A stretch of 64,000 bases of DNA, taken from Acidiferrobacterales bacterium (lineage in GTDB: Bacteria; Pseudomonadota; Gammaproteobacteria; Acidiferrobacterales; SPGG2). Position 1 is the stretch's first letter. Each line of letters opens with the position of its first letter. This document shows, one piece after another, positions 1 to 64,000 of the stretch. The DNA is taken from positions 3,142 to 67,141 of the forward strand of contig CAXMNC010000230.1 in assembly GCA_964194625.1 (NCBI GenBank). The letters run 5' to 3'. Made by a program: the position numbers and the translations under genes. Under the pieces are notes generated by a model, which had not been told where the DNA came from, did not search any database, and saw only the letters and a program-made list of their open reading frames with translations.

Positions 1-92
1 ACTAGACAACAATCTCAGTACCCGAACGGACTCGACATTACATTGACCAGCTTTTCTAAGTCTTCTGGCTACACGCCTTTTGGCGTCCAGCC

Positions 93-452
93 GTGCACCG
101 TCTTCTCCGGAAAATGATGACAAACGTCGGGAGTGAATCCATGAAGCTGTGCAGAAACCTCTTCGTTCTTCTGTTTGCAAGTACCGGTTTGTTATCGGCC
201 CCGTTTCAGGTATCAGCACGAAGCACGGTAGTGCTAGATTTCGAGAGCTTGGCGCACACGGATGAGTTTATCTCTGTACCATCGCCGCACCGCGAATTTG
301 GCTTCGCCGTAACGAGCAGCGTTACCGTTGGTTCTCCTACCTTTACTGTCTTCGGCCCCGACGATTCGCGCTTCGCGGGATCCGCTAATTTGTTGTCAAT
401 CAGCGTGTCCGAATGGAACCCGCGGGGTTGTCGGAATTGCAATCCACCGTGA
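93..452 (+). CDS. hypothetical secreted protein, possibly disrupted
   Basis: 119-aa ORF with a signal-like hydrophobic N-terminus (LFVLLFASTGLLSAPFQVSA). It stops at 452 while other frames stay open to about 597, so the gene may be frameshifted. No family recognised. Confidence 0.3.
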   Translation: MHRLLRKMMTNVGSESMKLCRNLFVLLFASTGLLSAPFQVSARSTVVLDFESLAHTDEFISVPSPHREFGFAVTSSVTVGSPTFTVFGPDDSRFAGSANLLSISVSEWNPRGCRNCNPP

Positions 453-920
453 CGCACAGCTTCGTTCTCGATCAGGTATTCGGCTATTAGCAGCCGCCAT
501 CACCACAACTGGGCAGGTTGCGCTTCTGCATAAACACAACTACATCAGAGATACCGAGACAGGGCTTGATTGGCACACTCTGCGGGATCGTCTGTAGCGG
601 CATTGCCAGACAGTCCGTTAGACCAGGCAACAAGGAGAACTGTCGAAATGGAGAAGCGAATAACTAGTGGTATTTCGCTTTACAACTTCGACCCCAAATG
701 ACCAAAAAGGCAGTTACTGAAAGGAGGTAAGCCGAAATGCATCAACCGATGATGATGGATTAAATGATGGGGTGGACACGACCTTGAGTTATCGGGGTCA
801 TTTCTTCAACGCCCGTGAGTTGCCGAGAGCGATGTGGAGCAACGCGGGTTCGCAGTAAAGGTCACTAGATCGTAAACTATCCGCTGCTGAAGTACGGAAG
901 GCCGGCGCTAAGACCCTTTT

Positions 921-1865
921 GTGCGAAAGAAGGAGCGGATGAAAAGTTCGGTGAAGATATCGTTGGCGGCGAAGCTTCTGACTTTGGCCCTGATTTCTAA
1001 CTTCTGTGTCGGGATCGCTTCCGCAGGCCCCGCTAGCCTTGACGAGCTGCGGAGAAACCATGCCGCGTACCAATTGTGGAAGCAGCGAAACAATCCGGAT
1101 ATCCAGTTCTTCTTAGAGACGACGAAGCTAGAAAGTACGTTCGTAGCCCGAATGGGAGTTGAGGCGGCAGGGCGCTCGTTGGTCGAATTGGCTCTGATAC
1201 TGGGCGAGCCGGGCGCATGGTGTGAATTCATGCCGCTGCACTTGAACGTAAAGGCATGTGTATCAGTCGCAAACGGCAGTGATCGAGAGGTAACATTATA
1301 CTTCGGCAAGAAACACTACCAGCGTCCCAAGAAAGCCAAGCCCCTGACCCTTAGCTTCAGCAGCAAACATACGGCAGATTTGTTTAGCGTCAATCTGTAC
1401 GCAGAGAAGGGGCCTTATGGCACCTCCGATTATCACATTGAGCTCTACGTCATACCGACAACTGACGGCGTCTACGGTGAACTCAGGGTTTCGCAGCGAT
1501 TCGGTAAGTTCGCGAAGAGACTCGGAAAGTTGTATCTGGCGACGATCGGTCGACACAAGGAGGGATTTACCGTGCTCGATTACGACAGAGACGGCGAGCC
1601 GCAATATGTTAGGGGTATACGGGGCGTTGCCGAGCGTAATATCGTCCGCTATCTGCTGGCAATCAAAGTGTTTCTCGAATCCCAAGAGTTGGCGGGTAAG
1701 GAGGTCTTTCAGCGCCGGGCCGAACTATGGTTTGATGCGACCGAAACTTATAAAAGACAGTTGCACGAACTCCCTCGCCAAGAGTACCTCGATAACGTGC
1801 GGCGCGAGTACGATAATCAAGTTGCTCTACAGCAGAGCCTGTCGCCACAACTGTCGTCACAATGA
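921..1865 (+). CDS. hypothetical exported protein
   Basis: 314-aa ORF with a signal-like segment (AAKLLTLALISNFCVGIASAGP). The overlapping antisense ORFs look like shadows. No family recognised. Confidence 0.6.
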   Translation: MRKKERMKSSVKISLAAKLLTLALISNFCVGIASAGPASLDELRRNHAAYQLWKQRNNPDIQFFLETTKLESTFVARMGVEAAGRSLVELALILGEPGAWCEFMPLHLNVKACVSVANGSDREVTLYFGKKHYQRPKKAKPLTLSFSSKHTADLFSVNLYAEKGPYGTSDYHIELYVIPTTDGVYGELRVSQRFGKFAKRLGKLYLATIGRHKEGFTVLDYDRDGEPQYVRGIRGVAERNIVRYLLAIKVFLESQELAGKEVFQRRAELWFDATETYKRQLHELPRQEYLDNVRREYDNQVALQQSLSPQLSSQ

Positions 1866-1946
1866 CCTGAAGAATGCCCGCGGCGCAGATCGCTCAGGCT
1901 GACTGTTTACGCCTGCCAAATTTTAGGAACCGCGTTTGCTTGACTT

Positions 1947-2258
1947 CTATAGCACCCGAAATATCTGCCAGTGCGGTGTACCGGATACGATATATGGTTC
2001 GATGTCCTTACTCCATTGTTTATGGGCTTCTATCGTACCGAGCTTCTTCCAGGCCGCGCCGAGGTCAGCGAGATCTTCAATCTCCACGTCCGACTGAATG
2101 GTTGACTCCAACGCGCCCACCGCACCAGTCAAAAGCCGAACCTTATCCGGCGTCCAGCCGACTTGCGACCCAATTTCCTCGTTCCAGCGCTTCAACATAT
2201 CGATAACAGTCTGTTTGTGACCAAAACGGGCTTCAATTTGCCAACGTGCAATCATCAT
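1947..2258 (-). CDS. small conserved hypothetical protein (about 103 aa)
   Basis: ORF 1947-2360 trimmed to the ATGATG at 2258, which is preceded by GGAGA. Sequence starts MMIARWQIEARFGHKQ. A ferredoxin-fold/NIPSNAP-like assignment is only a guess. Confidence 0.55.
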   Translation of the reverse strand: MMIARWQIEARFGHKQTVIDMLKRWNEEIGSQVGWTPDKVRLLTGAVGALESTIQSDVEIEDLADLGAAWKKLGTIEAHKQWSKDIEPYIVSGTPHWQIFRVL

Positions 2259-2620
2259 GGTGTGTCTCCTCATCCATCGTATTTTAACGAGGCGAGCAAT
2301 GCGCTTGGGCCATATCAGGGGTGTCGTCGCATCTGTCCAACGCTGGGAACACCCGCCCATCTCGCCACGGCAGGTTCAGCTAATGTGAACGCTACCTAAC
2401 CAGTGCTCTGAACGTCCGCTAATAAAACTCTGCTGACGTAGTTTAAAACTTTCCACTCGCTGTTCCTAATTAGCGAAACAGCTCGGGGACCTTCGGGTCA
2501 GTCTCCGCTGGCGCTCCTTGCCCATCGCATGTGGGCTTCTTCAAGGATGATTCGAACTCCTGACGAGGGCCAAGAGGACAAAGCTCACTTTGTGTGGACT
2601 TTTTCTTTATCATCGGTGCA

Positions 2621-3886
2621 ATGAAAAATCTCTGGGAAGCTACCGCGGAACCGTCCCCCGAGTCCGAGCCGCTGGCCGGGAACCGCAGCGCAGACGTAGC
2701 CGTGATCGGCGCTGGATTCACCGGTTGTGCGGTGGCGCTACGTTTGGCACAAGCCAGCACCGACGTCTGTGTTCTTGAGGCGGAGGATATTGGCTATGGC
2801 GCATCAGGGCGTAACGTCGGGCTAGTGAACGCGGGCTTGTGGGTGGAGCCGCAGAAGATAGAGGTTGAGTTAGGTCAGGAGAACGCACAGCGTCTTAACG
2901 ATATGCTGATGCGGGCGCCGGACGTGGTTTTCGATTTGATCGAAAAGCATAGTATTGCTTGCGAGGCGACACGGGCGGGCACGCTGTACTGTGCGCATGC
3001 GCGGCGTGAGTTTCGAAAGCTTGAGCGGCGAGCAGAGCAACTCATCGCAGCTGGAGCACCGATTAAGCTGCTCTCACCGGATGAGGCGCGTGAGAAGACG
3101 GGGTCCGACGCGTTCCACGGTGCACTATTAGATCCCCGTGCTGGCACCATTCAGCCGCTTAGCTACGTCCGCGGATTGGCGAAAGCGGCGAGTAAGGCAG
3201 GGGCCAAGCTTTACACCCGCTCGCGGGTCAACGCACTCACACATGATGGCGAGCAATGGCGCGTCGCGACCAATCAAGGTTCAGTAAGCGCTAAGTCGGT
3301 GATTCTCGCCACCAACGCATACACGGCGTCGCTAGATTCGGCGACGATGCCATCGTTCGTACCGGTTCACTACTGTCAGTTTGCTACTGCGCCTTTAAGA
3401 AAAGATCTGGCTCGCACAATATTGCCGGAACGTCAGGGGGCATGGGATACGGCGACGGTAATGTCGTCATTTCGATTGGATAACAATGACCGACTGATTG
3501 TTGGTGGTGTCGGGCGGCTCGACGGACCCGGCGCGCGTGCACACGCAGCATGGGCGCGTCGAAAACTGAAGAGCCTCTTTCCCGCGGTGCAAGCTAAGCA
3601 CTTCGAATTCGGATGGTCGGGCCGTATGGCGATAACCGGTGACCGCTTGCCCAAGATCGCAAGGATCGGGCCTGGCGGGTTGGTGGTGCATGGCTACAAT
3701 GGCCGTGGCATCGGCCCGGGGACGATCTTTGGGACCGCTTTGGCTGATTACATTCTGGGTGCCGACGAAACAGTATTGCCGCTACCTGTTCTGGATCGAC
3801 ATAGTGAATCGTTCCGGTTGCTTAAGTCGTGCTTCTACGAGGTTGGGGCGACCGTGTTTCACTTGTTGAGTGCGCGGGTTAAGTAG
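2621..3886 (+). CDS. FAD-dependent oxidoreductase (DAO / glycine-D-amino-acid oxidase family)
   Basis: N-terminal dinucleotide-binding motif VAVIGAGFTGCAVALRLA. Length is 421 aa from ATG 2621, and the overall layout is DAO-family. Confidence 0.85.
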   Translation: MKNLWEATAEPSPESEPLAGNRSADVAVIGAGFTGCAVALRLAQASTDVCVLEAEDIGYGASGRNVGLVNAGLWVEPQKIEVELGQENAQRLNDMLMRAPDVVFDLIEKHSIACEATRAGTLYCAHARREFRKLERRAEQLIAAGAPIKLLSPDEAREKTGSDAFHGALLDPRAGTIQPLSYVRGLAKAASKAGAKLYTRSRVNALTHDGEQWRVATNQGSVSAKSVILATNAYTASLDSATMPSFVPVHYCQFATAPLRKDLARTILPERQGAWDTATVMSSFRLDNNDRLIVGGVGRLDGPGARAHAAWARRKLKSLFPAVQAKHFEFGWSGRMAITGDRLPKIARIGPGGLVVHGYNGRGIGPGTIFGTALADYILGADETVLPLPVLDRHSESFRLLKSCFYEVGATVFHLLSARVK

Positions 3887-3894
3887 GTGCTGCC

Positions 3895-4185
3895 ATGATT
3901 GATGATCACTGTCTTCGACAGGAGGTGGACAAGATCCGCGCCGAGCTTAAGCACCTTGACCAACTCGAAGATGTGCTCGACGAGGCGCGTGGTGAGTTCG
4001 AGCATGAATTGCGACGAGCGGGGGACGCGCTAATGAGAGCGGGCGGGCGTTCCTGGGGTGCCGAAAAGCGAATTAAGGAGTTGAAGGGCAATATTGCGCT
4101 CAATCGCAAAGACCTGGACGAAAATGAAAAGCGGCGCCAAGAACTCGAAGCTCGTCTTAAGAATATCGAGCAAAAACTCTCCTAG
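3895..4185 (+). CDS. small coiled-coil protein, hypothetical
   Basis: 96-aa heptad-rich charged ORF starting 9 nt after the oxidoreductase stop. Its 3' end overlaps the convergent MttB gene by 4 nt. Confidence 0.45.
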   Translation: MIDDHCLRQEVDKIRAELKHLDQLEDVLDEARGEFEHELRRAGDALMRAGGRSWGAEKRIKELKGNIALNRKDLDENEKRRQELEARLKNIEQKLS

Positions 4186-5741
4186 AAATCGGTGGGCGCA
4201 CCACCTTCTTCTTTGCGCTTGATGACAAACGCCTCAAGCTCCTCTCGCAGGCTCTCTTCCATTGTAGGTGGTGTGTATTCTTTGATGAGCTGTTTCCAGA
4301 GTTTGTTGGCACGTTCGAGCACTGTTTCCGACCCTGCTTCTTGCCAACTCTCAAAATTACGCCAATCGGAAAGAAACGGACTATAAAAGGCAGTGCGGTA
4401 ACGGCTTTGCGTATGATCGCAACCGAAAAAGTGTCCACTGGAGCCCACTTCTCGGATTGCCTCGAGCGCAAGGTCATCATCGGTGGTGGAAATCTGTTGA
4501 TGGTAATAAATAAATTGTTGTAGGACTTCGCAGTCCATGACAAACTTCTCAAAGCTTGCCGCAAGCCCGCCCTCAAGCCAACCGGCAGCATGGAACATCA
4601 TATGCGCGTGCCCGCTTGTGCTACCCCAAAGCGAAAACACACTCTCCCACATGGCCTGCGCGTCGGCACAGTTCGCGGCGTTGGCGTTGGAGGCGCGCAA
4701 CGGTAGCTTGTAGTGCCTCGCTAACTGACCCGAGATCTGCATCGCGCGCATGTATTCTGGCGTCCCAAACGCGGGCGCCCCCGACTTCATGTCGACATTC
4801 GATGTAAAAGCGCCGTAAACCACAGGCGCCCCGGGCCTTACCGTCTGTAGCAATGCGATCGCGGCCAGGCACTCGGCCGTTTGTTGGGCCAGGGCGCCGG
4901 CGAGTGTTACCGGGGCCATGGCACCGGCAAGCGTGAACGGCGTGACCACGACGCATTGGTTACGTCGGGCCAGACGCATGGCGCCATCGAGCATTGGCCA
5001 ATCGTGCTTTAACGGAGAGGAAGAATTGATGTTGGTAAACATTCGCGGCGTGGCCTCAAATTCTTCATGTGTTAGCCCAGCCGCGATTCGAAACATTTCT
5101 ATTGCATCCTCAACCCGTACCGTGCCCAAGGAGTAAGCATGCGATGCCTTGTCGGTGAGCGTCAGCTTGTCGTATAGCGCATCGAGGTGCCGGGTCGACG
5201 CATGGATATCCACCGGTTCGACTGGATAGCCACCGATCATATGAAGGCAATTAAAGGTCTGCGATAGCTTCAGAAAATTCCGGTAGTCGGCGCGATTACC
5301 CACGCGGCGCCCGCGGTCAATATCGGTTGCGTTCGGTGGGCTAGATACCGGGCTAAAGGCGAGCTTGTCACCGCCAATAAAGATTTTGCGAGAGGGATTG
5401 CGAGGTGTAATCGTAAACGCCGACGGGGCCTTGGCCACTTGTTGCATAACGAAGTCCCGACCCATTCGCACCCGATCGGAATCCGATGCGACATCACAGC
5501 CGGCGTCTTTCAGAATTGTCTTTGCTTCTTCGTTGAGGAAGTCGACGCCTATTTCCTCGAGTACGCGCATGGCGGTGTCATGAATGCGCTCGATGCCGTC
5601 GGCGTCTAGCGGCTCGATGGGCTTATCGGCGTATTGCAGCTGCTTCCACTCGAGTTGTTCTAGGGTGGGTCGTTGCTGCTGGACACCTTGTTTACGACGC
5701 CGGCGTCCGCGTTTTTCGCCAACCACTGATTCCTCAACCAT
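4182..5741 (-). CDS. trimethylamine methyltransferase (MttB) family protein, non-pyrrolysine type
   Basis: 519-aa uninterrupted ORF. It has the basic N-terminus and the IERIHDTAMRVLEEIGVDF block typical of COG5598/MttB-superfamily proteins, and no in-frame TAG. Confidence 0.88.
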   Translation of the reverse strand: MVEESVVGEKRGRRRRKQGVQQQRPTLEQLEWKQLQYADKPIEPLDADGIERIHDTAMRVLEEIGVDFLNEEAKTILKDAGCDVASDSDRVRMGRDFVMQQVAKAPSAFTITPRNPSRKIFIGGDKLAFSPVSSPPNATDIDRGRRVGNRADYRNFLKLSQTFNCLHMIGGYPVEPVDIHASTRHLDALYDKLTLTDKASHAYSLGTVRVEDAIEMFRIAAGLTHEEFEATPRMFTNINSSSPLKHDWPMLDGAMRLARRNQCVVVTPFTLAGAMAPVTLAGALAQQTAECLAAIALLQTVRPGAPVVYGAFTSNVDMKSGAPAFGTPEYMRAMQISGQLARHYKLPLRASNANAANCADAQAMWESVFSLWGSTSGHAHMMFHAAGWLEGGLAASFEKFVMDCEVLQQFIYYHQQISTTDDDLALEAIREVGSSGHFFGCDHTQSRYRTAFYSPFLSDWRNFESWQEAGSETVLERANKLWKQLIKEYTPPTMEESLREELEAFVIKRKEEGGAPTDF

Positions 5742-5834
5742 TCATCCCCTCCACGTGAGCGAACCTTCATTCCATAATAGAAGGCGCATTATATTGAACT
5801 TGAGTTGCTGGGTAATTAGGGCCGTTTGGATCTA

Positions 5835-6596
5835 TCAAGTCGATCGTCGGTGTATCGCCAGGGGACCAAATGCTTGGCACACTGGCATGAGCTGGATGGT
5901 ATCGATGTTGACATGGGGTGCGCGCGTGACCGCCCAGTGGATAGCGTCGGCGATGTCATCAGCCGTTAGAGTCGTGGTACCCGCATAGAACGCATCAACT
6001 TTGGATTGATCGCCCTTGTGTCGTGTAGACGAGAATTCGGTGTCGCTCACCATCCCAGGCACGATCTCGGTAACGCGAATAGGCGTACCAAGCAGGTCTG
6101 CACGCAAGTTGGTGCTGAATCGATCGACAAACGCCTTGGTGGCCCCATATACCGCGTTTCCGGGGGACGGATACTGACCCGCTACCGAGCCGACGTTAAT
6201 GATGTGACCACGATTGCGTTCGATCATGCCCGGCAGAAGGATATGGGTACCAAATAGCAGACCCTTCACGTTCGTATCGATCATGGTTTCCCAATCCTTG
6301 TAGTCGGTGTGATAGACCGGGTCTCGGCTGAGCGCTAGCCCGGCATTGTTCACGAGCACGTCGACGGCGGCGAAAGCCTCTGGCAACTCTCGAATGGCGG
6401 TTGCATAAGCAGTGGTATCGCGGATGTCAAAGGCGGCGGTATGCACTCGGCTCGAATCGAGCTCGTTCTTCAGGGCTTCAAGCCTGTCACTACGGCGACC
6501 CGTGAGGATCAACTGCGCACCATCAGACGCGAAACGTCGGGCTGTGGCAGCACCGAAACCAGAGGTTGCACCAGTAATAAAGACAGTCAAGTCCAC
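5835..6596 (-). CDS. SDR family NAD(P)-dependent oxidoreductase (YdfG-like)
   Basis: TGATSGFG cofactor motif and YGATKAF (YxxxK) catalytic motif; 253 aa. Confidence 0.9.
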   Translation of the reverse strand: MDLTVFITGATSGFGAATARRFASDGAQLILTGRRSDRLEALKNELDSSRVHTAAFDIRDTTAYATAIRELPEAFAAVDVLVNNAGLALSRDPVYHTDYKDWETMIDTNVKGLLFGTHILLPGMIERNRGHIINVGSVAGQYPSPGNAVYGATKAFVDRFSTNLRADLLGTPIRVTEIVPGMVSDTEFSSTRHKGDQSKVDAFYAGTTTLTADDIADAIHWAVTRAPHVNIDTIQLMPVCQAFGPLAIHRRST

Positions 6597-6652
6597 GTTC
6601 CAGGCCCTCCAACTTTTTCATTCTATGGATTGACTTCCCGACCTCAACTAGA

Positions 6653-6674
6653 ATATGGTTAACCATATGGTTAA
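6653..6674. promoter_or_regulatory. putative ArsR operator: perfect 16-bp palindrome plus a direct half-site repeat
   Basis: ATATGGTTAACCATAT at 6653-6668 is a perfect palindrome. ATATGGTTAA recurs at 6665-6674. The element overlaps both candidate ATG starts (6655, 6667) of the ArsR gene in the SDR/ArsR divergent region. Confidence 0.4.
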
Positions 6675-6996
6675 ATATAGAGAACAGGCTTTGGATCAGG
6701 TGTTCCAGGCGCTTTCTGATCCAACGCGGCGAGCTATCGTTCAAGCGTTGGTAAAGCGCGAGCACACGGCCGGTGAACTTGCGACGCCGTTTGATATGTC
6801 ATTGGCGGCGGTATCCAAGCATCTCAAGCTACTCGAAGAGGCAGGCCTAATGACACGCAGGATCGAAGGTCGGACCCACTATTGTCACCTCAATCCCAGG
6901 GGACTCGAACGCGCACAAGGTTGGCTGTCTTTCTACGAACGCTTCTGGTCGGAACGACTAGACAAACTAGCTGAAATGATTAACGAAGATGGATGA
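6655..6996 (+). CDS. ArsR/SmtB family transcriptional regulator
   Basis: FQALSDPTRRAIVQAL ... LAAVSKHLKLLEEAGL winged-HTH signature. The start may instead be the ATG at 6667. Confidence 0.9.
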   Translation: MVNHMVKYREQALDQVFQALSDPTRRAIVQALVKREHTAGELATPFDMSLAAVSKHLKLLEEAGLMTRRIEGRTHYCHLNPRGLERAQGWLSFYERFWSERLDKLAEMINEDG

Positions 6997-7005
6997 GAGG
7001 CGGAT

Positions 7006-7446
7006 ATGAACGATGCGGACACCCGATTAGTCATTAAACGTACCTTCCAGGCACCGGTGGACAAGGTATACAAGGCCTGGACGACACCTACCTTGATGCA
7101 AGAATGGTTTGCGCCTGGCGACATGACGGTTCCGAGCTTGGAGGCCGATGTGCGTGAAGGTGGCTCGTATCGCATCACGATGCTAGAGGCGAGCGGCGAG
7201 AAACACACTACTTACGGCACCTACAAGGAGGTCGTCCCGGGAAAGCGTCTCGTTCACACTTGGCAGTGGGAGGGGTCGGAAGAGGAAACACTGGTGACTA
7301 TTGAATTTCAGGCGCGTGGCGAACGCACCACCGAGCTTGTGGTCACAGATGAACGCTTTACGACCACGCAAGCGAAAGAGGCCCACAACAAGGGCTGGAA
7401 CGGCTGCCTACAAAACTTCGAGTCCTGGCTCGAAGGCGGATCTTAG
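7006..7446 (+). CDS. SRPBCC domain protein (AHSA1 / Aha1-like)
   Basis: 146 aa, begins 10 nt after ArsR. This is the usual ArsR-SRPBCC pairing. Contains the FQAPVDKVYKAWTTP ... GWNGCL pattern. Confidence 0.8.
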   Translation: MNDADTRLVIKRTFQAPVDKVYKAWTTPTLMQEWFAPGDMTVPSLEADVREGGSYRITMLEASGEKHTTYGTYKEVVPGKRLVHTWQWEGSEEETLVTIEFQARGERTTELVVTDERFTTTQAKEAHNKGWNGCLQNFESWLEGGS

Positions 7447-7770
7447 ACCCCACGACCTACAGATGTTTTGGTAAATCCCATCGCTGGCGCCCAGCGGCGG
7501 CCGCCGGCACCGGGTACGGGTTGGGACCACGCTAGGCCACGTTCTCAGCTATACTCTTGGCAACGCTCAAGGGTTTTGTTCCATGGACTGGGGGTATGGG
7601 TCGATTCCATAGCGTGTACGTTCAACGGATGATACTGAGCGTCGATCTACGTTACCCAAGGGCATATGTATGGCGCATAGCCCAAGCCTGGCCCTGTCCC
7701 CAAAACCCTCTTTCTGGAATAGCATGCGCTAGACGCGCGCAATCCGCTTGCTCAAGGATGAGGCAAACTC

Positions 7771-9096
7771 ATGAAAAAGAAGATTGATGTCCGCGACTTA
7801 AAGGCGGGGATGTATGTCTACGAGTTGGACCGGCCATGGCGCGATACGCCATTCCCGTTCCAGGGATTTCAGATCGAGAATGACGAAGCCATCAGCCAGC
7901 TTAGACAGCACTGTGAATATGTCTTCATAGATCCCGATCGTAGCCTCGCAACAGTCTCACCGATTCAAGCGTGGCGGGCGCCGCGGCCAGTGCGGGCAGA
8001 AGGGAAAAAAGGGCCCAAAGCCGAGCTCCACGAGGTTGTCGAAAAGACCACTGCCCATCGTCCAAGGCGAGTTTATCAAGATCAGACAACGGTCGAAGAG
8101 GAGGCTCGATTTATCAAAGAAGCCCACGAGCAGGCTAGCAGCCTGGTTTATTCAGTCATGGAGGACGTACAACGCGGTCAGACCTTCGATGTTGGCACCG
8201 CTAAGAAGGTAGTGGGTGACATGACGCAGAGCGTGCTGCGGAATCCGGATGCGTTAATTTGTTTTACCCATTTAAAGAAAAGACATGAATACACGGCCTT
8301 ACATTCGCTACGCGTGTGTATTCTGGCGCTCGCGTTCGGACGCCACCTGGGATTCGATGAAGAGGCATTGAACGTGCTCGGTATCGGCGCGCTACTGCAC
8401 GACGTCGGAAAGATGAAAGTGCCGCTGGAGATATTAAACAAACCCGGCAAGCTCACTGAGCATGAGTCGCGCATTATGAGGAACCACGTGCCATACGGGG
8501 TTGGTGTGCTAGAACGAGCTAAAGGTATCGCCAAAAAAGCCATTGAGGTCGCACGTCTACACCACGAGCGCTGTGACGGGACCGGATATATGGACAAACT
8601 CAAGGGAGACCAGATCAGCGAGTTTGGATTAATAGGTGCGATCGTCGATGTCTACGACGCAATCACTAGCGACCGACCTTATGGTCATGGCATCGCGACC
8701 CTCGATGCGTTGAACAAGATGTACGCCTGGCGACAAACACAGTTTCATCCCCGTCTGGTGGAGCAATTTATTCAGTGCATGGGTATTTTCCCAATCGGCA
8801 GCCTCGTTAGACTAAACAGCCATGACATCGGTGTGGTGAAAACGATGAATCGTGCCCAACGGCTTAAGCCACAGGTGGTGCTCGTCCTCAAACCCGATAA
8901 AACGCACCACCCCTTCAGAAGAACGGTTGACCTCGCCCATGAAACAAACGGTCGAGGCCAGCCCTACGAAATAACAAAGGTTCTCCCCGCTGGCTTATAT
9001 GGGGTCCAGCCGGTGGACTACTTGCCGATTGCGGCCATGGCGCAACCGTCGCCGACGCCCGTCGGGCAGCATGGGGCACGGCAGCGAAGCATCTAG
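7771..9096 (+). CDS. HD-GYP domain phosphodiesterase with DUF3391-like N-terminus
   Basis: N-terminus DLKAGMYVYELDRPW is DUF3391-like. HD-GYP motifs LHDVGK and HHERCDGTGY are present. Confidence 0.9.
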   Translation: MKKKIDVRDLKAGMYVYELDRPWRDTPFPFQGFQIENDEAISQLRQHCEYVFIDPDRSLATVSPIQAWRAPRPVRAEGKKGPKAELHEVVEKTTAHRPRRVYQDQTTVEEEARFIKEAHEQASSLVYSVMEDVQRGQTFDVGTAKKVVGDMTQSVLRNPDALICFTHLKKRHEYTALHSLRVCILALAFGRHLGFDEEALNVLGIGALLHDVGKMKVPLEILNKPGKLTEHESRIMRNHVPYGVGVLERAKGIAKKAIEVARLHHERCDGTGYMDKLKGDQISEFGLIGAIVDVYDAITSDRPYGHGIATLDALNKMYAWRQTQFHPRLVEQFIQCMGIFPIGSLVRLNSHDIGVVKTMNRAQRLKPQVVLVLKPDKTHHPFRRTVDLAHETNGRGQPYEITKVLPAGLYGVQPVDYLPIAAMAQPSPTPVGQHGARQRSI

Positions 9097-9175
9097 GACC
9101 GAAGCCGCTTTAACGCGTTGTCGCTAGGCAACCGCGTGTACGGCGTCATGTCCAGGGGGCATAATTGCAACTTGG

Positions 9176-11530
9176 ATGGAATGCGGTGCAGGACATGATG
9201 CTAGCGCAAGAAAAGCGATGAACGACGAGTCGTCGGGTTGGAGGCAAACTTCTATGGGGGGCGGGTTGCAGTGTCAACCGTTGGTGTCAGCGATTGCGCC
9301 GCATGAGTTAGGGGTTGCAACACTAACACCGGTTGGAGATTTCGAGGCTGGTGCCTACCAAACCTTTACCCTTATATACACCGCGGGTAAGTATGGCATC
9401 GATGACTCGGGGTCACTTCGGGTATGTTTTCGTTTCGCGTCTGACCAAAGCCGCCCCCAATTCGAGGATCCTGCTCGCGTCGGATACACGACGATTAGTG
9501 CTTCCAATGATGCAGTTTTGCAGTATCGCTATGATCCCAAAGGCAATGTGCGGCCTTGGGATCGAACGCTCTATATCAAGGTCGTCCATGGCTTTTTGCG
9601 CGACGGCGATACCATAACGATACGATTCGGTGACACCTCCAAGGGATCGCCGGGCATGCGCCTGCAGACCTTTTGTGAAGACACCTTCCAGTTCCATGTA
9701 CTTGTGGATCCCATCGCCACCTATAGCTATCAACCCTTGCCCGTGCAGTCGTCGATCCGGATCGTGGCGGGTGCGCCCAAATGTTGGGTGGCGGTATTAC
9801 CCACGCTGCGTCGTGTGGGTGACGCCTTTGCACTTAAGCTCAAGGTCGAAGACAAGTGGGGCAATCCTTCAGACAAGGTCGATACCGAGATCTATCTCGC
9901 GTCAAACCTTGCGTTGCAGGGTCTACCGGAACTGGTTCGCTTTAGGCCGGGTGAATTCGCCCATGTTGTCGACGACATCACAAGCCAAGAACCCGGCGAT
10001 CTCGTTATTACCGTCAAGCGTAAAAATGGCGATCTTCTAGCAGAAAGCAACCCGTTGCGACTCGTGGGCGCTGCGGATTTGCTGCCATATTGGGCCGATT
10101 TGCACGGCCAATCAGAAGAGACCATCGGTACCAATAGTGCCCGCCAATATTTCGAATTCGCGCACGATAAAGCCTTCGTAGACGCCACGGGTCACCAAGG
10201 TAACGACTTCCAAATAACGAATGAGTTTTGGGCCGAACTCGACCGGCTTAGCGCCGAGTTTAACGAGCCTGGCCGATTTGTGACCTTGCCCGGCTACGAG
10301 TGGTCCGGCAATACCGGCCTTGGCGGCGATCGTAATGTTTACTTCACCCAAGAAGGACGACAAATCAGGCGCTCTTCGCATGCGTTGGTCCCTGATCGTA
10401 GCGATCTGCACACGGATGCAAATACTGCTGGCGAACTGTTTCAGGCATTCGCACGAACCGACGAAGACGTGGTGTGTTTTGCGCATTGTGGCGGTCGCTA
10501 TGCCGACGTGAAGCTCGCCCACGACGGTCTCTTTGAGCACTCCATGGAAGTGCACTCGTCTTGGGGTACGTTCGAATGGTTGGTGCAGGACGCATTTGAG
10601 ATGGGCTATCGGGTCGGTATTGTCGCCAATTCTGATGGTCACAAGGGTCGGCCCGGCAGTAGCTATCCCGGCGCCTCGCTTTTCGGTGCCATTGGCGGAC
10701 TCACGTGTTTACTCATGCCGGCGTTAACTCGAGATGAATTGGTGCAGTGCCTGCGTCGCCGTCGCCACTATGCAACGACGGGTGGGCGCATGGTCATCGA
10801 TGTCACAGCGGAATTTCCTCAGGGTGGCACGCGCTATCATGACGATCCTGCGCTAGTAGACTCAAAAGGCGAGCCGGCAACTACAGCTATGATGGGCGAC
10901 ATCGTGCAATTGTCGCGCGGCGATGTCACCCTGAAGGTAGACATACTCGCATCGGCACCGATTGAACGCTTGGAAATCTTCAACGGGCTTGAATCGCTCG
11001 AAACGGTGCGAGCTCATACGCCAGCCGAACTGGGCAACCGGATCCGCGTGGTGTGGGAAGGCGCCGAGTACCGTGGTCGTTTCCGGCAGGTGATCTGGGA
11101 CGGGGAGGCGACGGTGTCAGATAATCGTATCCTCGATGCGCGTCCGATTAACTTTCTCAACCGGGAAAAAACCCTCGAAATTGTCGGTGACAACGGGCTC
11201 GCCTGGCGCGCCCTGACCACCGGGAATATCGGCGGCTTTGATGTATGGCTCGATGATCCTTACGGCGGCACGCTTAAGCTCGAAACCCCAGTTATTAAAT
11301 GCGGCATACCGTTAGAGGATATTGGGTTCGATGATGAGGTTATCGATAATTCAGGTGTGTTGCCGCGATTTGTCCGTATTTTTCGTCTACCGACAGACAA
11401 TCCCCATCGTACCCTGCGAATTCAGCGTACCATCAACATAGTGCCCGATCGCGACAATCCGATCTTTATCAAGCTCACACAGGAAGATGGCCATATCGCT
11501 TGGACCAGCCCGATCTACTTTTTTCGCTGA
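9176..11530 (+). CDS. large conserved hypothetical protein, possible metal-dependent hydrolase (PHP/DUF3604-like guess)
   Basis: 784-aa ORF with strong coding appearance. The central block YWADLHGQSEETIG ... GYEWSGN ... NSDGHKG suggests a metallohydrolase core. The family call is uncertain and the start is not resolved. Confidence 0.6.
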   Translation: MECGAGHDASARKAMNDESSGWRQTSMGGGLQCQPLVSAIAPHELGVATLTPVGDFEAGAYQTFTLIYTAGKYGIDDSGSLRVCFRFASDQSRPQFEDPARVGYTTISASNDAVLQYRYDPKGNVRPWDRTLYIKVVHGFLRDGDTITIRFGDTSKGSPGMRLQTFCEDTFQFHVLVDPIATYSYQPLPVQSSIRIVAGAPKCWVAVLPTLRRVGDAFALKLKVEDKWGNPSDKVDTEIYLASNLALQGLPELVRFRPGEFAHVVDDITSQEPGDLVITVKRKNGDLLAESNPLRLVGAADLLPYWADLHGQSEETIGTNSARQYFEFAHDKAFVDATGHQGNDFQITNEFWAELDRLSAEFNEPGRFVTLPGYEWSGNTGLGGDRNVYFTQEGRQIRRSSHALVPDRSDLHTDANTAGELFQAFARTDEDVVCFAHCGGRYADVKLAHDGLFEHSMEVHSSWGTFEWLVQDAFEMGYRVGIVANSDGHKGRPGSSYPGASLFGAIGGLTCLLMPALTRDELVQCLRRRRHYATTGGRMVIDVTAEFPQGGTRYHDDPALVDSKGEPATTAMMGDIVQLSRGDVTLKVDILASAPIERLEIFNGLESLETVRAHTPAELGNRIRVVWEGAEYRGRFRQVIWDGEATVSDNRILDARPINFLNREKTLEIVGDNGLAWRALTTGNIGGFDVWLDDPYGGTLKLETPVIKCGIPLEDIGFDDEVIDNSGVLPRFVRIFRLPTDNPHRTLRIQRTINIVPDRDNPIFIKLTQEDGHIAWTSPIYFFR

Positions 11531-11666
11531 ACTCCCCAGCCTGCTATTTGTCTACCTGAATCAACGAGTTACGTCACCGTTAGTATCGAATCTTCCCAAA
11601 CGCGTTTGCCGATGGTTTACTGTCCATTGACAAGGCCAGAAAGAATGCTGAATGCAAGGAGGGGCC

Positions 11667-11957
11667 ATGCACGTGCGTTTGGTGACACTCAAACTCAAGC
11701 CGGGGAGCATGTCGACGGCAGCGAAGCTGGCTGATCATGCGGCTTCGGAAATAAGACGTCTGAAGGGGTTCAAAAACGTAACGTTCTTTGGCAACAGCGA
11801 GACCGGCGAATACGGCAGCTTGAGTCTTTGGGAAACGGAGGAAGACGCCGAGGCCGTAAGCAAAGCGACTGGGCTTCAGATCCGTGACGTTGTTGGCGAT
11901 CTTCTCACAGAACGACCAACGGTTCGTATCTGCGAAGTCTACGGACCTAAAGAGTGA
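11667..11957 (+). CDS. antibiotic-biosynthesis-monooxygenase (ABM)-like small protein
   Basis: AGGAGG sits 5 nt upstream of ATG 11667. The 96-aa ferredoxin-like pattern MHVRLVTLKLKPG ... GSLSLWETEEDAEA is present. Confidence 0.65.
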   Translation: MHVRLVTLKLKPGSMSTAAKLADHAASEIRRLKGFKNVTFFGNSETGEYGSLSLWETEEDAEAVSKATGLQIRDVVGDLLTERPTVRICEVYGPKE

Positions 11958-11986
11958 GCCGGAGCAGCAAGTGCGAGCGGCAGTGA

Positions 11987-14248
11987 CTACTTGATATTCC
12001 GGCGCCCAATCCCTTGCGGTTTGCGCCGCTTGAGTCGCTGCGACGCCTTCAAGCGTTCATCGGCAAGCTGAACCAACGTTTCCTGACTACCCTTACTGTT
12101 CTCTTCGCTCGGTCGCCGTTGCACATAGGTGCCATCCGAGCGCATATCCCATGCATTGCGATGGTCAGCGAGGTGAGTGTCGAGAATCTTTCGCAGTTCC
12201 GCCCGCAAGTCCGCATCTTCCACCGGTGCTAACACTTCCACGCGGTGCTCTAAATTGCGCATCATGATGTCGGCCGAGCCAATATAAAATTCTTCGTCAC
12301 CCCCATTTCGGAAATAGTAGATGCGACTATGTTCAAGAAACCGACCAATGATACTGATAACGTGCACGTTGTCAGACAGGCTGGGGATACCCGGTCGCAA
12401 CCGGCAGGAATCGCGCACAATGAGATCCACTCGTACACCAGCCTGTGAAGCCCGGTAGAGCGCTTTGGTAATGTCAACGTCTTCCAAGGCATTCATCTTG
12501 AATTGGATTAAGCCAGGCGATTTCTCTGAGTGCGAATCGATCTCACGTTTAATTTTCTTTAGTAACGATCGCTTCAACATCTTCGGCGCCGGCAAAATCT
12601 TGCGGTAGTCACGTTTGGGTGTATAGCCTGTGGTGAGATAATTGAAGAGTTCGGTCAGGTCTCGCCCAATCGTCTCATCGCAGGTCAGCAATCCAAGATC
12701 GGTATACAGTCTAGCGGTGCCGGCATGATAGTTGCCCGTACCAACATGGGCGTATAAGCGAAGCCCATTGTAATCGTTGCGAACGACGAGAATGGCCTTG
12801 CAGTGTGTCTTTAGGCCGACCACGCCGTAAGTGACATGGATACCCGCTTCCTCCATGCGACTTGCCCACCGAATGTTGGCTGCCTCATCGAATCTTGCCT
12901 TTAGCTCTACTGCGACCGCAACTTGCTTACCGTTTCTCGCAGCATCGATAAGGTAATCGATTACCTTGGTGTCGGCGGACGTACGGTAGAGGGCCATCTT
13001 GATTGCTCTCACCTTAGGATCTCGACTTGCTTCTTTTAAGAAACGTTCAACCGACGTAGAAAATGACTCATAAGGATGTTGTAGCAAGATCGAACCGACC
13101 TCGCGAATGATGTAAAAGATACTTCGCGAATCAACTAACTTTGGGTGATCGAGCGGCCGGTGTGGGGGGTCGTGAAGCAATGGCCCGTCAAGCGCGCTCA
13201 ACTCAAACAGGTCTCGCATCGCCATCATACCTTCGGTTTCGAACACATCGGCCGCTTTGTCTAAGCCCAGCTCTGCCGCCAGCATGCCGCGACGGTCTGA
13301 GTCCATATCCTTTTGCACAACTACGCGAACAATCCTTGCAAACTTTCGGCCGCGCACTTCGGATTCGATCATTGCTAATAGATCTTCCGCCCGATCTTCG
13401 TCGCGCGATGTGCTGGCATTTCGGGTTACATGGAATACTTCGCAGGCCTCGATCTGCATTTTGGGAAACAATAAATCGAGATTATGAGACATGACCTGTT
13501 CTAACGGGACCAACCGCTTGGAATCACTGACTCGCAGGAAACGCGGAATACCTGAACCTACCGGCACTTTAACGCGCGCGCGGTGCCGCTCTTCGTCATT
13601 ATGGTAGTGCAAGGTGACCAACAGATTGAGCGAGAGATTGGAAATAAACGGGAATGGATGAGCTGGATCCACCGCTTGTGGCGTTACCAGCGGAAAAATG
13701 TTCTTTAAGTAAATATTACGCAACTCCTCTTGCTCGTCTTTCTTGAGCGTGTCGTAGGCGACCACATGGATTCCGTGTTCCCGAAGCGCTTTCAGTAGTT
13801 TTGGGAGCAGCGCATCCTTTTGTGCCTCTATTTCGCGCACGACGGCGCAGCATTCCTCAATCTGTTGCTGCGGGGTGCGGCCATCCACGGTTAGATCGCG
13901 CAACCCAGCGCCGACTTGCTGTTTAAGACCACCGATGCGTTTCATGAAAAACTCATCAAGATTAGAACTTACGATGGCCATGAACTTCATGCGTTCGAGC
14001 AGTGGCGTACGGTTGTCTTGAGCCTCGTTTAATACGCGGCGATTGAATTCCAACCACGTCAACTCGCGATTCAAATAGAGGGCCGGAGAGGTGAAGTCGA
14101 TTTTCTCCTTGGCCTTCTTTTCGGGCCGCACCTTATCTGTTATGCGCTTGCTGGTGTCAGCCTTGCTATCTTTACCAGGTTTCTGAACCGTGGTAGGTGG
14201 TCTTGCATCTGCTACCGACGTCAGCGTAGCCGGTACTTTAGTCGTCAT
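11987..14248 (-). CDS. ppk1: polyphosphate kinase 1
   Basis: YLNRELTWLEFNRRVLNEA N-terminal signature, PPK1 length, and two C-terminal PLD-like domains. It carries a basic N-terminal extension. Confidence 0.95.
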   Translation of the reverse strand: MTTKVPATLTSVADARPPTTVQKPGKDSKADTSKRITDKVRPEKKAKEKIDFTSPALYLNRELTWLEFNRRVLNEAQDNRTPLLERMKFMAIVSSNLDEFFMKRIGGLKQQVGAGLRDLTVDGRTPQQQIEECCAVVREIEAQKDALLPKLLKALREHGIHVVAYDTLKKDEQEELRNIYLKNIFPLVTPQAVDPAHPFPFISNLSLNLLVTLHYHNDEERHRARVKVPVGSGIPRFLRVSDSKRLVPLEQVMSHNLDLLFPKMQIEACEVFHVTRNASTSRDEDRAEDLLAMIESEVRGRKFARIVRVVVQKDMDSDRRGMLAAELGLDKAADVFETEGMMAMRDLFELSALDGPLLHDPPHRPLDHPKLVDSRSIFYIIREVGSILLQHPYESFSTSVERFLKEASRDPKVRAIKMALYRTSADTKVIDYLIDAARNGKQVAVAVELKARFDEAANIRWASRMEEAGIHVTYGVVGLKTHCKAILVVRNDYNGLRLYAHVGTGNYHAGTARLYTDLGLLTCDETIGRDLTELFNYLTTGYTPKRDYRKILPAPKMLKRSLLKKIKREIDSHSEKSPGLIQFKMNALEDVDITKALYRASQAGVRVDLIVRDSCRLRPGIPSLSDNVHVISIIGRFLEHSRIYYFRNGGDEEFYIGSADIMMRNLEHRVEVLAPVEDADLRAELRKILDTHLADHRNAWDMRSDGTYVQRRPSEENSKGSQETLVQLADERLKASQRLKRRKPQGIGRRNIK

Positions 14249-14314
14249 GAATTTGTGTCCTCAACATTCGCGAGTTGGCCCGATATGGACATTGAACCTG
14301 GTTGCGTGCCCCAA

Positions 14315-15235
14315 TCAGTGAACTTCGGGCACGAAGTTTTGATCCGTGAGCGGCGGCCGTACGTAGCCCTGTGCTTCTTGACGTGGCGGCAACTCGATCG
14401 CCGGCGGTGTCAGGTCTTGGTAGGGGATCAGGCTCAGCAAGTGCTTGATACAATTTAGGCGCGCGTGCTTCTTCACATCCGCGTTTACGACACTCCAAGG
14501 CGCTTGCTTGATATCGGTGTGGGCAAACATGGTGTCTTTGGCTTTGGAGTATTCCACCCAGCGCTTGCGCGACTGCAGATCCATGGGGCTTAACTTCCAG
14601 CGGCGGGTCGGATCTTTGATGCGATTCTGGAAACGCCGCTCCTGCTCTTCGTCGCTGACCGAAAACCAATACTTAATCAGTTGAATACCGGAACGCACCA
14701 GCATACGCTCGAATTCCGGGCAACTACGCATGAATTCCTGATATTCGTCGTCGGTGCAGAATCCCATCACCCGTTCGACGTTGGCGCGGTTGTACCAACT
14801 GCGGTCAAGCAACACCATCTCGCCGGCGGCGGGGAGATGCGCAACATAACGTTGGAAGTACCACTGGGTCTTCTCGCGCTCGGTGGGCGCGGGTAGTGCT
14901 ACGACCCGGCAGATGCGAGGGCTCAGGCTTTGGCTAATACGCTTGATGACACCACCCTTACCGGCAGCATCCCGTCCTTCGAAGATGACAACAACACGCA
15001 GACCCTCATGTTTGATCCATTCTTGCAGTTTGACGAGCTCGATCTGTAGCTTGGCGAGCTCTTTCTCGTAGTCTTTGTTTTTTATCTTCTTGGATTTTTC
15101 CTTCTTGCCAGTGGCTTTGGCCGCTTCTTCCGCAAACCATTTTTTGGCTTTACTGACCTTAGGCTGCTTGTTGTCCTTGTTCTTCTTCTTTTCGTGGGCG
15201 TCTTTCGTGTCTGAGCGCTTGTTTCCCATTCTCAA
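14315..15235 (-). CDS. ppk2: polyphosphate kinase 2
   Basis: Block LQIELVKLQEWIKHEGLRVVVIFEGRDAAGKGGVIKRI (Walker A-like) is typical of PPK2. It has a Lys-rich N-terminal extension. Confidence 0.92.
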   Translation of the reverse strand: MRMGNKRSDTKDAHEKKKNKDNKQPKVSKAKKWFAEEAAKATGKKEKSKKIKNKDYEKELAKLQIELVKLQEWIKHEGLRVVVIFEGRDAAGKGGVIKRISQSLSPRICRVVALPAPTEREKTQWYFQRYVAHLPAAGEMVLLDRSWYNRANVERVMGFCTDDEYQEFMRSCPEFERMLVRSGIQLIKYWFSVSDEEQERRFQNRIKDPTRRWKLSPMDLQSRKRWVEYSKAKDTMFAHTDIKQAPWSVVNADVKKHARLNCIKHLLSLIPYQDLTPPAIELPPRQEAQGYVRPPLTDQNFVPEVH

Positions 15236-15437
15236 CCCTCGTTATTTGGTATGGTTTCAAACCCATGGTAACGAGGGCTCGTGGCTCTGGCAAATGCTGC
15301 GATTACCATGCCACGATCCAAGGATGCGATAACAGGCTGATTTTATGTGTAAACGCTTGAGGCGACCTCGAATTCGAACTGGTGACAGCTATTATTTCTA
15401 AGGGCCCCATGATTTATCGATGGCCCTTGGGGGCACG

Positions 15438-15956
15438 ATGTCACGTGAATTGATGCTTTTGCGACACGGTAAGTCGGACTGGAAGGCGGGAGCGACCACT
15501 GATTTCGAACGTCCGCTCGCACCACGGGGTCGTAAGGCGGTAAAGCGCATGGGCCAGTGGCTGCGAGGGCAGGATTTGATCCCCGATTACATTATTAGTT
15601 CGCCGGCCGAGCGTGCCCGCCATACAACCCGGCGCCTGTGCGGGTTTGCAAAAATCCCCGATTTTGGAATTGCCTGGGAGCCCGACATCTATGAGGCGAA
15701 TCTTGATGCGCTGCTAGAAGTCATCACTCATTGCTCGCGCGACTGGAGTCGGGTATTGCTAGTTGGCCATAACCCGGGATTGGAATATCTTGTACGATAT
15801 CTGGCCGACGAGTCGATCGAGAATTGGGATGCCGACAACTTGATGCCCACCACCGCGCTCGTACAGCTCGAAATGCCCGATGACTGGACGCAACTTGCCC
15901 CAGGTTCAGCTAGAATAATTGCCATTACCCGCGCGCGGGAGTTACCTGATATATAA
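15438..15956 (+). CDS. histidine phosphatase family protein (SixA-like)
   Basis: LMLLRHGKSDW (RHG motif) and VGHNPGLE; about 172 aa from ATG 15438. Confidence 0.8.
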   Translation: MSRELMLLRHGKSDWKAGATTDFERPLAPRGRKAVKRMGQWLRGQDLIPDYIISSPAERARHTTRRLCGFAKIPDFGIAWEPDIYEANLDALLEVITHCSRDWSRVLLVGHNPGLEYLVRYLADESIENWDADNLMPTTALVQLEMPDDWTQLAPGSARIIAITRARELPDI

Positions 15957-16216
15957 AGTGTTGCCTTCGGCGACGATGTACTAACGGGGCGCCGGCCCGG
16001 CAACTGCTCCCGGCGTTGCTCTACCTTCCGACATCCCTGTCGGTCGCCCGTACGCGCGGGTGCTTTTGTTGTGGCCGATGGGCAGGGACGCACAAGTGTC
16101 GCGAGCGCAGGATGCGCAGGAGCGACAAAAGTCACCAAAACCATTTTGCCCCGCGGTCTTCGGCCCATCATTCTAATTCGTGTTGGGCAACCTCGGACTG
16201 GCGCTTGCCTCAGTGG

Positions 16217-16253
16217 GTCCGCCGACGGCACGTCGTTGGTGCCGACGGCGGAC
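16217..16253. other. imperfect inverted repeat (15-nt arms, 7-nt loop) in a long convergent intergenic region
   Basis: GTCCGCCGACGGCAC gtcgttg GTGCCGACGGCGGAC has one mismatch and no following T-run. Confidence 0.4.
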
Positions 16254-16370
16254 GCATGGTCTCCCTCCCATGCCCCCTACGGGGCCGCGCGTCGGCTGCC
16301 CTTGTCCTCGGCTTGACCGTAGGGGCGACGACATAAGAACAACCCTACTAATGCTTTGGCGGTTATCTCC

Positions 16371-17324
16371 TTAGTCGCTAGTTCGCAAGGACAGGGGTAG
16401 TGTGGTTTTTAACCAATCGGCGTAACGCTTGATGCCTTCTTCGAGCCCGACTTTTGGTTCGTAATCTAATTCTGCTGCAGCCCTGCCTATATCTAGTGCC
16501 TCGCTACGACGCATGAGTTCGCCGGGACCGACATGTACGGGGACTGATGAATATGTGTACTTCTTCGCTAGTTCTACGACTTCACCGACGCTGTGTGCTT
16601 GGCCGGTCGCGATATTGAACACTTTGTGCCTCAAGTTCTCGGCATTGAAGAGTAGTGCGATCCCACGGGCCGCATCCTCCACATAGGTAAAGTCTAGCTT
16701 TTGGTCGGCGCCTTTATCCATGTTGAGTCCTTCCAATCCTTCTAGGGCACCAAAAGCGATTTTGTAAAGCTTGATGAACCGAGAGGGAAGCTTTCCCGGG
16801 CCGTAGACAAAATAAAGTCGGGCCACTCTGAAATCCATGCCAAACGTTTGCGCATATTGAATGCCAATATGCTCGGCTGATGTTTTGGTCGATGCGTAGA
16901 GATCGGTTGGGTATAACGGCAAGGATTCTGTGGGCAGGCCATCAACCACGCCGTATACTGCACCGGTACTCGTGTAAAGGACCTTTTCGATTTCAAACAC
17001 CCTCGCGAGTTCGAGCACATTCACAAGCCCCATAACGTTGAGGCTGATGTTTTGACGGGGGTCAATTTCCACGAACTCACCCATGGTGGCCACTGTATGG
17101 ACAACGCCATCGATATTAGTGTGGTGGTGCTCGAACACTTCTCTGAGTGCGGCGAAGTTCAGAACATCGCCCTTAATGAAGGTAATTCTGTTTGCGACCT
17201 CGATAAGGCAGTCGGGGGCATCATCGTTAGTATCGTAGACGATGATGTCTTGACCCTGTCGGGCGAGTAGCAAGGCCGTCCAGGACCCGATATGTCCGTA
17301 ACCCCCGGTAATAAAAATGGCCAT
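16371..17324 (-). CDS. NAD-dependent epimerase/dehydratase family protein
   Basis: N-terminal ITGGYGHIGSW Rossmann motif and YASTKTSAE (YxxxK); 317 aa. Confidence 0.85.
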   Translation of the reverse strand: MAIFITGGYGHIGSWTALLLARQGQDIIVYDTNDDAPDCLIEVANRITFIKGDVLNFAALREVFEHHHTNIDGVVHTVATMGEFVEIDPRQNISLNVMGLVNVLELARVFEIEKVLYTSTGAVYGVVDGLPTESLPLYPTDLYASTKTSAEHIGIQYAQTFGMDFRVARLYFVYGPGKLPSRFIKLYKIAFGALEGLEGLNMDKGADQKLDFTYVEDAARGIALLFNAENLRHKVFNIATGQAHSVGEVVELAKKYTYSSVPVHVGPGELMRRSEALDIGRAAAELDYEPKVGLEEGIKRYADWLKTTLPLSLRTSD

Positions 17325-17381
17325 GGTCGTATCGATATGAAAGTAGATAAGTCGGGCAGTCTATTCGTTGCGCTCATACAG

Positions 17382-18302
17382 TCAATCGCGTCCTTGGGCA
17401 TCAGCTTGCACCTCGTCGATGACTTGCCCATCGATGTGTGTTGGTGCACTGAGATTCAGCAAAGCTAACACGGTGGGTGCGGTATCGTAGACATAAATAG
17501 TCTTTTCGATGGTGATTCCTGCAGGCGTGTTGGCTCCGACCACGATCCACGGAATCGTCATATTCTCTGGCTTTCTTTCTCGGTGCGAACGTCCGTGACC
17601 ACCGTGATCGGCGGTAACCAGAACTGCGGTTTTTTCCTGGACGCCGCTGTAGGCCACGGTGGCCAGGATTCGACCGACCGCCCGATCGGCGTTTGCCGTC
17701 GCCCTTAGGTAGGCCTTACTCATCCACCCCCACCAATGCCCAGCATTGTCGGGTTCTCGCAGGTGTATAAAGGTCAACGCATACTTCTTGCTCGACCATG
17801 CCGTATCAAAGACAACAGCAATCGCGTCGGTACTGGTGTCTACTGAGACCTTGCGGTGACGCTGCGGACCATAGACAAAATCCAGATTATCCGGGTTGGC
17901 GAGGAAATCTAGTTTTTCTTTAGAAAAAAACATCGCTGTCGTCAGTCCCGCTGCCTTGGCGACGGAGAACACGGTTGGTTGGCCATAGTACCCACGACCG
18001 AAGGTTTCCCCGGTGACCTTGTGACGGCTGGAATCGAGCCCAGTGAGCATCGATACATGGGCAGCGGTGGTTATCGATGGGTGCACTGTCTGCGCGTTGC
18101 TGGCGTAGATACCTTGCTGTATGAGTCGTTGCAGATTGGGCATTCGCGTAGCGCTGATCGCATCCGGCCGTAGGCCATCGATGCTGATTATGATCACGTG
18201 TTCGACCGGCGCTCCTTGTGCTATGCCTGATAGCAACGTGGCGCCTGCGGCCGACAGAATCGCGATTAGAATCGATCCTCTTTTCAGACATGAAAACAGC
18301 AT
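17382..18302 (-). CDS. nucleotide pyrophosphatase/phosphodiesterase (alkaline phosphatase superfamily)
   Basis: Signal-like N-terminus from Met at 18302. Contains HVIIISIDGLRPD and TADHGGHG metal-site motifs. Confidence 0.85.
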   Translation of the reverse strand: MLFSCLKRGSILIAILSAAGATLLSGIAQGAPVEHVIIISIDGLRPDAISATRMPNLQRLIQQGIYASNAQTVHPSITTAAHVSMLTGLDSSRHKVTGETFGRGYYGQPTVFSVAKAAGLTTAMFFSKEKLDFLANPDNLDFVYGPQRHRKVSVDTSTDAIAVVFDTAWSSKKYALTFIHLREPDNAGHWWGWMSKAYLRATANADRAVGRILATVAYSGVQEKTAVLVTADHGGHGRSHRERKPENMTIPWIVVGANTPAGITIEKTIYVYDTAPTVLALLNLSAPTHIDGQVIDEVQADAQGRD

Positions 18303-18360
18303 GGTCCTATTGTGCCGCTTTTGCTTAATTAGGGTTATATGTATAGTCTGCACCTTGTCT

Positions 18361-19248
18361 CGTGATGTCTATCTGCCGTCCTCGGTGTTAGGTTGTTCGT
18401 CAAAGACCGCCGCTTACTTCTTGAATGCGTCGCACGGCATCAATGCCGTACATGGTCGTATGCCGGCGCTTGCTACGGGTGCCAACGCTGCCAACCGCGA
18501 TTTGTACTACGTCGGCGTGTCAGGTGACGGTGATTCCTTATCGATAGGGTTGGGACAATTTGGTCATGTTATCCGACGTAATCTGAATATGCTCTATATC
18601 ATCGAAAACAATGGCGTATACGGACTTACCAAGGGGCAGTTCTCAGCCTCGGCCGACACAGGAAGTAAGGCAAAGACGGGCGAAATCAACGCCCAGCCGC
18701 CTATAGATCCGGTGCTGATGACGCTCAGTCTGGGTGGTTCTTTTGTCGCGCGCAGCTTTTCAGGCGACAAACAGCAACTGGTACCGCTGATCAAGGCGGG
18801 CCTGATGCACCAAGGCTTTGCGCTGCTCGATGTGATATCACCGTGTGTGACGTTCAATGACCACGACGGTTCTACCAAGAGCTATGTCTACACGCGCGAG
18901 CATTACCACGAGACCATCCATACCGATTTCGTACTTGAGACCGAGGAGATCAGGGTAAAGTACGACGAAGGTGAGATCGTACCGGTCGAGCTCCATGACG
19001 GTAGTCGCATATTGCTACATAAGGTGGCGCCTGATTACGAGCCCAAGGATCGCGGCAACGCCATTTCTTACATCCAACATCATCAAGAAAAGGGTGAGAT
19101 CGTGACGGGACTGCTTTACCTTGACGAGCAAGCCGGTGATCTCCACACGACCTCCAACACCATCGACCAACCCCTAAACGAGCTTAGCTACGATAAGCTT
19201 TGTCCTGGTGCTGATGTACTCGCAGAGATATTCGAGGCGTATCGCTGA
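18361..19248 (+). pseudogene. korB: 2-oxoacid:ferredoxin oxidoreductase beta subunit (KorB-like), 5'-truncated
   Basis: KorB-like sequence starts abruptly at VLGCSSKTAAYF ... HGRMPALATG ... GDGDSLSIG ... YGLTKGQ. The N-terminal portion, which by recollection carries the Cys motif, is absent. There is no in-frame ATG at the homology boundary and no korA in the window. The listed ORF start (18121) lies antisense inside the NPP gene. Confidence 0.6.
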
Positions 19249-19312
19249 GTCCGCGTTGACGTTAGACCAGCTGGCGCCCAATCATAACAAGCGAAGTTGA
19301 GGGAGGTGACGA

Positions 19313-19786
19313 GTGAGTAATCAGTCGATCGAGGATTATCTGCCTACCCATGCGTTCTTCTCCGAACTGGACGACAGCTTTATGAAGTTCCTGTCAGACT
19401 CCGCCACGGAGCTCAAGATCAAGAAGGGCGATGTCTTGTTTCGGCAGGGAGAGCGGGCTGACAAATTCTATCTGTTGCGCAATGGACAAATGTCTGTCCA
19501 AGTGCCGGCGCTGATGGGGCCGACGCTTGAAATACAAACCCTGGGCGAAGATCAAATGCTCGGTTGGTCTTGGCTAATACCGCCGTACCGGTGGAACTTC
19601 CAGGCCCGTGCGTTGGAAGATTCAGATTTGCTCGAGTTTGACGGCAGCGCCATATTGGCGCGTTGCGAGGAAGACCCGAAATTCGGCTATGAATTGTTAA
19701 AGCGTTTCGCGACGCTGATGTCCGAGCGGCTCGATGCTGCTCGTCAGAAGATGATGGATGAGTGGAATCCGTCGGGATTTGCCTAA
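19313..19786 (+). CDS. cyclic nucleotide-binding domain protein
   Basis: GTG start preceded by GAGGGAGG. Contains the cNMP-binding pattern KKGDVLFRQGERADKFYLLRNGQMSV. Confidence 0.8.
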   Translation: MSNQSIEDYLPTHAFFSELDDSFMKFLSDSATELKIKKGDVLFRQGERADKFYLLRNGQMSVQVPALMGPTLEIQTLGEDQMLGWSWLIPPYRWNFQARALEDSDLLEFDGSAILARCEEDPKFGYELLKRFATLMSERLDAARQKMMDEWNPSGFA

Positions 19787-19996
19787 AATTCTCTGCCCTT
19801 CTATTAGGATAAAATTGCCTTCTCACCAGCAGGGACGGTAGAATCTTCCTAGGTAGTAGTGTTCTACCGCGGGCTATTCCCAGGCCCAAGTACTAGCCAG
19901 GGAAGATGCTCACGGTCCCGCAAGCGTTTTCCCCGCATTCGTGGCCGTGGCCGGGCGCTATCAATCTTCTGGATTGGAGGCACTTTGGTTACAGGC

Positions 19997-20779
19997 ATGC
20001 GGGACGTAGTTGAGTTTTGCTTAAGGTTTCTTTTCCTCTCCGTCAGCAACAACCGTTGGTTGCGCTGGTTTCTGGAGGCCGCATTTGTCATAGTGGCCGT
20101 GGGCTTGGTATCAGTTCTAGGTAAGGATGCCGACCTGCTTATGCCATTTGGCATCACCGCTCTCGATCTCACCTACTTGGCAAGCCTGGGCGTGCTGCTT
20201 TTTGTCTTAGCCCTTGTTTTCGTATCCGTTATCGGTATTCCCTTATTCCGTTACAACGGTGTCTTGCTGATACTCGCAGGTATCGGGGTACTCGAGTACC
20301 AAGTCTATGAGTACATGAAGCTTGGTTGGTGGCAATCGTTCCCACTGCGCGATTTCACCGACGCGTTATTCGTCACCTGGACCCTCGATCAATCCACCGG
20401 TTGGCCAGCCGTGCTCCTGAGGAATTTCTTGGAGGAAACGGCACTATCGATTTTTCTCATCGCGATCGGTGCGCTGTGGCACGTAATTGCAAAGCAGCTC
20501 CTCGATAACGCGCTGCAAGAAATCAGGGCTGTCGAGAGCGAAAGATCGACACCCGTCGAAGAGACAGTCGCAGCGTTCGAACCTGCTACCTCACCGAGCC
20601 ATTCAGACTCGATCGTCACGGAGCCGATAGTTTTGACAAAGGCAAAGCTAGTGCGGCCCGTGCGGCCTGCGCACGATTCATCGATTACGCCTCCGTGGCT
20701 GGCGGACGAGCGGGGAGATACGAGAGCCCAGGCAGGGGTTGCCGAGTTAGATTCACGCCGAAGACCGGCAGGTAAGTAA
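19997..20779 (+). CDS. hypothetical multi-pass membrane protein
   Basis: Several hydrophobic helices counted from Met at 19997, with a Pro/Ser-rich C-terminus. No family recognised. Confidence 0.5.
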   Translation: MRDVVEFCLRFLFLSVSNNRWLRWFLEAAFVIVAVGLVSVLGKDADLLMPFGITALDLTYLASLGVLLFVLALVFVSVIGIPLFRYNGVLLILAGIGVLEYQVYEYMKLGWWQSFPLRDFTDALFVTWTLDQSTGWPAVLLRNFLEETALSIFLIAIGALWHVIAKQLLDNALQEIRAVESERSTPVEETVAAFEPATSPSHSDSIVTEPIVLTKAKLVRPVRPAHDSSITPPWLADERGDTRAQAGVAELDSRRRPAGK

Positions 20780-20939
20780 GGTCTTACGATCCTTTTCTGA
20801 CGGGGCGTGAGCCCCGTTAGTGCCGCGGCCAACCACACCCTTCCATTTACTGATTTATGTCAACGAAACAGGCATAGTTGCGTCGTATTCAAGAGTTGAG
20901 CTGTACCGTCACTTCTTATCGTTATCGGAGGTTGTCGCC

Positions 20940-21197
20940 ATGAAGCTTGATATAAAAGGAATGGCCATTACGTTGGGATTAGTTTGGGGTGCGGCGGTTC
21001 TTCTCGTGGGGATCGCGCACCTGATCTGGCCCAACTACGGTCAGGCGTTTCTGGAGCTCGTTGCTTCCATCTATCCGGGCTACACGGCGGGCGCGAGTGT
21101 CGGCCAGCTAATCGTTGGTACGCTCTACGGGTTGGTGGATGGTGCCGTTGGCGGTGCGGTGATCGCTTGGCTGTACAATCTGTTCGCGCGCGTGTGA
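20940..21197 (+). CDS. small membrane protein, hypothetical
   Basis: GGAGG lies upstream of ATG 20940. The 85-aa product has Gly-rich helices (GTLYGLVDGAVGGAVIAWL). Confidence 0.5.
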   Translation: MKLDIKGMAITLGLVWGAAVLLVGIAHLIWPNYGQAFLELVASIYPGYTAGASVGQLIVGTLYGLVDGAVGGAVIAWLYNLFARV

Positions 21198-21317
21198 TTT
21201 GTAAGTATAAATAACCGGCGGGCAAAGACACAAAAAGCCTGTTGTTGACAGCACAACCGTTTGTGCGTTCCACTGGTCAATGCAAGGATGTATACCCCTG
21301 CAATCCGAGGTGGCTTT

Positions 21318-22352
21318 ATGGGCAAACTTTGGTCTAGTCTCGTCTTACTCGTCGCGCTCCTTTCGATGATGGTGAGTCCCGCCTATTCCACCATTTATGT
21401 CTGGAAGGATGCCAACGGCGTCAACAATGCCACCGACGATCCCCGACGGATTCCCAGCGGGGTGCGGGTTCAAACGCTGTCATACGATGCGGTGGCGCCG
21501 GTAAAAAAAGAAACATTGGCGTCGGTTAATGAAACCGAAACGTGGATACCAACGACCGAGGCGAAGACTAGTGATCATGTTTCACAGGGCGAATTTGCCG
21601 CGCTGCTGGCGGCCGAGCTCGGGCTGGGTGATGGCTTAAGCTCACAGGCGGCGGCGGATGTACTGGCTGATGCCCTGATTGCCCCGCGCCTCGGCAATTG
21701 GGACCTTAACGCACCCATGACCCAAGGGTTGCTTGATCGGCTTGGCAATCTTACGTTAGCGGCCGCGAGGGCGAGGCGCATTCCAATCGGACTCGACGAG
21801 GCGCGCTTCGCTTTTGACAGCGCCACCGCCTTGGCCGGCATTTCCGGGCACTTCGCCGACGCGCCTATATACGTAAACCCGCCAGTCGTTCGCAAACGCA
21901 TTATTGTTGTTGAAGGCCATCCGTTCGCGCATATCGATCCAAATCTGATTATCCACGTTGGCCATGGACACCGTCGTTTCACTCACAAACATGGCCACGG
22001 TTTGGGTTTCAAGCACGCGGTCCAGCCGCAGCGACACCGACGTCGTGCTAAAATGCATGTGGACTTAAAACACAAACGCAAAGTTGTCCATCGAAAGAAA
22101 AACCGAAGATACGTGTCTGGCGCTAATCGGCGCAGAGCCAAAGTCACCTATCGGCGTACGCACGTTCGCACTGCAAACGGTGGGGCCGGTCTCCGACGCA
22201 CCAGTGTCCGGCGCACAGTTACAAGTCGCTCAGTCTCAGTTGGACAACGTCGGGCCGGTATCCGACGCAGCGGCGGCGCCCGTATGCGGGCCACCCACGG
22301 TCGCCGTAGCATAGGGGGAGGCTTTCGGCGCGCAGTGAGAGTTACGCAGTAA
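21318..22352 (+). CDS. DUF4124-like exported protein with a polycationic Arg/His/Lys-rich C-terminal tail
   Basis: A signal peptide is followed by IYVWKDANGVNNATDDP (DUF4124 signature). The last roughly 130 aa are extremely basic and low-complexity. Confidence 0.65.
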   Translation: MGKLWSSLVLLVALLSMMVSPAYSTIYVWKDANGVNNATDDPRRIPSGVRVQTLSYDAVAPVKKETLASVNETETWIPTTEAKTSDHVSQGEFAALLAAELGLGDGLSSQAAADVLADALIAPRLGNWDLNAPMTQGLLDRLGNLTLAAARARRIPIGLDEARFAFDSATALAGISGHFADAPIYVNPPVVRKRIIVVEGHPFAHIDPNLIIHVGHGHRRFTHKHGHGLGFKHAVQPQRHRRRAKMHVDLKHKRKVVHRKKNRRYVSGANRRRAKVTYRRTHVRTANGGAGLRRTSVRRTVTSRSVSVGQRRAGIRRSGGARMRATHGRRSIGGGFRRAVRVTQ

Positions 22353-22365
22353 CGTTGCTTTAGTG

Positions 22366-22418
22366 CCATCTGACTTTTAAGCAGGTGGTCGCAGGTTCGA
22401 TTCCTGCACGGCTCACCA
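22366..22418 (+). pseudogene. tRNA-Lys(UUU) 3' fragment (anticodon arm to CCA), 5' half missing
   Basis: CATCTGACTTTTAAGCAGGTGGTCGCAGGTTCGATTCCTGCACGGCTCACCA closely matches the 3' two-thirds of bacterial tRNA-Lys, including the T-arm GCAGG/CCTGC, TTCGATT loop and CCA. The 25 nt upstream cannot form the acceptor or D stems (4 of 7 acceptor pairs). Confidence 0.7.
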
Positions 22419-22482
22419 CAAAATCAAGGAGTTAACAAGGCCCTCTTACCCAGTTGTCCCCTCTAAGTTATTCACCGTCAGG

Positions 22483-22779
22483 ATGCCACTGCTCACACCG
22501 ACAAGAGGGTACGATCCTTTCGATGTCTTGAAGGATGAACCGAATATGATCGTCCGCGCCGGTGGCGTCGAACCGTTGGCGGCGTATCTCGACAAGGCAA
22601 GGGACCGTCACAAAACAGCAGTGATGGGGAATTGGCACTCATTCAACGATATCGATCCGGATCAGCCCCAGACTCGCGTGCTGTTCCTGGCCGGCAACGA
22701 AGGTGGTGTTAACACAGAAGTCCACCATGACTTAGCAAGTCGGCAGCAAGGATACGTCGGCATCTGGGGTACACACTAG
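22483..22779 (+). CDS. hypothetical protein (possibly a gene remnant)
   Basis: 98-aa ORF with no recognisable family. The reading frame stays open after the TAG at 22777. Confidence 0.3.
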   Translation: MPLLTPTRGYDPFDVLKDEPNMIVRAGGVEPLAAYLDKARDRHKTAVMGNWHSFNDIDPDQPQTRVLFLAGNEGGVNTEVHHDLASRQQGYVGIWGTH

Positions 22780-23133
22780 CGGATCCCGATTGACGCGGAA
22801 TTCGGTCTGCGTGGCGACACTAGTTTGATAAATATGGCCCGCTACGTCGCGGTCGCGCCGCGGAATGTGTCGACGAGTTTGCGATATCTGGACTTCGAGG
22901 GTTGAGCGAACTCCCAGCAACAACCGGATAGGACCAATGACCAATGCCCAGCCAGGATCCGCTTCTTACCGACATGCACCATGCGCCTGTCGCACAGGCC
23001 GCTGATTCGGACCAAGAGAAAATCCGCACAGTGCTGAAGATCTACGAGCAGGTGCTCAATGCAATTCGGCGGTCTAGTAATTCAAACCCTTTTCCTGGAT
23101 TTGCGTAATGAAGCGCATAGAATCTCTTATTCA

Positions 23134-23565
23134 ATGAAGAGGCCTTTCAGCATCGCTGTCGCTGTGCTTTCTGCCGTTTCTCTCTTGTCGTTGGCGGGTT
23201 GCGCCAGTTATGAAAAACGGCAGATGATCGTGACTGCGTACTCATCGGACAAGATCAGTACTAACTGGAAGCGCGGAAAGATCCTGTTCTGGCGCAAATA
23301 CGTCGCCAGTGGGCCGAATAAAGGAAAGCGCAAAAAAGTCGGTATCACCTCAAGTGGCACCAAGGCGAAGAAAGGCACCATTGCGGCCGACATCCGGCAC
23401 TACCCCTACGGCACAAGCATGACCATCCCCGGCTACGGTAAAGGCGTCGTCGAGGACACCGGTTCCGCCATCAAGGGGCCGAACCGCATCGATGTCTATC
23501 TCGGGTCTCGCAAGCAGGCGTTGCGCTGGGGGCGACAAAGACTCACCGTCAAGATCAAACGCTAG
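23134..23565 (+). CDS. 3D domain-containing lipoprotein (MltA-like 3D domain)
   Basis: Lipobox LSLAGCAS, then the 3D-domain pattern GITSSGTKAKKGTIAAD ... GVVEDTGSAIKGPNRIDVY. Confidence 0.8.
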   Translation: MKRPFSIAVAVLSAVSLLSLAGCASYEKRQMIVTAYSSDKISTNWKRGKILFWRKYVASGPNKGKRKKVGITSSGTKAKKGTIAADIRHYPYGTSMTIPGYGKGVVEDTGSAIKGPNRIDVYLGSRKQALRWGRQRLTVKIKR

Positions 23566-23689
23566 TCTGTAGTCTGTCATAGCGGGCCAGGCTGGTGTTT
23601 GTAATTCGTACGCCGATCCGTGTCCCAGTTGTTTGCTCTACTGGACTTTCTATCACAAAGGCGCATAGTCGGGCGTGAGGCCACCATCG

Positions 23690-24664
23690 TTATCCGATGC
23701 CCTTTGAGGAAGTCGGGCGGATGGTTATCGTTGCACCACCGTTTTGTATGTAGGCCTTGACGATATCGCCCGCGATGGAGTTAGCGCGACCCTTCTTTTG
23801 TGCCTTCTTGAGGTAACCGCCTGCGAGTCTGATAAGCTCGGCCGCTTTTTCGACTTTCTCTGATAGTGACGCAACGCCAAGGCTGACCGTAATTGGAATC
23901 TGTGTGCCTTCGACGAGGAACTTGTGATCCTTGATTGCTCTACGAATCCGTTGTGCAAGCACTATGGCTCCCTCGTCACCAATATCTCGTGCTAACAGTG
24001 CAAACTGCGCATCGTCGTATCGCGCGAGGATGTCGTTGGCGCGTAGCATCGAATTGGTAACACATGCGAGCTCTTTTAGGATGGCATCGGTAGCAGGCTG
24101 CCCGTGTGTGCTGTTGATCTTCTTGAAGTGATCGATTTCGAACATTAGGAGAACCAAGGTGCCGCCGTGGCGTTTGACGTGAGCGTATTCGCCGTCAAGC
24201 CTATCAAGCACGTATTTCTTGGTGTATGCGCCGGTGATCGCGTCTTCGATACGACTCTTGGCAAGCTCTTGCTGGCAGTTCTGCTCGAGTTCATCCTGCC
24301 GCGAATACTTGAGAATGCAGTGGGAGCCGATCTGAATCTTGTCGCCATCCTGCAATTCTTGCCGTTGAATGCGGATACCGTTGATCGACGTACCATTACT
24401 GCTACCCAAGTCTACAACCATGGCGTTACCTCTTTCATCAATGGAGACTAGTGCATGCCGCCGACTGATACGCTGGTTTTCGATACAGATGTTGGCAGCG
24501 CGCCCGCGACCGATCACTGTCTCCGTTTCAGTCAAGGGGTACTCAGTACCGATGGGCCCGCCGTAGAGGAGCGTGAGGCACGCCTTTTCGCGCTGTGATA
24601 CACGGGGCACCACGGCGGCACGAGTGTCCTCTCGGATTGTCCTGGCTTCTGCTGCGTCGTTCAT
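23690..24664 (-). CDS. FHA domain plus degenerate GGDEF domain protein
   Basis: FHA pattern TVIGRGRAANICIENQRISRRHA ... GSSNGTSING. The GGDEF-domain fold has the active site replaced by YDDAQF. An RxxD (RAND) motif is kept five residues upstream. Confidence 0.88.
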   Translation of the reverse strand: MNDAAEARTIREDTRAAVVPRVSQREKACLTLLYGGPIGTEYPLTETETVIGRGRAANICIENQRISRRHALVSIDERGNAMVVDLGSSNGTSINGIRIQRQELQDGDKIQIGSHCILKYSRQDELEQNCQQELAKSRIEDAITGAYTKKYVLDRLDGEYAHVKRHGGTLVLLMFEIDHFKKINSTHGQPATDAILKELACVTNSMLRANDILARYDDAQFALLARDIGDEGAIVLAQRIRRAIKDHKFLVEGTQIPITVSLGVASLSEKVEKAAELIRLAGGYLKKAQKKGRANSIAGDIVKAYIQNGGATITIRPTSSKGIG

Positions 24665-24871
24665 TAGAACTTCCTATATGGCAAGAACCATGCCGTATTG
24701 CAGATGAACGAGCGCCGACCCAATACCACAGGAAATAGCTGGTGCCTTAAGTCACGAGAGCGCTATGGTCACGGGCCTGGGGCGCTTAGAGGCAACGTAA
24801 GAGGCCGCTTGGTGACCTCTGGCGCCCATTACGGCAGCCTGCGCTTGGCCTTTTTTGGCCACCTCGCCTGC

Positions 24872-26179
24872 TTATCTGGCGAATGCCCCGTTTCGGTACT
24901 CGTAGTGCCGGCAGTAGGTCTCACGACTGAATAGAATCAGAGCAAAGCCTACCAACAGCCATACCAGCATCAGTGAAAAGCCGGCCTGATAGGCGGCCAA
25001 GCTATAGCGCAGACTTCCTCCCTCGCCAATCGTTGCACCATAGTGATCTAACACGAAACCGACGCCCGGTTGCAACAGCATCGGTCCTAGCATGACCCCC
25101 ATGTTGACCACCCCCGAAACCGTACCCGACAACGCACGCGGTACGGACTCTTTGGCGAAGGCGAACCCGATAATCATGCAACCGGACATCAATCCAATGG
25201 CCAGCAACAGACTTATTAAGAGGGGAACGGATAGGTTGGGTACAAATAACAAAACGCCCCAAAGCGGTACCAACGCACCGAGGCTGATGGCGTACAAGGG
25301 TTTGCGTTTTCCGAGCCGGTCCGACCAGGCACCAAGAATGGGTCCAGAAACTGCCCACGCCACCAGTACCGAAGTGGCCATTGCCGCCGCAGACGTTTTT
25401 GACAAGCTATAGTGTGTCGTCAGGAATGGCACGCCCCACAACCCGCTGAAGGTGAGCACGCTCCCGACGACGCTACCGGGCAACAGACTCAAGATCCACG
25501 TATTACGGTATTGAAATATTCGCTTAAGGCCGGCAATGACCTTAAACGGCGTGTCTTCGGCATGCCGGACATGTCCATAACTCCGATAACCGCGTTCCGT
25601 GGGATCGTTTCTAACCAGCCACCATATTAATGCCGCGACGCCGAATGGGAGGGTTGCCGAGAAAAACATGACTTCGCGCCAACCATAGGCATCGATCGCT
25701 ATTCGCAGCGGTACACCGGCAAACACGGCGCCGATTATCCCGAAGCACAGCGCAATGCCAGTCGCCAATGCATAATGTTTTGGTGCTAACCAGTGATCGG
25801 CCAGCTTTAACATACACACAAAGGCAACGGCGACACCGCCGCCGATCAAGAGGCGCCCAAGCTCTGCCCATAATACGATCGTGGCGGTGGCAAAAACATA
25901 GGTGCCAAGTCCGGTTACCAGTGCACCCAACGTCAGCAGCATCCTCGGACCGAGCCGATCGGCCAGGATGCCGGTGGGGATTTGCATCATCACATAGCTG
26001 TAAAAATAAAATGCTGAAAGGCTGCCCAAGGTCGTCGCGTTCAAAGCGAAGTCGGCCGTCAGCTCATCGGTCATGACGGCTGGGGCCACGCGTTGGTAGA
26101 AGCCGATAAGATATAAGCTGGCGGCCAATCCCCACATGGACCAAGCTAAGCCGCTCGGCGGGTAAGTTCTACTTTGCAT
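24872..26179 (-). CDS. MFS transporter
   Basis: 435 aa with about 12 hydrophobic helices and the MFS loop motif GILADRLGPR. Confidence 0.9.
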   Translation of the reverse strand: MQSRTYPPSGLAWSMWGLAASLYLIGFYQRVAPAVMTDELTADFALNATTLGSLSAFYFYSYVMMQIPTGILADRLGPRMLLTLGALVTGLGTYVFATATIVLWAELGRLLIGGGVAVAFVCMLKLADHWLAPKHYALATGIALCFGIIGAVFAGVPLRIAIDAYGWREVMFFSATLPFGVAALIWWLVRNDPTERGYRSYGHVRHAEDTPFKVIAGLKRIFQYRNTWILSLLPGSVVGSVLTFSGLWGVPFLTTHYSLSKTSAAAMATSVLVAWAVSGPILGAWSDRLGKRKPLYAISLGALVPLWGVLLFVPNLSVPLLISLLLAIGLMSGCMIIGFAFAKESVPRALSGTVSGVVNMGVMLGPMLLQPGVGFVLDHYGATIGEGGSLRYSLAAYQAGFSLMLVWLLVGFALILFSRETYCRHYEYRNGAFAR

Positions 26180-26296
26180 GGAGTACTGAGGTAGTTCCTG
26201 TGAGGAGTACGTGCGAGCTGTAAAGGAAAAAGTTTGTTTTTCTAATTCTGGAACAAGGGATCCGGTAGGCGGCAGTTCCGATGACCTAGAGCGCGT

Positions 26297-26593
26297 TCAC
26301 TTGTCCTTGAATAGTTTGTCGCCCTTTTCGTCGATGATTTTCTTGGCCTTGAGGATCGAGTAGTTTGCGGCCTCGTCCCTGGCACCATGTGTGTCTACCC
26401 TAATAAAGTGTTCAGACTTGGATACCCCATCGATGTCCTTGGAAATATAGCCCTCGGTCGTCCATTGACCGCGGTCTTGTTTCGGCATGGGGACAATCGC
26501 GTATCCCTTGTAGGTAACAGCCTCCGGGTTGTCGGCTGGATCGCTGTCCTGCCGTTTGCTCGTTGCGAGTTTGCCTAGAAATTTTAGAATCAT
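26297..26593 (-). CDS. HlyU-like small protein (PF10115-type, by recollection)
   Basis: From Met at 26593: YKGYAIVPMP ... FIRVDTHGARDEAANYSILKAKKIIDEKGDKLF. This matches the pattern I recall for the alphaproteobacterial HlyU family. Confidence 0.6.
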   Translation of the reverse strand: MILKFLGKLATSKRQDSDPADNPEAVTYKGYAIVPMPKQDRGQWTTEGYISKDIDGVSKSEHFIRVDTHGARDEAANYSILKAKKIIDEKGDKLFKDK

Positions 26594-26650
26594 TTTGCGA
26601 TTGACTGACCGTACACCAGCAGCTGGCCTCAATAGAGCACTGTGACCCCC

Positions 26651-27670
26651 TTAGGTGTGCAGTTCGATGATATCACCATCGGCGACGGGATGGTCATGCC
26701 CCACCTGGCGTCCCTCGACCTCGTGGCCTCGCCAAAGCCGAGCGTACTTTAAGGTCTCCCCGAGGTCCCGGTGTACCATCACCGCCACATCGTGCACCGT
26801 CTGTCCGCGGCGAACGGTGAAAGGTCTGTCCTTGTCGGGTGGCCGTCCTGGTGGCTTGGTGTACACGCGCACAATTCCAAGGTTACGGAAAAGCCACGGC
26901 GCTATTTGGTCGAGCCCCTCACCGGTAGTCGCTGAGACCGCGATTGCGGGATACCGCAGATCGGCGAGCTCCTCGAACACCTGAAGCTCTTCCTGCAACG
27001 CTGGAATTAGATCTGCCTTGGTCGCAATCAGTAATACAGGTAGATGGATGGCGAACGGATTGAGCTCCTCCTCATCGCCGTCATCCGACGGTGTTTGGTC
27101 CCACTTTTCAGTCATGGTTACACCTTTTGCCGCCAGAATTTCGTGGACGGCCATCACCTGATCCACGCAGGCGGGATCACCGAGCTCTACCACTAGTAGA
27201 CACACGTCGGCCGGCTGCAGTGTGTTGGCAATCCACGGCACCGGATGCTCGGCGGCAACCGGGGGTAAATCGATAAGCTGGAAGTAGATATCTTCGTAGG
27301 GCAGCATCCCCGGCTGCGGGAACTGTGTAGTGAAGGGGTAGGGACCGGCAGGCGCGTGCGATCCTGTAAGCTTCGCTTGCAGGGTGGACTTACCGGTGTT
27401 GGGCGGACCGATTAGTGCGACCTGGGCGGCACCCTCGGGCCGGATGACGGTTGGCGGTCCGCCGCGGGCGCCGCCTTTCTTCGGTCCCGCTAGTTCTTCC
27501 GTGAGTTGCTTGACGCGAGTCTTGATATCGGCCTGCAGGTGATCAGTACCCTTGTGCTTGGGAATTGTGCGCAACATCTCACGCAGGCATTCTAGGCGTT
27601 CTTTGGAATCGCGCGCCTGTCTGAAGGCCGCCTCAGCCGCTTTGTATTCCGGTGTCGTGTTGGTGGGCAT
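26651..27670 (-). CDS. Obg/DRG-family GTPase with C-terminal TGS domain
   Basis: DRG-like N-terminus (KHKGTDHLQADIKTRVKQL), G1 GPPNTGKST, G4 TKADL, and a C-terminal TGS-like segment (RVYTKPPG ... VHDVAVMVHRDL). Confidence 0.85.
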   Translation of the reverse strand: MPTNTTPEYKAAEAAFRQARDSKERLECLREMLRTIPKHKGTDHLQADIKTRVKQLTEELAGPKKGGARGGPPTVIRPEGAAQVALIGPPNTGKSTLQAKLTGSHAPAGPYPFTTQFPQPGMLPYEDIYFQLIDLPPVAAEHPVPWIANTLQPADVCLLVVELGDPACVDQVMAVHEILAAKGVTMTEKWDQTPSDDGDEEELNPFAIHLPVLLIATKADLIPALQEELQVFEELADLRYPAIAVSATTGEGLDQIAPWLFRNLGIVRVYTKPPGRPPDKDRPFTVRRGQTVHDVAVMVHRDLGETLKYARLWRGHEVEGRQVGHDHPVADGDIIELHT

Positions 27671-27712
27671 GGCGTCTGGTCGAGTGTCTTGATCGTCGCA
27701 ACCACGACCCAA

Positions 27713-28939
27713 TCAAGGCTGAGTCAACTTGATCTCGATCCGGCGGTTACGCTTGTAAGCATCCTCGGAGATCCGGTCATCGAGGGGACGGAACTCCCCA
27801 AATCCGGTGGCGGCCAGTCGCACCGGTGAGATACCCTGCGCGATCAGGTAGTTAACGACCGATAGGGCGCGTGCCGTGGACAACTCCCAGTTGGAAGGAA
27901 ACCTCGCGGTCTGGATCGGGCGGCGGTCGGTGTGACCATCGACGCGCAAGATCCAATCAATGTCCGACGGGATCTTACTGGTGACGGTCTTGAGTGTTTC
28001 TGCCAATCGCGCGAGCTGGTGCCTGCCCGCTGGCATGAGGGTGGCTGAGGCGGTGGGGAACAACAGTTCTGACGGGAAAACGAAGCGATCGCCAACGATA
28101 CGAATGTCTGGATGATCGCCTAGGGCTTCGCGCAATCGGCCAAAGAACTCCGAGCGATATCGATTGAGCTCCTGGACTTTGCGTGCTAGCGCGACATTAA
28201 GGCGCTGTCCGAGTTCAGCGATCTTTACTTTCTGTTCTTCGACTTTGCTTTCCTCAAGGGCGAGGGCGGCCGAGAGCCTGGCGAGCTGCTCACGCAGGGC
28301 GGCAATCTGTTGATTCAACAAGGCCACACGGGCGCGCGACTCTTCCTTCACTTCCGTGAGGTCTGCCTCTAGGGTCTTGCTACGATCGCGCGCGACGACG
28401 ATTTCCTCGTCGCGTTGTTTTACGGTTTCTGCGAGTCCAGCAACCCGAGTCTCCAATTCAGTCCGCCGCTGGCGTAAGGTAGCGATGTTCTCCTGTAGGC
28501 TGGCAATCTCCTGAAGTTGTAGCTCGATCTTTTCCTTGTCGGTGGCGATGATCGTCGAGGCGTCCTCGAGTTTTGCTTCGAGTTGGGAAGCCTCGGCCTC
28601 GGCCACTTCCGCCCTTTGTGTGGTCACAGCAAGTTGGCTCGTCAACGAATCGCGTTCTGCAAGCGTGGCTTTGAGCCGACTCGAAAGCTCCGTGATCCTT
28701 TCACCAAGCTCAGCACTTTTCTCGCGTTCCAGTGACAATGTGTTTGCGAGCTCGTTGACCTGCAGTGATAACTCGTCAAGCGCCCGTTCGCGTCCAATCA
28801 GTCTTTCGTTGAGAAAGAACTGGGCCAGCACGAAGATAAGTACCACAAAGATAAATACCAACAGCACCGATGCAAGCGCATCGACAAAAGCGGGCCAAAC
28901 ATTTACGGTGTAGCGGCTGCGGCGTGTAAGCGCGAACAT
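27713..28939 (-). CDS. MotB-like protein with long coiled coil and OmpA/MotB peptidoglycan-binding domain
   Basis: N-terminal TM WPAFVDALASVLLVFIFVV with the conserved Asp, about 230 aa of heptad repeats, and a C-terminal OmpA-like block RVDGHTDRRPI ... STARALSV ... NRRIEIKL. Confidence 0.85.
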   Translation of the reverse strand: MFALTRRSRYTVNVWPAFVDALASVLLVFIFVVLIFVLAQFFLNERLIGRERALDELSLQVNELANTLSLEREKSAELGERITELSSRLKATLAERDSLTSQLAVTTQRAEVAEAEASQLEAKLEDASTIIATDKEKIELQLQEIASLQENIATLRQRRTELETRVAGLAETVKQRDEEIVVARDRSKTLEADLTEVKEESRARVALLNQQIAALREQLARLSAALALEESKVEEQKVKIAELGQRLNVALARKVQELNRYRSEFFGRLREALGDHPDIRIVGDRFVFPSELLFPTASATLMPAGRHQLARLAETLKTVTSKIPSDIDWILRVDGHTDRRPIQTARFPSNWELSTARALSVVNYLIAQGISPVRLAATGFGEFRPLDDRISEDAYKRNRRIEIKLTQP

Positions 28940-28992
28940 AGCGAGTATCTAAATGCTGCCCCTAATAACTAGTTAGGTAGATTCTCCATGGG

Positions 28993-30150
28993 CTAGTCCC
29001 CGGATTTTTTGCCGCGTGCAGGACGCGGCCTTTCGGCAATGCTACGCGCCAGCAGCCTAAATTCATCACGTAACTCACTCCCGAATTGACTGCGAGCGGC
29101 AGACACTTCTTCCAGTAAACGCTGTAGGCCAACGTCCATATTACGCAGGTGATCGCGCATTTCCTCGTTTCCAGATAGACTGTTGGCGACCTGGTTGGCC
29201 AGCTCCGCCGTTACCGGTTGCAAATCGGTCTGGTTTTTTGTGAGAGTCAAAATCAACTTCTGCTCCGAGCGCAGCTGATCGGTGAGTTCGGCTAGCTGTT
29301 CGCTTAACTTCGCGAGATTATTCTGCACCGCGCGTCGGTCTTCCTCACCACGAGCGACGCTGCGCTGTAACTGATTAAGATTTTCCGCGGTCTGCTCGAG
29401 CAGGGCTTCGATATAGACTGGCAGTGGCTGACCACCTTCTGCCGTTAGCGCGCTACTTGGCAAGTGCGTGAGTTCCGACAGCCACTCTTCCAAATAGTTA
29501 TAAAAGCGGTTCTGTGCGTGTCCTGCTTGCAGGTCAAGAACGCCTAACACTAGCGCGCCGCCCAGGCCAAACAACGACGAGCTGAAGGCGGTACCCATCC
29601 CGGTTAGCGGACCTTGCAGGTCGCGCTTGAGTTCATCGAAAATCGCGCTGGGGTCACCAGTCCCGGCGGAAAGACCACCAATCACGTTACCCACGCCTGC
29701 GACGGTATCCAGCAGTCCCCAGAAAGTGCCGAGCAAACCGAGAAAAATCATTAAGCCGATCATATAGCGGGAAATATCACGGGACTCATCCAGGCGCAGA
29801 CGGATGCCGTCCAGTAATGAACGCATGGCCATGGCGGATATTCGGAATTGTTCCTGATCGCGGCCGCTGAACATCTTTGCCATCGATGCCAGCAGGCGGG
29901 GCGCCTCGTCTGACGGCGGCAGGGCGTCTACGTCCCGTACGTCGTCGATCCAAGCGGTCGCCGGCCCAAGAGTCAAGACCTGCAGAAAGTTCACGCCGAC
30001 ACCGATCACCAGCACCCCGAGTATCATGCCGTTGAAGATCTGGTTGGCGTCAAACGCCGTGCGCAGCGGAGGAAAAAGCAGGGCGCACACTACACCCACT
30101 GCACCGAGAAACAGTACCATCCATACCAACATGCGTTGGGAATCACTCAC
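28993..30150 (-). CDS. MotA/TolQ/ExbB proton-channel family protein with C-terminal coiled-coil tail
   Basis: Four TM helices, channel signature GLMIFLGLLGTFWGLL ... GMGTAFSSSLFGLGGALVLG, then a tail of about 130 aa that is rich in heptads. Confidence 0.8.
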   Translation of the reverse strand: MSDSQRMLVWMVLFLGAVGVVCALLFPPLRTAFDANQIFNGMILGVLVIGVGVNFLQVLTLGPATAWIDDVRDVDALPPSDEAPRLLASMAKMFSGRDQEQFRISAMAMRSLLDGIRLRLDESRDISRYMIGLMIFLGLLGTFWGLLDTVAGVGNVIGGLSAGTGDPSAIFDELKRDLQGPLTGMGTAFSSSLFGLGGALVLGVLDLQAGHAQNRFYNYLEEWLSELTHLPSSALTAEGGQPLPVYIEALLEQTAENLNQLQRSVARGEEDRRAVQNNLAKLSEQLAELTDQLRSEQKLILTLTKNQTDLQPVTAELANQVANSLSGNEEMRDHLRNMDVGLQRLLEEVSAARSQFGSELRDEFRLLARSIAERPRPARGKKSGD

Positions 30151-30332
30151 GGCTGTTATGCTATGCGTATAGTGGCGGTCCTAGTAACGTCACGTTACCA
30201 CACGATCACCTTGCCTGTTGACTCGGACAACCCTGCCCCGGAAATTACAATAATATCGCCGCACACCAGGCATTGACACAGGAGCCTTGCAACTGACTTT
30301 ACTCAGATCTCGTCTAACGCCAATATTCGCTT

Positions 30333-31031
30333 ATGAGCACTGTCACTGACAACCGGATGGGCGCCGTACCCAAACGCCGATTCGGGTGGCTGCATATCAC
30401 ACTGTTTTTGTTGGCTACCGTCGTACTAACAACGATCGCGACCGTTTGGATCGTAAAGACCTCTATCTTTCCCTCGGAGTTCAAGCCCGTGAAATTGAGT
30501 GCTAAGGAGGAACAGATCCTTAGCGTCAAACTCGAAAGGCTAGGGGCACTTGGAACCGATAGACGCTATGGGCGCAAGAGCTCGGCGGAAACTACCGGTG
30601 ACGCGCTGACGCCGGAACGTTATACCGAAGAAGGCGCTAGCCGCGACATTGCCCTGAGGGAACGAGAACTCAACGCGTTGTTGGCCAAGAACACCGATCT
30701 TGCCAGCAAACTCGCGATCGATTTAGCTGACGATCTGATTAGCGCGAAGCTCCTCGTGCCGATCGACGAGGACTTCCCGTTTGTGGGTGGTCAGACCTTG
30801 AAAGTTAGGGCCGGGGTCGAGATAGCCTATTCCAACGGTAGGCCGATTGTGGTCCTAAAGGGTGTGAGTGTCATGGGTGTTCCGCTCCCCAATGCTTGGA
30901 TGGGCGGGATCAAAAACATCGATCTCGTGAAGGAGTTCGGTGGGCATAACGGGTTTTGGAAGGCGTTTGCCGATGGCGTGGAAGATATCCGCGTGGAAGA
31001 AGGACAACTGAGAATCAAGTTGAAGCAATAA
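30333..31031 (+). CDS. membrane-anchored hypothetical protein
   Basis: 232 aa with a single N-terminal TM (WLHITLFLLATVVLTTIATVWIV). Divergent from the MotA-like gene. No family recognised. Confidence 0.6.
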   Translation: MSTVTDNRMGAVPKRRFGWLHITLFLLATVVLTTIATVWIVKTSIFPSEFKPVKLSAKEEQILSVKLERLGALGTDRRYGRKSSAETTGDALTPERYTEEGASRDIALRERELNALLAKNTDLASKLAIDLADDLISAKLLVPIDEDFPFVGGQTLKVRAGVEIAYSNGRPIVVLKGVSVMGVPLPNAWMGGIKNIDLVKEFGGHNGFWKAFADGVEDIRVEEGQLRIKLKQ

Positions 31032-31086
31032 ATGGGCAAGGAAGATTTCAGTCAAGAAAGGCGCTTGTACCTGACCTGGTGACACC

Positions 31087-31524
31087 ATGACATCGGCTAG
31101 AGAACGGGCCAAGGCGTTAGCCGAAGAGATGAGCAAGGTCATGAAGGTGGCCAAGGCGGCCGAGGCGCGAGCCAAGGAGCTGAGCCAAGAGGTTCTGCAA
31201 GCCTTGGCCGAGGCCAAGGCAGAGGCCGAAGCGGCTCGCACCGTTGTGCAATACCCGTCCGGTCGCTATGAATGTAAACGCTGTGGTCAGGTCGCGTTGT
31301 TTACAGAGCCATGTCAGGAATTGCCGGCCTGTGGTAACTGTGGCAGTGTCGAATACGATGGCGCTAAACCCAAGGTAACGAAGATCAAACCCCCGCCCCC
31401 CAAGAAATTCGCGGCCGGCATTTACGAGTGTAGCGATTGTGGCGCACGTATGGTTGTGGCCGAGGAAACGGACGTGTTGTCTGCCTGCGATATATGCGGC
31501 GCCGGCAAGCTCAAGGCCGTGTAA
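31087..31524 (+). CDS. zinc-ribbon protein with N-terminal coiled coil
   Basis: Two CxxC-Xn-CxxC ribbons (CKRCG...CGNCG and CSDCG...CDICG) follow an Ala/Lys/Glu-rich helix. Confidence 0.65.
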
Positions 31525-31550
31525 AAAATCTCATTGTTATGCGTCTGCAG

Positions 31551-33452
31551 ATGACGATATTGACTCTCAATAACGTATCGCTGGCGTATGGCCATGTGCC
31601 GTTGTTGGCGCAGGTAGATTTCCAGATCTCGTCGGGTGAGCGGGCTTGCCTGGTGGGTCGCAACGGAACGGGAAAGTCCACATTGTTTCGTGTCATTAGT
31701 GAAGCTGCGCAGCCGGACGATGGAGAAATCTGGCGAAAAGACACCTTGCGAATCTCGCATCTAGAGCAGGAAGTTCCGGTAGATACGCCCAATACTATCT
31801 ATGAAGTCGTGGCGGCAGGATTGGGTGAATTGGGTCAGCTACTTACTGAGTATCACAATGCCGTACAACATGTGGCCGAACCCAATTCGGTTTCCCTCCA
31901 TCGTGTATCTACCTTGCAGCATCGTATCGATGCCCTCGATGCTTGGAACATTAGACAAAAAGTCGAGACAGCATTGAGTCGTTTATCGTTACCAGCAGAT
32001 AAGCGCATGGCTGATTGCTCTGGCGGTGTACGGCGACAGGTGATGCTCGCACAAGCCTTGGTCAGTAACCCTGATCTGTTGTTGCTGGATGAGCCGACCA
32101 ACCATATGGACATCGCCGCCATCACTTGGTTGGAGGAATTTCTATTGTCTTTCCGCGGAGCGCTGATGTTTGTCACCCATGACCGTACGCTGTTGGAGCA
32201 TCTGGCAACTCGCATTGTCGAGCTCGATCGAGGGAAGCTGAAATCCTTCCCGGGAGACTATCAGTATTACCTGCGAAAAAAAGACGAACTATTGGAGGCT
32301 GAAGCAAAGGCCAACGCCAAGCGCGACAAAAAGTTGGCACAAGAAGAGATCTGGATACGCCAAGGCATCAAAGCAAGGCGTACCCGTAATGAAGGTAGGG
32401 TCAGAGCCCTGCAAGCAATGCGAAAGGCGCGCCGCCTACGGATGGAGACACAAGGTAGGGCTAACCTTGCGGTAGACCGCGGCGATCTATCCGGCAAGCT
32501 GGTGGTCGATATGCGGCAGGTTGGTTTTAGTTATGGCGATCATTGCATCATTCGAGACTTATCGACACGCATTATGCGTGGCGATAGGGTTGGAATCATC
32601 GGTCCGAACGGTTCTGGTAAAACGACGTTACTCAAGTTAATGCTAGGAGAAACAAAGCCAGATGACGGCGAGATCGTTATGGGTACGCGCTTACGCATAG
32701 GATATTTCGATCAGCAACGGACACAGCTGATGCCAGCAAAGACGGTGCGGGAGAATATAAGTGAAGGCGGCGATTACGTCACGGTTAGAGGCCGTTCGCG
32801 CCATATCATCGGTTACCTGAGAGATTTTTTATTTCCCCATGAGCGCATTGATTCACCAGTGAAGAGCTTGTCGGGCGGTGAACGAAACCGCTTGCTGTTG
32901 GCCAAGATGTTTACGCGGCCTACCAATATGATGGTCCTAGATGAACCAACCAATGACCTTGACGTAGATACCCTGGAATTACTCGAAGATTTATTGGCCG
33001 ACTACGATGGTACCCTAGTGCTGATCAGTCATGATCGGACGTTTCTCGACAATGTAGTAACCAGTACGTTGGCGTTTCGTGGGGATGGTTTGGTAGAGGA
33101 ATATGTGGGGGGCTATGCGGACTGGATCAAGCAAAGGAAACCTCACGTCGCCAAGCGCACAGTAATCAAGGAGAGAGCAGACAGCGCAACCAAGCAAGAG
33201 CGCAATCAAAACAAGCGTTCCATCCAAAGGCAAAAACTAAGCTACAAGGAAGAACAAGAGTTAGCGGCGATTCCGGAGCGCATCGAAGAACTGGAGCATG
33301 AACAACAAAGCCTCGAGCGCCGAGTCAGCCGTCGGGAATTTTATCAGCAGGATAAAGCGACAATCACTGCGACACTGAACCGCCTTAACCAGATCCGCGA
33401 AGAGTTAGAACATGCTTACGGACGCTGGGGATATCTGGAAGGAATGGACTAG
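31551..33452 (+). CDS. uup: ABC-F family ATPase Uup
   Basis: Two ABC cassettes (GRNGTGKST, GPNGSGKTT, LSGGERNRLLLA), no TM domain, and a C-terminal coiled coil. 633 aa from ATG 31551. Confidence 0.9.
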   Translation: MTILTLNNVSLAYGHVPLLAQVDFQISSGERACLVGRNGTGKSTLFRVISEAAQPDDGEIWRKDTLRISHLEQEVPVDTPNTIYEVVAAGLGELGQLLTEYHNAVQHVAEPNSVSLHRVSTLQHRIDALDAWNIRQKVETALSRLSLPADKRMADCSGGVRRQVMLAQALVSNPDLLLLDEPTNHMDIAAITWLEEFLLSFRGALMFVTHDRTLLEHLATRIVELDRGKLKSFPGDYQYYLRKKDELLEAEAKANAKRDKKLAQEEIWIRQGIKARRTRNEGRVRALQAMRKARRLRMETQGRANLAVDRGDLSGKLVVDMRQVGFSYGDHCIIRDLSTRIMRGDRVGIIGPNGSGKTTLLKLMLGETKPDDGEIVMGTRLRIGYFDQQRTQLMPAKTVRENISEGGDYVTVRGRSRHIIGYLRDFLFPHERIDSPVKSLSGGERNRLLLAKMFTRPTNMMVLDEPTNDLDVDTLELLEDLLADYDGTLVLISHDRTFLDNVVTSTLAFRGDGLVEEYVGGYADWIKQRKPHVAKRTVIKERADSATKQERNQNKRSIQRQKLSYKEEQELAAIPERIEELEHEQQSLERRVSRREFYQQDKATITATLNRLNQIREELEHAYGRWGYLEGMD

Positions 33453-33464
33453 GATTCGGTTGAT

Positions 33465-34346
33465 TCAATTCATGCTAGCGGCGGGGTTGCCGTAAATAAA
33501 TGTCGCCACATCCTCTAAGACCGGCGCACGAGAACGCAATGGTATAGACAGTGCCCCGACAATACCGATGTGGCCTAGCCGCGGATAGAAGATCGTCTTA
33601 ACCTTTCCTTGTTTACTACGTACCGCGGCGGCTAGGTTGTCTATATTGCGGATCTTTACCGTCTTATCCTTATTGCCATACATCAATAGTAGCCGGGGCT
33701 CATCGCCGTCCACGAAATTGATAGGTTGTGACGCAGGATATTGTGGCGGCGGCCCGAAAATCTGTTTGTCGCGTTCACTAAAGTAGGGCAACCAATCATA
33801 GGGGCCAGCGAGGCCAATCATTCCTTTCAACCAATACTTGTTGTCGCCCACGGATCGCAGATAGCGCTCATCGAGGGCGAGTAAGGCGGCGATGTGTGCC
33901 CCGGCCGAATGTCCCATGATATATACATCGTTTGGGTCTCCACCGAACCGCTGTTTATTGTTGTAAACGCACTTGAGTGCAAGCGCGCTATCTTCAACAA
34001 ATGTCGGAAACTTCACGTCGGGAAAGAGTCGGTAGTTTGGGATGACACCAACAAAGCCCTTTGATATCAGGGCTTCGCCAACGAACAGATATTGGCCCTT
34101 AGAGCCTTGCATCCAGGCCCCGCCGTGAAGAAAGACAACTACCGGACGAACTGTAGTGGAGTCACCGGCGTGATAGAGATCTAACTGCTGGCGTTCTTCG
34201 CTCCCGTAGTCGATATCGTAAACGACGATGGGTTTTTGCATTCGCGCAAGCGTGTTGACAACCGTTAGTCCGAGCGATTGGCAACCCACGAGAAGCACGA
34301 GTGAAGCCAACAAGCTGATAATGTTGCGTTTAGCTGAGTTGTTCAT
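33465..34346 (-). CDS. alpha/beta hydrolase (esterase/lipase) lipoprotein
   Basis: Lipobox LLVGCQS, oxyanion HGGAW, and nucleophile elbow GHSAGA. Confidence 0.85.
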   Translation of the reverse strand: MNNSAKRNIISLLASLVLLVGCQSLGLTVVNTLARMQKPIVVYDIDYGSEERQQLDLYHAGDSTTVRPVVVFLHGGAWMQGSKGQYLFVGEALISKGFVGVIPNYRLFPDVKFPTFVEDSALALKCVYNNKQRFGGDPNDVYIMGHSAGAHIAALLALDERYLRSVGDNKYWLKGMIGLAGPYDWLPYFSERDKQIFGPPPQYPASQPINFVDGDEPRLLLMYGNKDKTVKIRNIDNLAAAVRSKQGKVKTIFYPRLGHIGIVGALSIPLRSRAPVLEDVATFIYGNPAASMN

Positions 34347-34512
34347 CTGTCAGCTGCGCCCATTGTACCGGCGTCAGCCGGCCCACGAAGATAAACTTAC
34401 CGTTCCCTTGAGGCGGAAGGCGATTCCCTCGCCCTCATCGGGGTATAATTGCTAAATGTTATGAACAGTGTTTTCTAATAACTATGCCAACCAACCATAG
34501 GAGGTAGACATC

Positions 34513-34807
34513 ATGGCGACATACATCAGTCTCATTAGCTTCACCGACCAGGGTATTCGCAATATTAAACAATCACCCGAACGGGCGCAGGCATTCCGGG
34601 ATATGGTCGAAAAGGCGGGCGCAACCGTGAAGGCAATTTATTTGGACACTCGGCAACTACGACATTGTCGCGATTACCGATGTACCAGATGATGCAACGG
34701 CGATGACTTTGCTGTTGACCACAGGCAGTATTGGCAATATCCGTACGCAAACGCTCAAGGGATTTTCTGCAGAAGAGATGGCGCCAATCCTGGCAAAGCT
34801 GCCGTGA
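34513..34807 (+). pseudogene. GYD domain protein gene with a +1 frameshift
   Basis: AGGAGG then ATG 34513 gives MATYISLISFTDQGIRNIK...AIY. One extra T in the TTT run at 34641-34643 shifts the frame. The next frame reads WTLGNYDIVAITDVPDDATA...GNIRTQTLKGF, the rest of a GYD domain. Total length is 295 nt, which is 3n+1. Confidence 0.75.
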
Positions 34808-34962
34808 TGCAAGAAACCGCGTGAAACAGAACCAATGGCGGTCCGCCGGTGATTCGAGCGGGCCGCCATTGTTCGCCGGGATGTGCGGATATGGTAAATC
34901 CGATGCTGGGCGGCATCTTTGATAGTATACTCATTTTTTAAAATTCAGCGCCGAACTAAAAA

Positions 34963-35781
34963 ATGACAATCGCAACCTCGGCGACAGCCGGCACATTCCG
35001 ATTGTTGTGTGAAGACGAACCCAGTGCAGTCGTTATCGAGCGACCGGAAAGCACGTCGCCATACTTGTTCGTATGCGATCATGCGGGTAATCAAATACCA
35101 CGTCGGCTCGATACCCTGGGCGTGCAGGACAAGGACCTTGTGCGTCATATTGCTTGGGATGTAGGTGCACGTGGACTGGCGGAAGAATTTGCCCGTCGTT
35201 TCGATGCTACGCTGGTGAAGCAGGTGTACTCAAGGCTGGTGATCGACTGTAATCGACCGCTCGATGCCGAAACTTCGATCGCCAAAATAAGCGAAGGCAC
35301 CGTCGTTCCCGCTAACCAAGATCCTTCTCGCGAAGAGGTCGAAGCACGTCAGCGCGAAGTCTTTCAACCTTATCACAACACAATCGCTTCTATTATCGAC
35401 AAGCGGTTGACAAACAAGCAGCCCACTATCTTACTGGCGATTCATAGTTTTACGCCGGTATACCACGGCGAATCCCGATCCTGGCATATCGGCCTTCTGT
35501 ACAATCGCGACGCGCGCTTAGCGAAGCTGTTCCGCGAATTGCTGGCAGAGGATGAAACACTCTGTGTGGGAGATAACCAACCTTACTCAGTGGATGATTT
35601 CAGTGACTACACGCTTCCTGTCCATGGGGAGCAGCGTGGAATTCCGTACCTATTGTTTGAAGTGCGGCATGACATGATAGAGACCGAAGAGAATCAGTAT
35701 CGTTGGGCGCATCGACTGGCCCATACACTAGAGCGTGCACTTGAGCAGTCGCCGGAGCTTGCCGCACATACGCCTGGTTGA
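34963..35781 (+). CDS. N-formylglutamate amidohydrolase family protein
   Basis: 272 aa with the pattern YLFVCDHAGNQIP ... LAIHSFTP ... FEVRHD, typical of the FGase family. Confidence 0.8.
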   Translation: MTIATSATAGTFRLLCEDEPSAVVIERPESTSPYLFVCDHAGNQIPRRLDTLGVQDKDLVRHIAWDVGARGLAEEFARRFDATLVKQVYSRLVIDCNRPLDAETSIAKISEGTVVPANQDPSREEVEARQREVFQPYHNTIASIIDKRLTNKQPTILLAIHSFTPVYHGESRSWHIGLLYNRDARLAKLFRELLAEDETLCVGDNQPYSVDDFSDYTLPVHGEQRGIPYLLFEVRHDMIETEENQYRWAHRLAHTLERALEQSPELAAHTPG

Positions 35782-35806
35782 CTGGTCACCGAAACTGGTT
35801 GTTAAC

Positions 35807-36330
35807 CTAACGATCGAGACCACATCCCGCATCATCGCAAGCCGCCCGTGTTTTTTGCTTAACATCTTTCGAATTGTTTGAGGTATCGGTTGCCACTCGC
35901 TCGCTGAGTAGCATCGCCACTTGCGCGCCGACGGACATATCATCCGGTCGACCAAAGACGTGATAACGCACGATACCGAACCTGTTGATAAAGATTAAAG
36001 TGAGTGTTCCATACATGCGGTAGGCATGCATGGTCAGCGGAAAGTCTTGACCCGCTTCGTGCGCATCGATACCAACCGGGAAGTTGACGTGATACTGGTG
36101 GAGAAACGCCTGCAGCGCGTGGCAGCGAATGTTTCTTGCAAGCGTTGCGCCTGTGGGATCCCATGAGCAACAGATCCCGGACATAACATCTGAAAGGTAT
36201 GAAGCGCTATCACGCGCCCGCGAAGTTTATCTAGGCTCAGATCGTTGTTCGCGTTGAACCACTGAGTTACATGCCATGTCGGGGCGGGCTTGATGGAGGC
36301 CGTATTCTTGAGAGCGGACCATGGATCATC
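35807..36330 (-). pseudogene. thioredoxin-fold redoxin (TlpA/AhpC-TSA-like), decayed
   Basis: The N-terminal half (APTWHVTQWFN...RGRVIALHTFQMLCPGSVAHGIPQAQ) and C-terminal half (ALQAFLHQYHVNFPVGID...TLIFINRFGIVRYHVFGRPDD) lie in different minus-strand frames. The CxxC reads CPGS. There is no start codon in the N-terminal frame, and a stop lies at 36331-36333. Confidence 0.6.
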
Positions 36331-36445
36331 TCATCATCGATCGAATGGGCACATACCCAACTGGGAGCCTCTAATTCTTGCACTTTCCCGGGGGCGCTCG
36401 AGCTGTAGATACGATATATATGTAGCCTCCCGGATGGGTATGCGG

Positions 36446-36576
36446 TATATTGCGCCGCGCGGTTTATGAATGTAGGTCTGTTCGGAAAATCCCTCCCAAG
36501 GTTCGCCCGCAATCTCCTTTCTGTAAACTGCACGAACGTTGTGACATTTAATACTTTTTTTGAGGATCTTTATATT
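36446..36576 (+). promoter_or_regulatory. csp promoter (-10 TATATT) and long conserved 5' leader, copy 1
   Basis: TATATT at 36446-36451, then a leader of about 120 nt. Its first roughly 75 nt are nearly identical to the leader at 43292-43430 (TTATGAATGTAGGTCT.TTCGGAAAATCCCTCC.AAGGTTCGCCCG). Long structured leaders are known for cspA-type genes. Confidence 0.5.
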
Positions 36577-36780
36577 ATGCGTACGGGAACTATAAAGTGG
36601 TTCAGTGAATCCAAAGGATATGGTTTTATCACGCCGGAGGATGGCAGCAAGGACGTTTTTGTTCACCACTCCGCAATTACCGGCACGGGTTTTAAGTCCC
36701 TGGCTGAGGGGCAACGCGTGACATTCGAGGTTCAACAGGGCCCCAAGGGCCTACAGGCGGTTGAGGTTACTACCGCCTAG
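36577..36780 (+). CDS. cold-shock protein (CspA family), copy 1
   Basis: [31 protein letters not shown] carries the RNP1/RNP2 motifs; 67 aa. Confidence 0.95.
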
Positions 36781-36808
36781 CGCCTTACGATAGTAGATTT
36801 GAATTCAG

Positions 36809-36837
36809 GACCCCGCTGCATGGCGGGGTTTTTTTTG
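36809..36837 (+). terminator. rho-independent terminator after csp copy 1
   Basis: Stem CCCCGC / GCGGGG with a 6-nt loop, followed by eight T. Confidence 0.8.
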
Positions 36838-36887
36838 GGCGAAAAAAATACTACGTGGTTCGCGCATAGCGGCACGCCGTCGGGTCG

Positions 36888-37154
36888 TTAGCGGCGTTTG
36901 CGGGCTTGCGTTCGACGCGGGTCTTCGAAGCGCACGCGAAGCGCATTGCCGCTATAGGTCTTGCCATCTAGGGCAGCGAGGGCCGCACGCGCCTCATGCC
37001 CCTCCATTTCGACAAAACCAAAGCCGCGGCACTTGCGTGTGAAGATATCTGCAGCTACTTCTACCGACCGCACGGTACCGAACTCTGCAAACAATTCCCG
37101 CACGGACTGTTCCGAGGCTTCGGCCGGCAAGTTACCAACAAACATTTTTTTCAA
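36888..37154 (-). CDS. RRM-type RNA-binding protein
   Basis: RNP2 MFVGNL and RNP1 RGFGFVEM, with a basic C-terminus; 88 aa. Confidence 0.9.
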   Translation of the reverse strand: MKKMFVGNLPAEASEQSVRELFAEFGTVRSVEVAADIFTRKCRGFGFVEMEGHEARAALAALDGKTYSGNALRVRFEDPRRTQARKRR

Positions 37155-37283
37155 ATGTGTCTCCTCGCTGAATTAGACAACCAGTGTAATCGACTAAACC
37201 CTTTAGGTCCACCAGTGCCGCTATGATACCAACACATTGACGCACCGGTCTGCGCCTGACATCGCTGGGCCGATTCCTTATCC

Positions 37284-37694
37284 TTGACGATTAAGGAGAT
37301 CGAACGTGCCGGCCAACCAATAATCATTACTCAAGAAGGGGTTTCGGCGGTAAAGGAAGCGATTCGATACCTACGTGCGGCCAGTTCCTTGCCTTTACTT
37401 AAGATCTCGATCGGCATGTCGTTGGCTGCCGAAGACCATGTCAAAGAACTCGGTCCAGCCGGAACATTGGGGCACCGAGGCCTCACCGGCAGTTGCCCCC
37501 CAAATCGCGTAAATCGTTATGGGGCGTGGAAGGAGGCCATAGGAGAGGCCATTTACTATGGTCGAGACGATGCGCGGGACGTAGTCATGGCGCTAATCAT
37601 TGACGACGGTGTGCCTAGTCATGGCCACCGACACCACATCTTCGATCCCGCTTTTCGCATTGTGGGCGTCGCTTGTGGTCCCCACGCTATCTAG
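37284..37694 (+). CDS. CAP/SCP domain protein (YkwD-like), no signal peptide seen
   Basis: LAAEDHVKELGPAGTLGHRG ... GEAIYYG ... GHRHHIF motifs. It has a TTG start and no export signal, so it may be N-terminally truncated. Confidence 0.55.
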   Translation: MTIKEIERAGQPIIITQEGVSAVKEAIRYLRAASSLPLLKISIGMSLAAEDHVKELGPAGTLGHRGLTGSCPPNRVNRYGAWKEAIGEAIYYGRDDARDVVMALIIDDGVPSHGHRHHIFDPAFRIVGVACGPHAI

Positions 37695-37958
37695 AATCAA
37701 TGTCTGTGTACCTTCGCGGGCGGCTATATAGAGCGCCCCCAGGGGCAGTAAGTGCTTAAACCGCGCTCGTCTGGGTATCGGGGGAGCGCTAGGCTTGGCT
37801 GCTCAAAAAGTGGCATAGGCAACGTTTTTCGGTTTCAATCTAACTTGGCCCATCCTTTAAGTATTTGTTGTTTAACGATTTTCCCTATACCCCCGTACTC
37901 TGTGGCATGCGAATTGCAATCATAATGCCAAGACACTAACCGAAAGGGTGCCTTAGCC

Positions 37959-38768
37959 ATGAAAAACGTCCTCAGGCGGGACGAAACCAGGATGGACCAA
38001 CCCTCCACCGCCGTCGATGATCTGTACAGCGACGATTCGCCACCCACGTTTATTACCCCGCTGCCCGACAAGGCGAAAACGGGAGAAACAGCCGTGCCTA
38101 CGAGCCGGCGGCTATGGGCGCTGTTCGACAGGATGCGTAATCGCGAGCACGACCCTTACCGGCATCTTCTGATGCTGCGATTCGTGCTTCTGAATCTAGC
38201 GGCCTTTGCGCTCTTAGGTGTTGCTTATGTTCATGGTTTTGTCGATATGGTCGTCGCCGCCGATCGAACATACTTGTCTGTGGTCATTGGCCTCGTGTTC
38301 TTGGTCGGCCTTGGACTTTGCGGGCGCAAGGTCTGGCAAACGAGCCGAGAGCTCGATCGGGTGCGGAAACCCGATGCGTTTGCTCGATCTAGCGAGCTAG
38401 AGCGGTTGCGATCACGCGACCCAGAGGGCCGCGGAAATCTCATCAGCGTCTTGCGCTTGACGCTTTCCCACCGCATTTCCATCGTGCGCCACATCGCCAA
38501 CACTCTGGTACTGCTCGGACTTATCGGTACCGTGCTTGGCTTTATCATCGCACTGTCTGGTGTCGATGCAGAGCGTGCCTCAGACATCGATGCGATCACG
38601 CCGATGATCTCTACTTTGATAAGTGGCATGTCGACGGCGCTTTACACAACGTTGGTGGGCGCCATCCTGAACGTATGGCTCATGGCCAACCATCAGATGT
38701 TGACAAGCGGTACGGTTAAACTTATGGCTTTGCTAATGGAGTCGGCGGAGACGCATGCGCGAGATTGA
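37959..38768 (+). CDS. MotA/TolQ/ExbB-like proton-channel family protein
   Basis: TM helices plus the channel signature LVLLGLIGTVLGFIIAL ... ISGMSTALYTTLVGAILNVWL; 269 aa. Confidence 0.75.
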   Translation: MKNVLRRDETRMDQPSTAVDDLYSDDSPPTFITPLPDKAKTGETAVPTSRRLWALFDRMRNREHDPYRHLLMLRFVLLNLAAFALLGVAYVHGFVDMVVAADRTYLSVVIGLVFLVGLGLCGRKVWQTSRELDRVRKPDAFARSSELERLRSRDPEGRGNLISVLRLTLSHRISIVRHIANTLVLLGLIGTVLGFIIALSGVDAERASDIDAITPMISTLISGMSTALYTTLVGAILNVWLMANHQMLTSGTVKLMALLMESAETHARD

Positions 38769-39360
38769 TTTCTTTGATGACGAGAGCGGCGCTACCGTAT
38801 TTCGCGATGTCATCATGTTAGCCCTGGCTGGATTTGTCATGCTGGTGCTGCTGTTACTACCTCATCTAAATCCTCGAGCGACCCCACAAGATCCGACCCC
38901 TAGGCCGGGCAACGTAATGGTCGAACTTCGTTGGCCGGATGAGTTGAATGTCGACGTTGACCTCTGGGTGCAAGCGCCGGGAGATGTACCGGTCGGTTAT
39001 TCAAATCAAGGTAGCGCTATCTTTAATCTGTTGCGCGATGACCTCGGTCACATTAACGACGCCACCGACCTCAATTATGAATTTTCGTACAGTCGTGGTG
39101 TGCCGGCGGGAGAATATACGGTCAATCTTCATCTCTACAGAAATCTGGCGAACGTCTACCCAATTCCGGCGGTCGTTGCGGTAAGCGTGAAGAATTCACC
39201 GAATTTGCCCGCTCAACAAATTCTGTCGACCAAACTTAATCTGTCGCATGAAGATGAAGAACTCACGGCCTTTCGATTCAAGCTTGATGAAGAAGGGCGT
39301 CTACTAAGTGGTAGTGTCCACAATCTGCCGCGGCCGTTGCGGGCATCAACTAGGCGATGA
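38755..39360 (+). CDS. single-pass membrane protein, ExbD/TolR/MotB-like TM with Asp plus periplasmic beta-rich domain
   Basis: Overlaps the upstream gene by 14 nt. TM is FRDVIMLALAGFVMLVLLLL with Asp at the cytoplasmic edge. The periplasmic block VELRWPDELNVDVDLWVQAPGD...GEYTVNLHLY resembles the DUF2135-type sandwich from memory. Confidence 0.6.
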   Translation: MREIDFFDDESGATVFRDVIMLALAGFVMLVLLLLPHLNPRATPQDPTPRPGNVMVELRWPDELNVDVDLWVQAPGDVPVGYSNQGSAIFNLLRDDLGHINDATDLNYEFSYSRGVPAGEYTVNLHLYRNLANVYPIPAVVAVSVKNSPNLPAQQILSTKLNLSHEDEELTAFRFKLDEEGRLLSGSVHNLPRPLRASTRR

Positions 39361-39860
39361 ATTACGTCTTCTATCTATTCGTCATGTCGGTGGGACTGAT
39401 AACAGCGCTTGCTGCGATCAGCATCTGGTCCCCACGCGCACTCTGGGTGAAAGTCGGCGCACTGACGCTAGTTACGCTGTTTTTGCCTGCTGCTTATGTC
39501 AGTTTGGTAGAGTTGTTGAGTCGTCCTAAGCCGATCGCCCTTGAATGGGGGAATCGTGATCTATCGAAGGCGGTGGTGTTACATGCTGACTGGCGGGAAG
39601 GTGAGAGCATCTATCTGTGGCTCAGGGTTCCCGGGATTGATGATCCACGAGCGTACGTGCTTCCTTGGAATCAAAAACAGGCTGAACAGCTCTTTGCCGC
39701 TCAGCGGGAGGCGGAATCACGACGGACCGAAGTGCATGTCGAACGTCCCTTTGGTCGTGACCAGGAGGAGAGTCAGCAACTAGTGTTTTATGCTGTGCCG
39801 CAGCCAGCTCCACCACCCAAAGTGACACCGGCCAACAACACGTTTTTCTATCAGCCGTGA
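39357..39860 (+). CDS. two-TM membrane protein, hypothetical
   Basis: ATGA start/stop overlap with the upstream gene. Two N-terminal helices precede a soluble domain of about 100 aa. No family recognised. Confidence 0.55.
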   Translation: MNYVFYLFVMSVGLITALAAISIWSPRALWVKVGALTLVTLFLPAAYVSLVELLSRPKPIALEWGNRDLSKAVVLHADWREGESIYLWLRVPGIDDPRAYVLPWNQKQAEQLFAAQREAESRRTEVHVERPFGRDQEESQQLVFYAVPQPAPPPKVTPANNTFFYQP

Positions 39861-39897
39861 TGTCGCCGGGCTGAACAGCTGACAAAGTAAGTTAGGA

Positions 39898-40068
39898 TTA
39901 GATGTGCGTCAGCGACTTGACCGGGTTTTCTGGAACCAAAGATTTACCGGAGGCATCTCGGTAGTGCGTACTAAAGAAGTTGTACATAGCCCGCAGGCAA
40001 CGCATGGCGCGGTTAGCGTAGGCATTACCGTGTTCCTGCCAGAGTTCCTGGTGGCGTTCAGTGATCAT
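39898..40068 (-). pseudogene. tyrosine integrase remnant (N-terminal SAM-like region only)
   Basis: 56-codon minus-strand ORF: MITERHQELWQEHGNAYANRAMRCLRAMYNFFSTHYRDASGKSLVPENPVKSLTHI. This matches the ANxAMRxLRAxFNFA...ENPVKxL block of integrase core-binding domains. There are stops on both sides and no catalytic domain. The plus-strand ORF 39904-40098 is its antisense shadow. Confidence 0.6.
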
Positions 40069-40268
40069 ACAATTCGCAGATTACTTCTAGGCTGGTAGCG
40101 TAACGACATGCAGTGGTGGATGATCCTTGCGATCGAATTCCCGCTGTTGGGTATAGGTGGGATTCTTACCGATATTCGACTCTCCAAGAGAAGCGGGAGG
40201 ATGTTGACCGAGTGCCCCCATGATACCGAAGTACAGGCTACGAAAAACCTAAGTGGCAAAGGCTGAGG

Positions 40269-40886
40269 ATGCGCAAGCCTGGATCCATGCGCGGGCTAGA
40301 AGAACTCGGTCGTGTGCGACTTAGCCCGAATTTTTACATGCGTGATTTTCTCTATTCTGAAATCGCCAACTTCTACACTATCCCCAACATTCCAGAGTAT
40401 CCCAATCTCGCCATTGCTACGGGAACACAACTGTGTGAGGAGTTACTTGAGCCATTACAGGCAACCTTTGGGCGTATTGCGGTTCGTTCTGGCTATCGTG
40501 CGGCGGCGGTGACTGAGTTCGGCAACAAGCGCGGGCAGGGCGCGAGCATTGAGGCCAATGCCGCTTATCACGTTTGGGATCTACGAGATTCCGAGGGGTG
40601 CCTAGGCGCAGCCGCCTGTATCGTGATTCCTTGGTTCGCAGATCGCTACGAGCAGGGGGCTGACTGGCGTGAACTCGCCTGGTGGATTCATGACCACATA
40701 CCTTATTCGCACCTTCAATTCTTCCCGAAGCTTTGTGCCTTCAACATTCAATGGTATGAGCGGCCGACGCGCAGAATCGACAGTTTCATTGCACCCAAAG
40801 GTTGTCTCACTAAGCCCGGTATGCCAAATCATGAAGGCAGTCATTCAAAGTGGTACCGGGATTTCCCAACCCTCTCTAAGACCTAG
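40269..40886 (+). CDS. hypothetical protein, peptidase M15A-like (weak)
   Basis: LSPNFYMRDFLYSE ... IAVRSGYR ... AYHVWD loosely resembles the LAS/M15 zinc-peptidase layout. This is a low-confidence family call. Confidence 0.45.
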   Translation: MRKPGSMRGLEELGRVRLSPNFYMRDFLYSEIANFYTIPNIPEYPNLAIATGTQLCEELLEPLQATFGRIAVRSGYRAAAVTEFGNKRGQGASIEANAAYHVWDLRDSEGCLGAAACIVIPWFADRYEQGADWRELAWWIHDHIPYSHLQFFPKLCAFNIQWYERPTRRIDSFIAPKGCLTKPGMPNHEGSHSKWYRDFPTLSKT

Positions 40887-41024
40887 ACGCTCACATTCCG
40901 AATTCACCGTGTTAATCTGGCAGCGCGGATGAACCATGGGTCTTGCCGGCATCTTCATTCGGTTTCGAAACTATCAAGACCATGTCGGTCTCTCATATCT
41001 ACTTCTTGTCTGACTGATTTCCTA

Positions 41025-41747
41025 TTAAGCGAAGAATGCCCTTTCTAGCGCCTCTACATCGACACCGAGAAGTTTTTTGATGGCTCGATGGCCTATGTCG
41101 GTTACATGGATATTTCGACTATTCGATTGTTTGCGAAGCCAGCGCTGTTTTACGAACGCGTCTGTCATGGCCTGACCAAGGCTGCCGCCAAGATGTGGTT
41201 TGCGTTCGCTCCAGTCGAGGCACTGGCGCGCGAGCAAGCGTCGACGTTTACGAAACTTGACAAGGTCAATACCGAGATCTTTAAAGAACTGCTCACCGGT
41301 AGCAGGGACTAGAAAATCATCTTCACCACTCAGTTTGATTACATCATGTGCTTGTAGTGCTTCTGTAACCGCGATACCCAAGCAACCTGCCAGGTGGTTG
41401 TAGCAAGTTCGAGCGAAACAGACATCGTTTCTTCGTTTGGCGGCGGGCTTGGCGTTTGTATTGGGTGCAATACGGGCGAGTGCTTCGATTGCATCAGCGA
41501 TATCGGGCGATGCGAGACGATAAAAACGATGTCGGCCCTGCGGCAGGATATTGAGCAAGCCGGCACCGTCGAGTTTGCTCAGGTGAAAACTAGCCGTTTG
41601 TGGCGTCACGCCTGCCCCATGAGCGAGCTCTCTTGCGGTGAGCGCGCGGCCGTCTAGGAGGGCGGCCACGATCGCGGCCCGTGTCTCATCTCCGAGCAAG
41701 GTGCCAATAATGGCGATATCTTGGGCTGCTGGCATGAACATCAGCAT
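41025..41747 (-). CDS. ArsR-family winged-HTH transcriptional regulator with C-terminal extension
   Basis: LGDETRAAIVAALLDGRALTARELAHGAGVTPQTASFHLSKLDGAGLL; 240 aa. Confidence 0.8.
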   Translation of the reverse strand: MLMFMPAAQDIAIIGTLLGDETRAAIVAALLDGRALTARELAHGAGVTPQTASFHLSKLDGAGLLNILPQGRHRFYRLASPDIADAIEALARIAPNTNAKPAAKRRNDVCFARTCYNHLAGCLGIAVTEALQAHDVIKLSGEDDFLVPATGEQFFKDLGIDLVKFRKRRRLLARQCLDWSERKPHLGGSLGQAMTDAFVKQRWLRKQSNSRNIHVTDIGHRAIKKLLGVDVEALERAFFA

Positions 41748-41779
41748 CGATCTGTTATCATAGTTCGATGCTAATCGAT

Positions 41780-43033
41780 CTATTTCTGTATATCAACTGG
41801 TGGACATGTCAGGGGTGCACGTAGGCTTCGGGCGAGGTTGCCACGTCGAGTAAGCGCGACATGCTTCAAGCCCAGCCAAGCGGTGAGCCTATATAGTTCT
41901 TGTGCGAGCGCCTGCGCTACGCGTGCCCCGTCAATCCCAACTTCGCCGTGGGCGGCTAGAACGCATAGCGTTCGGCTTAATCGATCGACCTTAAGATCCA
42001 CACGTGCTACGAGCCGTTCATTAAGGAGAAACGGCAAGACATAATAGCCGTGTTTGCGTTTTTCGGCCGGCGTATAGATTTCAAGCCGATAGCGAAAGTC
42101 GAATAGCCTTTCTGTGCGTGAACGTTCCCATATTAATGGGTCAAAGGGAGACAGGAGTGCCGACCCAAACACCCGACGCGGTATCCGGGCACGCGGATCA
42201 AGGTACGTGCACCCACGCCAACCATCCACTTGTACCGATAAGAGATCTCCATTTTCCACAAGCTCAGCAATGCGCTGTTTGGTGTTGATAGTGGGCAGGC
42301 GAAAGTAGTCACGTAGATCCGCCTCAGTTGCAACGCCGAGGGCGCGGGCGGCGAGTCGCACCAATTTGCGTTGAGCTTCCGATTCAGTCGGTGTGGGTAA
42401 TGCAATGATGTCGGCCGGTAACACCCGTTCAGTCAGGTCGTAAACTCGCTCGAAACGGCGACGGGTATGAGCGGTGATCTGGCCAGACCAAAACAAGTAC
42501 TCGAGTGCAGTCTTGCCATCGCCCCACCTCCACGAACCACCTAGTCGGCCTCGATTGCTGAGTTCCCGGGCACTCAATGGGCCCCGTTCTCGAATTTCAT
42601 CCAAAACCGAATCGACATAACGACGCTGACCACGCACCGCCCTCACCACATGGGCATAGACACCTTTGAGTTGTTTAGCTTGCGCCATCCGCCAACGCAA
42701 CAGCGGATGTAGCGCAAGCGGTAGCAAAGAGGCCTCGTGGCCCCAGTACTCGAAAAGCTCACGCCGATGCGGATCGAACGCCTTGGTATCGAATGTCGCG
42801 ATATTGTAAGCACCCACGCGTGAGAAAGCGGGCAGGTAGTGCGACCGCACCAGCACGTTAATGGAGTCGATCTGGAGTAGGCCCATTTGCTCAATCGCTT
42901 TTCGAACTCGCGGCCAGGTGGCTCGAGTCTGCGAGCGAGGCTTGCCGAAGCCCTGTGCGGCGAGGGTGATGCGGCGCGCTTCAGCCAAACTGATGTGATT
43001 TTCCGCCAACTCTCCTTCCTCGAATTGACCCAC
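41780..43033 (-). CDS. winged-helix DNA glycosylase, YcaQ/AlkZ-like family
   Basis: ISLAEARRITLAAQGF N-terminus, LLQIDSINV (the Q-phi-D motif recalled for the YcaQ branch), and EYWGHEASLLP; 417 aa. Confidence 0.75.
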   Translation of the reverse strand: MGQFEEGELAENHISLAEARRITLAAQGFGKPRSQTRATWPRVRKAIEQMGLLQIDSINVLVRSHYLPAFSRVGAYNIATFDTKAFDPHRRELFEYWGHEASLLPLALHPLLRWRMAQAKQLKGVYAHVVRAVRGQRRYVDSVLDEIRERGPLSARELSNRGRLGGSWRWGDGKTALEYLFWSGQITAHTRRRFERVYDLTERVLPADIIALPTPTESEAQRKLVRLAARALGVATEADLRDYFRLPTINTKQRIAELVENGDLLSVQVDGWRGCTYLDPRARIPRRVFGSALLSPFDPLIWERSRTERLFDFRYRLEIYTPAEKRKHGYYVLPFLLNERLVARVDLKVDRLSRTLCVLAAHGEVGIDGARVAQALAQELYRLTAWLGLKHVALTRRGNLARSLRAPLTCPPVDIQK

Positions 43034-43291
43034 AAGTTTACGGCTTTTTCCTTATTACTGCCGACCGCGTAATGCTCGGGACGATAAACTCCGAAACAGC
43101 ACTGCTGCATAGCCCAACAACACAGTGGGCATGGTTTCCGGCGCCAGCCTGCGAGACCAGCGATCACCCATATGCTAGCCAGGTCGGTTAGATTTGGTCT
43201 TTGTCATCAGGATGTTGGGTTAGTACGCCAGGCGGGTAGGTGGCTTGGTGCGAGGGTCAGGTCTTACCTAGCACCCATGCCCGAAATGTGG

Positions 43292-43430
43292 TATATTTTA
43301 GTGGACTGCACGAGCGCAGTTTATGAATGTAGGTCTTTTCGGAAAATCCCTCCAAGGTTCGCCCGTAATCTCCCTTTTGTAATCTGCACGTAAGGTCATT
43401 TCCATTAATTTATTTGAGGATCATTAAGTT
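43292..43430 (+). promoter_or_regulatory. csp promoter (TGgTATATT) and long conserved 5' leader, copy 2
   Basis: Extended -10 TGGTATATT at 43289-43297. The leader is paralogous to 36446-36576. Confidence 0.5.
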
Positions 43431-43637
43431 ATGCGTACGGGAACTGTAAAGTGGTTCAGTGAATCCAAAGGATATGGTTTTATCACGCCGGAGGATGGCG
43501 GCAAGGACGTTTTTGTCCACCACTCCGCAATTACAGGCACGGGTTTTAAGTCCCTGGTTGAGGGGCAACGTGTTAGCTTTGATGTCAAAGATGGACCGAA
43601 GGGTTTACAAGCGGTCGACGTGGCTGCCAGCGGCTAA
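43431..43637 (+). CDS. cold-shock protein (CspA family), copy 2
   Basis: [31 protein letters not shown]. The first roughly 140 nt are nearly identical to copy 1 and the 3' third has diverged. Confidence 0.95.
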
Positions 43638-43663
43638 CGTTCAGCGCCAGGAGATTTGACATG

Positions 43664-43695
43664 GAAACCCCGCCAACCGGCGGGGTTTCTTTTTT
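43664..43695 (+). terminator. rho-independent terminator after csp copy 2
   Basis: Perfect 11-bp stem GAAACCCCGCC / GGCGGGGTTTC with a 4-nt loop, followed by a T-run. Confidence 0.85.
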
Positions 43696-43707
43696 CGCCA
43701 CCGTAAA

Positions 43708-44652
43708 TCAAACACTACCAGAGCTTACTTTGAGTGACTGAACCCTAAGTTCGGTGTTGATTAGCCACTTGCGTATACGATTGGAGTCACCAAACTTACT
43801 TAGTTTGCCCCACGAGTTGAGGAGGATGATAATGAGGGGTCGGTTAGCGATTGTGGTACGCATGAGCAAGCAGTTACCGGCGGCAGCGGTGTATCCAGTC
43901 TTACTCAGCTCGATATCCCATGAACCTCGATGCACGAGACGGTTTGTGTTTCGAAAGCCGATCAGCTTGTTATCCTCCCAATTGGTAGCGATTACTTTTC
44001 GGCTGGTCGTTAAAACTCGAAGCAACCAGTAATCACGGGCAGCGGCAATAAGTTTCGCGAGATCGCTTGCGGTGGACACGTTTCCACTGTGCAAGCCAGT
44101 GGGGTCAGCGAACCGGCTGTTAGTCATCCCTAGTTCTCGAGCTTTCGCGTTCATCGCCGCAATCATTTCATCGCGACCACCTGGGTAGGTGCGGGCGAGG
44201 GCTGCCGCAGCCCGATTGTCGGAAGCAGCCAGGGCCACATGTAGCATGTCGAGACGAGTCAGAACAGTTCCGTAGTGTAGGCGTGATTTGGTGCCTCTTA
44301 GGCGATCTCGATCCGCCTGTGTAATCCCTATCTTTTCAGCCAAGGACAGATCGGCGTCGAGTATCACAAGGGCGGTCATAAGTTTAGTGAGCGAGGCGAT
44401 AGGTCGGGGTTCGTCCGCATTGCGTTTATGAAGCGTTACGCCCTCACGCTCATCTATAATCAACGCCACCGAAGAACGTAGAAAGAGCTTGTTTGGATTG
44501 CCATGGCGTGCGATTAGCGCCGCGGGCACTATCTGCGTGGGTTGTTGGACTGGGCTGGCGGTGGGTTTTTGTGCGAAGGCCGGTATCTGAGTAAGCGTGA
44601 TGGCGATGACAACAACATTTGTGATTTCCTTGACCGCAACTGGCATGCCCAT
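43708..44652 (-). CDS. pbpG: D-alanyl-D-alanine endopeptidase (PBP7/PbpG-like, peptidase S11)
   Basis: AAGGAG sits 6 nt before ATG 44652. Signal peptide present. Motifs SxxK (ASLTK), SxN (SDN) and KTG (SKTGYT). Confidence 0.88.
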   Translation of the reverse strand: MGMPVAVKEITNVVVIAITLTQIPAFAQKPTASPVQQPTQIVPAALIARHGNPNKLFLRSSVALIIDEREGVTLHKRNADEPRPIASLTKLMTALVILDADLSLAEKIGITQADRDRLRGTKSRLHYGTVLTRLDMLHVALAASDNRAAAALARTYPGGRDEMIAAMNAKARELGMTNSRFADPTGLHSGNVSTASDLAKLIAAARDYWLLRVLTTSRKVIATNWEDNKLIGFRNTNRLVHRGSWDIELSKTGYTAAAGNCLLMRTTIANRPLIIILLNSWGKLSKFGDSNRIRKWLINTELRVQSLKVSSGSV

Positions 44653-45037
44653 GGATTGCTCCTTGTGGCGAATAGTAATAGCAGTGATCTGAATTATCAA
44701 AGTGGCTCGTTCACTTGAAGGCGGTCTGCTCGTAGGCCGGTATCGCTCCAGCTAGACGTACAAAGGCGACATAGGACGGGGTGATCCCTGACCTTGGTGC
44801 CGTGGGCTTCAGAGCGCCTACCCTATGGCAGCCAGGCTCGTCCCACCGATCATTAATCCTGGTACTGGCTTGGGCATGTCCAAGCTGCCCCGAAAGGGCT
44901 TAGGACGTAACCGTATGATTCTCAGTGTATTTCCCACTGTGTGCGAAAGCGGCCGCAGTTGTCGATCAAGTTCTTTCCCCGGTCGGCGATGGGACGTCTA
45001 TATTTATACGTATCAATAACGTTAGAGAAACGGAGCG

Positions 45038-45226
45038 ATGATGACGGAGAAATTGGCTGCGAAAGACAAGAAAAAAAAACGACAAGAGAGCGCGAGACGC
45101 GTAAAAACAGAGCGCCGCGATAAAGGACGCTGGGAACCTGAGGATGAGGACCGTCGGGAGGGGTTTGGTCGCCGCACACAGGACAAGGCCTGGGATCGTA
45201 TCAACTCCAAATTCGATAAACCGTAG
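45038..45226 (+). CDS. small Arg/Lys-rich protein, soluble paralog of the TM Arg-rich mini-proteins
   Basis: GGAG precedes ATGATG. The C-terminal half ERRDKGRWEPEDEDRREGFGRRTQDKAWDRINSKF aligns with the ORFs at 57802 and 61164. Confidence 0.45.
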   Translation: MMTEKLAAKDKKKKRQESARRVKTERRDKGRWEPEDEDRREGFGRRTQDKAWDRINSKFDKP

Positions 45227-45265
45227 CCTGCAAGAGCCTAGCGCGGTTGGCGGTGTAGGCGCCGA

Positions 45266-45743
45266 CTAGTCGTCGTTGTCTTGGAACTTGATACGCCAGT
45301 GCGAGCCATCGCAAAAGGGCTTGTTTTTCGACGCACCACATCGGCATAGCGTGTAATGCTCAGTGGAGGCGCCCTCGCCTCACGACACATCTTTCAAGTC
45401 GATCCCGCCTGTTACCTGGTAGGGGCCGTCCTTACACACGTAGATAGCGGGATCACGCTCTACATCGCGATGCTCGACAGATTCGATCGAATAGCTCAAC
45501 GCACCAGACGGGTATCGCCTAACCGCCTCAATAATTGTATCGACATCGGCGCCGTCCGGATTAATCCAGGGTTCTGCCCCCATACGCCACACCGAACTTG
45601 GGATCCGTTCACGCGCCGGCATGCGCACAGATGGCGCGATTGTCGTGAATCGCAATTTTCTTTCCGCTGTACGTAGTGCGCTTATCATTGTTGCTGTCCG
45701 ATAGATTCTTGCCCGAGACCCCATTATTAGCCAGGAACTCCAT
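45266..45743 (-). pseudogene. Fer4_19 / CDGSH iron-sulfur domain protein, decayed
   Basis: From ATG 45743: MEFLANN...KIAIHDNRAICAHAGA, then a frame change to ERIPSSVW..AEPWINPDGADVDTIIEAVRRYPSGALSY, then an in-frame TGA (45380-45382), then TLCRCGASKNKPFCDGSHW (CDGSH motif). An expected cluster Cys reads Tyr (RRYPSGAL). Confidence 0.7.
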
Positions 45744-45887
45744 CGCAAAACGGCTTGTTGTTTGAGCCACCGCAACGGCACAGGGCAATGGTTTCTTTGG
45801 TGTCCAACGCGGCCGATAGGCATCGCCCTAGCGCGTTTCAGCATCATTGCTATGCTTTCAATAATTCGGCTTCTACGACGATTTGTG

Positions 45888-46934
45888 ATGATTGACCCCG
45901 AGCTACTCAAGAATCTTATACCGCTGCACAACCTAACGGCGGGCAATCTCGAACGACTTGCTAAGCGATTGCAAGTGGAAAAGCTGCCGACGGGAAGGGT
46001 TATCTTCAATGAAGGTGACACCGATAACGATGCGGTTTATCTACTAGAAGGCGGCGTCGAACTATCATCACACGAAACGACAATGAAACGTGTGGTTCAA
46101 GGCGGTACCGAGGAAGCGTCATACGCCCTGGCGCCGACGCGGCCGCGCCCGTTGACGGCAAAGACAACCACAAAGGCGAAAATCGTCCGCATCGACAATC
46201 ACAAACTTGACCGTGCCGTCGTTCTCGATGAAATGACGGCCACCGTAACCACCATTTGGGGTGCGGCGGGCAATGAGTTCGGTGGCGATACGGTGTGGTT
46301 GGCACAGATGCTTGGTAACAAGATATTTAGCATGCTGCCAAGTGAAAAAATCGCCCCCCTGATGCTGAAGATGCAACCGGTGTCGGTTAAGTCCGGACAT
46401 ATCGTATTCAAGCAGGGCGACCCTGGCGATTATTACTATGTGGTAAAAAAGGGACGATTCAACGTCTCGCATAAAGAAAAGGATGGTAAGGTTAAAATTC
46501 TTAACGAACTGGGGCCCGGCAGTGTTTTCGGTGAACAGTCGCTGATTTCTGGTGATACGCGGAATGCCAGTATTATCGCCATGGGGCCAGGTACCTTGAT
46601 GCGTCTGTCAAAAGCCGATTTTGAGGAGCTGTTGAAGAAACCCCTCCTGAGATACGTTGAAAATAGGGAGGCACGAAAGATGGTTAAGGGCGGCGCCGGT
46701 CTCCTGGATGTTCGGGCTAGCGACGAATACAAAACTGGTGCGTTGAAAGGCAGCAAAAACTTCCCTATCGACCAGTTACGCGATAGAGCTAACGAGCTCG
46801 AGCTTCGCCGCAGATATGTCTTGTGTTGTAAGACGGGTGTTCAAAGCGAGGTTGCAGCCTTTCTGCTAAGGCAGCGTGGATTCGAAGTATTCGTTCTTAA
46901 AGGGGGATTGCAAGCTATTCCCAGGAAGGGCTAA
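45888..46934 (+). CDS. protein with two cyclic nucleotide-binding domains and a C-terminal rhodanese domain
   Basis: Two cNMP-binding patterns (VIFNEGDTDNDAVYLLEGGVEL; IVFKQGDPGDYYYVVKKGRFNV) and a rhodanese block LLDVRASDEYKTG...YVLCCKTGVQS with the active-site Cys. Confidence 0.85.
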   Translation: MIDPELLKNLIPLHNLTAGNLERLAKRLQVEKLPTGRVIFNEGDTDNDAVYLLEGGVELSSHETTMKRVVQGGTEEASYALAPTRPRPLTAKTTTKAKIVRIDNHKLDRAVVLDEMTATVTTIWGAAGNEFGGDTVWLAQMLGNKIFSMLPSEKIAPLMLKMQPVSVKSGHIVFKQGDPGDYYYVVKKGRFNVSHKEKDGKVKILNELGPGSVFGEQSLISGDTRNASIIAMGPGTLMRLSKADFEELLKKPLLRYVENREARKMVKGGAGLLDVRASDEYKTGALKGSKNFPIDQLRDRANELELRRRYVLCCKTGVQSEVAAFLLRQRGFEVFVLKGGLQAIPRKG

Positions 46935-47013
46935 GAGCGCGTATAGTGGGCGTCAGAGATAGCGATGGTGCCTTTATGCAAGCCAAAATAATATCGATAA
47001 TAAGCCGCATTGG

Positions 47014-48033
47014 GTGTTCACGCCGACAAAGAGCAAGGCGCATCTATCCAGATCGGCGTATCGAAATGCGAGAAGAACTGGTGCAACGCCGTGCCGGTCA
47101 GCGTCGCAAAGACGACCGCTAGCATTCCCTGCCTATCAGTCGACCCTGATTCTTACGGTGAATGAGGTGCCCGAGACTCCACTTCGGGTAACGACTAGCC
47201 GCAAGCTTGCTGACGAGTGGGCATTAGTTCTTGTGGCGGAGGGTTTGTCGCCCAGCGTGTGGGAAGGAACGCAGGGCGTTGTTGTCGGTGTGCCACCAGA
47301 AGAGGTCGAACAGGCCACAAACGCTTTGTTGGCTTATGAGAGCGAGAATCCCGTGGCACCGCCGATGCCTACCGAATGGAGGGGTTCGGCGCCGTTATAC
47401 GCAGCACTCGTTTTTTCGATCTTGCTTCTCGATTTTTTCTTTATTACCGATGTCTGGGATTCTGAAATTCGTTGGACTGAAGTCGGTGCCGCGGATGCAG
47501 CGCTGATTGTGCAAGGCGAATGGTGGCGTACGGTCACTGCACTGACGTTGCATGCTGATCTCAAGCACGTTTTAGGCAACGTCATTGCCGGTGCTGTCTT
47601 TTTGCATATCGTATGTCGTGCCATGGGTCCCGGACTTGGCAGTCTTACCGTGCTCGCGGCAGGCGCTGGCGGAAATCTCGTAAATGCATTCTTTTACGGT
47701 TCGCTGCACATTTCCATAGGTGCTTCGACTGCTGTGTTCGGTGCGCTGGGTTTAATGGGGGGCATGGGGGTTGTGCGTCGCCGCCGACATGGCGCGCAAG
47801 GGCGACACGTATGGGTGCCGATAGTCGCGGCTTTGGCAATACTCGCCATGCTGGGCACGGCGGGCGAACGGGTGGATCTCTTGGGGCACCTGTTCGGATT
47901 TTTGGTCGGTGGCGGGTTAGGTATCGTCGTTGGGATCATGGTGTTGCGACCACCAGAGGGCCGTATTCAGTGGGCCCTCGTTTGCACAACAATCATGCTA
48001 ATCGGCGTATGTTGGGGATTTGCACTGGGCTGA
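47014..48033 (+). CDS. rhomboid family intramembrane serine protease
   Basis: WWRTVTALTLHAD ... GASTAVFGALG (GxSxxxF) ... HLFGFLVGG, with a cytoplasmic N-terminal domain. GTG start; the start is uncertain. Confidence 0.85.
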   Translation: MFTPTKSKAHLSRSAYRNARRTGATPCRSASQRRPLAFPAYQSTLILTVNEVPETPLRVTTSRKLADEWALVLVAEGLSPSVWEGTQGVVVGVPPEEVEQATNALLAYESENPVAPPMPTEWRGSAPLYAALVFSILLLDFFFITDVWDSEIRWTEVGAADAALIVQGEWWRTVTALTLHADLKHVLGNVIAGAVFLHIVCRAMGPGLGSLTVLAAGAGGNLVNAFFYGSLHISIGASTAVFGALGLMGGMGVVRRRRHGAQGRHVWVPIVAALAILAMLGTAGERVDLLGHLFGFLVGGGLGIVVGIMVLRPPEGRIQWALVCTTIMLIGVCWGFALG

Positions 48034-48051
48034 GAAATATAGTACCAAACA

Positions 48052-48849
48052 TCAAGATGCCGCTGGTATTGCTTGGTAATAACCGTTCACCGCCACCAGT
48101 TGGATCGGCGTCTCGAACAGCTCACTAAGGTTCTCGTCCGTCAGTATCTGTTGTTTATCCCCTTGAGCAATAATTTGTCCACGCTTAATCAGTACTACTT
48201 GCGTGACTTCGGGTGGGATGTCATGTAAGTGGTGGGTAATGAGAATCACGGTATTGCCGGTCTGCATAAGTTTTCGCACGATATTGAGGTATGTGAAGGT
48301 ACCCTTGAGATCGAGACTGGTTGTTGGTTCATCAAGTACCAGTGTATGGGGCTTGTTGACGAGCGCGCGAGCTAGTAGCAGTCGCCGCTGTTCGCCGGTC
48401 GACATTGCGGCAAATAGTTTGTCCTGAAGACTTTCAATCTCTAGCTGGTTCATAATCTGTTGCGCTTGTTGGATCTGTTCGGGGCTGAAGTTTTGGTATC
48501 GGTATGTGCCAACGCTGGAATAATAGCCAGACAGCGCAACGTCGATTCCACGCACATGGCCCGCATATTGATGCTGCAGGTCGTAACTAACTATTCCAAG
48601 ATGTGAGCGCAAGTCCCATACGTTCCACCTTTCGCGGCCAAGGATACGGACATACGAGCTATCACTGTAAGTTGGATAGAGCTCTTGTGACAACAACTTT
48701 AGTAAAGTTGTTTTGCCTGCCCCATTGGGACCGATAATGGCAGTGTTGTTTCCTTTAATGATTTCCAGCGATAGGTTTTCGAACACCTTCGCGCTGCCAC
48801 GGTAGACGGTGGCGTTTCTTATTTCTATGATCTTTTCTGTCACAATCAC
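48052..48849 (-). CDS. ABC transporter ATP-binding protein, orphan (ModF-like)
   Basis: Walker A GPNGAGKTT, signature MSTGEQRRLLLA, Walker B LVLDEP. No adjacent permease gene. Confidence 0.88.
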   Translation of the reverse strand: MIVTEKIIEIRNATVYRGSAKVFENLSLEIIKGNNTAIIGPNGAGKTTLLKLLSQELYPTYSDSSYVRILGRERWNVWDLRSHLGIVSYDLQHQYAGHVRGIDVALSGYYSSVGTYRYQNFSPEQIQQAQQIMNQLEIESLQDKLFAAMSTGEQRRLLLARALVNKPHTLVLDEPTTSLDLKGTFTYLNIVRKLMQTGNTVILITHHLHDIPPEVTQVVLIKRGQIIAQGDKQQILTDENLSELFETPIQLVAVNGYYQAIPAAS

Positions 48850-49006
48850 AGGTGTTTCATTGCCAAAATAAAACTGAAATGGTCAGATACTATTTTCATC
48901 GCGGCGGGTCAAGCGGTAGTAGAAAACGGCGTAGGGGGGCCTAAATACGTGCGAGACTGCCGCCTAATGGATTAAACTTGAGATTCTCCGGGAGAGGATG
49001 CAAAAC

Positions 49007-49447
49007 ATGGAATATCTACACACAATGGTGAGAGTTAACGATATTGATAAGTCGCTAGACTTTTACTGCGACAAATTAGGGCTAGTCGAAATTAGCCGAC
49101 ACGACAGCGAGCAAGGTAGATTCACATTGATCTTCCTGGCCGCGCCTGGTGATGTCGAGCAAGCCAAAGCGAAGCGCGCACCCCTGGTGGAGTTGACGTA
49201 CAATTGGGACCCTGAGGAATATACAGGGGGTCGCAATTTCGGACATCTTGCCTACCGGGTTGACGACATCTACGAAACCTGTCAGCGGTTAATGGACGGC
49301 GGGGTTACGATCAATAGACCGCCACGTGATGGACACATGGCGTTTGTGAGATCGCCGGATAACATATCGATTGAACTCCTGCAGCAGGGTGATGCACTAG
49401 AGCCCAAAGAGCCCTGGGCTTCCATGCCCAATACTAGGGAGTGGTGA
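49007..49447 (+). CDS. gloA: lactoylglutathione lyase (glyoxalase I)
   Basis: [25 protein letters not shown] ... LELTYNW ... GHLAY ... ISIELLQ, the typical GloA pattern. Confidence 0.9.
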
Positions 49448-49471
49448 TTTGCAACCGCGAAAGACGAACCT

Positions 49472-50287
49472 ATGAACAAGAACACTCGTGATTCAGTTAA
49501 GGCCTACCAAAACAGTGATTTTCTAAACAGCAGCGATGCGAGGGAGCTACGAATCCTTGCCGAGTACCGGGAGCCAGAAAGTCGTTTCGCACGCTATCAA
49601 GTGGATGACACCATTGTATTCTTTGGTTCGGCACGCCTTGTCTCGCGCGAGCAGGCGGAAGAGGAACTGAAGAATGCCAAGAATGGAGACGGCGATATTG
49701 AGCAGGCTAAGGTGCGGCTTGAAATGTCAACGTACTATGAAGCCGCCCGCGAGATGGCTCATCGGTTGACAGAGTGGTCCAAACAGCTGGTTGACGATGA
49801 TCGTCGTTTCGTTGTGTGTACGGGAGGCGGCCCAGGCATTATGGAGGCAGCGAACCGCGGAGCATCTGAAGCTAAGGGGCTCAACGTTGGCCTTACCATC
49901 TCACTCCCAACCGAGGAGACTGGCAACTCGTATATTACGCGCGAACTCTGTTTTAACTTCCATTATTTTTTCATGCGTAAATTCTGGTTTGCCTATCTAG
50001 CTAAGGCGGTCATCGTTTTCCCGGGCGGTTTCGGTACACTCGACGAGTTATTCGAACTCTTGACGTTGTTACAGACGAAAAAAATTCGCAAACACCTTCC
50101 CATCGTACTGTTTGGCACGAAATATTGGGACGAAGTAATCAATTTCGATGCACTGATTCGCCATGGCAATATCAGCGCGGATGACATTAACTTGCTCCAC
50201 CGCACGGATTCAGTCGATGAGGCATGCGAGTTTGTGATCAGTGAACTTAGGCAGTATGCTTTGGAAGAACGAGGTGCCATCCTCTAA
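49472..50287 (+). CDS. LOG family / TIGR00730 Rossmann-fold nucleotide-binding protein
   Basis: TGGGPGIMEAANRG and PGGFGTLDELFE motifs. Confidence 0.88.
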   Translation: MNKNTRDSVKAYQNSDFLNSSDARELRILAEYREPESRFARYQVDDTIVFFGSARLVSREQAEEELKNAKNGDGDIEQAKVRLEMSTYYEAAREMAHRLTEWSKQLVDDDRRFVVCTGGGPGIMEAANRGASEAKGLNVGLTISLPTEETGNSYITRELCFNFHYFFMRKFWFAYLAKAVIVFPGGFGTLDELFELLTLLQTKKIRKHLPIVLFGTKYWDEVINFDALIRHGNISADDINLLHRTDSVDEACEFVISELRQYALEERGAIL

Positions 50288-50434
50288 TACGTACTAGTTT
50301 TGTGTCGAAGCTCCATCTGTCGTCGCTATCCTCCGTTCTGTCAGAACCACTTCCCATGCACGTTGTCTAATTTCTCGAGCAATGCAAGAATCGACTTCGG
50401 CACAGATCGGTGTTTCTCAAAGGAGGATGAGCCA

Positions 50435-50683
50435 ATGAAAGCTCTACTTGCAACGCTAGCCCTAGCCGGGGCGTTACTGATAGTGCCGGCTTATGCTTTT
50501 TAGTGCCCGGCTGATATGGCGACGATTGACGCAGCATTACAGGCAGGAATCAATCTGAGCACAGCGCAGTTAGCAGAAGTGAAAAGGCTGCGCGAGGAAG
50601 GCGAGCGGTTACACAAAACCGGGAACCATGGTGAGTCAGTAAAGGTTTTGGGTGAGGCAAGGGGCATCTTTGGTATCAACTAA
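50435..50683 (+). pseudogene. small exported protein gene interrupted by an in-frame amber codon
   Basis: AGGAGGA, then ATG 50435 and signal peptide MKALLATLALAGALLIVPAYAF, then TAG (50501-50503). The same frame continues CPADMATIDAALQAGINLSTAQLAEVKRLREEGERLHKTGNHGESVKVLGEARGIFGIN to TAA at 50683. Confidence 0.5.
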
Positions 50684-50906
50684 GAGTATCTCTAGATTTT
50701 TTTGTTTGAGGCCCGGTTCTACCGAGCCTTGTCGTGTGTGCGTACCAAAAATCTTGGCTATGGGCCTATGTCGCGCTTAGTTCAAACGCCGTAGAAGCAT
50801 TGTTTGAATGAGACATCGAACCTAGCGACATACATTCAGCCTATGCTTACGAATAGCTGTCTACGCTGGTCGACGTGCGCCGCTTACGAGCTTTCAGCTC
50901 CTATCT

Positions 50907-51743
50907 TTAAGATTGTACGGTCGGGACCCAGGCGGTGGTGCGCCCAGAAATAATGGTGTGTGCAATCCTCTCACCGCGGGCGGTAGCGGCGTCTTCGCAC
51001 TTGCCCCACCGTTCGTGAAACAACCAGTGGCGTGGGTAGCAGGTACTATCCGCATTAGCTCTGACCGCAATTCTGATCACCGATTTCAGTGCCCGGTGAA
51101 GCCGCCTGACTTCTTCATGGCTCAACGAATGGGCGCGCCGGCGTGGATCAATACCTGCCTGGTATAGCACTTCATCCGCAATCCAGTTGCCAACCCCGGC
51201 GGAGAAACTCTGATCTAAAAGCAGGGACTTAATGATCGCACTACGCCGCTGGAGCATTTTTTCGAAACTGCGCGTGGTGGGCGGATTGAGCAACGGGTCG
51301 AAGCCGAGTTTGTTTAAAGGCGACTCATTTAATGGGTCTTTCCGTAGAAGGATACGGCCCAATCGGCGGGCGTTAGTCATGACAAGTTCGCCACCATCGT
51401 CAAAAAAAAGATGAATCTTTGTGAATCGTGGTGGCCATGTCAGATTAGCTGTCTTTGGTCCCGACTTGAGCTGTAAGGGGAGTGCGGCCGGTGTGTGAAA
51501 TGCGCTGGTCATACCAAAATGAAACAAGGGGTGGGGTGGGCGGGCGAGCTCGAACCACAAGAATTTACCGTGACGTCGTACTGCCAACACCTCGTTGGAT
51601 TTTAGCGCGCGCTGAAATTTGACGGGGGCGATGTTCTGAAAGACAATCGTATCTCGAGCGCAGCGTACCTGGATTATGGTTCGCCCTTGCGCTACCGATG
51701 CTGCCAATCTTCGACCGCGTTCTACTTCCGGTAGTTCCGGCAT
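50907..51743 (-). CDS. Fpg/Nei family DNA glycosylase, zincless-finger type
   Basis: N-terminal MPELPEVE catalytic motif and H2TH region (LLLDQSFSAGVGNWIADEVLYQAGI). There is no CxxC...CxxC zinc finger at the C-terminus. Confidence 0.85.
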   Translation of the reverse strand: MPELPEVERGRRLAASVAQGRTIIQVRCARDTIVFQNIAPVKFQRALKSNEVLAVRRHGKFLWFELARPPHPLFHFGMTSAFHTPAALPLQLKSGPKTANLTWPPRFTKIHLFFDDGGELVMTNARRLGRILLRKDPLNESPLNKLGFDPLLNPPTTRSFEKMLQRRSAIIKSLLLDQSFSAGVGNWIADEVLYQAGIDPRRRAHSLSHEEVRRLHRALKSVIRIAVRANADSTCYPRHWLFHERWGKCEDAATARGERIAHTIISGRTTAWVPTVQS

Positions 51744-51758
51744 ATATTGACGTTATAC

Positions 51759-52670
51759 CTAATTTGCCTCCGCACTTGCCAGCCGGCTACGTTCGCTTTC
51801 CTGCAACAACCACTCTCGGAACGCAACGACCTTCGGCCGGCCGGCGATAGACTCTGGGCAAACCAGGTAGTACGCAAATTCCACCGGCAGGCTGAGTTCA
51901 AACGGGCGCACGAGGTGACCGCTGCCCAGATCGTCTGCCACTAGGGCGCCACGTGCTAGGGCCACACCATGACCGGCCACGGCCGCTTGGATGAGCATGC
52001 TTGAATCGGTAAATACGGGTCCGCGCGTTGGATCCACTGCTTCCACGTTTGCTGCCAGTAACCACGTGCGCCAATCACCATGGTCATCATCATGCAACAG
52101 GATATGTGCCTTAAGATCCTTCGGCTTCTTTAGCGGTGTCGGTCCTCGCAAGAGTGCCAGACTACAGACGGGGAAGATGTCTTCAGTCATGAGCCGGTCA
52201 ACCCGAAGACCCGGGTATCGACCTCGACCATAACGGATACCGACATCGACATCTTCTCTCGCGAAATTGACAAGGTCAGCCGACGGGGCGATGCGAACGT
52301 CAATCTCAGGGTGGGCGGCGATGAAACGACCGAGCCGCGGCACTAGCCACCGAGCTGCGAACGAAGGCAATACTGAGATCGTAAGTTTACCGCGGGCATC
52401 ATGATCACTAAGCCGGTTAGTGGCTTCGTATAGCTGATCAAAGATTCGTCGCACTGGTGGTAGGTAGCTTTGCCCCTCGTCGGTCAATACCAGGGCGCGG
52501 TTGAGACGCCGAAATAGCTTGAGCCCTAGATACGTCTCCAGCGATTTAACTTGGTGACTGATGGCGGCCTGGGTGACGTGCAGCTCTTCCGCCGCCTCGG
52601 TGAAACTCAGGTGGCGGGCCGCGGCCTCGAACGCGCGTACGGCATTGAGGGGTGGAAGTCGACGAGCCAT
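51759..52670 (-). CDS. LysR family transcriptional regulator (GcvA/AmpR-like)
   Basis: LPPLNAVRAFEAAARHLSFTEAAEELHVTQAAISHQVKSLE HTH; 303 aa. Confidence 0.92.
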   Translation of the reverse strand: MARRLPPLNAVRAFEAAARHLSFTEAAEELHVTQAAISHQVKSLETYLGLKLFRRLNRALVLTDEGQSYLPPVRRIFDQLYEATNRLSDHDARGKLTISVLPSFAARWLVPRLGRFIAAHPEIDVRIAPSADLVNFAREDVDVGIRYGRGRYPGLRVDRLMTEDIFPVCSLALLRGPTPLKKPKDLKAHILLHDDDHGDWRTWLLAANVEAVDPTRGPVFTDSSMLIQAAVAGHGVALARGALVADDLGSGHLVRPFELSLPVEFAYYLVCPESIAGRPKVVAFREWLLQESERSRLASAEAN

Positions 52671-52824
52671 CGATCAGATTCGGATAAGAATTACTAATCT
52701 AAAAGTGCAAAAATTATCGTTTGTGCGGCTCCGATTTTATCGCTATTTTTAGGCTGTCTACGGCCAATTATGGTCGAGTTTTTCAAGAATGCACACACGA
52801 CTCATTCGCATAAGGAGAATACAG

Positions 52825-53061
52825 ATGAATACGACAACCTGCAAGCCTGACGAGGTGGTATCGGCTGAGCTCGTCCTCGTCGGACTCGGTGGCGTGGCAC
52901 GTAACTGGATCCAGAATGGCGTAGCGATCGCCTTTGGGTGGTGGGATCGAGCCCGTCAGCGCCACCACCTACTGCAACTGGATGATCGCCTGCTCAAGGA
53001 TGTTGGACTGACGCGGGCCGGTGTCGAGCGAGAGGTAGCCAAACCGTTTTGGAAGTGCTGA
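52825..53061 (+). CDS. DUF1127 domain protein
   Basis: AAGGAG precedes ATG 52825. The C-terminal LLQLDDRLLKDVGLTRAGVEREVAKPFW is the DUF1127 signature. Confidence 0.75.
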   Translation: MNTTTCKPDEVVSAELVLVGLGGVARNWIQNGVAIAFGWWDRARQRHHLLQLDDRLLKDVGLTRAGVEREVAKPFWKC

Positions 53062-53137
53062 CGTTAGCAGTCGCGCCGCTAATGGCGCATCCGTCGAAAA
53101 GCCGAGTCGGCTGGGGCCGACTCGGCCGATAGCATAG

Positions 53138-53929
53138 CTACCAGCTGTTTCGTAGCTGGCGTAGCTTTAGGAATACGGTCTTAGCGTCCAACTCATCCGG
53201 GAGATCCGGAAACTTTTCCCGAAGCGCGGCAATGACACTGGGGCGGTGAAGGCGAAAGAATGTGTTGATCTCCTTTTCCAATCCCAATGAGGTAACCAAC
53301 GCTTGGTTTGGATCTTGATCACGCGCTTCCTCGAGCAGGGTTGCCGCCTTTTTGTTGTCAGGTTCGCGGTCTAGCGTGAACGCGAGATTGTTGCTGAGAT
53401 AGTCATGACCCGGATAGACAAGTGTGTCGTCTGGTAGATGGGCGAGTTGCTCGGTGAAGGTATCGTACAATTGATGCGGATGACCGCCATTGTGGCAATT
53501 GCCGGCACCGGCGTTGAAAAGTGTGTCACCACAAAACAGGGCCGGTGTATCAGTATGTGAGAGCAGACAGATATGACTCATCGTGTGTCCAGGTGTGTCT
53601 AGTGATTCCAGCTCCACCGTTTTCCCAACCTTTATTACGTCACCCGCACCGAGGCCACGGTCGATACCAGGGATGCTATTTTTGGCGCCCTTATGGGCAA
53701 GCAACTTCGCGCTGGTAGCGGCAATCATGGCGCGATTTCCACCAGTGTGGTCGCCGTGCTCATGGGTGTTCAGAATCTGTGTGATCTCCCAGCCTTTACG
53801 CTTGGCAGCGGCCAGACACTTTGTGTAATCGAGCGGATCGACAGCAAGCGCCTCACCCGTCTCTGGACAGGCGATCAGATAGTTGAAGTTGCGATAAGCA
53901 TTACCGGTCCAGATTTGTTCGACGATCAA
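53138..53929 (-). CDS. gloB: hydroxyacylglutathione hydrolase (glyoxalase II, MBL fold)
   Basis: THEHGDHTGGN metal motif, TPGHTMSH, and a GloB-like C-terminus. Confidence 0.9.
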   Translation of the reverse strand: MIVEQIWTGNAYRNFNYLIACPETGEALAVDPLDYTKCLAAAKRKGWEITQILNTHEHGDHTGGNRAMIAATSAKLLAHKGAKNSIPGIDRGLGAGDVIKVGKTVELESLDTPGHTMSHICLLSHTDTPALFCGDTLFNAGAGNCHNGGHPHQLYDTFTEQLAHLPDDTLVYPGHDYLSNNLAFTLDREPDNKKAATLLEEARDQDPNQALVTSLGLEKEINTFFRLHRPSVIAALREKFPDLPDELDAKTVFLKLRQLRNSW

Positions 53930-54006
53930 GGTGGTCTCCGCGGTCGTGGGGTGGTGGCCGAATTCTATCGTGATACGGTGCAGTCGTCACTGCCACTTGC
54001 TAGTGG

Positions 54007-55398
54007 CTATGAAATCTCAGCTAAGACTTCCCGTACCGACGCGATGGCCCGATCGACATCGCGATCGGTCGTGCGCCAGTTGCACACCGACACCCGCATG
54101 ACCCGTTTGTTCTGCCAAGTGGTACCGCCGAACCAAGCGATACCCTTGGCCTGAATTCCTTCGATTATGCGGTCAGTGTGCCGATCATGATCTGCGTCCA
54201 GGGACAGAAAACGCACCAGTCCCTGATTGATCTTTGGTGTAACCACCAGTTCGGCTCCCGGCAACGTGCTGATTTCGGTTACCAATCGATGGGCGTGGTC
54301 GCAGCACTGTTCTACCAACTGCGCGATACCAGTGCGTCCTAAAGACTTGATCGCGGCGTAGGCAGGGAACCCGCGGCCGCGGCGCGACCATTCAGGGGTC
54401 CAATCGACCTGATCGCGCGCATCTCCAACGCTAATGCGATAGCTGGCACTTTGCGACATCGCCGCACGATGTGCAGCTGGGTGGGCGACAAACGCGAATC
54501 CAGAATCAAATGGGACGTTTAGCCACTTGTGTCCGTCGGTGACCCACGAATCTGCCTGCTCTGCGCCAGACAGCAGATGGCGCAATCGATCGCTGCTAGC
54601 TACCCACAGACCGAAAGCCCCATCGATGTGAACCCAGGCGCCATGGGAATGAGCAATATCGCAGGCCTCTGGAAATGGGTCGAAACCCCCGGTGTGTATA
54701 TCACCCGCTTGTAAGCAAACGATGGTTGGGGTATCAGCCGCATTCTGGAGCGTGGCCGCGAGGTCTGTCATCCGCATCTGCCCGTCCGCTTCACAGCCAA
54801 CGAGCTCGATTGCCGCCTCGCCAATCCCCAAGAACTTGACGGCCCGAATGAGTGATTCGTGCCGACGTTCGCTGGTGAGCACGCGTAGTGGGGTTGATCC
54901 AGCTAGGCCATTGGTTTCAACATCCCAACCGCGATCCGCCAGTAGCTTATGGCGGGCCGCTGCTAGCGCCGTCGCGTGCGCCATTTGACAGCCGGTGACG
55001 AGCGCAAATGATGCTGAGGCTGGGATCCCGAGTAATTGCTTAAGCCATTGCCCGCATACTTCTTCAACCACTGCTTCTGCCGGTCCGCATGCATAGATGG
55101 CTGCATTTTGATCCCAGATCGTCGTCAGCCAGTCGGCGGCAAGGGCGGCCGGGAGCGAGCCGCCAATAACCCAGCCAAAGAAACGCCCACTCGTAGAGCC
55201 GAGCAATCCCGTCTCGACATCGTTGACGAGGGCATCAATGATTTGGTCTGCTGGGATGCCTGTTTCTGGGAGTGGTTTAACGAACGCAGCTCGTAATTCG
55301 GCAAGACTAGCGGTCGGGGCGATAGGGCGGTCATCTAGGCTAGCAAGGTAATCAAGGGCGTGATCCGTGGTTCGTCTAAGAAGCGGGGCGATGGGCAT
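54007..55398 (-). CDS. pyridoxal-dependent decarboxylase (group II)
   Basis: 463 aa with the PLP-lysine context DGHKWLNVP and fold-type I layout. Confidence 0.85.
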   Translation of the reverse strand: MPIAPLLRRTTDHALDYLASLDDRPIAPTASLAELRAAFVKPLPETGIPADQIIDALVNDVETGLLGSTSGRFFGWVIGGSLPAALAADWLTTIWDQNAAIYACGPAEAVVEEVCGQWLKQLLGIPASASFALVTGCQMAHATALAAARHKLLADRGWDVETNGLAGSTPLRVLTSERRHESLIRAVKFLGIGEAAIELVGCEADGQMRMTDLAATLQNAADTPTIVCLQAGDIHTGGFDPFPEACDIAHSHGAWVHIDGAFGLWVASSDRLRHLLSGAEQADSWVTDGHKWLNVPFDSGFAFVAHPAAHRAAMSQSASYRISVGDARDQVDWTPEWSRRGRGFPAYAAIKSLGRTGIAQLVEQCCDHAHRLVTEISTLPGAELVVTPKINQGLVRFLSLDADHDRHTDRIIEGIQAKGIAWFGGTTWQNKRVMRVSVCNWRTTDRDVDRAIASVREVLAEIS

Positions 55399-55511
55399 GA
55401 AGTATTTCCTCGGTTAAGTCGCCGTTTCTGGATTCATACACCAGTTAACGTAGGATCAAACCGAAGGTCAACCCGATTGTTGCTAACGATTCGAAAGAGG
55501 CGTGAGGGTAG

Positions 55512-56087
55512 TTAGTTGGCCAAACCCAACTCTTGCTTGAGGTGGCGCACACAGGTATTGAACGCGCTCTGCCCGGCTACCCGGGCGATTTGAAGCGCAC
55601 CCTGTAAGGTGGCAGCAATCAGAATTGCCTGTTCCTCGGCCGATCCCTCGAAATGGAGCAGTTCCTGTTCACGACCTTCCTCTAGGGCGATGGCGAGCCA
55701 CGCGCGCATCTGCTGGTCGAGCGCGACGACTTCAAACTGCATCTCCTCCGGCAGCGTGTTGAACTCGACCTCCAGCGCGCCCAAGGGGCAGACTTTGCCA
55801 CCATCGCGCAGGTAGCGCCAGGGGAGTGTCAGATAGGCCTCAAACTTGAGCACTGGGGATGCTTCACCGGCCTCGAGAAGCTCAGTATATTGCTGAAACC
55901 GGGCACGACAGCGCTCGATTAAGGCGACACCTAGATTGGTTTTGGTGGGAAAGTGATAGTGGATCGCCGCGTTTTTGACCCCGAGCGGCTGCGCAATATG
56001 ATTGTAGCTAAAGGCGTTGAAGCCGCGGTCTTGCAGTAATGCTTCAGCCGCGTCGAGGATCTGTGTTTTCGTATCGGCTTGTGCCAT
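55512..56087 (-). CDS. TetR/AcrR family transcriptional regulator
   Basis: N-terminal HTH ILDAAEALLQDRGFNAFSYNHIAQPLGVKNAAIHYHF. Confidence 0.9.
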   Translation of the reverse strand: MAQADTKTQILDAAEALLQDRGFNAFSYNHIAQPLGVKNAAIHYHFPTKTNLGVALIERCRARFQQYTELLEAGEASPVLKFEAYLTLPWRYLRDGGKVCPLGALEVEFNTLPEEMQFEVVALDQQMRAWLAIALEEGREQELLHFEGSAEEQAILIAATLQGALQIARVAGQSAFNTCVRHLKQELGLAN

Positions 56088-56433
56088 AGACCGCCACCCG
56101 AAAAAACCTACCTACAGGTAAGTAATGAGTAGTAACCAGTGACACGCTTGTCAAGCTTGTGTTAACTGGGCAAACGCTGAGGATGCTGTCAAACTGTTTG
56201 GATGTAGGTCATAGAGATGCGGTGAGCGTTTGGAAATGTCAAAAACAAAGAACAATCGCGCTAAGAGGCCAAAGAAACCGAAGCCAGCAGGTCCTAGCAC
56301 GCGCAATATGCAGTCAGCCGCGCAGACCCGCAAGGTTCTTGGCAAGCATTACGCCAATAAGTACAGAGTGAGCTAGCTGAATTTGAAATAGCACCAGGAA
56401 GGTGCTGATGGTCGGTTGGAGCGTTTGCGGTCG

Positions 56434-56793
56434 TTAGTGTGTTGTAGTGGCCGCACCGCCGTAAATGAAGCTACCATCTAGAGCGAAAATCCCCACCACT
56501 GCATTTGATTGACCGATAAAACGGGTGTGTACGTAGATCGAGCCGTCGTCCTCGTACTGATAGAAATAGGGCGGCTCGGCCTGCAGATCGTAGAAGCCGG
56601 TGAGCTCACGCATACCCTGCTGGTCGGTCAGCTGCAGTATGTATGTCTCTAGATCAGTCATGTCTACGTATGTCTCTAGATCAGTCATGCCTCTACCACT
56701 ATAGCCTATGGCTTGGGATTGGCTAGATACTGGTAACACAGACCCACGCAAGATGTACGGATTTTCGCGGGAACCTGCGTGAACCCAGCACAA
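56434..56793 (-). CDS. hypothetical protein containing an in-frame 9-aa tandem duplication
   Basis: 119-aa ORF, family unknown. It contains MTDLETYVD/MTDLETYIL, encoded by the 27-nt tandem repeat. The start is uncertain. Confidence 0.4.
   Translation of the reverse strand: MCWVHAGSRENPYILRGSVLPVSSQSQAIGYSGRGMTDLETYVDMTDLETYILQLTDQQGMRELTGFYDLQAEPPYFYQYEDDGSIYVHTRFIGQSNAVVGIFALDGSFIYGGAATTTH
56641..56694. repeat. 27-nt tandem duplication (2 copies)
   Basis: GTATGTCTCTAGATCAGTCATGTCTAC is followed directly by GTATGTCTCTAGATCAGTCATGCCTCT. Confidence 0.85.
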
Positions 56794-57119
56794 CCAGAGG
56801 TTTGTGATCTATAGTTTTAGGCGGGTGTTCAACCGAGGCAATGCACAAATGCAACCGAAAGCAGGCGCAGCCGCCGGCTACAAAAGCAGTGAGCGGCGTA
56901 AATCAATGAGACGCACAAAGGCGGATCGCCGCACCCTAACTCGGGCGCCACGATACTGGTCGTCGCCAGGACGACTGATTTAGCAGACCAAATTCGATCC
57001 AACACCACGTAGGGTTGGGACTCGTAGACAGCGAGGACGTGCCGGATGTCGGTGCGTCGTTTGCTATGCACCGCCGCCTTGAGGGCGTGAAATAGTTTGC
57101 AACCCTGGCCTAGTGTCAC

Positions 57120-57710
57120 TGTAACGCGATTCTTCAAATCTTCGAATCGATTTACAAGTTCGCGTTTCCTGCTTGCACCGGGAAACGGTAGTACTCTCAT
57201 TTTCTTTATGTGCCCCTCGAAGTGCGTTCGGGCAGTGGATTCCGGGATGCGCTTTCGAAAGAAAACCACACACTCAAACGTGCGCTCACCGACCCGCGTA
57301 TCATAAGCGGCATCGGGAATTCATATTCAGACGAAATCCTACTTGCCGCTAGGCTGTCGCCGTTCAAACAAACGCGCATGCTTTCGGGCGATGAGTTTAC
57401 GCGCCTATACCGCGCTGCGGTTGAAACACTGACGTATTGGATCGAGAAGCTGCGTATGGATGTGGGTGATTCTTTTCCGGAGAAGGTAAGCGCTTTTCGT
57501 GAGGGGATGGTGGTGCACGGTCGTTACCGTGAGTCCTGTCGTGTATGCGGCGCTCCGATCCAGTGAATCGTCCATGCAGAGAATGAATGCAATTCCTGCG
57601 CGCGCTGCCAAACTGGCGGTAGGCTTTTGGCAGATCGTGCGCGCTCGCGCCTGCTCAAGGCCAACTGGCCGAAGACGCCGGACGAGCGAGAAGGGCACAG
57701 ACCCTCATGA
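57120..57710 (+). pseudogene. Fpg/Nei family DNA glycosylase (zinc-finger type), decayed
   Basis: H2TH block ENHTLKRALTDPRIISGIGNSYSDEILLAARLSP. The zinc finger CRVCGAPIQ-TGA-IVHAENECNSCARCQTGGRLLADR is split by an in-frame TGA (57564-57566). A further in-frame TAG lies at 57189-57191. No recognisable MPELP N-terminal domain is present upstream. Confidence 0.7.
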
Positions 57711-57801
57711 CCGTGGCCCGGAGCGCATTTGTAGCGTAGGAAATTGGCCCATTCCTTGCAGGGTGCCCTTTGGGTGAATACTAGAAAGGATACGCAAGGA
57801 C

Positions 57802-58065
57802 ATGGTTCTGCCCGTCGAATTGCTCATCGTGGCCGCTGCCACGCTGATTTTTGTGGGATCTGTGCGCTTGTACGCCAGCCATAGGCGCGCCGGAATTGAA
57901 AGCAAACAGGCCATCACCATACCCCCGAAACGACCAGAACGGCGCCTACGAAAGCGCCGTCTACGGACCGATCGCCGTGCATGTATCCGCCTGGAGTCCG
58001 ATAGGCGTCAGGACGGTGGCCGCCGAAGGTCAGATCAATGGGAAGGATATCGAGCCCGGTTCTGA
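57802..58065 (+). CDS. small membrane-anchored Arg-rich protein (paralog B)
   Basis: N-terminal TM LLIVAAATLIFVGSVRL, then PERRLRKRRLRTDRRACIRLESDRRQDGGRRRSDQWEGYRARF. Aligns along its length with ORF 61164-61424. Confidence 0.55.
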   Translation: MVLPVELLIVAAATLIFVGSVRLYASHRRAGIESKQAITIPPKRPERRLRKRRLRTDRRACIRLESDRRQDGGRRRSDQWEGYRARF

Positions 58066-58424
58066 CCGACCTACGGGCTTGGCTGGCCTCCCGTAAGGCC
58101 CGCCGATCAGCTTTACTTGAGCCTGACACGTTTCGCGTCCCCTCCCATCGTTTATGGAATTACTCCAACGCATCTGCGACTTGCCCCAGTGGTCGCTGTC
58201 CGACAGTGCCACAGCCGTTATCCAGCAATTCTGGGCGGGTTTGATCCCCCCTCAGACAAGGTATTGCTGCTCTCCGAGGGTGTTAAGTGGGTACCGGTCG
58301 GTGAGCGCATCATCCAACAGTGGTAATTCGGCTCGGCAATATCCTTTATTTCCACGCCCGATCGTATATACCTTTTAGAAGCAGGTGGGTTACGTAGGCC
58401 ACGCGCGACTCGCCAACTCAGCAC

Positions 58425-61028
58425 TTGCTTTCAATCACTCGCTCGGTCGTGGTGGCGGAGTTGGTATGCTCACGTCCGCCGCGCGCCAAATGGGGTCGCC
58501 AAGGGATAGCCGTGAAAACAGCCTTCTGGAAAAAAGACTGGTTTATCGGCCTCGCCGTCACCCTACTCTTTGTACTTCTGGCGGATACACACCCGTTGCA
58601 CTACCTCGACATGAAGGCCTATGACGTTGGTGTGTGGTCTTCTTTAGAACGCACTGCTAATGACAACATTGTTGTCATCGCCATTGACGATACTTCCATC
58701 GAGCGTATTGGGCAATGGCCGTGGTCACGAAGTGTTCTCGCTGACGTCAATCAGCATCTTGTCGCGGCACGCCCGGCCGTCATCGGTTATACCTTATCTT
58801 TTGACACCGGTCAGAATGACCACGGCCTCGCGGTCTTGCGTGATCTTCGAGATTCGAACAAAAAATCGCTAAGCAAGAAAGCCGATGCGTTGCTCAAGAA
58901 AGCAATAGGCCGGATTGATAGCGACCGTCGATTGGCGGCCAGCTTTAGAAAATCAGGAAATGTCGTGCTTGCCATGCCCTATGAAGTGGGACGCGAGGCG
59001 ACTGGAGCTAAACTGTCGAAAACGCTGCAGAAGCATACTCTTAGTATCGATAACAACCCCACGCCACTAAATCTTGCCGGCCTACCGGGTTTTATCCTAA
59101 ATCCTGATGCGTTGTCGGTCGAACGACTGCATGTGCCGATCCCGGTATTTAGCCGAGCGGCGGCTGGAATGGGTCTAGGCGCACAGGTATCGCCACGACA
59201 GGCCAATATCTCGAGTGTGCCGTTAGTCATGGCCTATGGTGAGCATTATTTGCCTTCGTTCTCGCTTGCTATGGCAGCCCAAGGTTTGGGTTTGAAGCAT
59301 AACGATCTGAAAGTGGATTTGGGTGGCCGCGTAAAGTTGGGCGCGGACTGGATGGCGACCGATGCAAGGTTGCGGGCCTATCCCTTTTTCTACAAAATGC
59401 GCGACGACAGCTCGCCGTTTAAGGTTTTTTCTTTTCGCGATGTGCAAAAACGCAAAGTGCCGCTGAAGGTGTTTCGCGACAAATTAGTATTGATTGGCCT
59501 GACTAGCAGCAGCCTTACGAAGGCATTGGTGACGCCGATCGGCGAGTCCATGGCGCCAGTGATGGTGATGGCGCACACGATATCGAGTCTCTTAAACGGT
59601 GATCTGTATGATGCCTCCAGCCTCACAAGGTGGGGGCGGATGATCGGCTTTCTACTTGTGGCCTTCTATCTCATGTTTATTCTGCCGCGTCTCAGACTCG
59701 GAACCGGTCTCGCCGTAAGCGGGCTAATGTTGATCGCACTTTTCAATGCCCACCTAGTGTTGATGACATTGAAATCCATGTGGGTGCCATTGATGGTTCC
59801 GGCGATAGCTCTGATCACCGGACACCTGTTGTTGGCTGGCAAGCGCATGCTCCACGATAGGGTGGCTGCATATAAGGTCGAGCTTGCCGAGTCCAATCGT
59901 ATGCTTGGGCTTTCGTTCCAGTCGCAGGGACATTTAGACATGGCATTCGATAAGTTTCGCAGGTGCCCAGTTGACCACTCGATGATGGAGCTGCTCTACA
60001 ATCTTGGGCTCGATTACGAACGCAAGCAGCAATTCAACAAAGCGCACAATGTGTATCAGCATCTAGCAGAGCATGATTCCAAGTTTCGAGACATCAAAGA
60101 GCGCCTGACTCGAAGTAAGGCGGTAGGGGAGACCGGTGTTTTCGTCGGTGGTGTCGGTGGAGCAGGGGCTGGTACCTTAATCGTTGATGGCGAAGGCCTG
60201 CAAAAACCAATGTTGGGGCGCTACGAAATCGAAAAGGAACTGGGCAAGGGCGCAATGGGTGTCGTCTATATAGGTAAAGACCCCAAGATCAGTCGCGTTC
60301 TAGCCATCAAGACATTGGCGTTGTCTCAAGAATTTGAGGGCGACAAACTAGTAGAGGTCAAAGAGCGATTCTTCCGGGAGGCTAAAACAGCCGGGCGTCT
60401 AAACCACCCCAATATCGTAACTATCTACGATGTGGGTGAGGAACAGGACCTTGCCTATATCGCCATGGACTATGTGCAGGGTGAAGACCTATCTTTGCAT
60501 TGCGAACCTGACAAGCTCCTATCGGTCGAGGAAGTGATGGAGATTACGGCTCAGGTAGCCGAGGCGTTGAACTATGCGCACGATCAGCAGGTTGTACACC
60601 GAGATATTAAACCTGCCAATATTATCTATGATCGGGAAAATGGTATCGCCAAGGTAACGGACTTTGGTATTGCCTGTCTCACCGACACCAGGAATACGAA
60701 AACCGGTGTTGTGTTAGGGACACCTTCCTATATGTCACCACAACAGCTCAGCGGCCAACGGGTAGATGGACGCTCGGATTTGTTCTCTCTTGGCGTTACA
60801 TTCTATGAACTGCTCACGGGAGAGCTACCCTTCGATGGCGAGTCGCTTTCTACTCTCGTTTACAATATTGCTAACAAGAAGCACCGGGATGTTCGCAAGG
60901 TACGCTCAGGACTTCCCCCGTGTGTGGCGCAAATAGTCAACAAGGCTTTACACAAGGATCTAAAAAAGCGCTTCCAGACGGGTAGCGACATGGCCGAGGC
61001 GTTGCGAAATTGCCAAGAAAAGATGTGA
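58425..61028 (+). CDS. CHASE2 sensor domain Ser/Thr protein kinase
   Basis: CHASE2 pattern FWKKDWFIGL...VVIAIDDTSIERIGQWPWSRS, TM helices, and Hanks kinase motifs GKGAMGVVY, AIK, HRDIKPAN, DFGIA, GTPSYMSPQ. A more likely start is GTG 58512, preceded by AAGGGA. Confidence 0.9.
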   Translation: MLSITRSVVVAELVCSRPPRAKWGRQGIAVKTAFWKKDWFIGLAVTLLFVLLADTHPLHYLDMKAYDVGVWSSLERTANDNIVVIAIDDTSIERIGQWPWSRSVLADVNQHLVAARPAVIGYTLSFDTGQNDHGLAVLRDLRDSNKKSLSKKADALLKKAIGRIDSDRRLAASFRKSGNVVLAMPYEVGREATGAKLSKTLQKHTLSIDNNPTPLNLAGLPGFILNPDALSVERLHVPIPVFSRAAAGMGLGAQVSPRQANISSVPLVMAYGEHYLPSFSLAMAAQGLGLKHNDLKVDLGGRVKLGADWMATDARLRAYPFFYKMRDDSSPFKVFSFRDVQKRKVPLKVFRDKLVLIGLTSSSLTKALVTPIGESMAPVMVMAHTISSLLNGDLYDASSLTRWGRMIGFLLVAFYLMFILPRLRLGTGLAVSGLMLIALFNAHLVLMTLKSMWVPLMVPAIALITGHLLLAGKRMLHDRVAAYKVELAESNRMLGLSFQSQGHLDMAFDKFRRCPVDHSMMELLYNLGLDYERKQQFNKAHNVYQHLAEHDSKFRDIKERLTRSKAVGETGVFVGGVGGAGAGTLIVDGEGLQKPMLGRYEIEKELGKGAMGVVYIGKDPKISRVLAIKTLALSQEFEGDKLVEVKERFFREAKTAGRLNHPNIVTIYDVGEEQDLAYIAMDYVQGEDLSLHCEPDKLLSVEEVMEITAQVAEALNYAHDQQVVHRDIKPANIIYDRENGIAKVTDFGIACLTDTRNTKTGVVLGTPSYMSPQQLSGQRVDGRSDLFSLGVTFYELLTGELPFDGESLSTLVYNIANKKHRDVRKVRSGLPPCVAQIVNKALHKDLKKRFQTGSDMAEALRNCQEKM

Positions 61029-61163
61029 TAATGCTTTGAATAACATGGGAGCTAACCTCGAGGTTGACCGGCTTGACATCGCACATCGTTGGGATTAGGT
61101 TCCCAAGCTGGAAAGGAGCCAGTGTGAACCGCCATGGATGCACACCTGTGAGGGCTGGGGCTC

Positions 61164-61424
61164 GTGTTGTTACTAATCAAAGTGCTCATTGCTGTTGGTG
61201 CGATTTTGGTGTTCTTTGGTTTCGTTCGCATGCTTGCAACTAGCAAACGCAGCCAAAAATCACCGATCCCCAGACCAGTGCGAAAGCTTGAACGGCGGCT
61301 CGTGCAGCGTCGAATGACTACCCAGCGGCGAACGTCGGTACGTTTGGAAACGGACTCAGATCGTCGCCATGGTACAGGCCGCCGTGGTGGCGATAGCTGG
61401 GACGCAGCTAGGTCCAGATTTTGA
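61164..61424 (+). CDS. small membrane-anchored Arg-rich protein (paralog C)
   Basis: N-terminal TM VLIAVGAILVFFGFVRM, then LERRLVQRRMTTQRRTSVRLETDSDRRHGTGRRGGDSWDAARSRF. Confidence 0.55.
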   Translation: MLLLIKVLIAVGAILVFFGFVRMLATSKRSQKSPIPRPVRKLERRLVQRRMTTQRRTSVRLETDSDRRHGTGRRGGDSWDAARSRF

Positions 61425-61542
61425 TGACCGCCGGCTTTTAAGTATGCTTTATTGTAGTGCTTGTCGAATCCTGAGAATTTAGTCTCCTGCCATTACTTAT
61501 TTAAATAGTGCACTGCGACTGTAAGGCATTCGTGCTCGGTAT

Positions 61543-63063
61543 ATGTTTATGCTCGCTGGCAGACACATAATCACCGTCACTTTGGTGTGTCTGTTGAATG
61601 GCTGCGATGTTTCAGTCGAAAATCGCACGCCTTCTGCGTTCGACAGCACGCCTGAAGACGTGTATCCCCTTACCGCCCGTGTGAAGCGCGGGTTACTTGT
61701 CTATAGCCTGAACACGGATGTGACCGTGGATGGCCGACGGCAGGATATGACTAGTAGCGGTGGCACGATCTGGCGCTATGACCATGCTGCATCATGTAAG
61801 TCAAGCGTGGATTTCTTCTACGACGTCAACTACTACTGGCTGATGCTGTTCTTGCCGACATCAGAACATAAACGATTTCCATCTTCTGACATCATTCGTG
61901 CAGATATTGTACGGCAGCCATCCTCGCTAGCGCTTAGCGGTTCAGATGTCGCAGTTGGCGACACCGTCCAGTTCAGCGCTACTATCAAAGACGCAGCGGG
62001 TTGTGATCTCGGCAGCGCGAACGCGGGGTGGAGCAGTGATGATCCGAATATCGCATCTGTTGATGCAAGCGGTCTGGTCAGAGGTGAATCATTGGGTTCA
62101 ACTACGATTCACGCCAGCCCTGCCAGTATCAATGCGAGCGCGCCTGTGATCGTGTATGTACAGGGTAACGATCAAATTGCTTTGCAAAATAACATAAGCA
62201 ATGACAATGCGGTGGTGCTATTGGATGGAAAGCAACCATCGGGTTGTGTGAATGATGACGTGTATAGAGGTAGTACGGGGGTTGATGTCGACAACGTGTT
62301 GCCGAGTAATGGTTGCAGTTCGGAAGTAGTCGTCATGTCGGATGACAACGCCTTGGAAGTCGTTAGTCCCCTCAGTCTGTGGACGGAAGCCGCAGGTGAC
62401 CAATTAACAGTCGACCTAAAAGATCCGCTTTCGTTGTCGCTTAGAATCTGGAGCGTGCATGGCGACCACCAATTGGTGCAGCAAAAGGCGGAGGTAGATC
62501 TTATCTGGGCAAATGTAACCTTTGGCGATAGCCATGCCGGCATCATATTTCCGGCCGAGTTTACTGATAAGACTGGTGACGCTGATCCCGCGAAGAGCTA
62601 CGCATACTGCAACCTTCACATGGATATTATGCAGGACATTGGCTATGAGCCTGGCAAACTGAACGTCTACTATGTGGATCGTGTGCTTCAAACTAGCGCT
62701 AACGCAGTTGGTGCCTGGTGCGGGACCTTCGGCATGGGCGGCATCATTCTCATAGAGAACACGGCACCTATATCGACACTTGCGCATGAGCTAGGGCACG
62801 CCTTATCACTTCAGCATGTCGATGCCGTAGATCTCGATGCGGATGGCAACCCGGATTTTGAGATGTGGACGAATGTCATGTTGACGGGTTCGGATCCGGC
62901 GATTACTCCAACCTTTACGGAGGGACAGGCATTTCGCGTCAATGTCAACGAAATATCGTTTCTTAATGCGATTGGTGTCCGCAGCGGTGTTACGCGAAAC
63001 TGTGCTGTGGGTGAGCATAATCGCACATGCCCAGCCGTCACCCTCGATTTTCCGAACGACTAG
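61543..63063 (+). CDS. lipoprotein with Big_2-like Ig domain and metzincin-like zinc protease motif
   Basis: Lipobox LLNGCDV, Big_2-like block VGDTVQFSATIKDAAG...SSDDPNIASVDASGLVRGESLGSTTIHAS, and zinc motif HELGHALSLQH (HExxHxxSxxH). Confidence 0.75.
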   Translation: MFMLAGRHIITVTLVCLLNGCDVSVENRTPSAFDSTPEDVYPLTARVKRGLLVYSLNTDVTVDGRRQDMTSSGGTIWRYDHAASCKSSVDFFYDVNYYWLMLFLPTSEHKRFPSSDIIRADIVRQPSSLALSGSDVAVGDTVQFSATIKDAAGCDLGSANAGWSSDDPNIASVDASGLVRGESLGSTTIHASPASINASAPVIVYVQGNDQIALQNNISNDNAVVLLDGKQPSGCVNDDVYRGSTGVDVDNVLPSNGCSSEVVVMSDDNALEVVSPLSLWTEAAGDQLTVDLKDPLSLSLRIWSVHGDHQLVQQKAEVDLIWANVTFGDSHAGIIFPAEFTDKTGDADPAKSYAYCNLHMDIMQDIGYEPGKLNVYYVDRVLQTSANAVGAWCGTFGMGGIILIENTAPISTLAHELGHALSLQHVDAVDLDADGNPDFEMWTNVMLTGSDPAITPTFTEGQAFRVNVNEISFLNAIGVRSGVTRNCAVGEHNRTCPAVTLDFPND

Positions 63064-63075
63064 GTGCAGGGGACC

Positions 63076-63582
63076 ATGTTAAACCGCAAACTAATGACAA
63101 TCGCAATGGCTTGTTGGCTAGTGGGGTTAACAGAGTTGGCGGCTGCAGCGGCCGATGGGCCGGAAGACGCACGGCTGGCGATCACAAACTGGATTCGTTG
63201 CATTGAGTGCGCAGATGGAGAGTTGGATCGGTTGACCAAATTCGGCCAGGTGATCGTGCCTCATTTGTCTACGATGTTGGCCGGTGGCCCAGCCCAATCG
63301 GCACGCGAGCATGTGCAACAGCTAAGCATAGTGACCCATGAAAGACTTAACGCGTATGCGAAACAAAATCAGCACTCACGATTCTCGATGGATAGAGAGG
63401 TCTTCCTAAAAATATATTTTGACAATTTTGTCTTTCATTATCGGAGCCGCGCAGCACACGCGCTGGCAGCGATCGGTGGAGACAGAGCAGAACAAGCACT
63501 TGCAGAGGCGCTAGAGACAGCCGCGCATCCCCGCCTCAAGGCGCAACTTCAAAGCCTACTCGAGCAGGTAAGATCGAACTAA
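63076..63582 (+). CDS. exported HEAT/PBS-lyase-repeat-like protein
   Basis: Signal-like N-terminus, then an all-helical sequence with AAHALAAIGGDRAEQALAEALE, which resembles a HEAT repeat. It begins immediately after the protease gene. Confidence 0.55.
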   Translation: MLNRKLMTIAMACWLVGLTELAAAAADGPEDARLAITNWIRCIECADGELDRLTKFGQVIVPHLSTMLAGGPAQSAREHVQQLSIVTHERLNAYAKQNQHSRFSMDREVFLKIYFDNFVFHYRSRAAHALAAIGGDRAEQALAEALETAAHPRLKAQLQSLLEQVRSN

Positions 63583-63599
63583 GACACGACTAGGCATCG

Positions 63600-64000
63600 T
63601 TATTCGACGATCGCAAAGACTAGTCGATACTGTGCCACGCCTTCGAAGTCAGACAAGAATTTCTTGAACCTAACTTTGAAATTCGTTTGCTTTCCGGAGC
63701 GAATGCTTGCGATGGCGCGTGTAACAGACTGAGCATCGGATTCAGCCGCTACTAGGCGGCCCTTGGGGTCGAATAGAGCGATACCGATATGACCCTTCAC
63801 CGCCTTGGGTGTCCTATTCCAGACGATGACCAGCGCTTCGTCGCCGGAAAAGCTAATGCTTTCCAGCTTGACGCCCTTATGATCAAGCGCCAGTTCTACT
63901 GGCTTGTCGACGATCACCTTGCCGGTATGGGAAATACGACTGAAATTCTTGGGCGCCTCCGCCGCCTTGGCACTAGGTATTACGAACACGGCAGTAACCG
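63600..64000 (-). CDS. hypothetical exported protein, 5' end probably beyond the window
   Basis: The ORF stays open to the window edge. The visible N-terminal part (VFVIPSAKAAEAP) looks like the end of a signal peptide. No family recognised. Confidence 0.5.
   Translation of the reverse strand, partial: VTAVFVIPSAKAAEAPKNFSRISHTGKVIVDKPVELALDHKGVKLESISFSGDEALVIVWNRTPKAVKGHIGIALFDPKGRLVAAESDAQSVTRAIASIRSGKQTNFKVRFKKFLSDFEGVAQYRLVFAIVE

What the first reader, a model, noticed from the sequence alone, without database searches (positions are those of the whole stretch)
26297..30150. Orphan MotA/MotB-like stator pair with coiled-coil extensions, in one block with a DRG-type GTPase and a HlyU-like protein
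Four minus-strand genes are separated by only 53, 42 and 57 nt. Gene 28993-30150 has four predicted TM helices and the MotA/TolQ/ExbB channel signature (GLMIFLGLLGTFWGLL ... GMGTAFSSSLFGLGGALVLG), followed by a heptad-rich tail of about 130 aa. Gene 27713-28939 has a MotB-type TM with the conserved Asp (WPAFVDALASVLLVF), about 230 aa of nearly uninterrupted coiled coil, and an OmpA/MotB peptidoglycan-binding domain. No flagellar, Tol-Pal, TonB or gliding genes occur anywhere in the window, so this ion-driven motor unit has no obvious client. A tail-bearing A subunit plus a PG-anchored B subunit is the logic of ZorAB in Zorya. ZorC/D/E-like genes are absent, however, and the next gene is an Obg/DRG-family GTPase with a TGS domain. 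I do not know a characterised system with this composition.
Basis: partly seen in the sequence, partly recalled or inferred. Interest (0 to 1): 0.8.

Follow-up and report, generated by a model that had tools for sequence, protein, structure and literature searches.

The report
Orphan stator pair; GTPase neighbour incidental
The two membrane genes are a real ion-driven "stator" pair from a large, widespread family with no known function, but the GTPase and HlyU-like genes beside them are chance neighbours found only in this lineage, so there is no four-gene system.

Summary
The four minus-strand genes exist as described. A (28993-30150) has four TM segments. Its fold matches only the A subunits of 5:2 ion-driven motors (TolQ, ExbB, ZorA, MotA). 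It hits PADLOC ZorA models but misses the Pfam MotA_ExbB threshold. B (27713-28939) has an invariant TM aspartate, a ~230-residue coiled coil and a MotB/MotS-like peptidoglycan-binding domain. B is a bona fide member of NCBIfam NF006543 (PRK09039).

The A-B pair is conserved in hundreds of Alpha-, Beta- and Gammaproteobacteria: about 760 clusters at 50% identity, and 78 of 78 testable loci. It is chromosomal and often lies in housekeeping synteny. It was never found on phages or true plasmids.

The GTPase and HlyU-like genes lie next to the pair only in relatives at least 87% identical. They are absent from 80 of 80 other A-B loci and from the 70-76% relatives. In the reverse test, 42 of 43 GTPase-centred loci lack A-B and HlyU. 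The proposed "stator + GTPase + HlyU" system is therefore not supported.

What remains is an uncharacterised, effector-less, ZorAB-like motor family. The cytoplasmic tail of A is fixed in length and conserved. The periplasmic coiled coil of B varies widely in length.

The parts
28993..30150 (-). A subunit: 385 aa, four TM segments, ZorA/TolQ/ExbB/MotA-type channel core plus a cytoplasmic coiled-coil tail
   Evidence: ORF. PADLOC ZorA1 5.4e-14 and ZorA3 2e-8. Pfam MotA_ExbB only 0.012. AF2 model pLDDT 67.7. The Foldseek top 50 are all TolQ, ExbB, ZorA or MotA. Four hydrophobic segments.
29575..29727 (-). A residues 142-192. Includes invariant T142 (GLLGTFWG, TM3) and S190-S192 (AFSSSLFG, TM4), the putative ion-pathway polar residues.
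   Evidence: Invariant in 21 close homologs and at least 95% conserved in 81 broad homologs. Analogous to the ZorA Thr147/Ser184 filter (PMC11946911). The analogy is an inference.
29017..29433 (-). Cytoplasmic coiled-coil tail of A (residues ~240-378). Length is fixed and sequence conserved across the family.
   Evidence: Heptad register. AF2 helices 245-324 and 329-372. Gap-free across 81 sequences, with P244, Y246, A249-E252, T254, A255, E269, H334, R336, R353, R361 and R369 at least 95% conserved.
27713..28939 (-). B subunit: 408 aa, with a MotB-type TM segment, a long periplasmic coiled coil and an OmpA/MotB-type PG-binding domain. Member of NCBIfam NF006543 (PRK09039.1-2).
   Evidence: NF006543 443.9 bits against a cutoff of 305. 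Pfam OmpA 3e-17. AF2 pLDDT 75.
28880..28882 (-). Codon of B Asp20, the universally conserved proton-carrying aspartate of 5:2 motor B subunits
   Evidence: W15, V19, D20 and F31 are invariant in 75 of 75 homologs.
28121..28810 (-). Periplasmic coiled coil of B (residues 44-273): a variable-length spacer (44 to ~200) followed by a length-invariant 73-residue helix (201-273)
   Evidence: No proline in 44-276 and a constant heptad register with a stutter near residue 190. AF2 helices 15-187 and 195-273 with a low-confidence break at 186-195. Length statistics. Block indels.
27722..28102 (-). PG-binding OmpA/MotB-type domain of B (residues 280-406) with the GHTD and NWELSxxRA motifs
   Evidence: Motifs conserved in at least 72 of 75 homologs. 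PDB profile hits: MotS 2e-26, MotB 3e-21, PomB 7e-17. Foldseek: MotS TM 0.84, E = 1.7e-12.
30250..30279 (-). Promoter-like site upstream of A (consensus match only)
   Evidence: Three such sites were found in the region against 1.8 expected, so this is weak evidence.
26651..27670 (-). DRG/Obg-type GTPase with a C-terminal TGS domain. It is an adjacent gene and not part of the conserved unit.
   Evidence: MMR_HSR1 5e-14 and TGS 1e-14. Its family is named 'ribosome-interacting GTPase 1' by JGI. Not linked to A-B outside the window's own lineage.
26297..26593 (-). Small PF10115 'HlyU' family protein. It is an adjacent gene and not part of the conserved unit.
   Evidence: PF10115 5.4e-23. Absent beside A-B in 80 of 80 loci. 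Present beside the GTPase in only 1 of 43 loci, the near-identical L100.

Best explanation
Genes A and B encode a self-contained, peptidoglycan-anchored, proton-driven motor unit of the 5:2 (A5B2) type. It belongs to a large, chromosomally inherited proteobacterial family that has not been characterised.

Inferred mechanism, by analogy with MotAB and ZorAB:
- Two B chains sit inside a ring of five A chains.
- Protons pass via B Asp20 and A Thr142/Ser190-192.
- B is held to the cell wall by its MotB/MotS-like domain, so ion flow turns or strains the A ring.
- The output is carried by the conserved, fixed-length cytoplasmic coiled-coil tail of A to a partner that is not encoded nearby.

The periplasmic coiled coil of B is an evolutionarily elastic spacer between the motor and a fixed 'helix + OmpA' anchor module.

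The GTPase and HlyU-like genes are independent genes. They came to lie downstream of B through a rearrangement in this lineage. They may be co-transcribed here, but they are not components of the system.

Shown: gene content, family membership, conserved residues, fold, and the conservation or non-conservation of linkage. Inferred: stoichiometry, proton use, rotation, and the role of the tail.
For: Pair conservation: a B homolog lies immediately downstream of A in 78 of 78 loci where the contig allows it. This also holds in S. meliloti.

Motor features:
- A's predicted fold matches only TolQ, ExbB, ZorA and MotA.
- All 21 family members tested hit ZorA1 and ZorA3 models, the best at 2.7e-16.
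- T142 and S190/S192 are invariant.
- B residues W15, V19, D20 and F31 are invariant, and the PG-binding motifs are kept.
- B's domain is closest to MotS, MotB and PomB.

Family size: 761 clusters at 50% identity with E <= 1e-30.

Housekeeping character:
- Alphaproteobacterial synteny with EF-P, rpmE and an ABC exporter.
- No phage hits. The only 'plasmid' hits are replicons of 3.5-4.6 Mb.
- GC content of 0.56-0.57 over this stretch against 0.50-0.58 across the window.

Tail versus spacer: the A tail is gap-free and conserved. The B spacer varies from ~70 to ~420 aa, while the 73-aa helix and the OmpA domain are invariant.

GTPase and HlyU are incidental:
- 0 of 80 A-B loci carry them.
- They are absent in relatives at 75%, 76% and 70% identity and present only at 94% and 87%.
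- In one MAG (GCA_046760105.1), A-B and the GTPase lie on different contigs.
- Only 1 of 43 informative GTPase loci has B and HlyU alongside, and it is 96% identical to the window.
Against: - Pfam MotA_ExbB is below threshold for A (15.8 bits against 22.9).
- A sequence profile of A finds no MotA, ExbB or ZorA in the PDB.
- NCBIfam ZorA and TolQ models do not hit A.
- The A model has only moderate confidence (pLDDT 67.7), and Foldseek E-values are weak (2.6e-3 and above). The superfamily assignment is therefore consistent but not overwhelming on any single line of evidence.
- No experiment or multimer model supports 5:2 stoichiometry or rotation.
- No intrinsic terminator separates B, the GTPase and the HlyU-like gene. 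Co-transcription and some lineage-specific functional coupling cannot be excluded.
- The biological role is unknown.
Confidence: 0.75

Rival explanations
1. The four genes form one functional system in this lineage. The stator pair senses or energises something at the envelope, and the DRG-type GTPase and the HlyU-like protein act as its cytoplasmic effector and regulator.
For: The genes share a strand and have gaps of 53, 42 and 57 nt. No terminator-like site lies between them on the minus strand. The arrangement is kept in relatives at 94%, 87% and 96% identity. The conserved A tail lacks a known partner.
Against: Linkage is absent in 80 of 80 other A-B loci and in relatives at 70-76% identity. 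In 42 of 43 GTPase loci neither A-B nor HlyU is nearby. In the MAG with a 75% relative, the GTPase is on another contig. Where the block is kept, the whole 15-kb neighbourhood is syntenic, so that conservation is uninformative.
Confidence: 0.07
2. It is a Zorya-like anti-phage system. A ZorAB-type envelope sensor would have effectors that are unrecognised or encoded elsewhere.
For: A hits ZorA1 and ZorA3 models, and B hits ZorB models. The architecture of a tailed A subunit plus a PG-anchored B subunit resembles ZorAB (PMC11946911). Foldseek TM-scores are highest for ZorA.
Against: No ZorC, D, E, F or G, and no other PADLOC hit in the flanking genes scanned. The tail is ~139 aa (about 20 nm if extended), against ~70 nm in the solved E. 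coli type I ZorA. The family is chromosomal, spans three proteobacterial classes, lies in housekeeping synteny, and is absent from phages and true plasmids. B carries a long coiled coil that ZorB lacks. NCBIfam ZorA models do not hit A.
Confidence: 0.08
3. It is an accessory flagellar stator, a MotAB/MotCD/MotPS-type paralog that drives the flagellar rotor. Automatic annotations ('flagellar motor protein MotA', 'chemotaxis protein MotB') suggest this.
For: B's PG-binding domain is closest to MotS, MotB, PomB and MotD. Some sources name homologs MotA or MotB.
Against: All NCBIfam MotB, MotS and MotD equivalog scores are far below their cutoffs, for example 104 against 283. A fails Pfam MotA_ExbB and is nearer to ZorA models. 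The A cytoplasmic loop is only ~65 aa and is followed by a coiled-coil tail. B has a ~230-aa coiled coil in place of the plug and linker. No flagellar genes lie in the window or in the conserved neighbourhoods.
Confidence: 0.04
4. It is a Tol-Pal-like envelope tether compressed into two genes. B would combine a TolR-like motor helix, a TolA-like long helical region and a Pal-like PG-binding domain, and would use the proton-motive force for envelope integrity or division. This is a specific version of the best explanation rather than a true alternative.
For: The top Foldseek hits for A are TolQ. B's layout is TM-Asp, long helix, then OmpA domain. In Alphaproteobacteria a secreted OmpA-domain protein is encoded immediately upstream of A in 49 of 78 loci. 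The context is housekeeping.
Against: There is no outer-membrane-directed element. B ends in a PG-binding domain and not in a TolB/Pal- or TonB-box-binding domain. The spacer length varies about six-fold, which is hard to reconcile with a periplasm-spanning function. A has a conserved cytoplasmic tail, which suggests an inward-directed output.
Confidence: 0.2

Closest known systems
ZorAB, the membrane core of Zorya anti-phage systems (E. coli and Shewanella structures 8qyd, 8vvn)
   Same: The A subunit has the MotA/ExbB-type last two TM helices with polar Thr/Ser residues and a C-terminal cytoplasmic coiled-coil tail. The B subunit has a TM aspartate and a C-terminal PG-binding domain. No separate plug helix is evident. 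This is the best HMM similarity for A (PADLOC ZorA1 and ZorA3 hit 21 of 21 members) and gives the highest Foldseek TM-scores. Full-length B aligns to ZorB over 243 columns.
   Different: No ZorC/D, ZorE or ZorF/G. The tail is ~139 aa, fixed in length and conserved, rather than hundreds of residues long. A has four TM segments against three in ZorA. B has a coiled coil of 70-420 aa that ZorB lacks. The family is chromosomal and in housekeeping synteny, not in mobile elements or defence islands. NCBIfam ZorA models do not hit A.
Flagellar stator units MotAB, PomAB and MotPS
   Same: Four-TM A subunit. B has the TM aspartate and an OmpA-type PG-binding domain. B's domain is closest in sequence and fold to MotS, MotB and PomB.
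   Different: No flagellar context. The A cytoplasmic loop is short, A carries a coiled-coil tail, and it fails Pfam MotA_ExbB. B has a long coiled coil in place of the plug and linker. All NCBIfam MotB, MotS and MotD scores are well below their cutoffs.
TolQR-TolA-Pal and ExbBD-TonB
   Same: The top Foldseek hits for A are TolQ and ExbB. The GLLGTFWG motif resembles what I recall of the TolQ/ExbB TM2 motif (from memory, not tested here). The concept of a pmf-driven inner-membrane motor coupled to a long helical periplasmic element and an OmpA-type PG binder is shared.
   Different: B is not TolR/ExbD-like beyond the TM aspartate. There is no TolA, TonB, TolB or Pal gene. The helical element and the PG binder are fused to the B subunit. 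A has an extra N-terminal TM segment and a cytoplasmic tail.
NCBIfam NF006543 / PRK09039 'peptidoglycan-binding protein' (a database family with no characterised member found)
   Same: B scores 443.9 bits against a cutoff of 305. The S. meliloti ortholog carries this product name and lies next to a 'MotA/TolQ/ExbB proton channel family protein'.
   Different: Nothing differs. This is the family B belongs to. It is a name without a function.

Membership tests
MotA/TolQ/ExbB/ZorA superfamily (A subunits of 5:2 motors) | Match to Pfam PF01618 MotA_ExbB above the gathering threshold | tested here: not met
   The window's A scores 15.8 bits (E = 0.012) against a cutoff of 22.9. Of 21 relatives, 19 hit at E <= 10, the best at 5.3e-5. 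The S. meliloti ortholog just passes, 23.9 bits.
MotA/TolQ/ExbB/ZorA superfamily (A subunits of 5:2 motors) | Fold: long paired TM/cytoplasmic helices as in TolQ, ExbB, ZorA and MotA | tested here: met
   The Foldseek top 50 PDB hits are exclusively TolQ, ExbB, ZorA and MotA (E from 2.6e-3, probability ~1, TMt up to 0.58). The model pLDDT is only 67.7.
MotA/TolQ/ExbB/ZorA superfamily (A subunits of 5:2 motors) | Conserved polar residues on the last two TM helices, and an adjacent B-subunit gene with a TM aspartate | tested here: met
   T142 and S190/S192 are invariant. B is downstream in 78 of 78 loci, with D20 invariant.
MotA/TolQ/ExbB/ZorA superfamily (A subunits of 5:2 motors) | A5B2 stoichiometry and ion-driven rotation | not testable with these tools
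   Only single-chain prediction is available. This needs a multimer model, cryo-EM or biochemistry.
MotB/ZorB-type B subunits | N-in single TM segment with an invariant Asp, plus a C-terminal OmpA-like PG-binding domain with its binding motifs | tested here: met
   TM at 21-39 with an N-terminal charge of +3. D20 in 75 of 75 homologs, and GHTD and NWELSxxRA in at least 72 of 75. PF00691 at 3e-17. MotS 2e-26.
MotB/ZorB-type B subunits | Plug helix after the TM segment (flagellar MotB/PomB only) | tested here: inconclusive
   AF2 predicts the TM helix to run without a break into the coiled coil (15-187). No separate amphipathic plug is evident. A monomer model cannot settle this.
NCBIfam NF006543 (PRK09039.1-2) peptidoglycan-binding protein | Whole-protein score above the curated cutoff | tested here: met
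   443.9 bits against 305. NF006545 is also met, 380.4 against 372.
Zorya anti-phage system (types I-III) | ZorA-like and ZorB-like core genes | tested here: inconclusive
   PADLOC gives ZorA1 5.4e-14, ZorA3 2e-8 and ZorB3 2.4e-21, and 21 of 21 relatives hit ZorA models. However, the NCBIfam ZorA models give no hit, and the ZorB hits cover mainly the generic OmpA domain.
Zorya anti-phage system (types I-III) | Adjacent effector genes (ZorC+ZorD, ZorE, or ZorF+ZorG) | tested here: not met
   No PADLOC Zor hit in the four flanking genes scanned, namely the GTPase, the HlyU-like gene and the two upstream genes. None appears among the conserved neighbours of 78 + 13 loci.
Zorya anti-phage system (types I-III) | Long ZorA tail (~70 nm in the solved E. 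coli type I system) and patchy distribution in mobile elements or defence islands | tested here: not met
   The tail is ~139 aa, about 20 nm, and fixed in length. No phage hits and no true plasmid hits. Housekeeping synteny.
Flagellar stator (MotAB, PomAB, MotPS, MotCD) | NCBIfam equivalog score above cutoff, and a flagellar genomic or functional context | tested here: not met
   MotD scores 104 against 283, MotS 93 against 264, and MotB 57 against 250-301. No flagellar genes in the window or in the conserved neighbourhoods.
Tol-Pal / Ton systems | TolQ/ExbB equivalog match, a TolR/ExbD-type B subunit, and a TolA/TonB partner | tested here: not met
   A has no TIGR02796 or ExbB hit at E <= 0.01. 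B carries an OmpA domain, unlike TolR or ExbD. No TolA, TonB or Pal genes nearby.
Obg/DRG-type GTPases with a TGS domain (the neighbouring gene) | MMR_HSR1 G domain plus a C-terminal TGS domain | tested here: met
   PF01926 at 5.1e-14 and PF02824 at 1e-14. JGI names homologs 'ribosome-interacting GTPase 1'. No NCBIfam Obg or YchF equivalog cutoff is reached. The G3 motif reads DLPP, with D134, L135 and P136 invariant.

The most novel reading that the evidence does not exclude
The A-B pair represents a distinct, undescribed class of 5:2 ion-driven motor. It would be a chromosomal, vertically inherited, effector-less relative of ZorAB, found across Alpha-, Beta- and Gammaproteobacteria. Its conserved short cytoplasmic tail would signal or do work on an unknown housekeeping partner. 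Its elastic periplasmic coiled coil would report on or organise the cell wall. This lineage could be the stock from which Zorya's envelope sensor was recruited. A weaker add-on is that, in the window's genus only, the motor has become transcriptionally coupled to a DRG-like GTPase.
Probability: 0.35. Interest if true: 0.7.

Novelty: new variant of a known kind. Interest (0 to 1): 0.4.

Why it matters
5:2 ion-driven motors power flagella, Ton uptake, Tol-Pal envelope maintenance, gliding and type 9 secretion, and Zorya immunity. Each newly understood branch has revealed a new way of carrying the inner-membrane proton-motive force to another place.

This family is large. It has about 760 clusters at 50% identity and is present in genetically tractable species such as Sinorhizobium meliloti and Azospirillum. 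Its motor residues are intact, so it almost certainly does work. Yet it has no known client and only generic names in the databases.

It has a MotB-like wall anchor on an elastic coiled coil and a conserved cytoplasmic tail. That combination makes it a natural comparator for how ZorAB senses envelope perturbation.

For the scan itself, the practical lesson is negative. The eye-catching 'stator + GTPase + HlyU' block comes from local gene order and should not be propagated as a system.

Tried and rejected
- Sequence-profile search of A against the PDB returned only coiled-coil noise. It was replaced by a fold comparison.
- Literature searches for PRK09039, MotAB-like, stator-like and ZorAB-like systems, 5:2 motors, and rhizobial annotations found no paper on this family. 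I also read PMC12505986, PMC11946911 and PMC11890865. The library holds open-access papers only, so absence is not proof.
- PF24161, precomputed on many B homologs, could not be identified in the held Pfam copy. Only coiled-coil noise appeared.
- I tested a helical-hairpin model for B, in which the tip grows and the height of the PG-binding domain stays constant. In close relatives the variation does concentrate at the predicted break. Across the family, however, helix 1 varies from 67 to 348 aa while helix 2 is fixed at 73 aa. The model is therefore not supported as a general rule.
- I looked for a recurrent association of the GTPase with MotA-type genes. It lies next to a different MotA cluster in L095 and L098. 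That is only 2 of 43 informative loci, so I rejected it as a general link.
- I searched the window for a counterpart of the alphaproteobacterial third gene (a secreted OmpA protein). None was found.
- In beta/gamma loci the only shared neighbour besides A and B was an FHA/GGDEF protein, in 3 of 13 loci. This is a weak lead and I did not pursue it.

Full report
**Observation.**
- A is 28993-30150 (385 aa).
- B is 27713-28939 (408 aa).
- The GTPase is 26651-27670 (339 aa from its ATG).
- The small protein is 26297-26593 (98 aa).
- The gaps are 53, 42 and 57 nt.

Hydropathy gives four TM segments in A (8-26, 43-61, 129-147, 187-207). It gives one in B (21-39), with a +3 N-terminus. Pfam confirms OmpA in B (3e-17), MMR_HSR1 plus TGS in the GTPase, and PF10115 'HlyU' in the small protein (5e-23). 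B has no proline between residues 44 and 276 and keeps a nearly constant heptad register. A's residues 240-378 are also heptad-rich.

The one inaccuracy concerns the rest of the window. It holds no flagellar, Tol-Pal, TonB or gliding genes. It does hold a second MotA_ExbB-family gene (37959-38768, PF01618 8e-9), followed by two small membrane-protein genes.

**What A and B are.**

A is not a textbook MotA.
- Pfam MotA_ExbB scores only 15.8 bits (E = 0.012; cutoff 22.9).
- A profile of the family finds no motor protein in the PDB by sequence.
- NCBIfam TolQ and ZorA models are silent.
- The PADLOC ZorA1 and ZorA3 models hit A (5.4e-14 and 2e-8). They hit all 21 relatives tested, the best at 2.7e-16.
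- An AF2 model (pLDDT 67.7) retrieves only TolQ, ExbB, ZorA and MotA among its top 50 PDB matches. ZorA gives the highest TM-scores.
- T142 (GLLGTFWG) and S190/S192 (AFSSSLFG) are invariant. I infer that they correspond to the ZorA Thr147/Ser184 ion filter described in PMC11946911.

B is unambiguous.
- It scores 443.9 bits against NCBIfam NF006543 (PRK09039.1-2, 'peptidoglycan-binding protein'; cutoff 305).
- W15, V19, D20 and F31 are invariant in 75 of 75 homologs, and the GHTD and NWELSxxRA PG-binding motifs are kept.
- Its C-terminal domain is closest in sequence and fold to MotS, MotB and PomB.
- AF2 (pLDDT 75) predicts the TM helix to run straight into a helix spanning 15-187. A low-confidence break follows at 186-195, then a second helix at 195-273, then the OmpA-type domain.

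**Distribution.** Homolog searches for A and B both saturate at 8000 hits. The exhaustive search gives 761 clusters (50% identity) at E <= 1e-30, mostly 350-400 aa long. The best 80 come from Rhodospirillales, Azospirillum, Acetobacteraceae, Kiloniellales and others, plus Beta- and Gammaproteobacteria. The window itself matches Acidiferrobacterales MAGs: the GTPase and B both have hits listed at 100% identity. No phage carries the family. The only 'plasmid' hits are replicons of 3.5-4.6 Mb, including a 3.72-Mb Sinorhizobium meliloti replicon deposited as pSymB. There the pair is annotated 'MotA/TolQ/ExbB proton channel family protein' plus 'peptidoglycan-binding protein' and sits beside an ABC exporter and rpmE.

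**Linkage tests.**

Forward test, starting from A-B:
- Among 80 genome loci, B follows A in all 78 where the contig allows it. Neither a GTPase nor a HlyU homolog occurs within +/-8 kb in any of them.
- Relatives at 75%, 76% and 70% identity also lack both genes.
- Only relatives at 94% and 87% identity have them. In those, the whole neighbourhood is syntenic: the 232-aa protein, the zinc-ribbon protein, ABC-F, the esterase, the MFS transporter and FHA-GGDEF.

Reverse test, starting from the GTPase:
- The GTPase belongs to its own large family ('ribosome-interacting GTPase 1').
- Of 43 informative GTPase-centred loci, only L100 has B and HlyU alongside, and it is 96% identical to the window. 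Two loci have the other MotA cluster. Forty have none of these.
- In MAG GCA_046760105.1, the A-B pair and the GTPase lie on different contigs.

No terminator-like site separates the four genes. Co-transcription in this lineage is possible, but the adjacency is a recent rearrangement and not a conserved system.

**Other neighbours.** In Alphaproteobacteria a secreted protein with a Pro/Ala-rich region and an OmpA domain is encoded about 60 bp upstream of A in 49 of 78 loci. The window has no counterpart. In 13 beta/gamma loci nothing but A and B is shared, apart from FHA/GGDEF proteins in three of them. Alphaproteobacterial synteny involves EF-P, rpmE and an ABC exporter. This speaks for a housekeeping element rather than a mobile defence element.

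**Anatomy that bears on mechanism.** A's tail is gap-free over 81 sequences from three classes. It keeps P244, Y246, A249-E252, T254, A255, E269, H334, R336, R353, R361 and R369 in at least 95% of them. This implies a specific assembly or partner. B behaves in the opposite way. The 73-residue helix before the OmpA domain and the OmpA domain itself are length-invariant. The segment between the TM helix and that module ranges from about 70 to about 420 residues. In close relatives, helix 1 differs by exact heptad multiples (-21, -7, +7, +28). Such a range, roughly 10-60 nm if extended, argues against a perpendicular ruler that spans the periplasm. It also refutes, as a general rule, the constant-height hairpin model that I tested.

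**Best explanation (confidence 0.75).** A-B is a stand-alone, PG-anchored, proton-driven 5:2-type unit of an uncharacterised proteobacterial family. The stoichiometry, the use of protons and the rotation are inferred. Its output is probably carried by the conserved cytoplasmic tail. The GTPase and the HlyU-like protein are incidental neighbours.

**Rivals.**
- A lineage-specific four-gene system (0.07).
- Zorya-like defence (0.08). Against it: no effectors, a short fixed tail, housekeeping synteny, and no presence on mobile elements.
- An accessory flagellar stator (0.04). Against it: all equivalog scores are below cutoff, there is no flagellar context, and the architecture is wrong.
- A Tol-Pal-like tether (0.2). 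This is a specific sub-version of the best explanation.

**Known versus new.** B's family already exists in NCBIfam, and the pair is routinely auto-annotated. I found no functional study in the held literature. The 2025 survey of MotAB relatives (PMC12505986) and the Zorya structure papers (PMC11946911 and PMC11890865) do not describe it either. It fails the membership tests for Zorya, flagellar stators and Tol/Ton, while sharing their motor core. I therefore rate it a new variant of a known kind, of moderate interest (0.4).

Noticed in passing
window 37959-39860 (+): A second MotA/ExbB-type operon: a 269-aa MotA_ExbB protein (PF01618 8e-9; weak NCBIfam ZorA_2 and TolQ hits) followed by overlapping genes for 201-aa and 167-aa membrane proteins with no family. 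The trio is conserved in L095 and L098, where it lies divergently next to the DRG-like GTPase.
   Followed up: partly
L003-L044 and others, for example L022 6813-7943 and L007 5278-6297 (+): In 49 of 78 mostly alphaproteobacterial loci, a secreted protein with a Pro/Ala-rich region and an OmpA domain is encoded about 60 bp upstream of A on the same strand. It may be a third component there. It is absent from the window and from S. meliloti.
   Followed up: partly
window 27713-28939 and alignment A3: B homolog lengths are quantised (376, 390, 397, 408, 425, 429, 446, 474 and up to 657 aa). In close relatives, helix 1 of the coiled coil differs by exact heptad multiples, and the main indel hotspot coincides with the heptad stutter and the AF2 break near residue 190.
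   Followed up: yes
window 26651-27670 (-): The DRG-like GTPase has an unusual G3 motif, DLPP, where I would expect DxxG (from memory). D134, L135 and P136 are invariant in 18 homologs. In the window its G4 reads TKAD, against an NKAD consensus.
   Followed up: no
L089 8141-8457 (the 94%-identical relative): The A-B spacer is 317 bp here, with a called 65-aa ORF, against 53 bp in the window. This is an insertion of unknown nature between the two motor genes.
   Followed up: no
window 23690-24664 (-); L081 10652-11590; L054 7412-7882: FHA and/or GGDEF proteins recur near the A-B pair in three gammaproteobacterial lineages, including one immediately upstream of A in L054. This linkage is more persistent than that of the GTPase, but it is still weak.
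   Followed up: no
window 21261-22352 (+): A DUF4124 protein whose C-terminal ~150 residues are extremely rich in Arg, Lys and His.
   Followed up: no
window 11987-15235 (-): The polyphosphate kinase genes PPK1 (753 aa) and PPK2 (306 aa) are adjacent on the same strand.
   Followed up: no
window 30333-31524 (+): Divergent from A lie a 232-aa single-TM protein with no family hit and a 145-aa protein with a coiled coil and a double zinc ribbon. They are conserved with A-B only in relatives at least 87% identical.
   Followed up: partly

Follow-up and report, generated by a model that had tools for sequence, protein, structure and literature searches.

A MotA/ExbB-like gene followed by two further membrane genes, with no Ton, Tol or flagellar partner beside them, raises the question of whether such a trio is a genuine unit and what kind of work it might perform. 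We addressed this question for a locus in the window, that is, the whole 64,000-nt stretch of an Acidiferrobacterales contig that was analyzed.

Three overlapping membrane genes conserved as a unit

The trio consists of three membrane ORFs on the plus strand, which we call g1, g2 and g3 (Table 1). The first two overlap by 14 nt, while g2 and g3 overlap by 4 nt (ATGA). The three coupled ORFs described in an earlier note on this DNA, with their coordinates and overlaps, could thus be reproduced exactly from the sequence. These are real genes rather than chance ORFs since g2 has 4,800 relatives in the database at E ≤ 1e-3, which form 1,473 clusters at 50% identity. That the three genes stay together elsewhere, on which the earlier note had staked its reading, is borne out by all 77 testable genome loci (drawn from 588 species genomes), where it is complete. 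The tight packing of the genes also recurs, with g1/g2 overlaps of 14 or 8 nt in 77 of 80 loci and g2/g3 overlaps of 4 nt in 60 of 77.

The carriers named are mostly Proteobacteria, plus Nitrospira and Phycisphaeraceae. Most bacterial copies of the trio sit among housekeeping genes, and the defense-island context that had been raised as a possibility was seen neither with PADLOC nor in the neighborhoods. No TonB, TolA, OmpA or defense gene, and no gene for an outer-membrane partner, is conserved beside the trio in the genome loci, nor is any other gene conserved near it in genome or viral loci. In line with the earlier claim, no Ton, Tol or flagellar partner was found nearby, and g2 is not an ordinary ExbD/TolR (see below). 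A CAP-domain gene located upstream (37284-37694) was considered as a fourth member and rejected, since it accompanies the trio only in one relative, L008.

Table 1. Positions of the trio, of its conserved motifs and of neighboring features in the window
Feature	Positions	Strand	Description	Basis
g1	37959..38768	+	269-aa MotA/ExbB-family channel subunit	Pfam, PDB profile, hydropathy, loop charges
g1 TM3 motif	38517..38540	+	GLIGTVLG (G187-G194)	Conservation, alignment to MotA GTxxG motif
g1 TM4 motif	38625..38660	+	GMSTALYTTLVG (G223-G234)	Conservation in 120 homologs
g2	38755..39360	+	201-aa B-subunit-like protein: acidic N-tail, helix ~10-38, linker, predicted β-sandwich 53-196	
g2 Asp18 codon	38806..38808	+	Presumed proton-accepting helix residue	Conservation
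g2 acidic cluster	38953..39048	+	DVDLWV (67-72) through LLRDDLG (92-98)	Conservation in 274 sequences
g3	39357..39860	+	167-aa protein: helix hairpin 3-24, 29-55; β/α domain ~56-130; Pro-rich tail PQPAPPPK	
56-aa stub	39898..40068	-	C-terminal end of FimV_N-type protein; outside the module	
Deletion breakpoint versus L008	40068..40072	.		blastn of window versus L008, L007, L006

g1 resembles the channel subunits of MotA/ExbB-type motors

The MotA/TolQ/ExbB channel signature claimed for g1 is confirmed by Pfam, since residues 168-256 match MotA_ExbB (PF01618) with an E value of 8e-9 and 35.7 bits, above the cutoff of 22.9. Judged by its sequence, g1 is a true but distant member of the MotA/ExbB family. 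Hydropathy predicts four helices (at about residues 72-92, 103-123, 178-200 and 218-243), with an N-terminal tail of ~70 aa and a basic cytoplasmic loop of 54 aa. Both termini are predicted to be cytoplasmic, and the charges of the loops agree with the topology of MotA. In the PDB, the g1 family profile finds its best sequence match in MotA (8gqy; E 0.009), over TM3-TM4. These last two helices display the conserved Gly and Thr residues of the ion path that characterize MotA, TolQ and ExbB. Among 120 homologs from genomes and viruses, the TM3 residues G187, G190 and G194 never vary, and residue 191 is a Thr in all but 10 viral copies, which have an Asn. In TM4, A227, T230 (T or S), T231 and G234 are near-invariant. 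We take the threonines of TM3 and TM4 to be the counterparts of TolQ T145/T178 and ExbB T148/T181. The Pfam family is also matched by the g1 copy of Pelagibius (37.7 bits) and by a 147-aa phage copy, L122 (30.3 bits). The p038 protein of phage 16-3 scores just 12.4 bits, yet it is matched by the HMM of the g1 family at 2e-9.

g2 joins an Asp-bearing helix to a predicted β-sandwich, and g3 is a hairpin protein

As for g2, the single transmembrane segment with an Asp that had been claimed corresponds to one hydrophobic helix whose Asp18 is near-universal, being kept in 80 of 80 genome copies, 43 of 44 viral copies and 127 of 129 aligned representatives (250/253 overall). g2 thus has what is expected of a B subunit: its gene comes immediately after that of the A subunit, and its one N-terminal helix bears a conserved Asp. 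This Asp is presumably the counterpart of MotB D32, ExbD D25 and TolR D23. The likeness to any B subunit is confined to this short helix: the g2 profile reaches the helix region of ZorB at E 0.26, and MotB_plug (PF13677) matches one of 44 relatives at E 0.009. ExbD/TolR (PF02472) gave no match to g2 at E ≤ 1, nor to 44 distant relatives at E ≤ 0.1, and the identity of g2 as an ordinary ExbD/TolR was consequently rejected. The OmpA-like domain (PF00691) was not found in g2 either, and sequence and profile searches returned no Pfam, NCBIfam, PADLOC, PHROG or PDB family.

The β-rich part that the earlier note had seen in place of a TolR or OmpA domain is modeled by AlphaFold2 as a β-sandwich (pLDDT 70.8). 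Fold searches against the PDB and BFVD returned generic sandwiches or nothing. The PDB fold that matches best, 2lge (E 7e-3), is a sandwich with bound Ca, and the g2 profile also just reaches the jelly roll at the C terminus of Tk-SP subtilisin. Across 274 sequences, phage copies included, W60, D67, D69, W71, R94, D95, D96, G98, D102 and E109 are near-universal; the most conserved loop (residues 86-104) is modeled at low confidence. The modeled sandwich probably binds calcium. The resemblance to DUF2135 (PF09906) that had been suggested has weak backing from the family, with two of 44 distant relatives matching (best E 1.5e-4); the window protein itself is not matched. DUF2135 and pre-peptidase C-terminal sandwiches share with g2 a DxDLxV-type motif and an acidic cluster, but they are not joined to an Asp-bearing helix beside a MotA-like gene. 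When longer g2 relatives were checked for fusions, one of them (P0248) looked like a frameshifted read-through, and the rest had only tails or inserts.

The third protein, g3, has the two N-terminal hydrophobic helices previously noted and, as also noted, belongs to no family in Pfam, NCBIfam, PADLOC or PHROG; it has no sequence match in the PDB and its AlphaFold2 model (pLDDT 78.3) has no fold match. Because the loop between the helices contains two to three K/R and no D/E, the small C-terminal domain is probably periplasmic. I85, P97 and P103 do not vary, even in the phage copies. No TonB_C or TolA C-terminal domain was found in g3 with Pfam and NCBIfam, and the family alignment displays no invariant His in the helices.

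The trio is carried by phages

Minimal versions of the trio are found in Rhizobium and Sinorhizobium phages, namely 16-3 (p038/p040/p042) and the T4-like P10VF. They also occur in some 40 IMG/VR contigs of viral origin and in prophages, those of Pelagibius and Denitrobaculum. All three genes are present in about 40 viral loci, and the carriers comprise both temperate and lytic phages. Phage g1 proteins are about 145 aa in length and lack both the N-tail and the long loop, and the output of the trio therefore cannot be cytoplasmic. The trio of P10VF and that of N3_13 lie among replication genes, with no lysis genes around them; in phage 16-3, a few kb separate it from genes annotated immXl/immXu, and in some viral loci there are cell-wall hydrolase genes a few kb away. 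In the full-text literature, with partial coverage of subscription journals that leaves absence unproven, we found no description of the trio or of phage-encoded MotA/ExbB-like motors.

The window copy occupies an ancestral position

The earlier note had also placed the end of the operon at a recombination junction, 37 nt from a truncated tyrosine integrase, and had suggested that the module was former mobile-element cargo. The gap between the g3 stop and the stub ORF facing it is indeed 37 nt, but the stub is integrase-like to a weak degree only. In L008, an intact 688-aa FimV_N protein ends in the stub sequence, with the same stop position. The 109-aa L008 version matches Phage_int_SAM_1 with an E value of 1.2e-3 and 19.5 bits, below the cutoff of 22.3, and a profile search did not find the catalytic Phage_integrase domain in the stub sequence. 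We therefore rejected the integrase identity in favor of a weakly SAM-like FimV_N stub. Since the L008 protein stops at the same place, the truncation affects the end of the stub that is distal to the trio, at 40068/40072.

L008 has 2.57 kb more at the deletion breakpoint, which lies 208 nt beyond the trio. With a natural stop facing it and the breakpoint at this distance, no recombination junction marks the end of the operon. On the evidence of sequence comparison, the trio is ancestral in the window lineage, flanked by genes for a GTPase and a DD-carboxypeptidase, and the block 39898-43033 is a later addition adjoining it. Comparative synteny thus led us to reject the trio as cargo of an integrase-marked island. 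The idea of former mobile-element cargo fails at the window locus but finds support on a larger scale, where the family is tied to mobile elements because phages and prophages carry it.

A proposed proton-driven motor and its known relatives

On balance, we favor the view that the trio is a compact, self-contained, proton-driven motor of the inner membrane, of the MotA/ExbB 5:2 type, whose output is periplasmic. g1, with the predicted four-helix arrangement of MotA and very little mass in the cytoplasm, would form a pentameric ring, and g2 a central dimer, the invariant helix Asp of which would take up and release protons. The sandwich of g2 would take the place of the periplasmic domains of ExbD/TolR or MotB. 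With its hairpin, periplasmic domain and Pro-rich tail, g3, encoded in the TolA/TonB gene position, would likely serve as the load of the motor, as its transducer or as a regulator. The flow of protons where g1 and g2 meet would produce movement delivered to the periplasm, away from the cytoplasm. The stripped-down trio of phages is found among early or replication genes. The stoichiometry and rotation of this motor, like the topology of g2 and g3 and the biological role discussed below, are what we infer for it.

Published lists of MotA/ExbB-type motors name flagellar stators, Ton, Tol, the gliding motors AglRQS and GldLM, SiiAB and Zorya, all of them cellular (PMC12204202, PMC9389320). Like TolQ-TolR-TolA and ExbB-ExbD-TonB, the trio specifies a channel subunit, an Asp-helix protein and an anchored periplasmic protein, in this order, all three co-transcribed and residing in the inner membrane, with conserved Gly/Thr motifs in TM3/TM4 and a putative periplasmic output. 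In contrast to these systems, g1 has four helices, as in MotA, instead of three, the g2 sandwich replaces the ExbD/TolR domain, g3 is a short two-helix hairpin with neither a conserved His nor a TonB_C/TolA domain, and the trio is phage-carried and has no known outer-membrane partner. It shares with MotA-MotB and PomA-PomB a four-helix A subunit of the same predicted topology and a helix Asp in the B subunit. However, g1 lacks the large cytoplasmic torque-generating domain of stators, g2 has neither the MotB plug nor the OmpA-like peptidoglycan-binding domain, and the trio adds a third subunit and has no flagellar context. No similarity in sequence was detected between the trio and GldL, a protein of two helices with a conserved Glu, or GldM, which is long and built of several domains. 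The proposed architecture is nevertheless reminiscent of GldL-GldM and PorL-PorM of type IX secretion and gliding, 5:2 motors in which the beta-rich periplasmic domains of the single-helix subunit deliver the work (PMC8986121, PMC9389320).

Possible roles

Could the trio serve to keep phages out? A MotAB-like complex might sense or block phage at the envelope, phages using it to exclude competitors from superinfection and bacteria having domesticated it, a scenario that we consider rather unlikely and which rivals ours as to biological role only, being compatible with the motor mechanism. It draws on Zorya anti-phage defense, of which ZorA-ZorB is the MotAB-like pair (PMC11946911). The best labelled matches of g1 are ZorA models (PADLOC E about 1e-6; NCBIfam 15-22 bits), there is a weak alignment between g2 and the helix of ZorB, and both systems contain a non-flagellar MotAB-like pair with a phage link, which for the trio includes its presence in temperate phages, lytic phages and prophages and the proximity of immXl/immXu in phage 16-3. 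However, the NCBIfam cutoffs are 100-700 bits, the PADLOC alignments are confined to TM3-TM4, and g1, at 269 aa and even less in phages, has no long ZorA-like cytoplasmic tail. Moreover, g2 has no peptidoglycan-binding domain, PADLOC is silent on g2 and g3, none of the partners ZorC/D/E/F/G is found near the trio, and the bacterial copies lie mostly outside defense islands. On the basis of the sub-cutoff scores and of the missing tail and partner genes, membership in Zorya was rejected.

A divergent Ton/Tol energizer, in which g1 and g2 stand in for ExbBD/TolQR and g3, acting like TonB/TolA, reaches an outer-membrane partner encoded elsewhere, for import or outer-membrane stability, strikes us as quite improbable. 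The gene order is that of tolQ-tolR-tolA, g3 is membrane-anchored and has a Pro-rich segment besides its probable periplasmic domain, and the taxa named above as carriers would suit such a system, but neither g2 nor g3 matches the corresponding families, and no outer-membrane partner is conserved nearby. TonB and TolA carry a motor-binding His (PMC12204202), whereas the g3 helices have no conserved one, and the periplasmic part of g3, of about 110 residues, is probably too short to span the periplasm. It is highly improbable that the trio is a lysis or membrane-depolarizing module with g1 as a holin-like pore and g2/g3 as regulators. Phage carriage, the nearby hydrolase genes and a weak match of g1 to Phage_holin_7_1 (PF16081; E 4.8e-4) point that way, but the match is below cutoff (20.7 versus 27.8 bits), for which reason a holin identity of g1 was rejected. 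The replication-gene setting in P10VF and N3_13, the stable chromosomal presence in hundreds of species and conserved residues of the ion-channel motor type also argue against it.

Returning to the proton-driven motor, since the trio is common to bacterial chromosomes and tailed phages, it most likely performs work on the cell envelope that is useful during infection, such as blocking other phages or keeping the envelope intact. More tentatively, it may represent an undescribed minimal class of ion-driven 5:2 motor, the first to be virus-encoded, made up of a ring of ~145-aa subunits, an axle bearing the Asp helix and a Ca-binding sandwich, and a hairpin partner, which tailed phages would express early for periplasmic work (shutting out rivals or remodeling, for example) and which bacteria in several phyla would have taken over, adding cytoplasmic control segments. 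The MotA/ExbB-type motors would gain a further family in a conserved trio whose axle domain and third subunit are both new. The presence of the trio in lytic and temperate phages would imply that viruses supply the host envelope with a proton-driven machine of their own. A motor of this kind could hardly be much smaller than in the phage copies, which makes these attractive for structural and mechanistic work, and tractable systems are available in phage 16-3 with Sinorhizobium meliloti, in T4-like Rhizobium phages and in Azospirillum brasilense.

A MotA/ExbB-like subunit is coupled to two proteins of no known family

As the earlier note had claimed, three genes (g1, g2 and g3, the trio) overlap by 14 nt (g1/g2) and by an ATGA (g2/g3), and hydropathy gives their products four, one and two membrane helices, respectively. 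The base composition of the window is nothing unusual, and neither tRNA genes nor Rfam matches were found across it.

Features of the window and of L008, a homologous locus in another genome
Feature	Position	Strand	Description
g1	37959-38768	+	ORF, 269 aa
g2	38755-39360	+	ORF, 201 aa
g2 Asp18 codon	38806-38808	+	in g2 helix (FRDVIMLALAGF)
g3	39357-39860	+	ORF, 167 aa
56-aa ORF (stub)	39898-40068	-	starts 37 nt past g3 stop
Deletion breakpoint	40068-40072		5' side of stub; L008 counterpart 7317-9885 (blastn)
205-aa ORF	40269-40886	+	conserved in close relatives; part of block inserted beside trio
S11 DD-carboxypeptidase	43708-44700		homologs flank trio in distant relatives
GTPase/TGS gene	26651-27712		homologs flank trio in distant relatives
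OmpA-domain protein with coiled coil	27713-28939	-	408 aa; comes after 385-aa gene
Membrane and coiled-coil protein	28993-30150	-	385 aa; first gene of module 27713-30150
L008 FimV_N protein	L008 7140-9206	-	FimV_N domain, helix, TPR-like segment, C-terminal 109 residues

Residues 168-256 of g1 match Pfam MotA_ExbB with 35.7 bits, above the curated cutoff of 22.9, which places g1 in the MotA/ExbB superfamily, as first read, though distantly. When 26 g1 homologs are combined into a profile, it matches MotA (8gqy) in the PDB over TM3-TM4 (E 0.009); ZorA models match g1 weakly, in the TM3-TM4 segment only and far under cutoffs. In 120 homologs from genomes and viruses, G187, G190, G194, A227, T231 and G234 are almost invariant, position 191 is T or N, and position 230 is T or S; we take these conserved positions to be the counterparts of the ion-path threonines in TolQ (T145, T178) and ExbB (T148, T181). 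Because the 54-aa TM2-TM3 loop has 9.4 K/R vs 4.5 D/E and the two short loops are acidic, we would put the former inside the cell and the latter outside, which is the four-helix topology of MotA.

The single helix of g2 bears an aspartate, as predicted, and this residue, Asp18, is kept in 80/80 genome sequences, 43/44 viral ones and 127/129 aligned representatives. Searches of Pfam, NCBIfam, PADLOC and PHROGs returned no family for g2, and the PDB no sequence. Its AlphaFold2 model (pLDDT 70.8) has a helix (residues 10-38) and, over 53-196, a roughly nine-stranded sandwich, which stands, as the earlier note proposed, in place of a TolR or OmpA domain, the ExbD/TolR and MotB/OmpA tests being negative. 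Among PDB folds, the model is closest to 2lge, a sandwich with bound Ca (E 7e-3), with MmpS5 and the PAD4 Ig-like domain next; all of these matches are generic. The suggested likeness to DUF2135 is weakly echoed among relatives: of 44 (35-50% identity), two touch this family (best E 1.5e-4) and one has a hit to MotB_plug (E 0.009); g2 itself has no Pfam match. In searches with the profile of these relatives, the Asp helix pairs with ZorB (8qyd, E 0.26), and the DVDLWV region with the jelly roll at the C-terminus of Tk-SP subtilisin (E 0.95). In 274 sequences, W60, D67, D69, W71, R94, D95, D96, G98, D102 and E109 are near-universal, and the acidic cluster suggests metal binding by the domain, which is predicted to be periplasmic by analogy with ExbD, TolR and MotB.

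With no Pfam or NCBIfam family, PDB sequence or fold match, g3 is the two-helix protein of no known family described initially. The AlphaFold2 model (pLDDT 78.3) displays a helical hairpin (3-24 and 29-55) followed by three strands, one helix and two further strands, both short; in the alignment, an LSRPKP motif lies past the hairpin, I85, P97 and P103 are invariant, and the tail is Pro-rich. In bacterial and viral copies alike, the loop between the two helices carries 2-3 K/R and is free of acidic residues, so by the positive-inside rule the loop would be cytoplasmic and the C-terminal domain periplasmic.

The trio is conserved as a unit in bacteria

A word-indexed search returned 4800 g2 relatives at E<=1e-3, an exhaustive search gave 1473 clusters at 50% identity, nearly all 185-215 aa, and when one genome per species was scanned, 588 genomes proved to encode a g2 relative. 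The best 80 of these are from Gamma-, Alpha- and Betaproteobacteria, Nitrospira and Phycisphaeraceae bins. The three genes are genuine and stay together: they are co-oriented and in the same order in 77 of the 80 loci (in the other three the contig ends before g3), with g1/g2 overlaps of 14 nt in 49 and 8 nt in 28, and a 4-nt g2/g3 overlap in 60/77. Clustering all flanking ORFs of the 80 loci gave no fourth conserved gene, recurrent extra clusters being opposite-strand shadow ORFs or family-specific neighbours, such as an ABC-F ATPase and a malate synthase G-like gene (the latter judged by eye) in Granulosicoccaceae. Other sampled flanks are ordinary (response regulator, cyclase, enoyl-CoA hydratase, Kef-type antiporter, aminotransferase). 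Near the trio, in the window or the genome loci, there is no conserved gene for TonB, TolA, OmpA, flagella or defence, which bears out the claim that it lacks a Ton/Tol/flagellar partner nearby and speaks against a defence island.

Plasmid carriage is confined to Azospirillum chromids: NZ_CP059450.1 and six other A. brasilense/argentinense chromids (L089) have two g2-matching places each, and the one checked is a full long-form trio. An S1 (trypsin-like) protease gene, labelled periplasmic in the record of phage 16-3 (note on p036), sits 1-5 kb away from the trio in several unrelated lineages, at 12/80 genome loci (L016, L019, L024, L029, L031, L033-L035, L038, L041, L044, L046) and 13/44 viral loci (L087, L088, L094, L098-L106, L128); the window has none. 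This proximity could be functional, or envelope genes could simply happen to lie close together.

Phages and prophages carry the trio

When isolated phage genomes were searched with g2 by tblastn, 29 records were found, all of Rhizobium/Sinorhizobium phages of at least four types, including temperate 16-3 and the T4-like P10VF group. In 16-3, family HMMs identify p038 (138 aa) as g1-like (2e-9), p040 as g2-like (2e-53) and p042 as g3-like (5e-12), and all three are likewise present in RHph_X2_25. Genes 191-193 of P10VF, which are consecutive, and 063-065 of RHph_N3_13 match the trio in size, and there the HMMs match g1 and g2 but not g3. The phage genes are annotated as hypothetical and located among early or replication genes. 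An IMG/VR scan added 43 viral contigs, some >100 kb; across 45 viral loci (two isolated phages counted), g1 was called in 42, g2 in 44 and g3 in 43 by HMMs or BLAST clustering. The neighbours are clearly phage genes, by eye terminase, portal, tail fibre, clamp loader and ClpP. In the viral loci g1 is only ~140-155 aa, with four helices and short loops, phage versions having essentially no cytoplasmic part, and one short copy is above the Pfam MotA_ExbB cutoff (30.3 bits).

In the cultured Pelagibius sp. Alg239-R121 and Denitrobaculum tricleocarpae R148 and in three related genomes, a phage portal gene (Pfam Head-tail_con 4e-131, phrog_332) directly adjoins the trio and a prohead protease-like gene is also adjacent, so the trio is, judging from these neighbours, located within a prophage. 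In seven AT-rich viral loci (L108-L113, L131), a 160-aa protein with an apparent signal peptide (judged by eye) is encoded directly upstream of g1, and in six of them a conserved 141-aa acidic protein 3' of g3; neither has a Pfam match.

The trio predates its neighbouring block

The earlier note had the operon end at an integrase scar, with the 56-aa ORF as integrase remnant and the trio as possible mobile-element cargo. In L008, which is 88% identical to the window in nucleotides, the homolog of this ORF forms the C-terminus of a 688-aa ORF with an N-terminal FimV_N domain (E 4e-20), whose stop is at the same place as the stub's, 34 nt from g3. Its last 109 residues are weakly similar to three integrase N-terminal SAM-like families (sub-threshold, 19.5 bits vs 22.3 cutoff) and have no integrase catalytic domain and no PDB match; the remnant reading is therefore mostly wrong. 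The architecture of the L008 protein is odd: it could have arisen by in-frame fusion long ago, or its DNA-binding-like end could be native. The actual breakpoint, on the far side of the stub, is that of a clean deletion of 2.57 kb relative to L008, which takes out ~630 N-terminal residues of the FimV_N protein and is polymorphic in the population, since L006, a near-identical contig (98.7%), keeps the long form.

The synteny also argues against mobile cargo. In distant relatives (L009, L010, L020, L026, L046), the trio is flanked by GTPase/TGS and S11 DD-carboxypeptidase homologs, and homologs of window genes 39898-43033 are absent from these loci. The trio is thus the older resident in this lineage, beside which the FimV-like, 205-aa, ArsR and AlkZ genes came later. 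The 205-aa ORF has no Pfam or NCBIfam match; its SGYR...H pattern is reminiscent of M15-type cell-wall peptidases.

A putative minimal motor with periplasmic output

Membership of ExbD/TolR, MotB/OmpA, TonB/TolA, Zorya or holins was tested, each with a negative outcome. While g3 has the gene position of tolA/tonB, it lacks the defining domains of TonB/TolA and their conserved His, which binds the motor (PMC12204202), and is at most an analogue. We infer a possibly rotary motor on the plan of Ton/Tol or the flagellar stator, in which a g1 ring would surround two g2 helices and the Asp of these helices would cycle protons. Its output would be delivered to the periplasm, since phage g1 has almost nothing cytoplasmic and the g2 and g3 domains are predicted to be periplasmic. 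That lytic as well as temperate phages carry the trio suggests a role at the envelope that helps during infection, the two most likely ones being exclusion of other phages and envelope maintenance.

Recent surveys of the MotA/ExbB superfamily name only cellular members and point out that many non-flagellar relatives are unexplored (PMC12505986, PMC12204202, PMC9389320); a full-text literature search of incomplete coverage found no description of the trio or of a phage-encoded motor of this kind. The superfamily is already known; what makes the trio of interest are its new subunits, its minimal size and its viral carriage.

The other MotA-like module of the window, implied by the title of the earlier note, adjoins the GTPase/TGS gene. 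Its 385-aa protein has no Pfam MotA match at E<0.01 and is touched by the g1-family HMM at E 5.8e-4.

Follow-up and report, generated by a model that had tools for sequence, protein, structure and literature searches.

Genes and Small ORFs at the Locus

The window, that is, the whole stretch of 64,000 nucleotides that was analyzed, contains a gene for a CHASE2 receptor kinase and several small ORFs on the same strand, which are listed in Table 1. Two of these ORFs, A and B, flank the kinase gene. Their positions, strand, translations and placement around the kinase, as described in the initial annotation, were all borne out. They were also said to align end to end, and BLASTP aligned them over their full length with 44% identity (E 3e-17). 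The start codon of ORF B is GTG in the window, while its orthologues begin with ATG, and a protein identical to B is present in public data (P0002).

Table 1. Features of the window that encode the arginine-rich module, and the kinase gene.
Feature	Position	Strand	Remarks
ORF C, 62 aa, soluble family member	45038..45226	+	tblastn with A, E 7e-5; module HMM 59.9 bits, E 5e-17
ORF D, ≤58 aa, possible degenerate member, uncertain, SRRQRARRIYPDRRIEMREELVQRRAGQRRKDD	46946..47122	+	regex match; module HMM marginal, E 0.025
ORF E, truncated remnant, first module half only, ERRKSMRRTKADRRTLTR	56804..56983	+	module HMM E 4.9e-5, profile positions 2-24
ORF A, 87 aa, ATG start	57802..58065	+	translation; module HMM 55.6 bits
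ORF A, N-terminal TM helix	about residues 4-21 (57811-57864)	+	followed by a variable linker
ORF A, Arg-rich module	residues 45-87 (57934-58062)	+	
CHASE2-TM-TPR-Hanks-type Ser/Thr kinase, 838 aa	58512..61028 (longest ORF from 58425)	+	Pfam
ORF B, 86 aa, GTG start	61164..61424	+	paralogue of A; module HMM 65.1 bits
ORF B, TM helix	about residues 2-21 (61167-61226)	+	followed by a linker
ORF B, Arg-rich module	residues 42-86 (61287-61421)	+	

The kinase matched the Pfam families CHASE2 (E 8e-39), Pkinase (E 4e-56) and TPR_2 (E 2.6e-5, under its curated cut-off), and its omega was about 0.15. The GTG at 58512 is probably its true start codon, because the orthologues are called at 838 aa. Two downstream genes had been described as a metzincin and a HEAT-like protein. 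The former does carry the motif HELGHALSLQH and a Big_2 domain, but its peptidase matches were all sub-threshold; a match of the latter to HEAT-like proteins exists, but it also lies below threshold.

Besides A and B, further copies of their arginine-rich module were found in the window, namely C, the weak copy D and the truncated copy E. The module profile is covered in full by A, B and C and only in part by D and E. All five matches are confined to the final 20 kb of the window, and the first 45 kb contain none. ORF C consists of a Lys-rich N-terminus, the module and the C-terminal end WDRINSKFDKP; GGAG stands 6-9 nt 5' of its ATG, a cNMP-binding gene adjoins it, and its orthologues P0076, P0085 and P0089 (82-97% identity) retain the module. 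ORF D lies between a cNMP-binding/rhodanese gene and a rhomboid gene, in a region left intergenic by other annotations, and the sequences available for its comparison are all 99.3% identical. ORF E precedes A by about 0.8 kb, is antisense to an ORF of the minus strand and overlaps the homologue of a 179-aa minus-strand gene of the related locus L001. Its counterpart in L005 (6166-6315) carries the module almost in full (E 2e-6), and that in L001 (9017-9163) is degenerate. L001 also encodes another TM protein with half a module, a few kb downstream and just past the position of the window end, so that E, A, B and this fourth copy fall within about 9 kb. A repeat search around the locus detected no shared flanks that would point to a mobile unit, the regions upstream of A-E had no common motif, and the counts from the promoter and terminator scan were not above those of shuffled sequences.

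A Portable Arginine-Rich Module in an Undescribed Family

The common part of these proteins is a strongly basic module of about 45 aa with the pattern [ED]RR-x3-RR-x3-[DE]RR-x3-R-h-[ED]-x3-6-[DE]RR-x2-3-G-RR-x2-D-x-W. It comprises six evenly spaced Arg pairs, most of them preceded by Asp or Glu, and nine Arg are invariant (alignment A7). In profile searches over all architectures, the G and D columns were nearly invariant beside these nine Arg. Six-frame translation of the window gave four matches to the string RRx3RRx3[DQE]RR, compared with 0.03 expected from order-1 Markov simulations.

The initial annotation did not recognize the family, and this was confirmed by searches of Pfam, NCBIfam, PADLOC and PDB sequences with A, B, C and nine soluble homologues, which gave no family match and just a sub-threshold TM-like one. 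In the same searches the kinase itself gave generic kinase-domain matches. The proposed search with the shared motif was productive, as it recovered distant homologues that keep the nine Arg, including soluble proteins of cultured genera. Four architectures were found. The module stands behind a single TM helix in A and B, behind a longer hydrophobic N-terminal region in proteins of 127 and about 186 aa, by itself in soluble proteins of 50-67 aa from Marinobacterium, Marinobacter, Ferrimonas and Gallaecimonas, and in a single case after a Bac_transf membrane sugar-transferase domain. Most members have no TM helix at all, and the helix is poorly conserved beyond the lineage of A and B. The module is the unit that is conserved and selected, and it is portable. 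No relative was found by tblastn against plasmids and phages, and literature searches on partners of CHASE2 kinases, on small Arg-rich membrane proteins and on Arg-rich receptors of c-di-GMP yielded nothing on the module family.

Selection on A and B

The motif had been said to outlast the divergence of the underlying DNA, which proved correct. In the codon alignment of A and B the synonymous sites were saturated (pS 0.77-0.79), the pN of the module was 0.31, and only 4 of the 15 Arg common to both proteins used the same codon. There are 35 intact close orthologues. The orthologues of A are 75-92% identical to it, with an omega of 0.2-0.5 and an excess of third-position changes ([40,28,76] for the three codon positions). 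On this basis, together with the distant homologues that have the same nine Arg, the claim that A and B are real genes and not random GC-rich ORFs holds. A non-coding or RNA explanation was also considered and rejected, with Rfam returning no RNA family over 56000-64000 and selection present at the protein level.

The case of B is different in degree. Its omega was 0.4-1.1, its differences were spread flatly over the codon positions ([65,61,76]), and it has diverged at least as much as the flanking spacers. Within the lineage, constraint on B is weak or none. Its N-terminal half is the most variable segment from A to the HEAT-like gene; among its orthologues the variation falls mainly in the TM helix and linker, and the module is retained. 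The copy of B in L004 has an in-frame stop and the changes R>W, R>H, D>G and D>A, by which invariant Arg and Asp residues are lost. B appears to be drifting towards loss. These features, the GTG start of B in the window and the clear decay of copy E would all suit the explanation that A, B or both are non-functional, either as chance ORFs or as neutrally evolving relics of a once-functional gene. However, this explanation is very unlikely, since A is constrained, both modules outlived synonymous saturation, 20 distinct intact B-type proteins retain every invariant Arg, and distant homologues exist in cultured genomes. For A it is essentially excluded, and for B it reduces to a recent relaxation. 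Our best explanation of the locus begins with A and B as locally duplicated members of one undescribed small-protein family; as a whole, together with the ligand proposed below, we hold it tentatively, at somewhat less than an even chance.

Relation to the CHASE2 Kinase

The two small proteins had been suggested as substrates, co-receptors or regulators of the kinase that they flank, through phosphorylation of the tail or pairing with the kinase TM helices. A, the kinase gene and B are indeed co-directional and close. The spacer between A and the kinase gene has a divergence of 0.12, compared with 0.28 upstream of A, which would fit a common transcript. Moreover, with the decaying copy just upstream and the half-module TM protein downstream in L001, three to four copies surround one receptor kinase, an arrangement unlikely to result from random placement; because of this clustering, a link to the kinase specific to this lineage is possible.

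Nevertheless, the further evidence did not support a kinase-dedicated role. All loci with the order A-kinase-B are 87-97% identical to the window DNA over 6.2 kb, spacers included, and their synteny is therefore uninformative. A scan of GTDB genomes with the B alignment found only two MAGs and a metagenome scan found four loci, all from one narrow lineage, so these provide no test of synteny either. Among the more distant members, a Pkinase gene was present in 0 of 10 contexts, several of which were on short contigs; the family members are scattered among dissimilar neighbors, and no gene recurs. This scattering is the outcome that the initial annotation itself had named as evidence against its proposal. 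The conserved Thr/Ser residues reported for the tail were not substantiated: only two columns have Ser or Thr in both paralogues (T56 and S66 of A), and neither holds. T56 is Ala in P0019, P0022, P0024, P0027 and P0080, S66 is Pro or Ala in several orthologues of A, and the distant homologues have V/A/L/R/H and similar residues in these columns. Across the homologues no phospho-acceptor Ser/Thr is conserved, and the invariant or near-invariant columns of the module consist only of R, G and D. The TM helix that would pair with the kinase is absent from most of the family, and B, which is nearly neutral, is broken in L004. Dedicated partnership with the kinase is therefore unlikely. The placement of A and B around the kinase gene would be explained most simply by a local expansion of the gene family in this lineage.

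Predicted Fold and Topology

AlphaFold (AF2) models of A, built from 36 sequences, had a pLDDT of 81-95 over residues 1-30, which cover the TM helix, and of 53-60 in the tail. For C, with a soluble alignment of 64 sequences, the pLDDT was 62 and the pTM 0.18. Over all runs for A and C the pTM was 0.18-0.29, and no strands were predicted. The module is thus predicted to lack an autonomous fold.

The N-termini of A and B consist of an n-region (MVLPVE or MLLLIK) and a hydrophobic stretch of 17-18 residues, directly followed by R22, HRR or KR. The tails have a net charge of +14 (A, with 20 Arg in 87 aa) and +13 (B). A cleavable Sec signal peptide or a secreted cationic peptide was rejected, as there is no basic n-region, the positive charge comes right after the hydrophobic stretch, and the soluble homologues have no hydrophobic segment. 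The helix may instead serve as an uncleaved N-out/C-in anchor, since the n-region is not basic and the tail has the above charge (positive-inside rule), and this topology would place the module at the inner membrane, facing the cytoplasm.

Putative Ligands of the Module

By analogy, we propose that the module is a disordered arginine-rich motif (ARM) that binds a polyanion and becomes ordered upon binding. Its composition and the resemblance to phage and viral ARM peptides and to the Arg-rich segments of RNase E suggest RNA as the most likely ligand, in which case A and B might retain RNA or ribosomes at the membrane. Our preferred reading is a disordered module in the cytoplasm that has a polyanion, most likely RNA, as its ligand and is membrane-tethered in A and B, although the probability of this reading is judged to be a little below one half. 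The strict spacing and the near-invariant G, D and W speak against generic polyanion binding and suggest a more specific ligand or partner. Furthermore, some contexts, with genes of lipid metabolism or cyclic nucleotides, fit other ligands equally well.

One such ligand is a nucleotide second messenger such as c-di-GMP, for which the Arg pairs and acidic residues would clamp the guanine and the Trp would stack on the base. Short Arg-rich segments can order around c-di-GMP, as in PilZ, the RxxD I-site and BldD, and the module contains RRxxxR twice and an invariant RRxxD followed by W. A GGDEF gene adjoins the Ferrimonas copy, in L001 B is followed by a GGDEF-EAL gene at a distance of about 4.5 kb, and a cNMP-binding gene neighbors C. 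However, these genomes are rich in GGDEF genes, whose proximity is accordingly weak evidence, and most contexts have no cyclic-nucleotide gene. The RRxxxR string is that of the c-di-GMP switch loop of PilZ (PF07238), but identity with PilZ was rejected: the (D/N)xSxxG motif is missing, Pfam gave no match even at E up to 1, and the AF2 models have neither strands nor a beta-barrel. A second-messenger receptor is accordingly quite improbable.

Alternatively, the module could bind anionic membrane lipids (PG, cardiolipin) or polyphosphate and act in lipid or envelope homeostasis at the membrane surface; the soluble forms would then be peripheral membrane proteins. The module combines its high positive charge with a conserved aromatic residue, Trp or another, of the kind typical of interfacial binding. 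Several members have LPG_synthase_TM and GDPD (in one context), VanZ or acyltransferase genes as neighbors, and one is fused to the Bac_transf membrane sugar transferase. These neighbors vary from case to case and none recurs, plsC and parC beside the Ferrimonas copy look like ordinary housekeeping genes, and simple polybasic lipid-binding patches do not typically show such strict spacing or interspersed acidic residues. This alternative, too, has a low probability.

Comparison With Known Systems

The ARM RNA-binding peptides (lambda/P22 N, HIV Rev, Tat) form a functional class and not a homologous family, and they fold only on their RNA target. Like the module, they are short and highly basic, with strings of the ERR/RRxxRR type and a conserved Trp, and A resembles them as a short Arg-rich segment predicted to be disordered alone (20 Arg/87 aa, tail +14, tail pLDDT 53-60). 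In contrast to them, the module is longer (about 45 aa), has six regularly spaced Arg pairs and the near-invariant G and D, and stands alone or behind a membrane anchor; it has no sequence homology to these peptides and no antitermination or viral context, and its RNA binding is putative.

YqjD, ElaB and YgaM are C-tail-anchored DUF883 proteins for which a role in keeping a large RNA-containing particle at the membrane has been proposed. Like A and B, they are small and combine a single TM helix with a charged portion in the cytoplasm, but membership in DUF883 was rejected, as there was no Pfam match, A and B have their anchor at the N-terminus and their soluble portion is unrelated. With their small size, their one TM helix near the N-terminus and their charged tail, A and B also recall type I toxin-like peptides (Hok, TisB, Fst). 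Such toxins are hydrophobic peptides below 60 aa, paired with a cis- or trans-encoded antisense RNA. This identity was rejected as well: A and B have 86-87 aa, the family consists mostly of soluble proteins, and no antisense RNA, Rfam match (56000-64000) or toxin context was found.

In the membrane-tethered C-terminal domain of RNase E, disordered Arg-rich SLiMs (AR1, AR4 and REER repeats) bind RNA (PMC11964227). As in A and B, the SLiMs of this domain (AR1, AR2/AR4, REER) are disordered, alternate acidic residues with Arg and are held at the inner membrane (PMC11964227). Unlike A and B, they lie inside an enzyme of more than 1000 aa that is tethered by an amphipathic MTS helix rather than a TM helix, and their repeat unit is RE[ED]R as opposed to [DE]RR-x3-RR in the module. 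Pfam and PDB-sequence searches gave no similarity to RNase E.

Significance of the Family

As a kinase-dedicated substrate pair is unsupported, the immediate significance lies in a well-defined new DUF-like family and not in a new signaling system. Should RNA or a second messenger prove to be its ligand, the module would enlarge the bacterial repertoire by a binding unit that is very small, portable and not annotated so far, and its membrane-tethered versions would be a simple way of localizing the ligand at the inner membrane. A bolder combination is conceivable but rather improbable: the module would be a new unit that serves marine Gammaproteobacteria to bind a ligand, either structured RNA or a nucleotide second messenger, and its membrane-tethered copies would have been recruited around the CHASE2 kinase as cytoplasmic targets or adaptors in a deep-branching sediment lineage. 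In that event an extracytoplasmic signal would be coupled to the handling of RNA or ribosomes at the membrane. The presence of the module in cultivable Marinobacterium, Marinobacter, Ferrimonas and Gallaecimonas opens it to genetic study.

The family is also a case for small-protein annotation, as a profile such as A7 would make these ORFs of 50-90 aa recognizable. At present, two orthologues of B carry the mistaken name 'Flp pilus assembly protein TadB', and other ORFs of this size were left nameless by gene callers.

ORFs A and B and Their Neighbors

ORFs A and B were present as the initial annotation described them, and their products aligned over the full length with 44% identity (BLASTP, E 3e-17), a similarity far beyond chance. 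The protein encoded between them matched CHASE2 (E 8e-39), TPR weakly, and a Hanks-type kinase domain (E 4e-56). Its start was placed at GTG 58512, since the orthologues were called at 838 aa; the kinase domain covers residues ~565-838. The first gene downstream of B encodes a putative lipoprotein of 506 aa that contains Big_2. In this protein, described earlier as a metzincin, the zinc motif HELGHALSLQH was present, but the peptidase matches were sub-threshold only. The 172-aa product of the second downstream gene was called HEAT-like, and its HEAT_2 match was indeed found, but below threshold.

When A and B were aligned by codon, the synonymous sites proved saturated (pS 0.77-0.79), pN was 0.31 in the C-terminal half, and only 4 of the 15 Arg common to both used the same codon. 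It was therefore correct to argue, as the note had done, that the motif persisted in the proteins while the DNA diverged. Together with the orthologues and distant homologues, this indicates that A and B are real genes and not random GC-rich ORFs.

Coordinates of the features in the window and in related loci
Feature	Position	Strand	Description
CSD gene	43431-43637		near C
ORF C	45038-45226		62 aa, soluble; full member (module HMM 59.9 bits)
ORF D	46946-47122		marginal module HMM match (E 0.025)
fpg	50907-51743	-	full-length, 278 aa
Hypothetical protein ORF	56434-56793	-	small, conserved
Tandem duplication	56638-56691		27 nt, inside the preceding ORF
ORF E	56804-56983		truncated copy, ~0.8 kb upstream of A
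H2TH ORF	57210-57566	+	118 aa, upstream of A
ORF A	57802-58065	+	87 aa, ATG start
Non-coding stretch	58220-58520		last ~300 bp before kinase start
ORF B	61164-61424	+	86 aa, GTG start
TM and linker half of B	61164-61286		
HEAT-like gene	63064-63582		two genes after B
Half-module gene	L001 16652-17035		127 aa, just past the 3' end of the window
Integrase gene	L005 10455-11186		directly after B, opposite strand
B of L011	L011 1064-1321		
CSD genes near P0057	L016 2780-2983; 14123-14326		
HEAT_2-repeat gene	L021 3352-4155		near P0041

The Arg-Rich Module and Its Distribution

A profile of A and B retrieved 35 proteins, every one a close orthologue, either of A (at 74-92% identity) or of B. JGI had labeled two of the B orthologues (P0021 and P0026) "Flp pilus assembly protein TadB", a name that is clearly erroneous for a family member of 86 aa. 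When 1.84 billion representatives were searched exhaustively with a profile, only 20 proteins reached E ≤ 1e-3, including distant relatives with one TM helix, longer membrane-bound proteins, and proteins without a TM helix. The aligned relatives revealed a module of ~45 residues, [ED]RR-x3-RR-x3-[DE]RR-x3-R-h-[ED]-x3-6-[DE]RR-x2-3-G-RR-x2-D-x-W, in which nine Arg were invariant and one more Arg, the G, and the D nearly so. It spans residues 45-87 of A and 42-86 of B.

When the module alone was used as the query, 91 proteins were found at E ≤ 0.1. The majority were soluble and 50-67 aa long. Among them were "hypothetical proteins" from Marinobacter hydrocarbonoclasticus, Ferrimonas, Gallaecimonas, and several species of Marinobacterium, where one member has 57 aa. 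In a 127-aa protein of an Acidiferrobacterales MAG and in a group of ~186-aa proteins, the module came after a more extended hydrophobic region at the N-terminus, and a single fusion carried it behind a Bac_transf domain. The TM helix was absent from most of the family, and its conservation was limited to a hydrophobic stretch followed by Arg. The module is the selected, portable unit. Neither it nor the full-length members had a match in Pfam, NCBIfam, PADLOC, or PDB sequences, and the family is unrecognized, as had been supposed. The family was also compared with PilZ, with DUF883 tail-anchored proteins, with type I toxins, and with secreted peptides that bear a signal peptide, and it failed each of their defining features that was tested.

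Additional copies were sought by tblastn, regex, and the module HMM on the six-frame translation of the window, which gave ORFs C, D, and E. The orthologues of C (P0076, P0085, and P0089) were conserved. In locus L005 the counterpart of E was nearly complete, and in L001 it was degenerate. Matches to RRx3RRx3[DQE]RR numbered 4 in the window against 0.03 expected, and all module copies were confined to its last 20 kb. The product of the half-module gene of L001 combines a TM helix at its N-terminus with a Cys-rich segment (C-x9-C ... C-x5-C-x-C) and, at its C-terminus, the half-module DDRRVSERR...DRRSGGGRRLDEG; Pfam found nothing in this protein. Its gene would bring the number of genes that carry the module within ~9 kb of the kinase to four.

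Selection on the Module Genes

Metagenomes of marine sediment and two MAGs supplied the loci with the A-kinase-B arrangement; one of the MAGs is SPGG2, which comes from oxic sediment of the South Pacific Gyre and branches deeply near Gammaproteobacteria. Over 6.2 kb, with the spacers counted, each of these loci had 87-97% identity to the window. In a separate comparison that covered a 2.4-kb segment, identity was 99.3% for L027-L030, whose source samples are candidates for carrying this organism.

Selection on genes of the A-kinase-B loci
Gene	Omega	Differences by codon position (1, 2, 3)
Kinase	about 0.15	253, 128, 652
Protease-like gene	0.19-0.27	136, 113, 357
A	0.2-0.5	40, 28, 76
B	0.4-1.1	65, 61, 76

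The divergence of B equaled or exceeded that of its flanking spacers, and its TM and linker half was the most variable stretch from A to the HEAT-like gene. Between L011 and the window, the neighboring genes differed by 1.5-2.4% and B by 12%, nearly all in the N-terminal half. This hot spot could reflect recombination, diversifying selection, or relaxed constraint. Moreover, B of L004 contained an in-frame stop and had lost invariant Arg and Asp. A is thus a constrained gene, and B looks relaxed in constraint even though most relatives have kept the module. E is decaying.

Relation to the CHASE2 Kinase

The initial annotation had suggested that A and B are substrates, co-receptors, or regulators of the CHASE2 kinase. 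The A-kinase-B synteny is uninformative on this point because the kinase-linked loci, the only ones in which it was seen, are so alike in DNA. A scatter of homologues without kinase linkage had been named beforehand as a refuting outcome. The contexts of 10 more distant members comprised a short contig with unannotated ORFs (P0036); an LPG-synthase TM protein and GDPD (P0042); an integrase, a DUF3592 protein, and two CSD genes about 5-6 kb off (P0057); a TonB-dependent receptor, DUF6763, and a prophage-like block (P0052); VanZ (P0037); a HEAT_2 protein, Ysc84, and GST (P0041); GST (P0040); dinB and an acyltransferase (Marinobacterium, P0118); parC, CAT, plsC, rraB, and GGDEF (Ferrimonas, P0126); and CSD, PBP, Fer4_19, cNMP-binding/rhodanese, and rhomboid genes (the C orthologue P0076). 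A Pkinase gene was present in none of the 10, which is the outcome named as refuting.

The Thr/Ser residues of the tail, previously taken as conserved, were not: T56 of A was Ala in several A orthologues and V/A/L/R/H elsewhere, S66 was Pro or Ala in others, and no conserved Ser/Thr column was found in the family alignments. The poorly conserved TM helix, missing from most members, also speaks against a kinase partnership. We consider such a partnership quite unlikely, and retain it at all because three to four module copies cluster around this one kinase. Hence, of the original interpretation, the real genes of an unrecognized family stood and the kinase partnership did not. This striking module has sharp limits, bears no annotation, and is carried by cultivable bacteria, but the most exciting reading, a kinase pair, found no support.

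Two further observations concern the neighborhoods. A HEAT_2-repeat gene lies near P0041, and the HEAT-like gene follows B in the window. CSD genes lie 1.5-6 kb from two unrelated members, C and the 187-aa P0057; this may be due to chance, or may hint weakly at a role connected with RNA.

Possible Function of the Module

The net charge of the tail was +14 in A and +13 in B. In A, AlphaFold assigned the TM helix (residues 1-30) a pLDDT of 81-95 and the tail one of 53-60, and the 64-sequence soluble alignment yielded a pLDDT of 62 and a pTM of 0.18; no autonomous fold of the module was found in either. Since the hydrophobic segment of A and B occupies the very N-terminus, lacks a basic n-region, and runs directly into Arg and Lys, it is predicted to be an uncleaved N-out/C-in anchor, which would place the module in the cytoplasm. 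The soluble homologues agree with this placement.

With its predicted disorder, regularly spaced Arg pairs, and conserved Trp, the module resembles arginine-rich RNA-binding motifs. In the MTS-tethered C-terminal domain of RNase E, Arg-rich SLiMs (AR1, AR4, and REER repeats) bind RNA (PMC11964227), and these are the closest functional precedent for the membrane-held version; the family is alike in kind to ARM peptides and RNase E AR segments, not by homology. Based on the ARM-like module and this precedent, we propose that the module binds a polyanion, most probably RNA, with folding induced on binding, and that A and B would do so at the membrane and C in the cytosol. The chances of this explanation fall somewhat short of even, and those of RNA as the specific ligand are lower still. 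Two less likely candidate ligands are a nucleotide second messenger, suggested by the RRxxxR and RRxxD strings in the module and the GGDEF or cNMP genes beside some members, and anionic lipids or polyP, suggested by the lipid genes beside some members. We rate the A/B family as unannotated small proteins, soluble or tethered to the membrane, that share an ARM-like module, and not as a new signaling system.

Signs of Rearrangement and Non-coding Features

The H2TH ORF upstream of A is probably a gene fragment, because it contains only the H2TH domain of Fpg/Nei glycosylase (E 9e-15) and is 34% identical to the full-length fpg. In one relative, P0054 (160 aa), an N-terminal Fapy_DNA_glyco fragment was fused in frame to an A orthologue; this fusion and the fpg fragment point to rearrangement at the A locus. 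In L005, a phage-type integrase gene occupies the place of the protease-like gene of the window, and the locus is a mobile-element breakpoint in at least this strain.

The stretch before the kinase start was the best conserved non-coding part of the locus, with a variable-site density of 0.07-0.18 compared to 0.6 further upstream of A. The divergence of the whole A-kinase spacer (0.12) was below that of the kinase synonymous sites (0.28), and in L003 the gene calls included one of 58 aa in this spacer, immediately after A. The stretch could represent a leader, a regulatory region, or a short ORF. Finally, the tandem duplication was in perfect register, with copies 93% identical, and repeated the peptide MTDLETYVD, which is present as a single copy in the L001 orthologue (82 aa).
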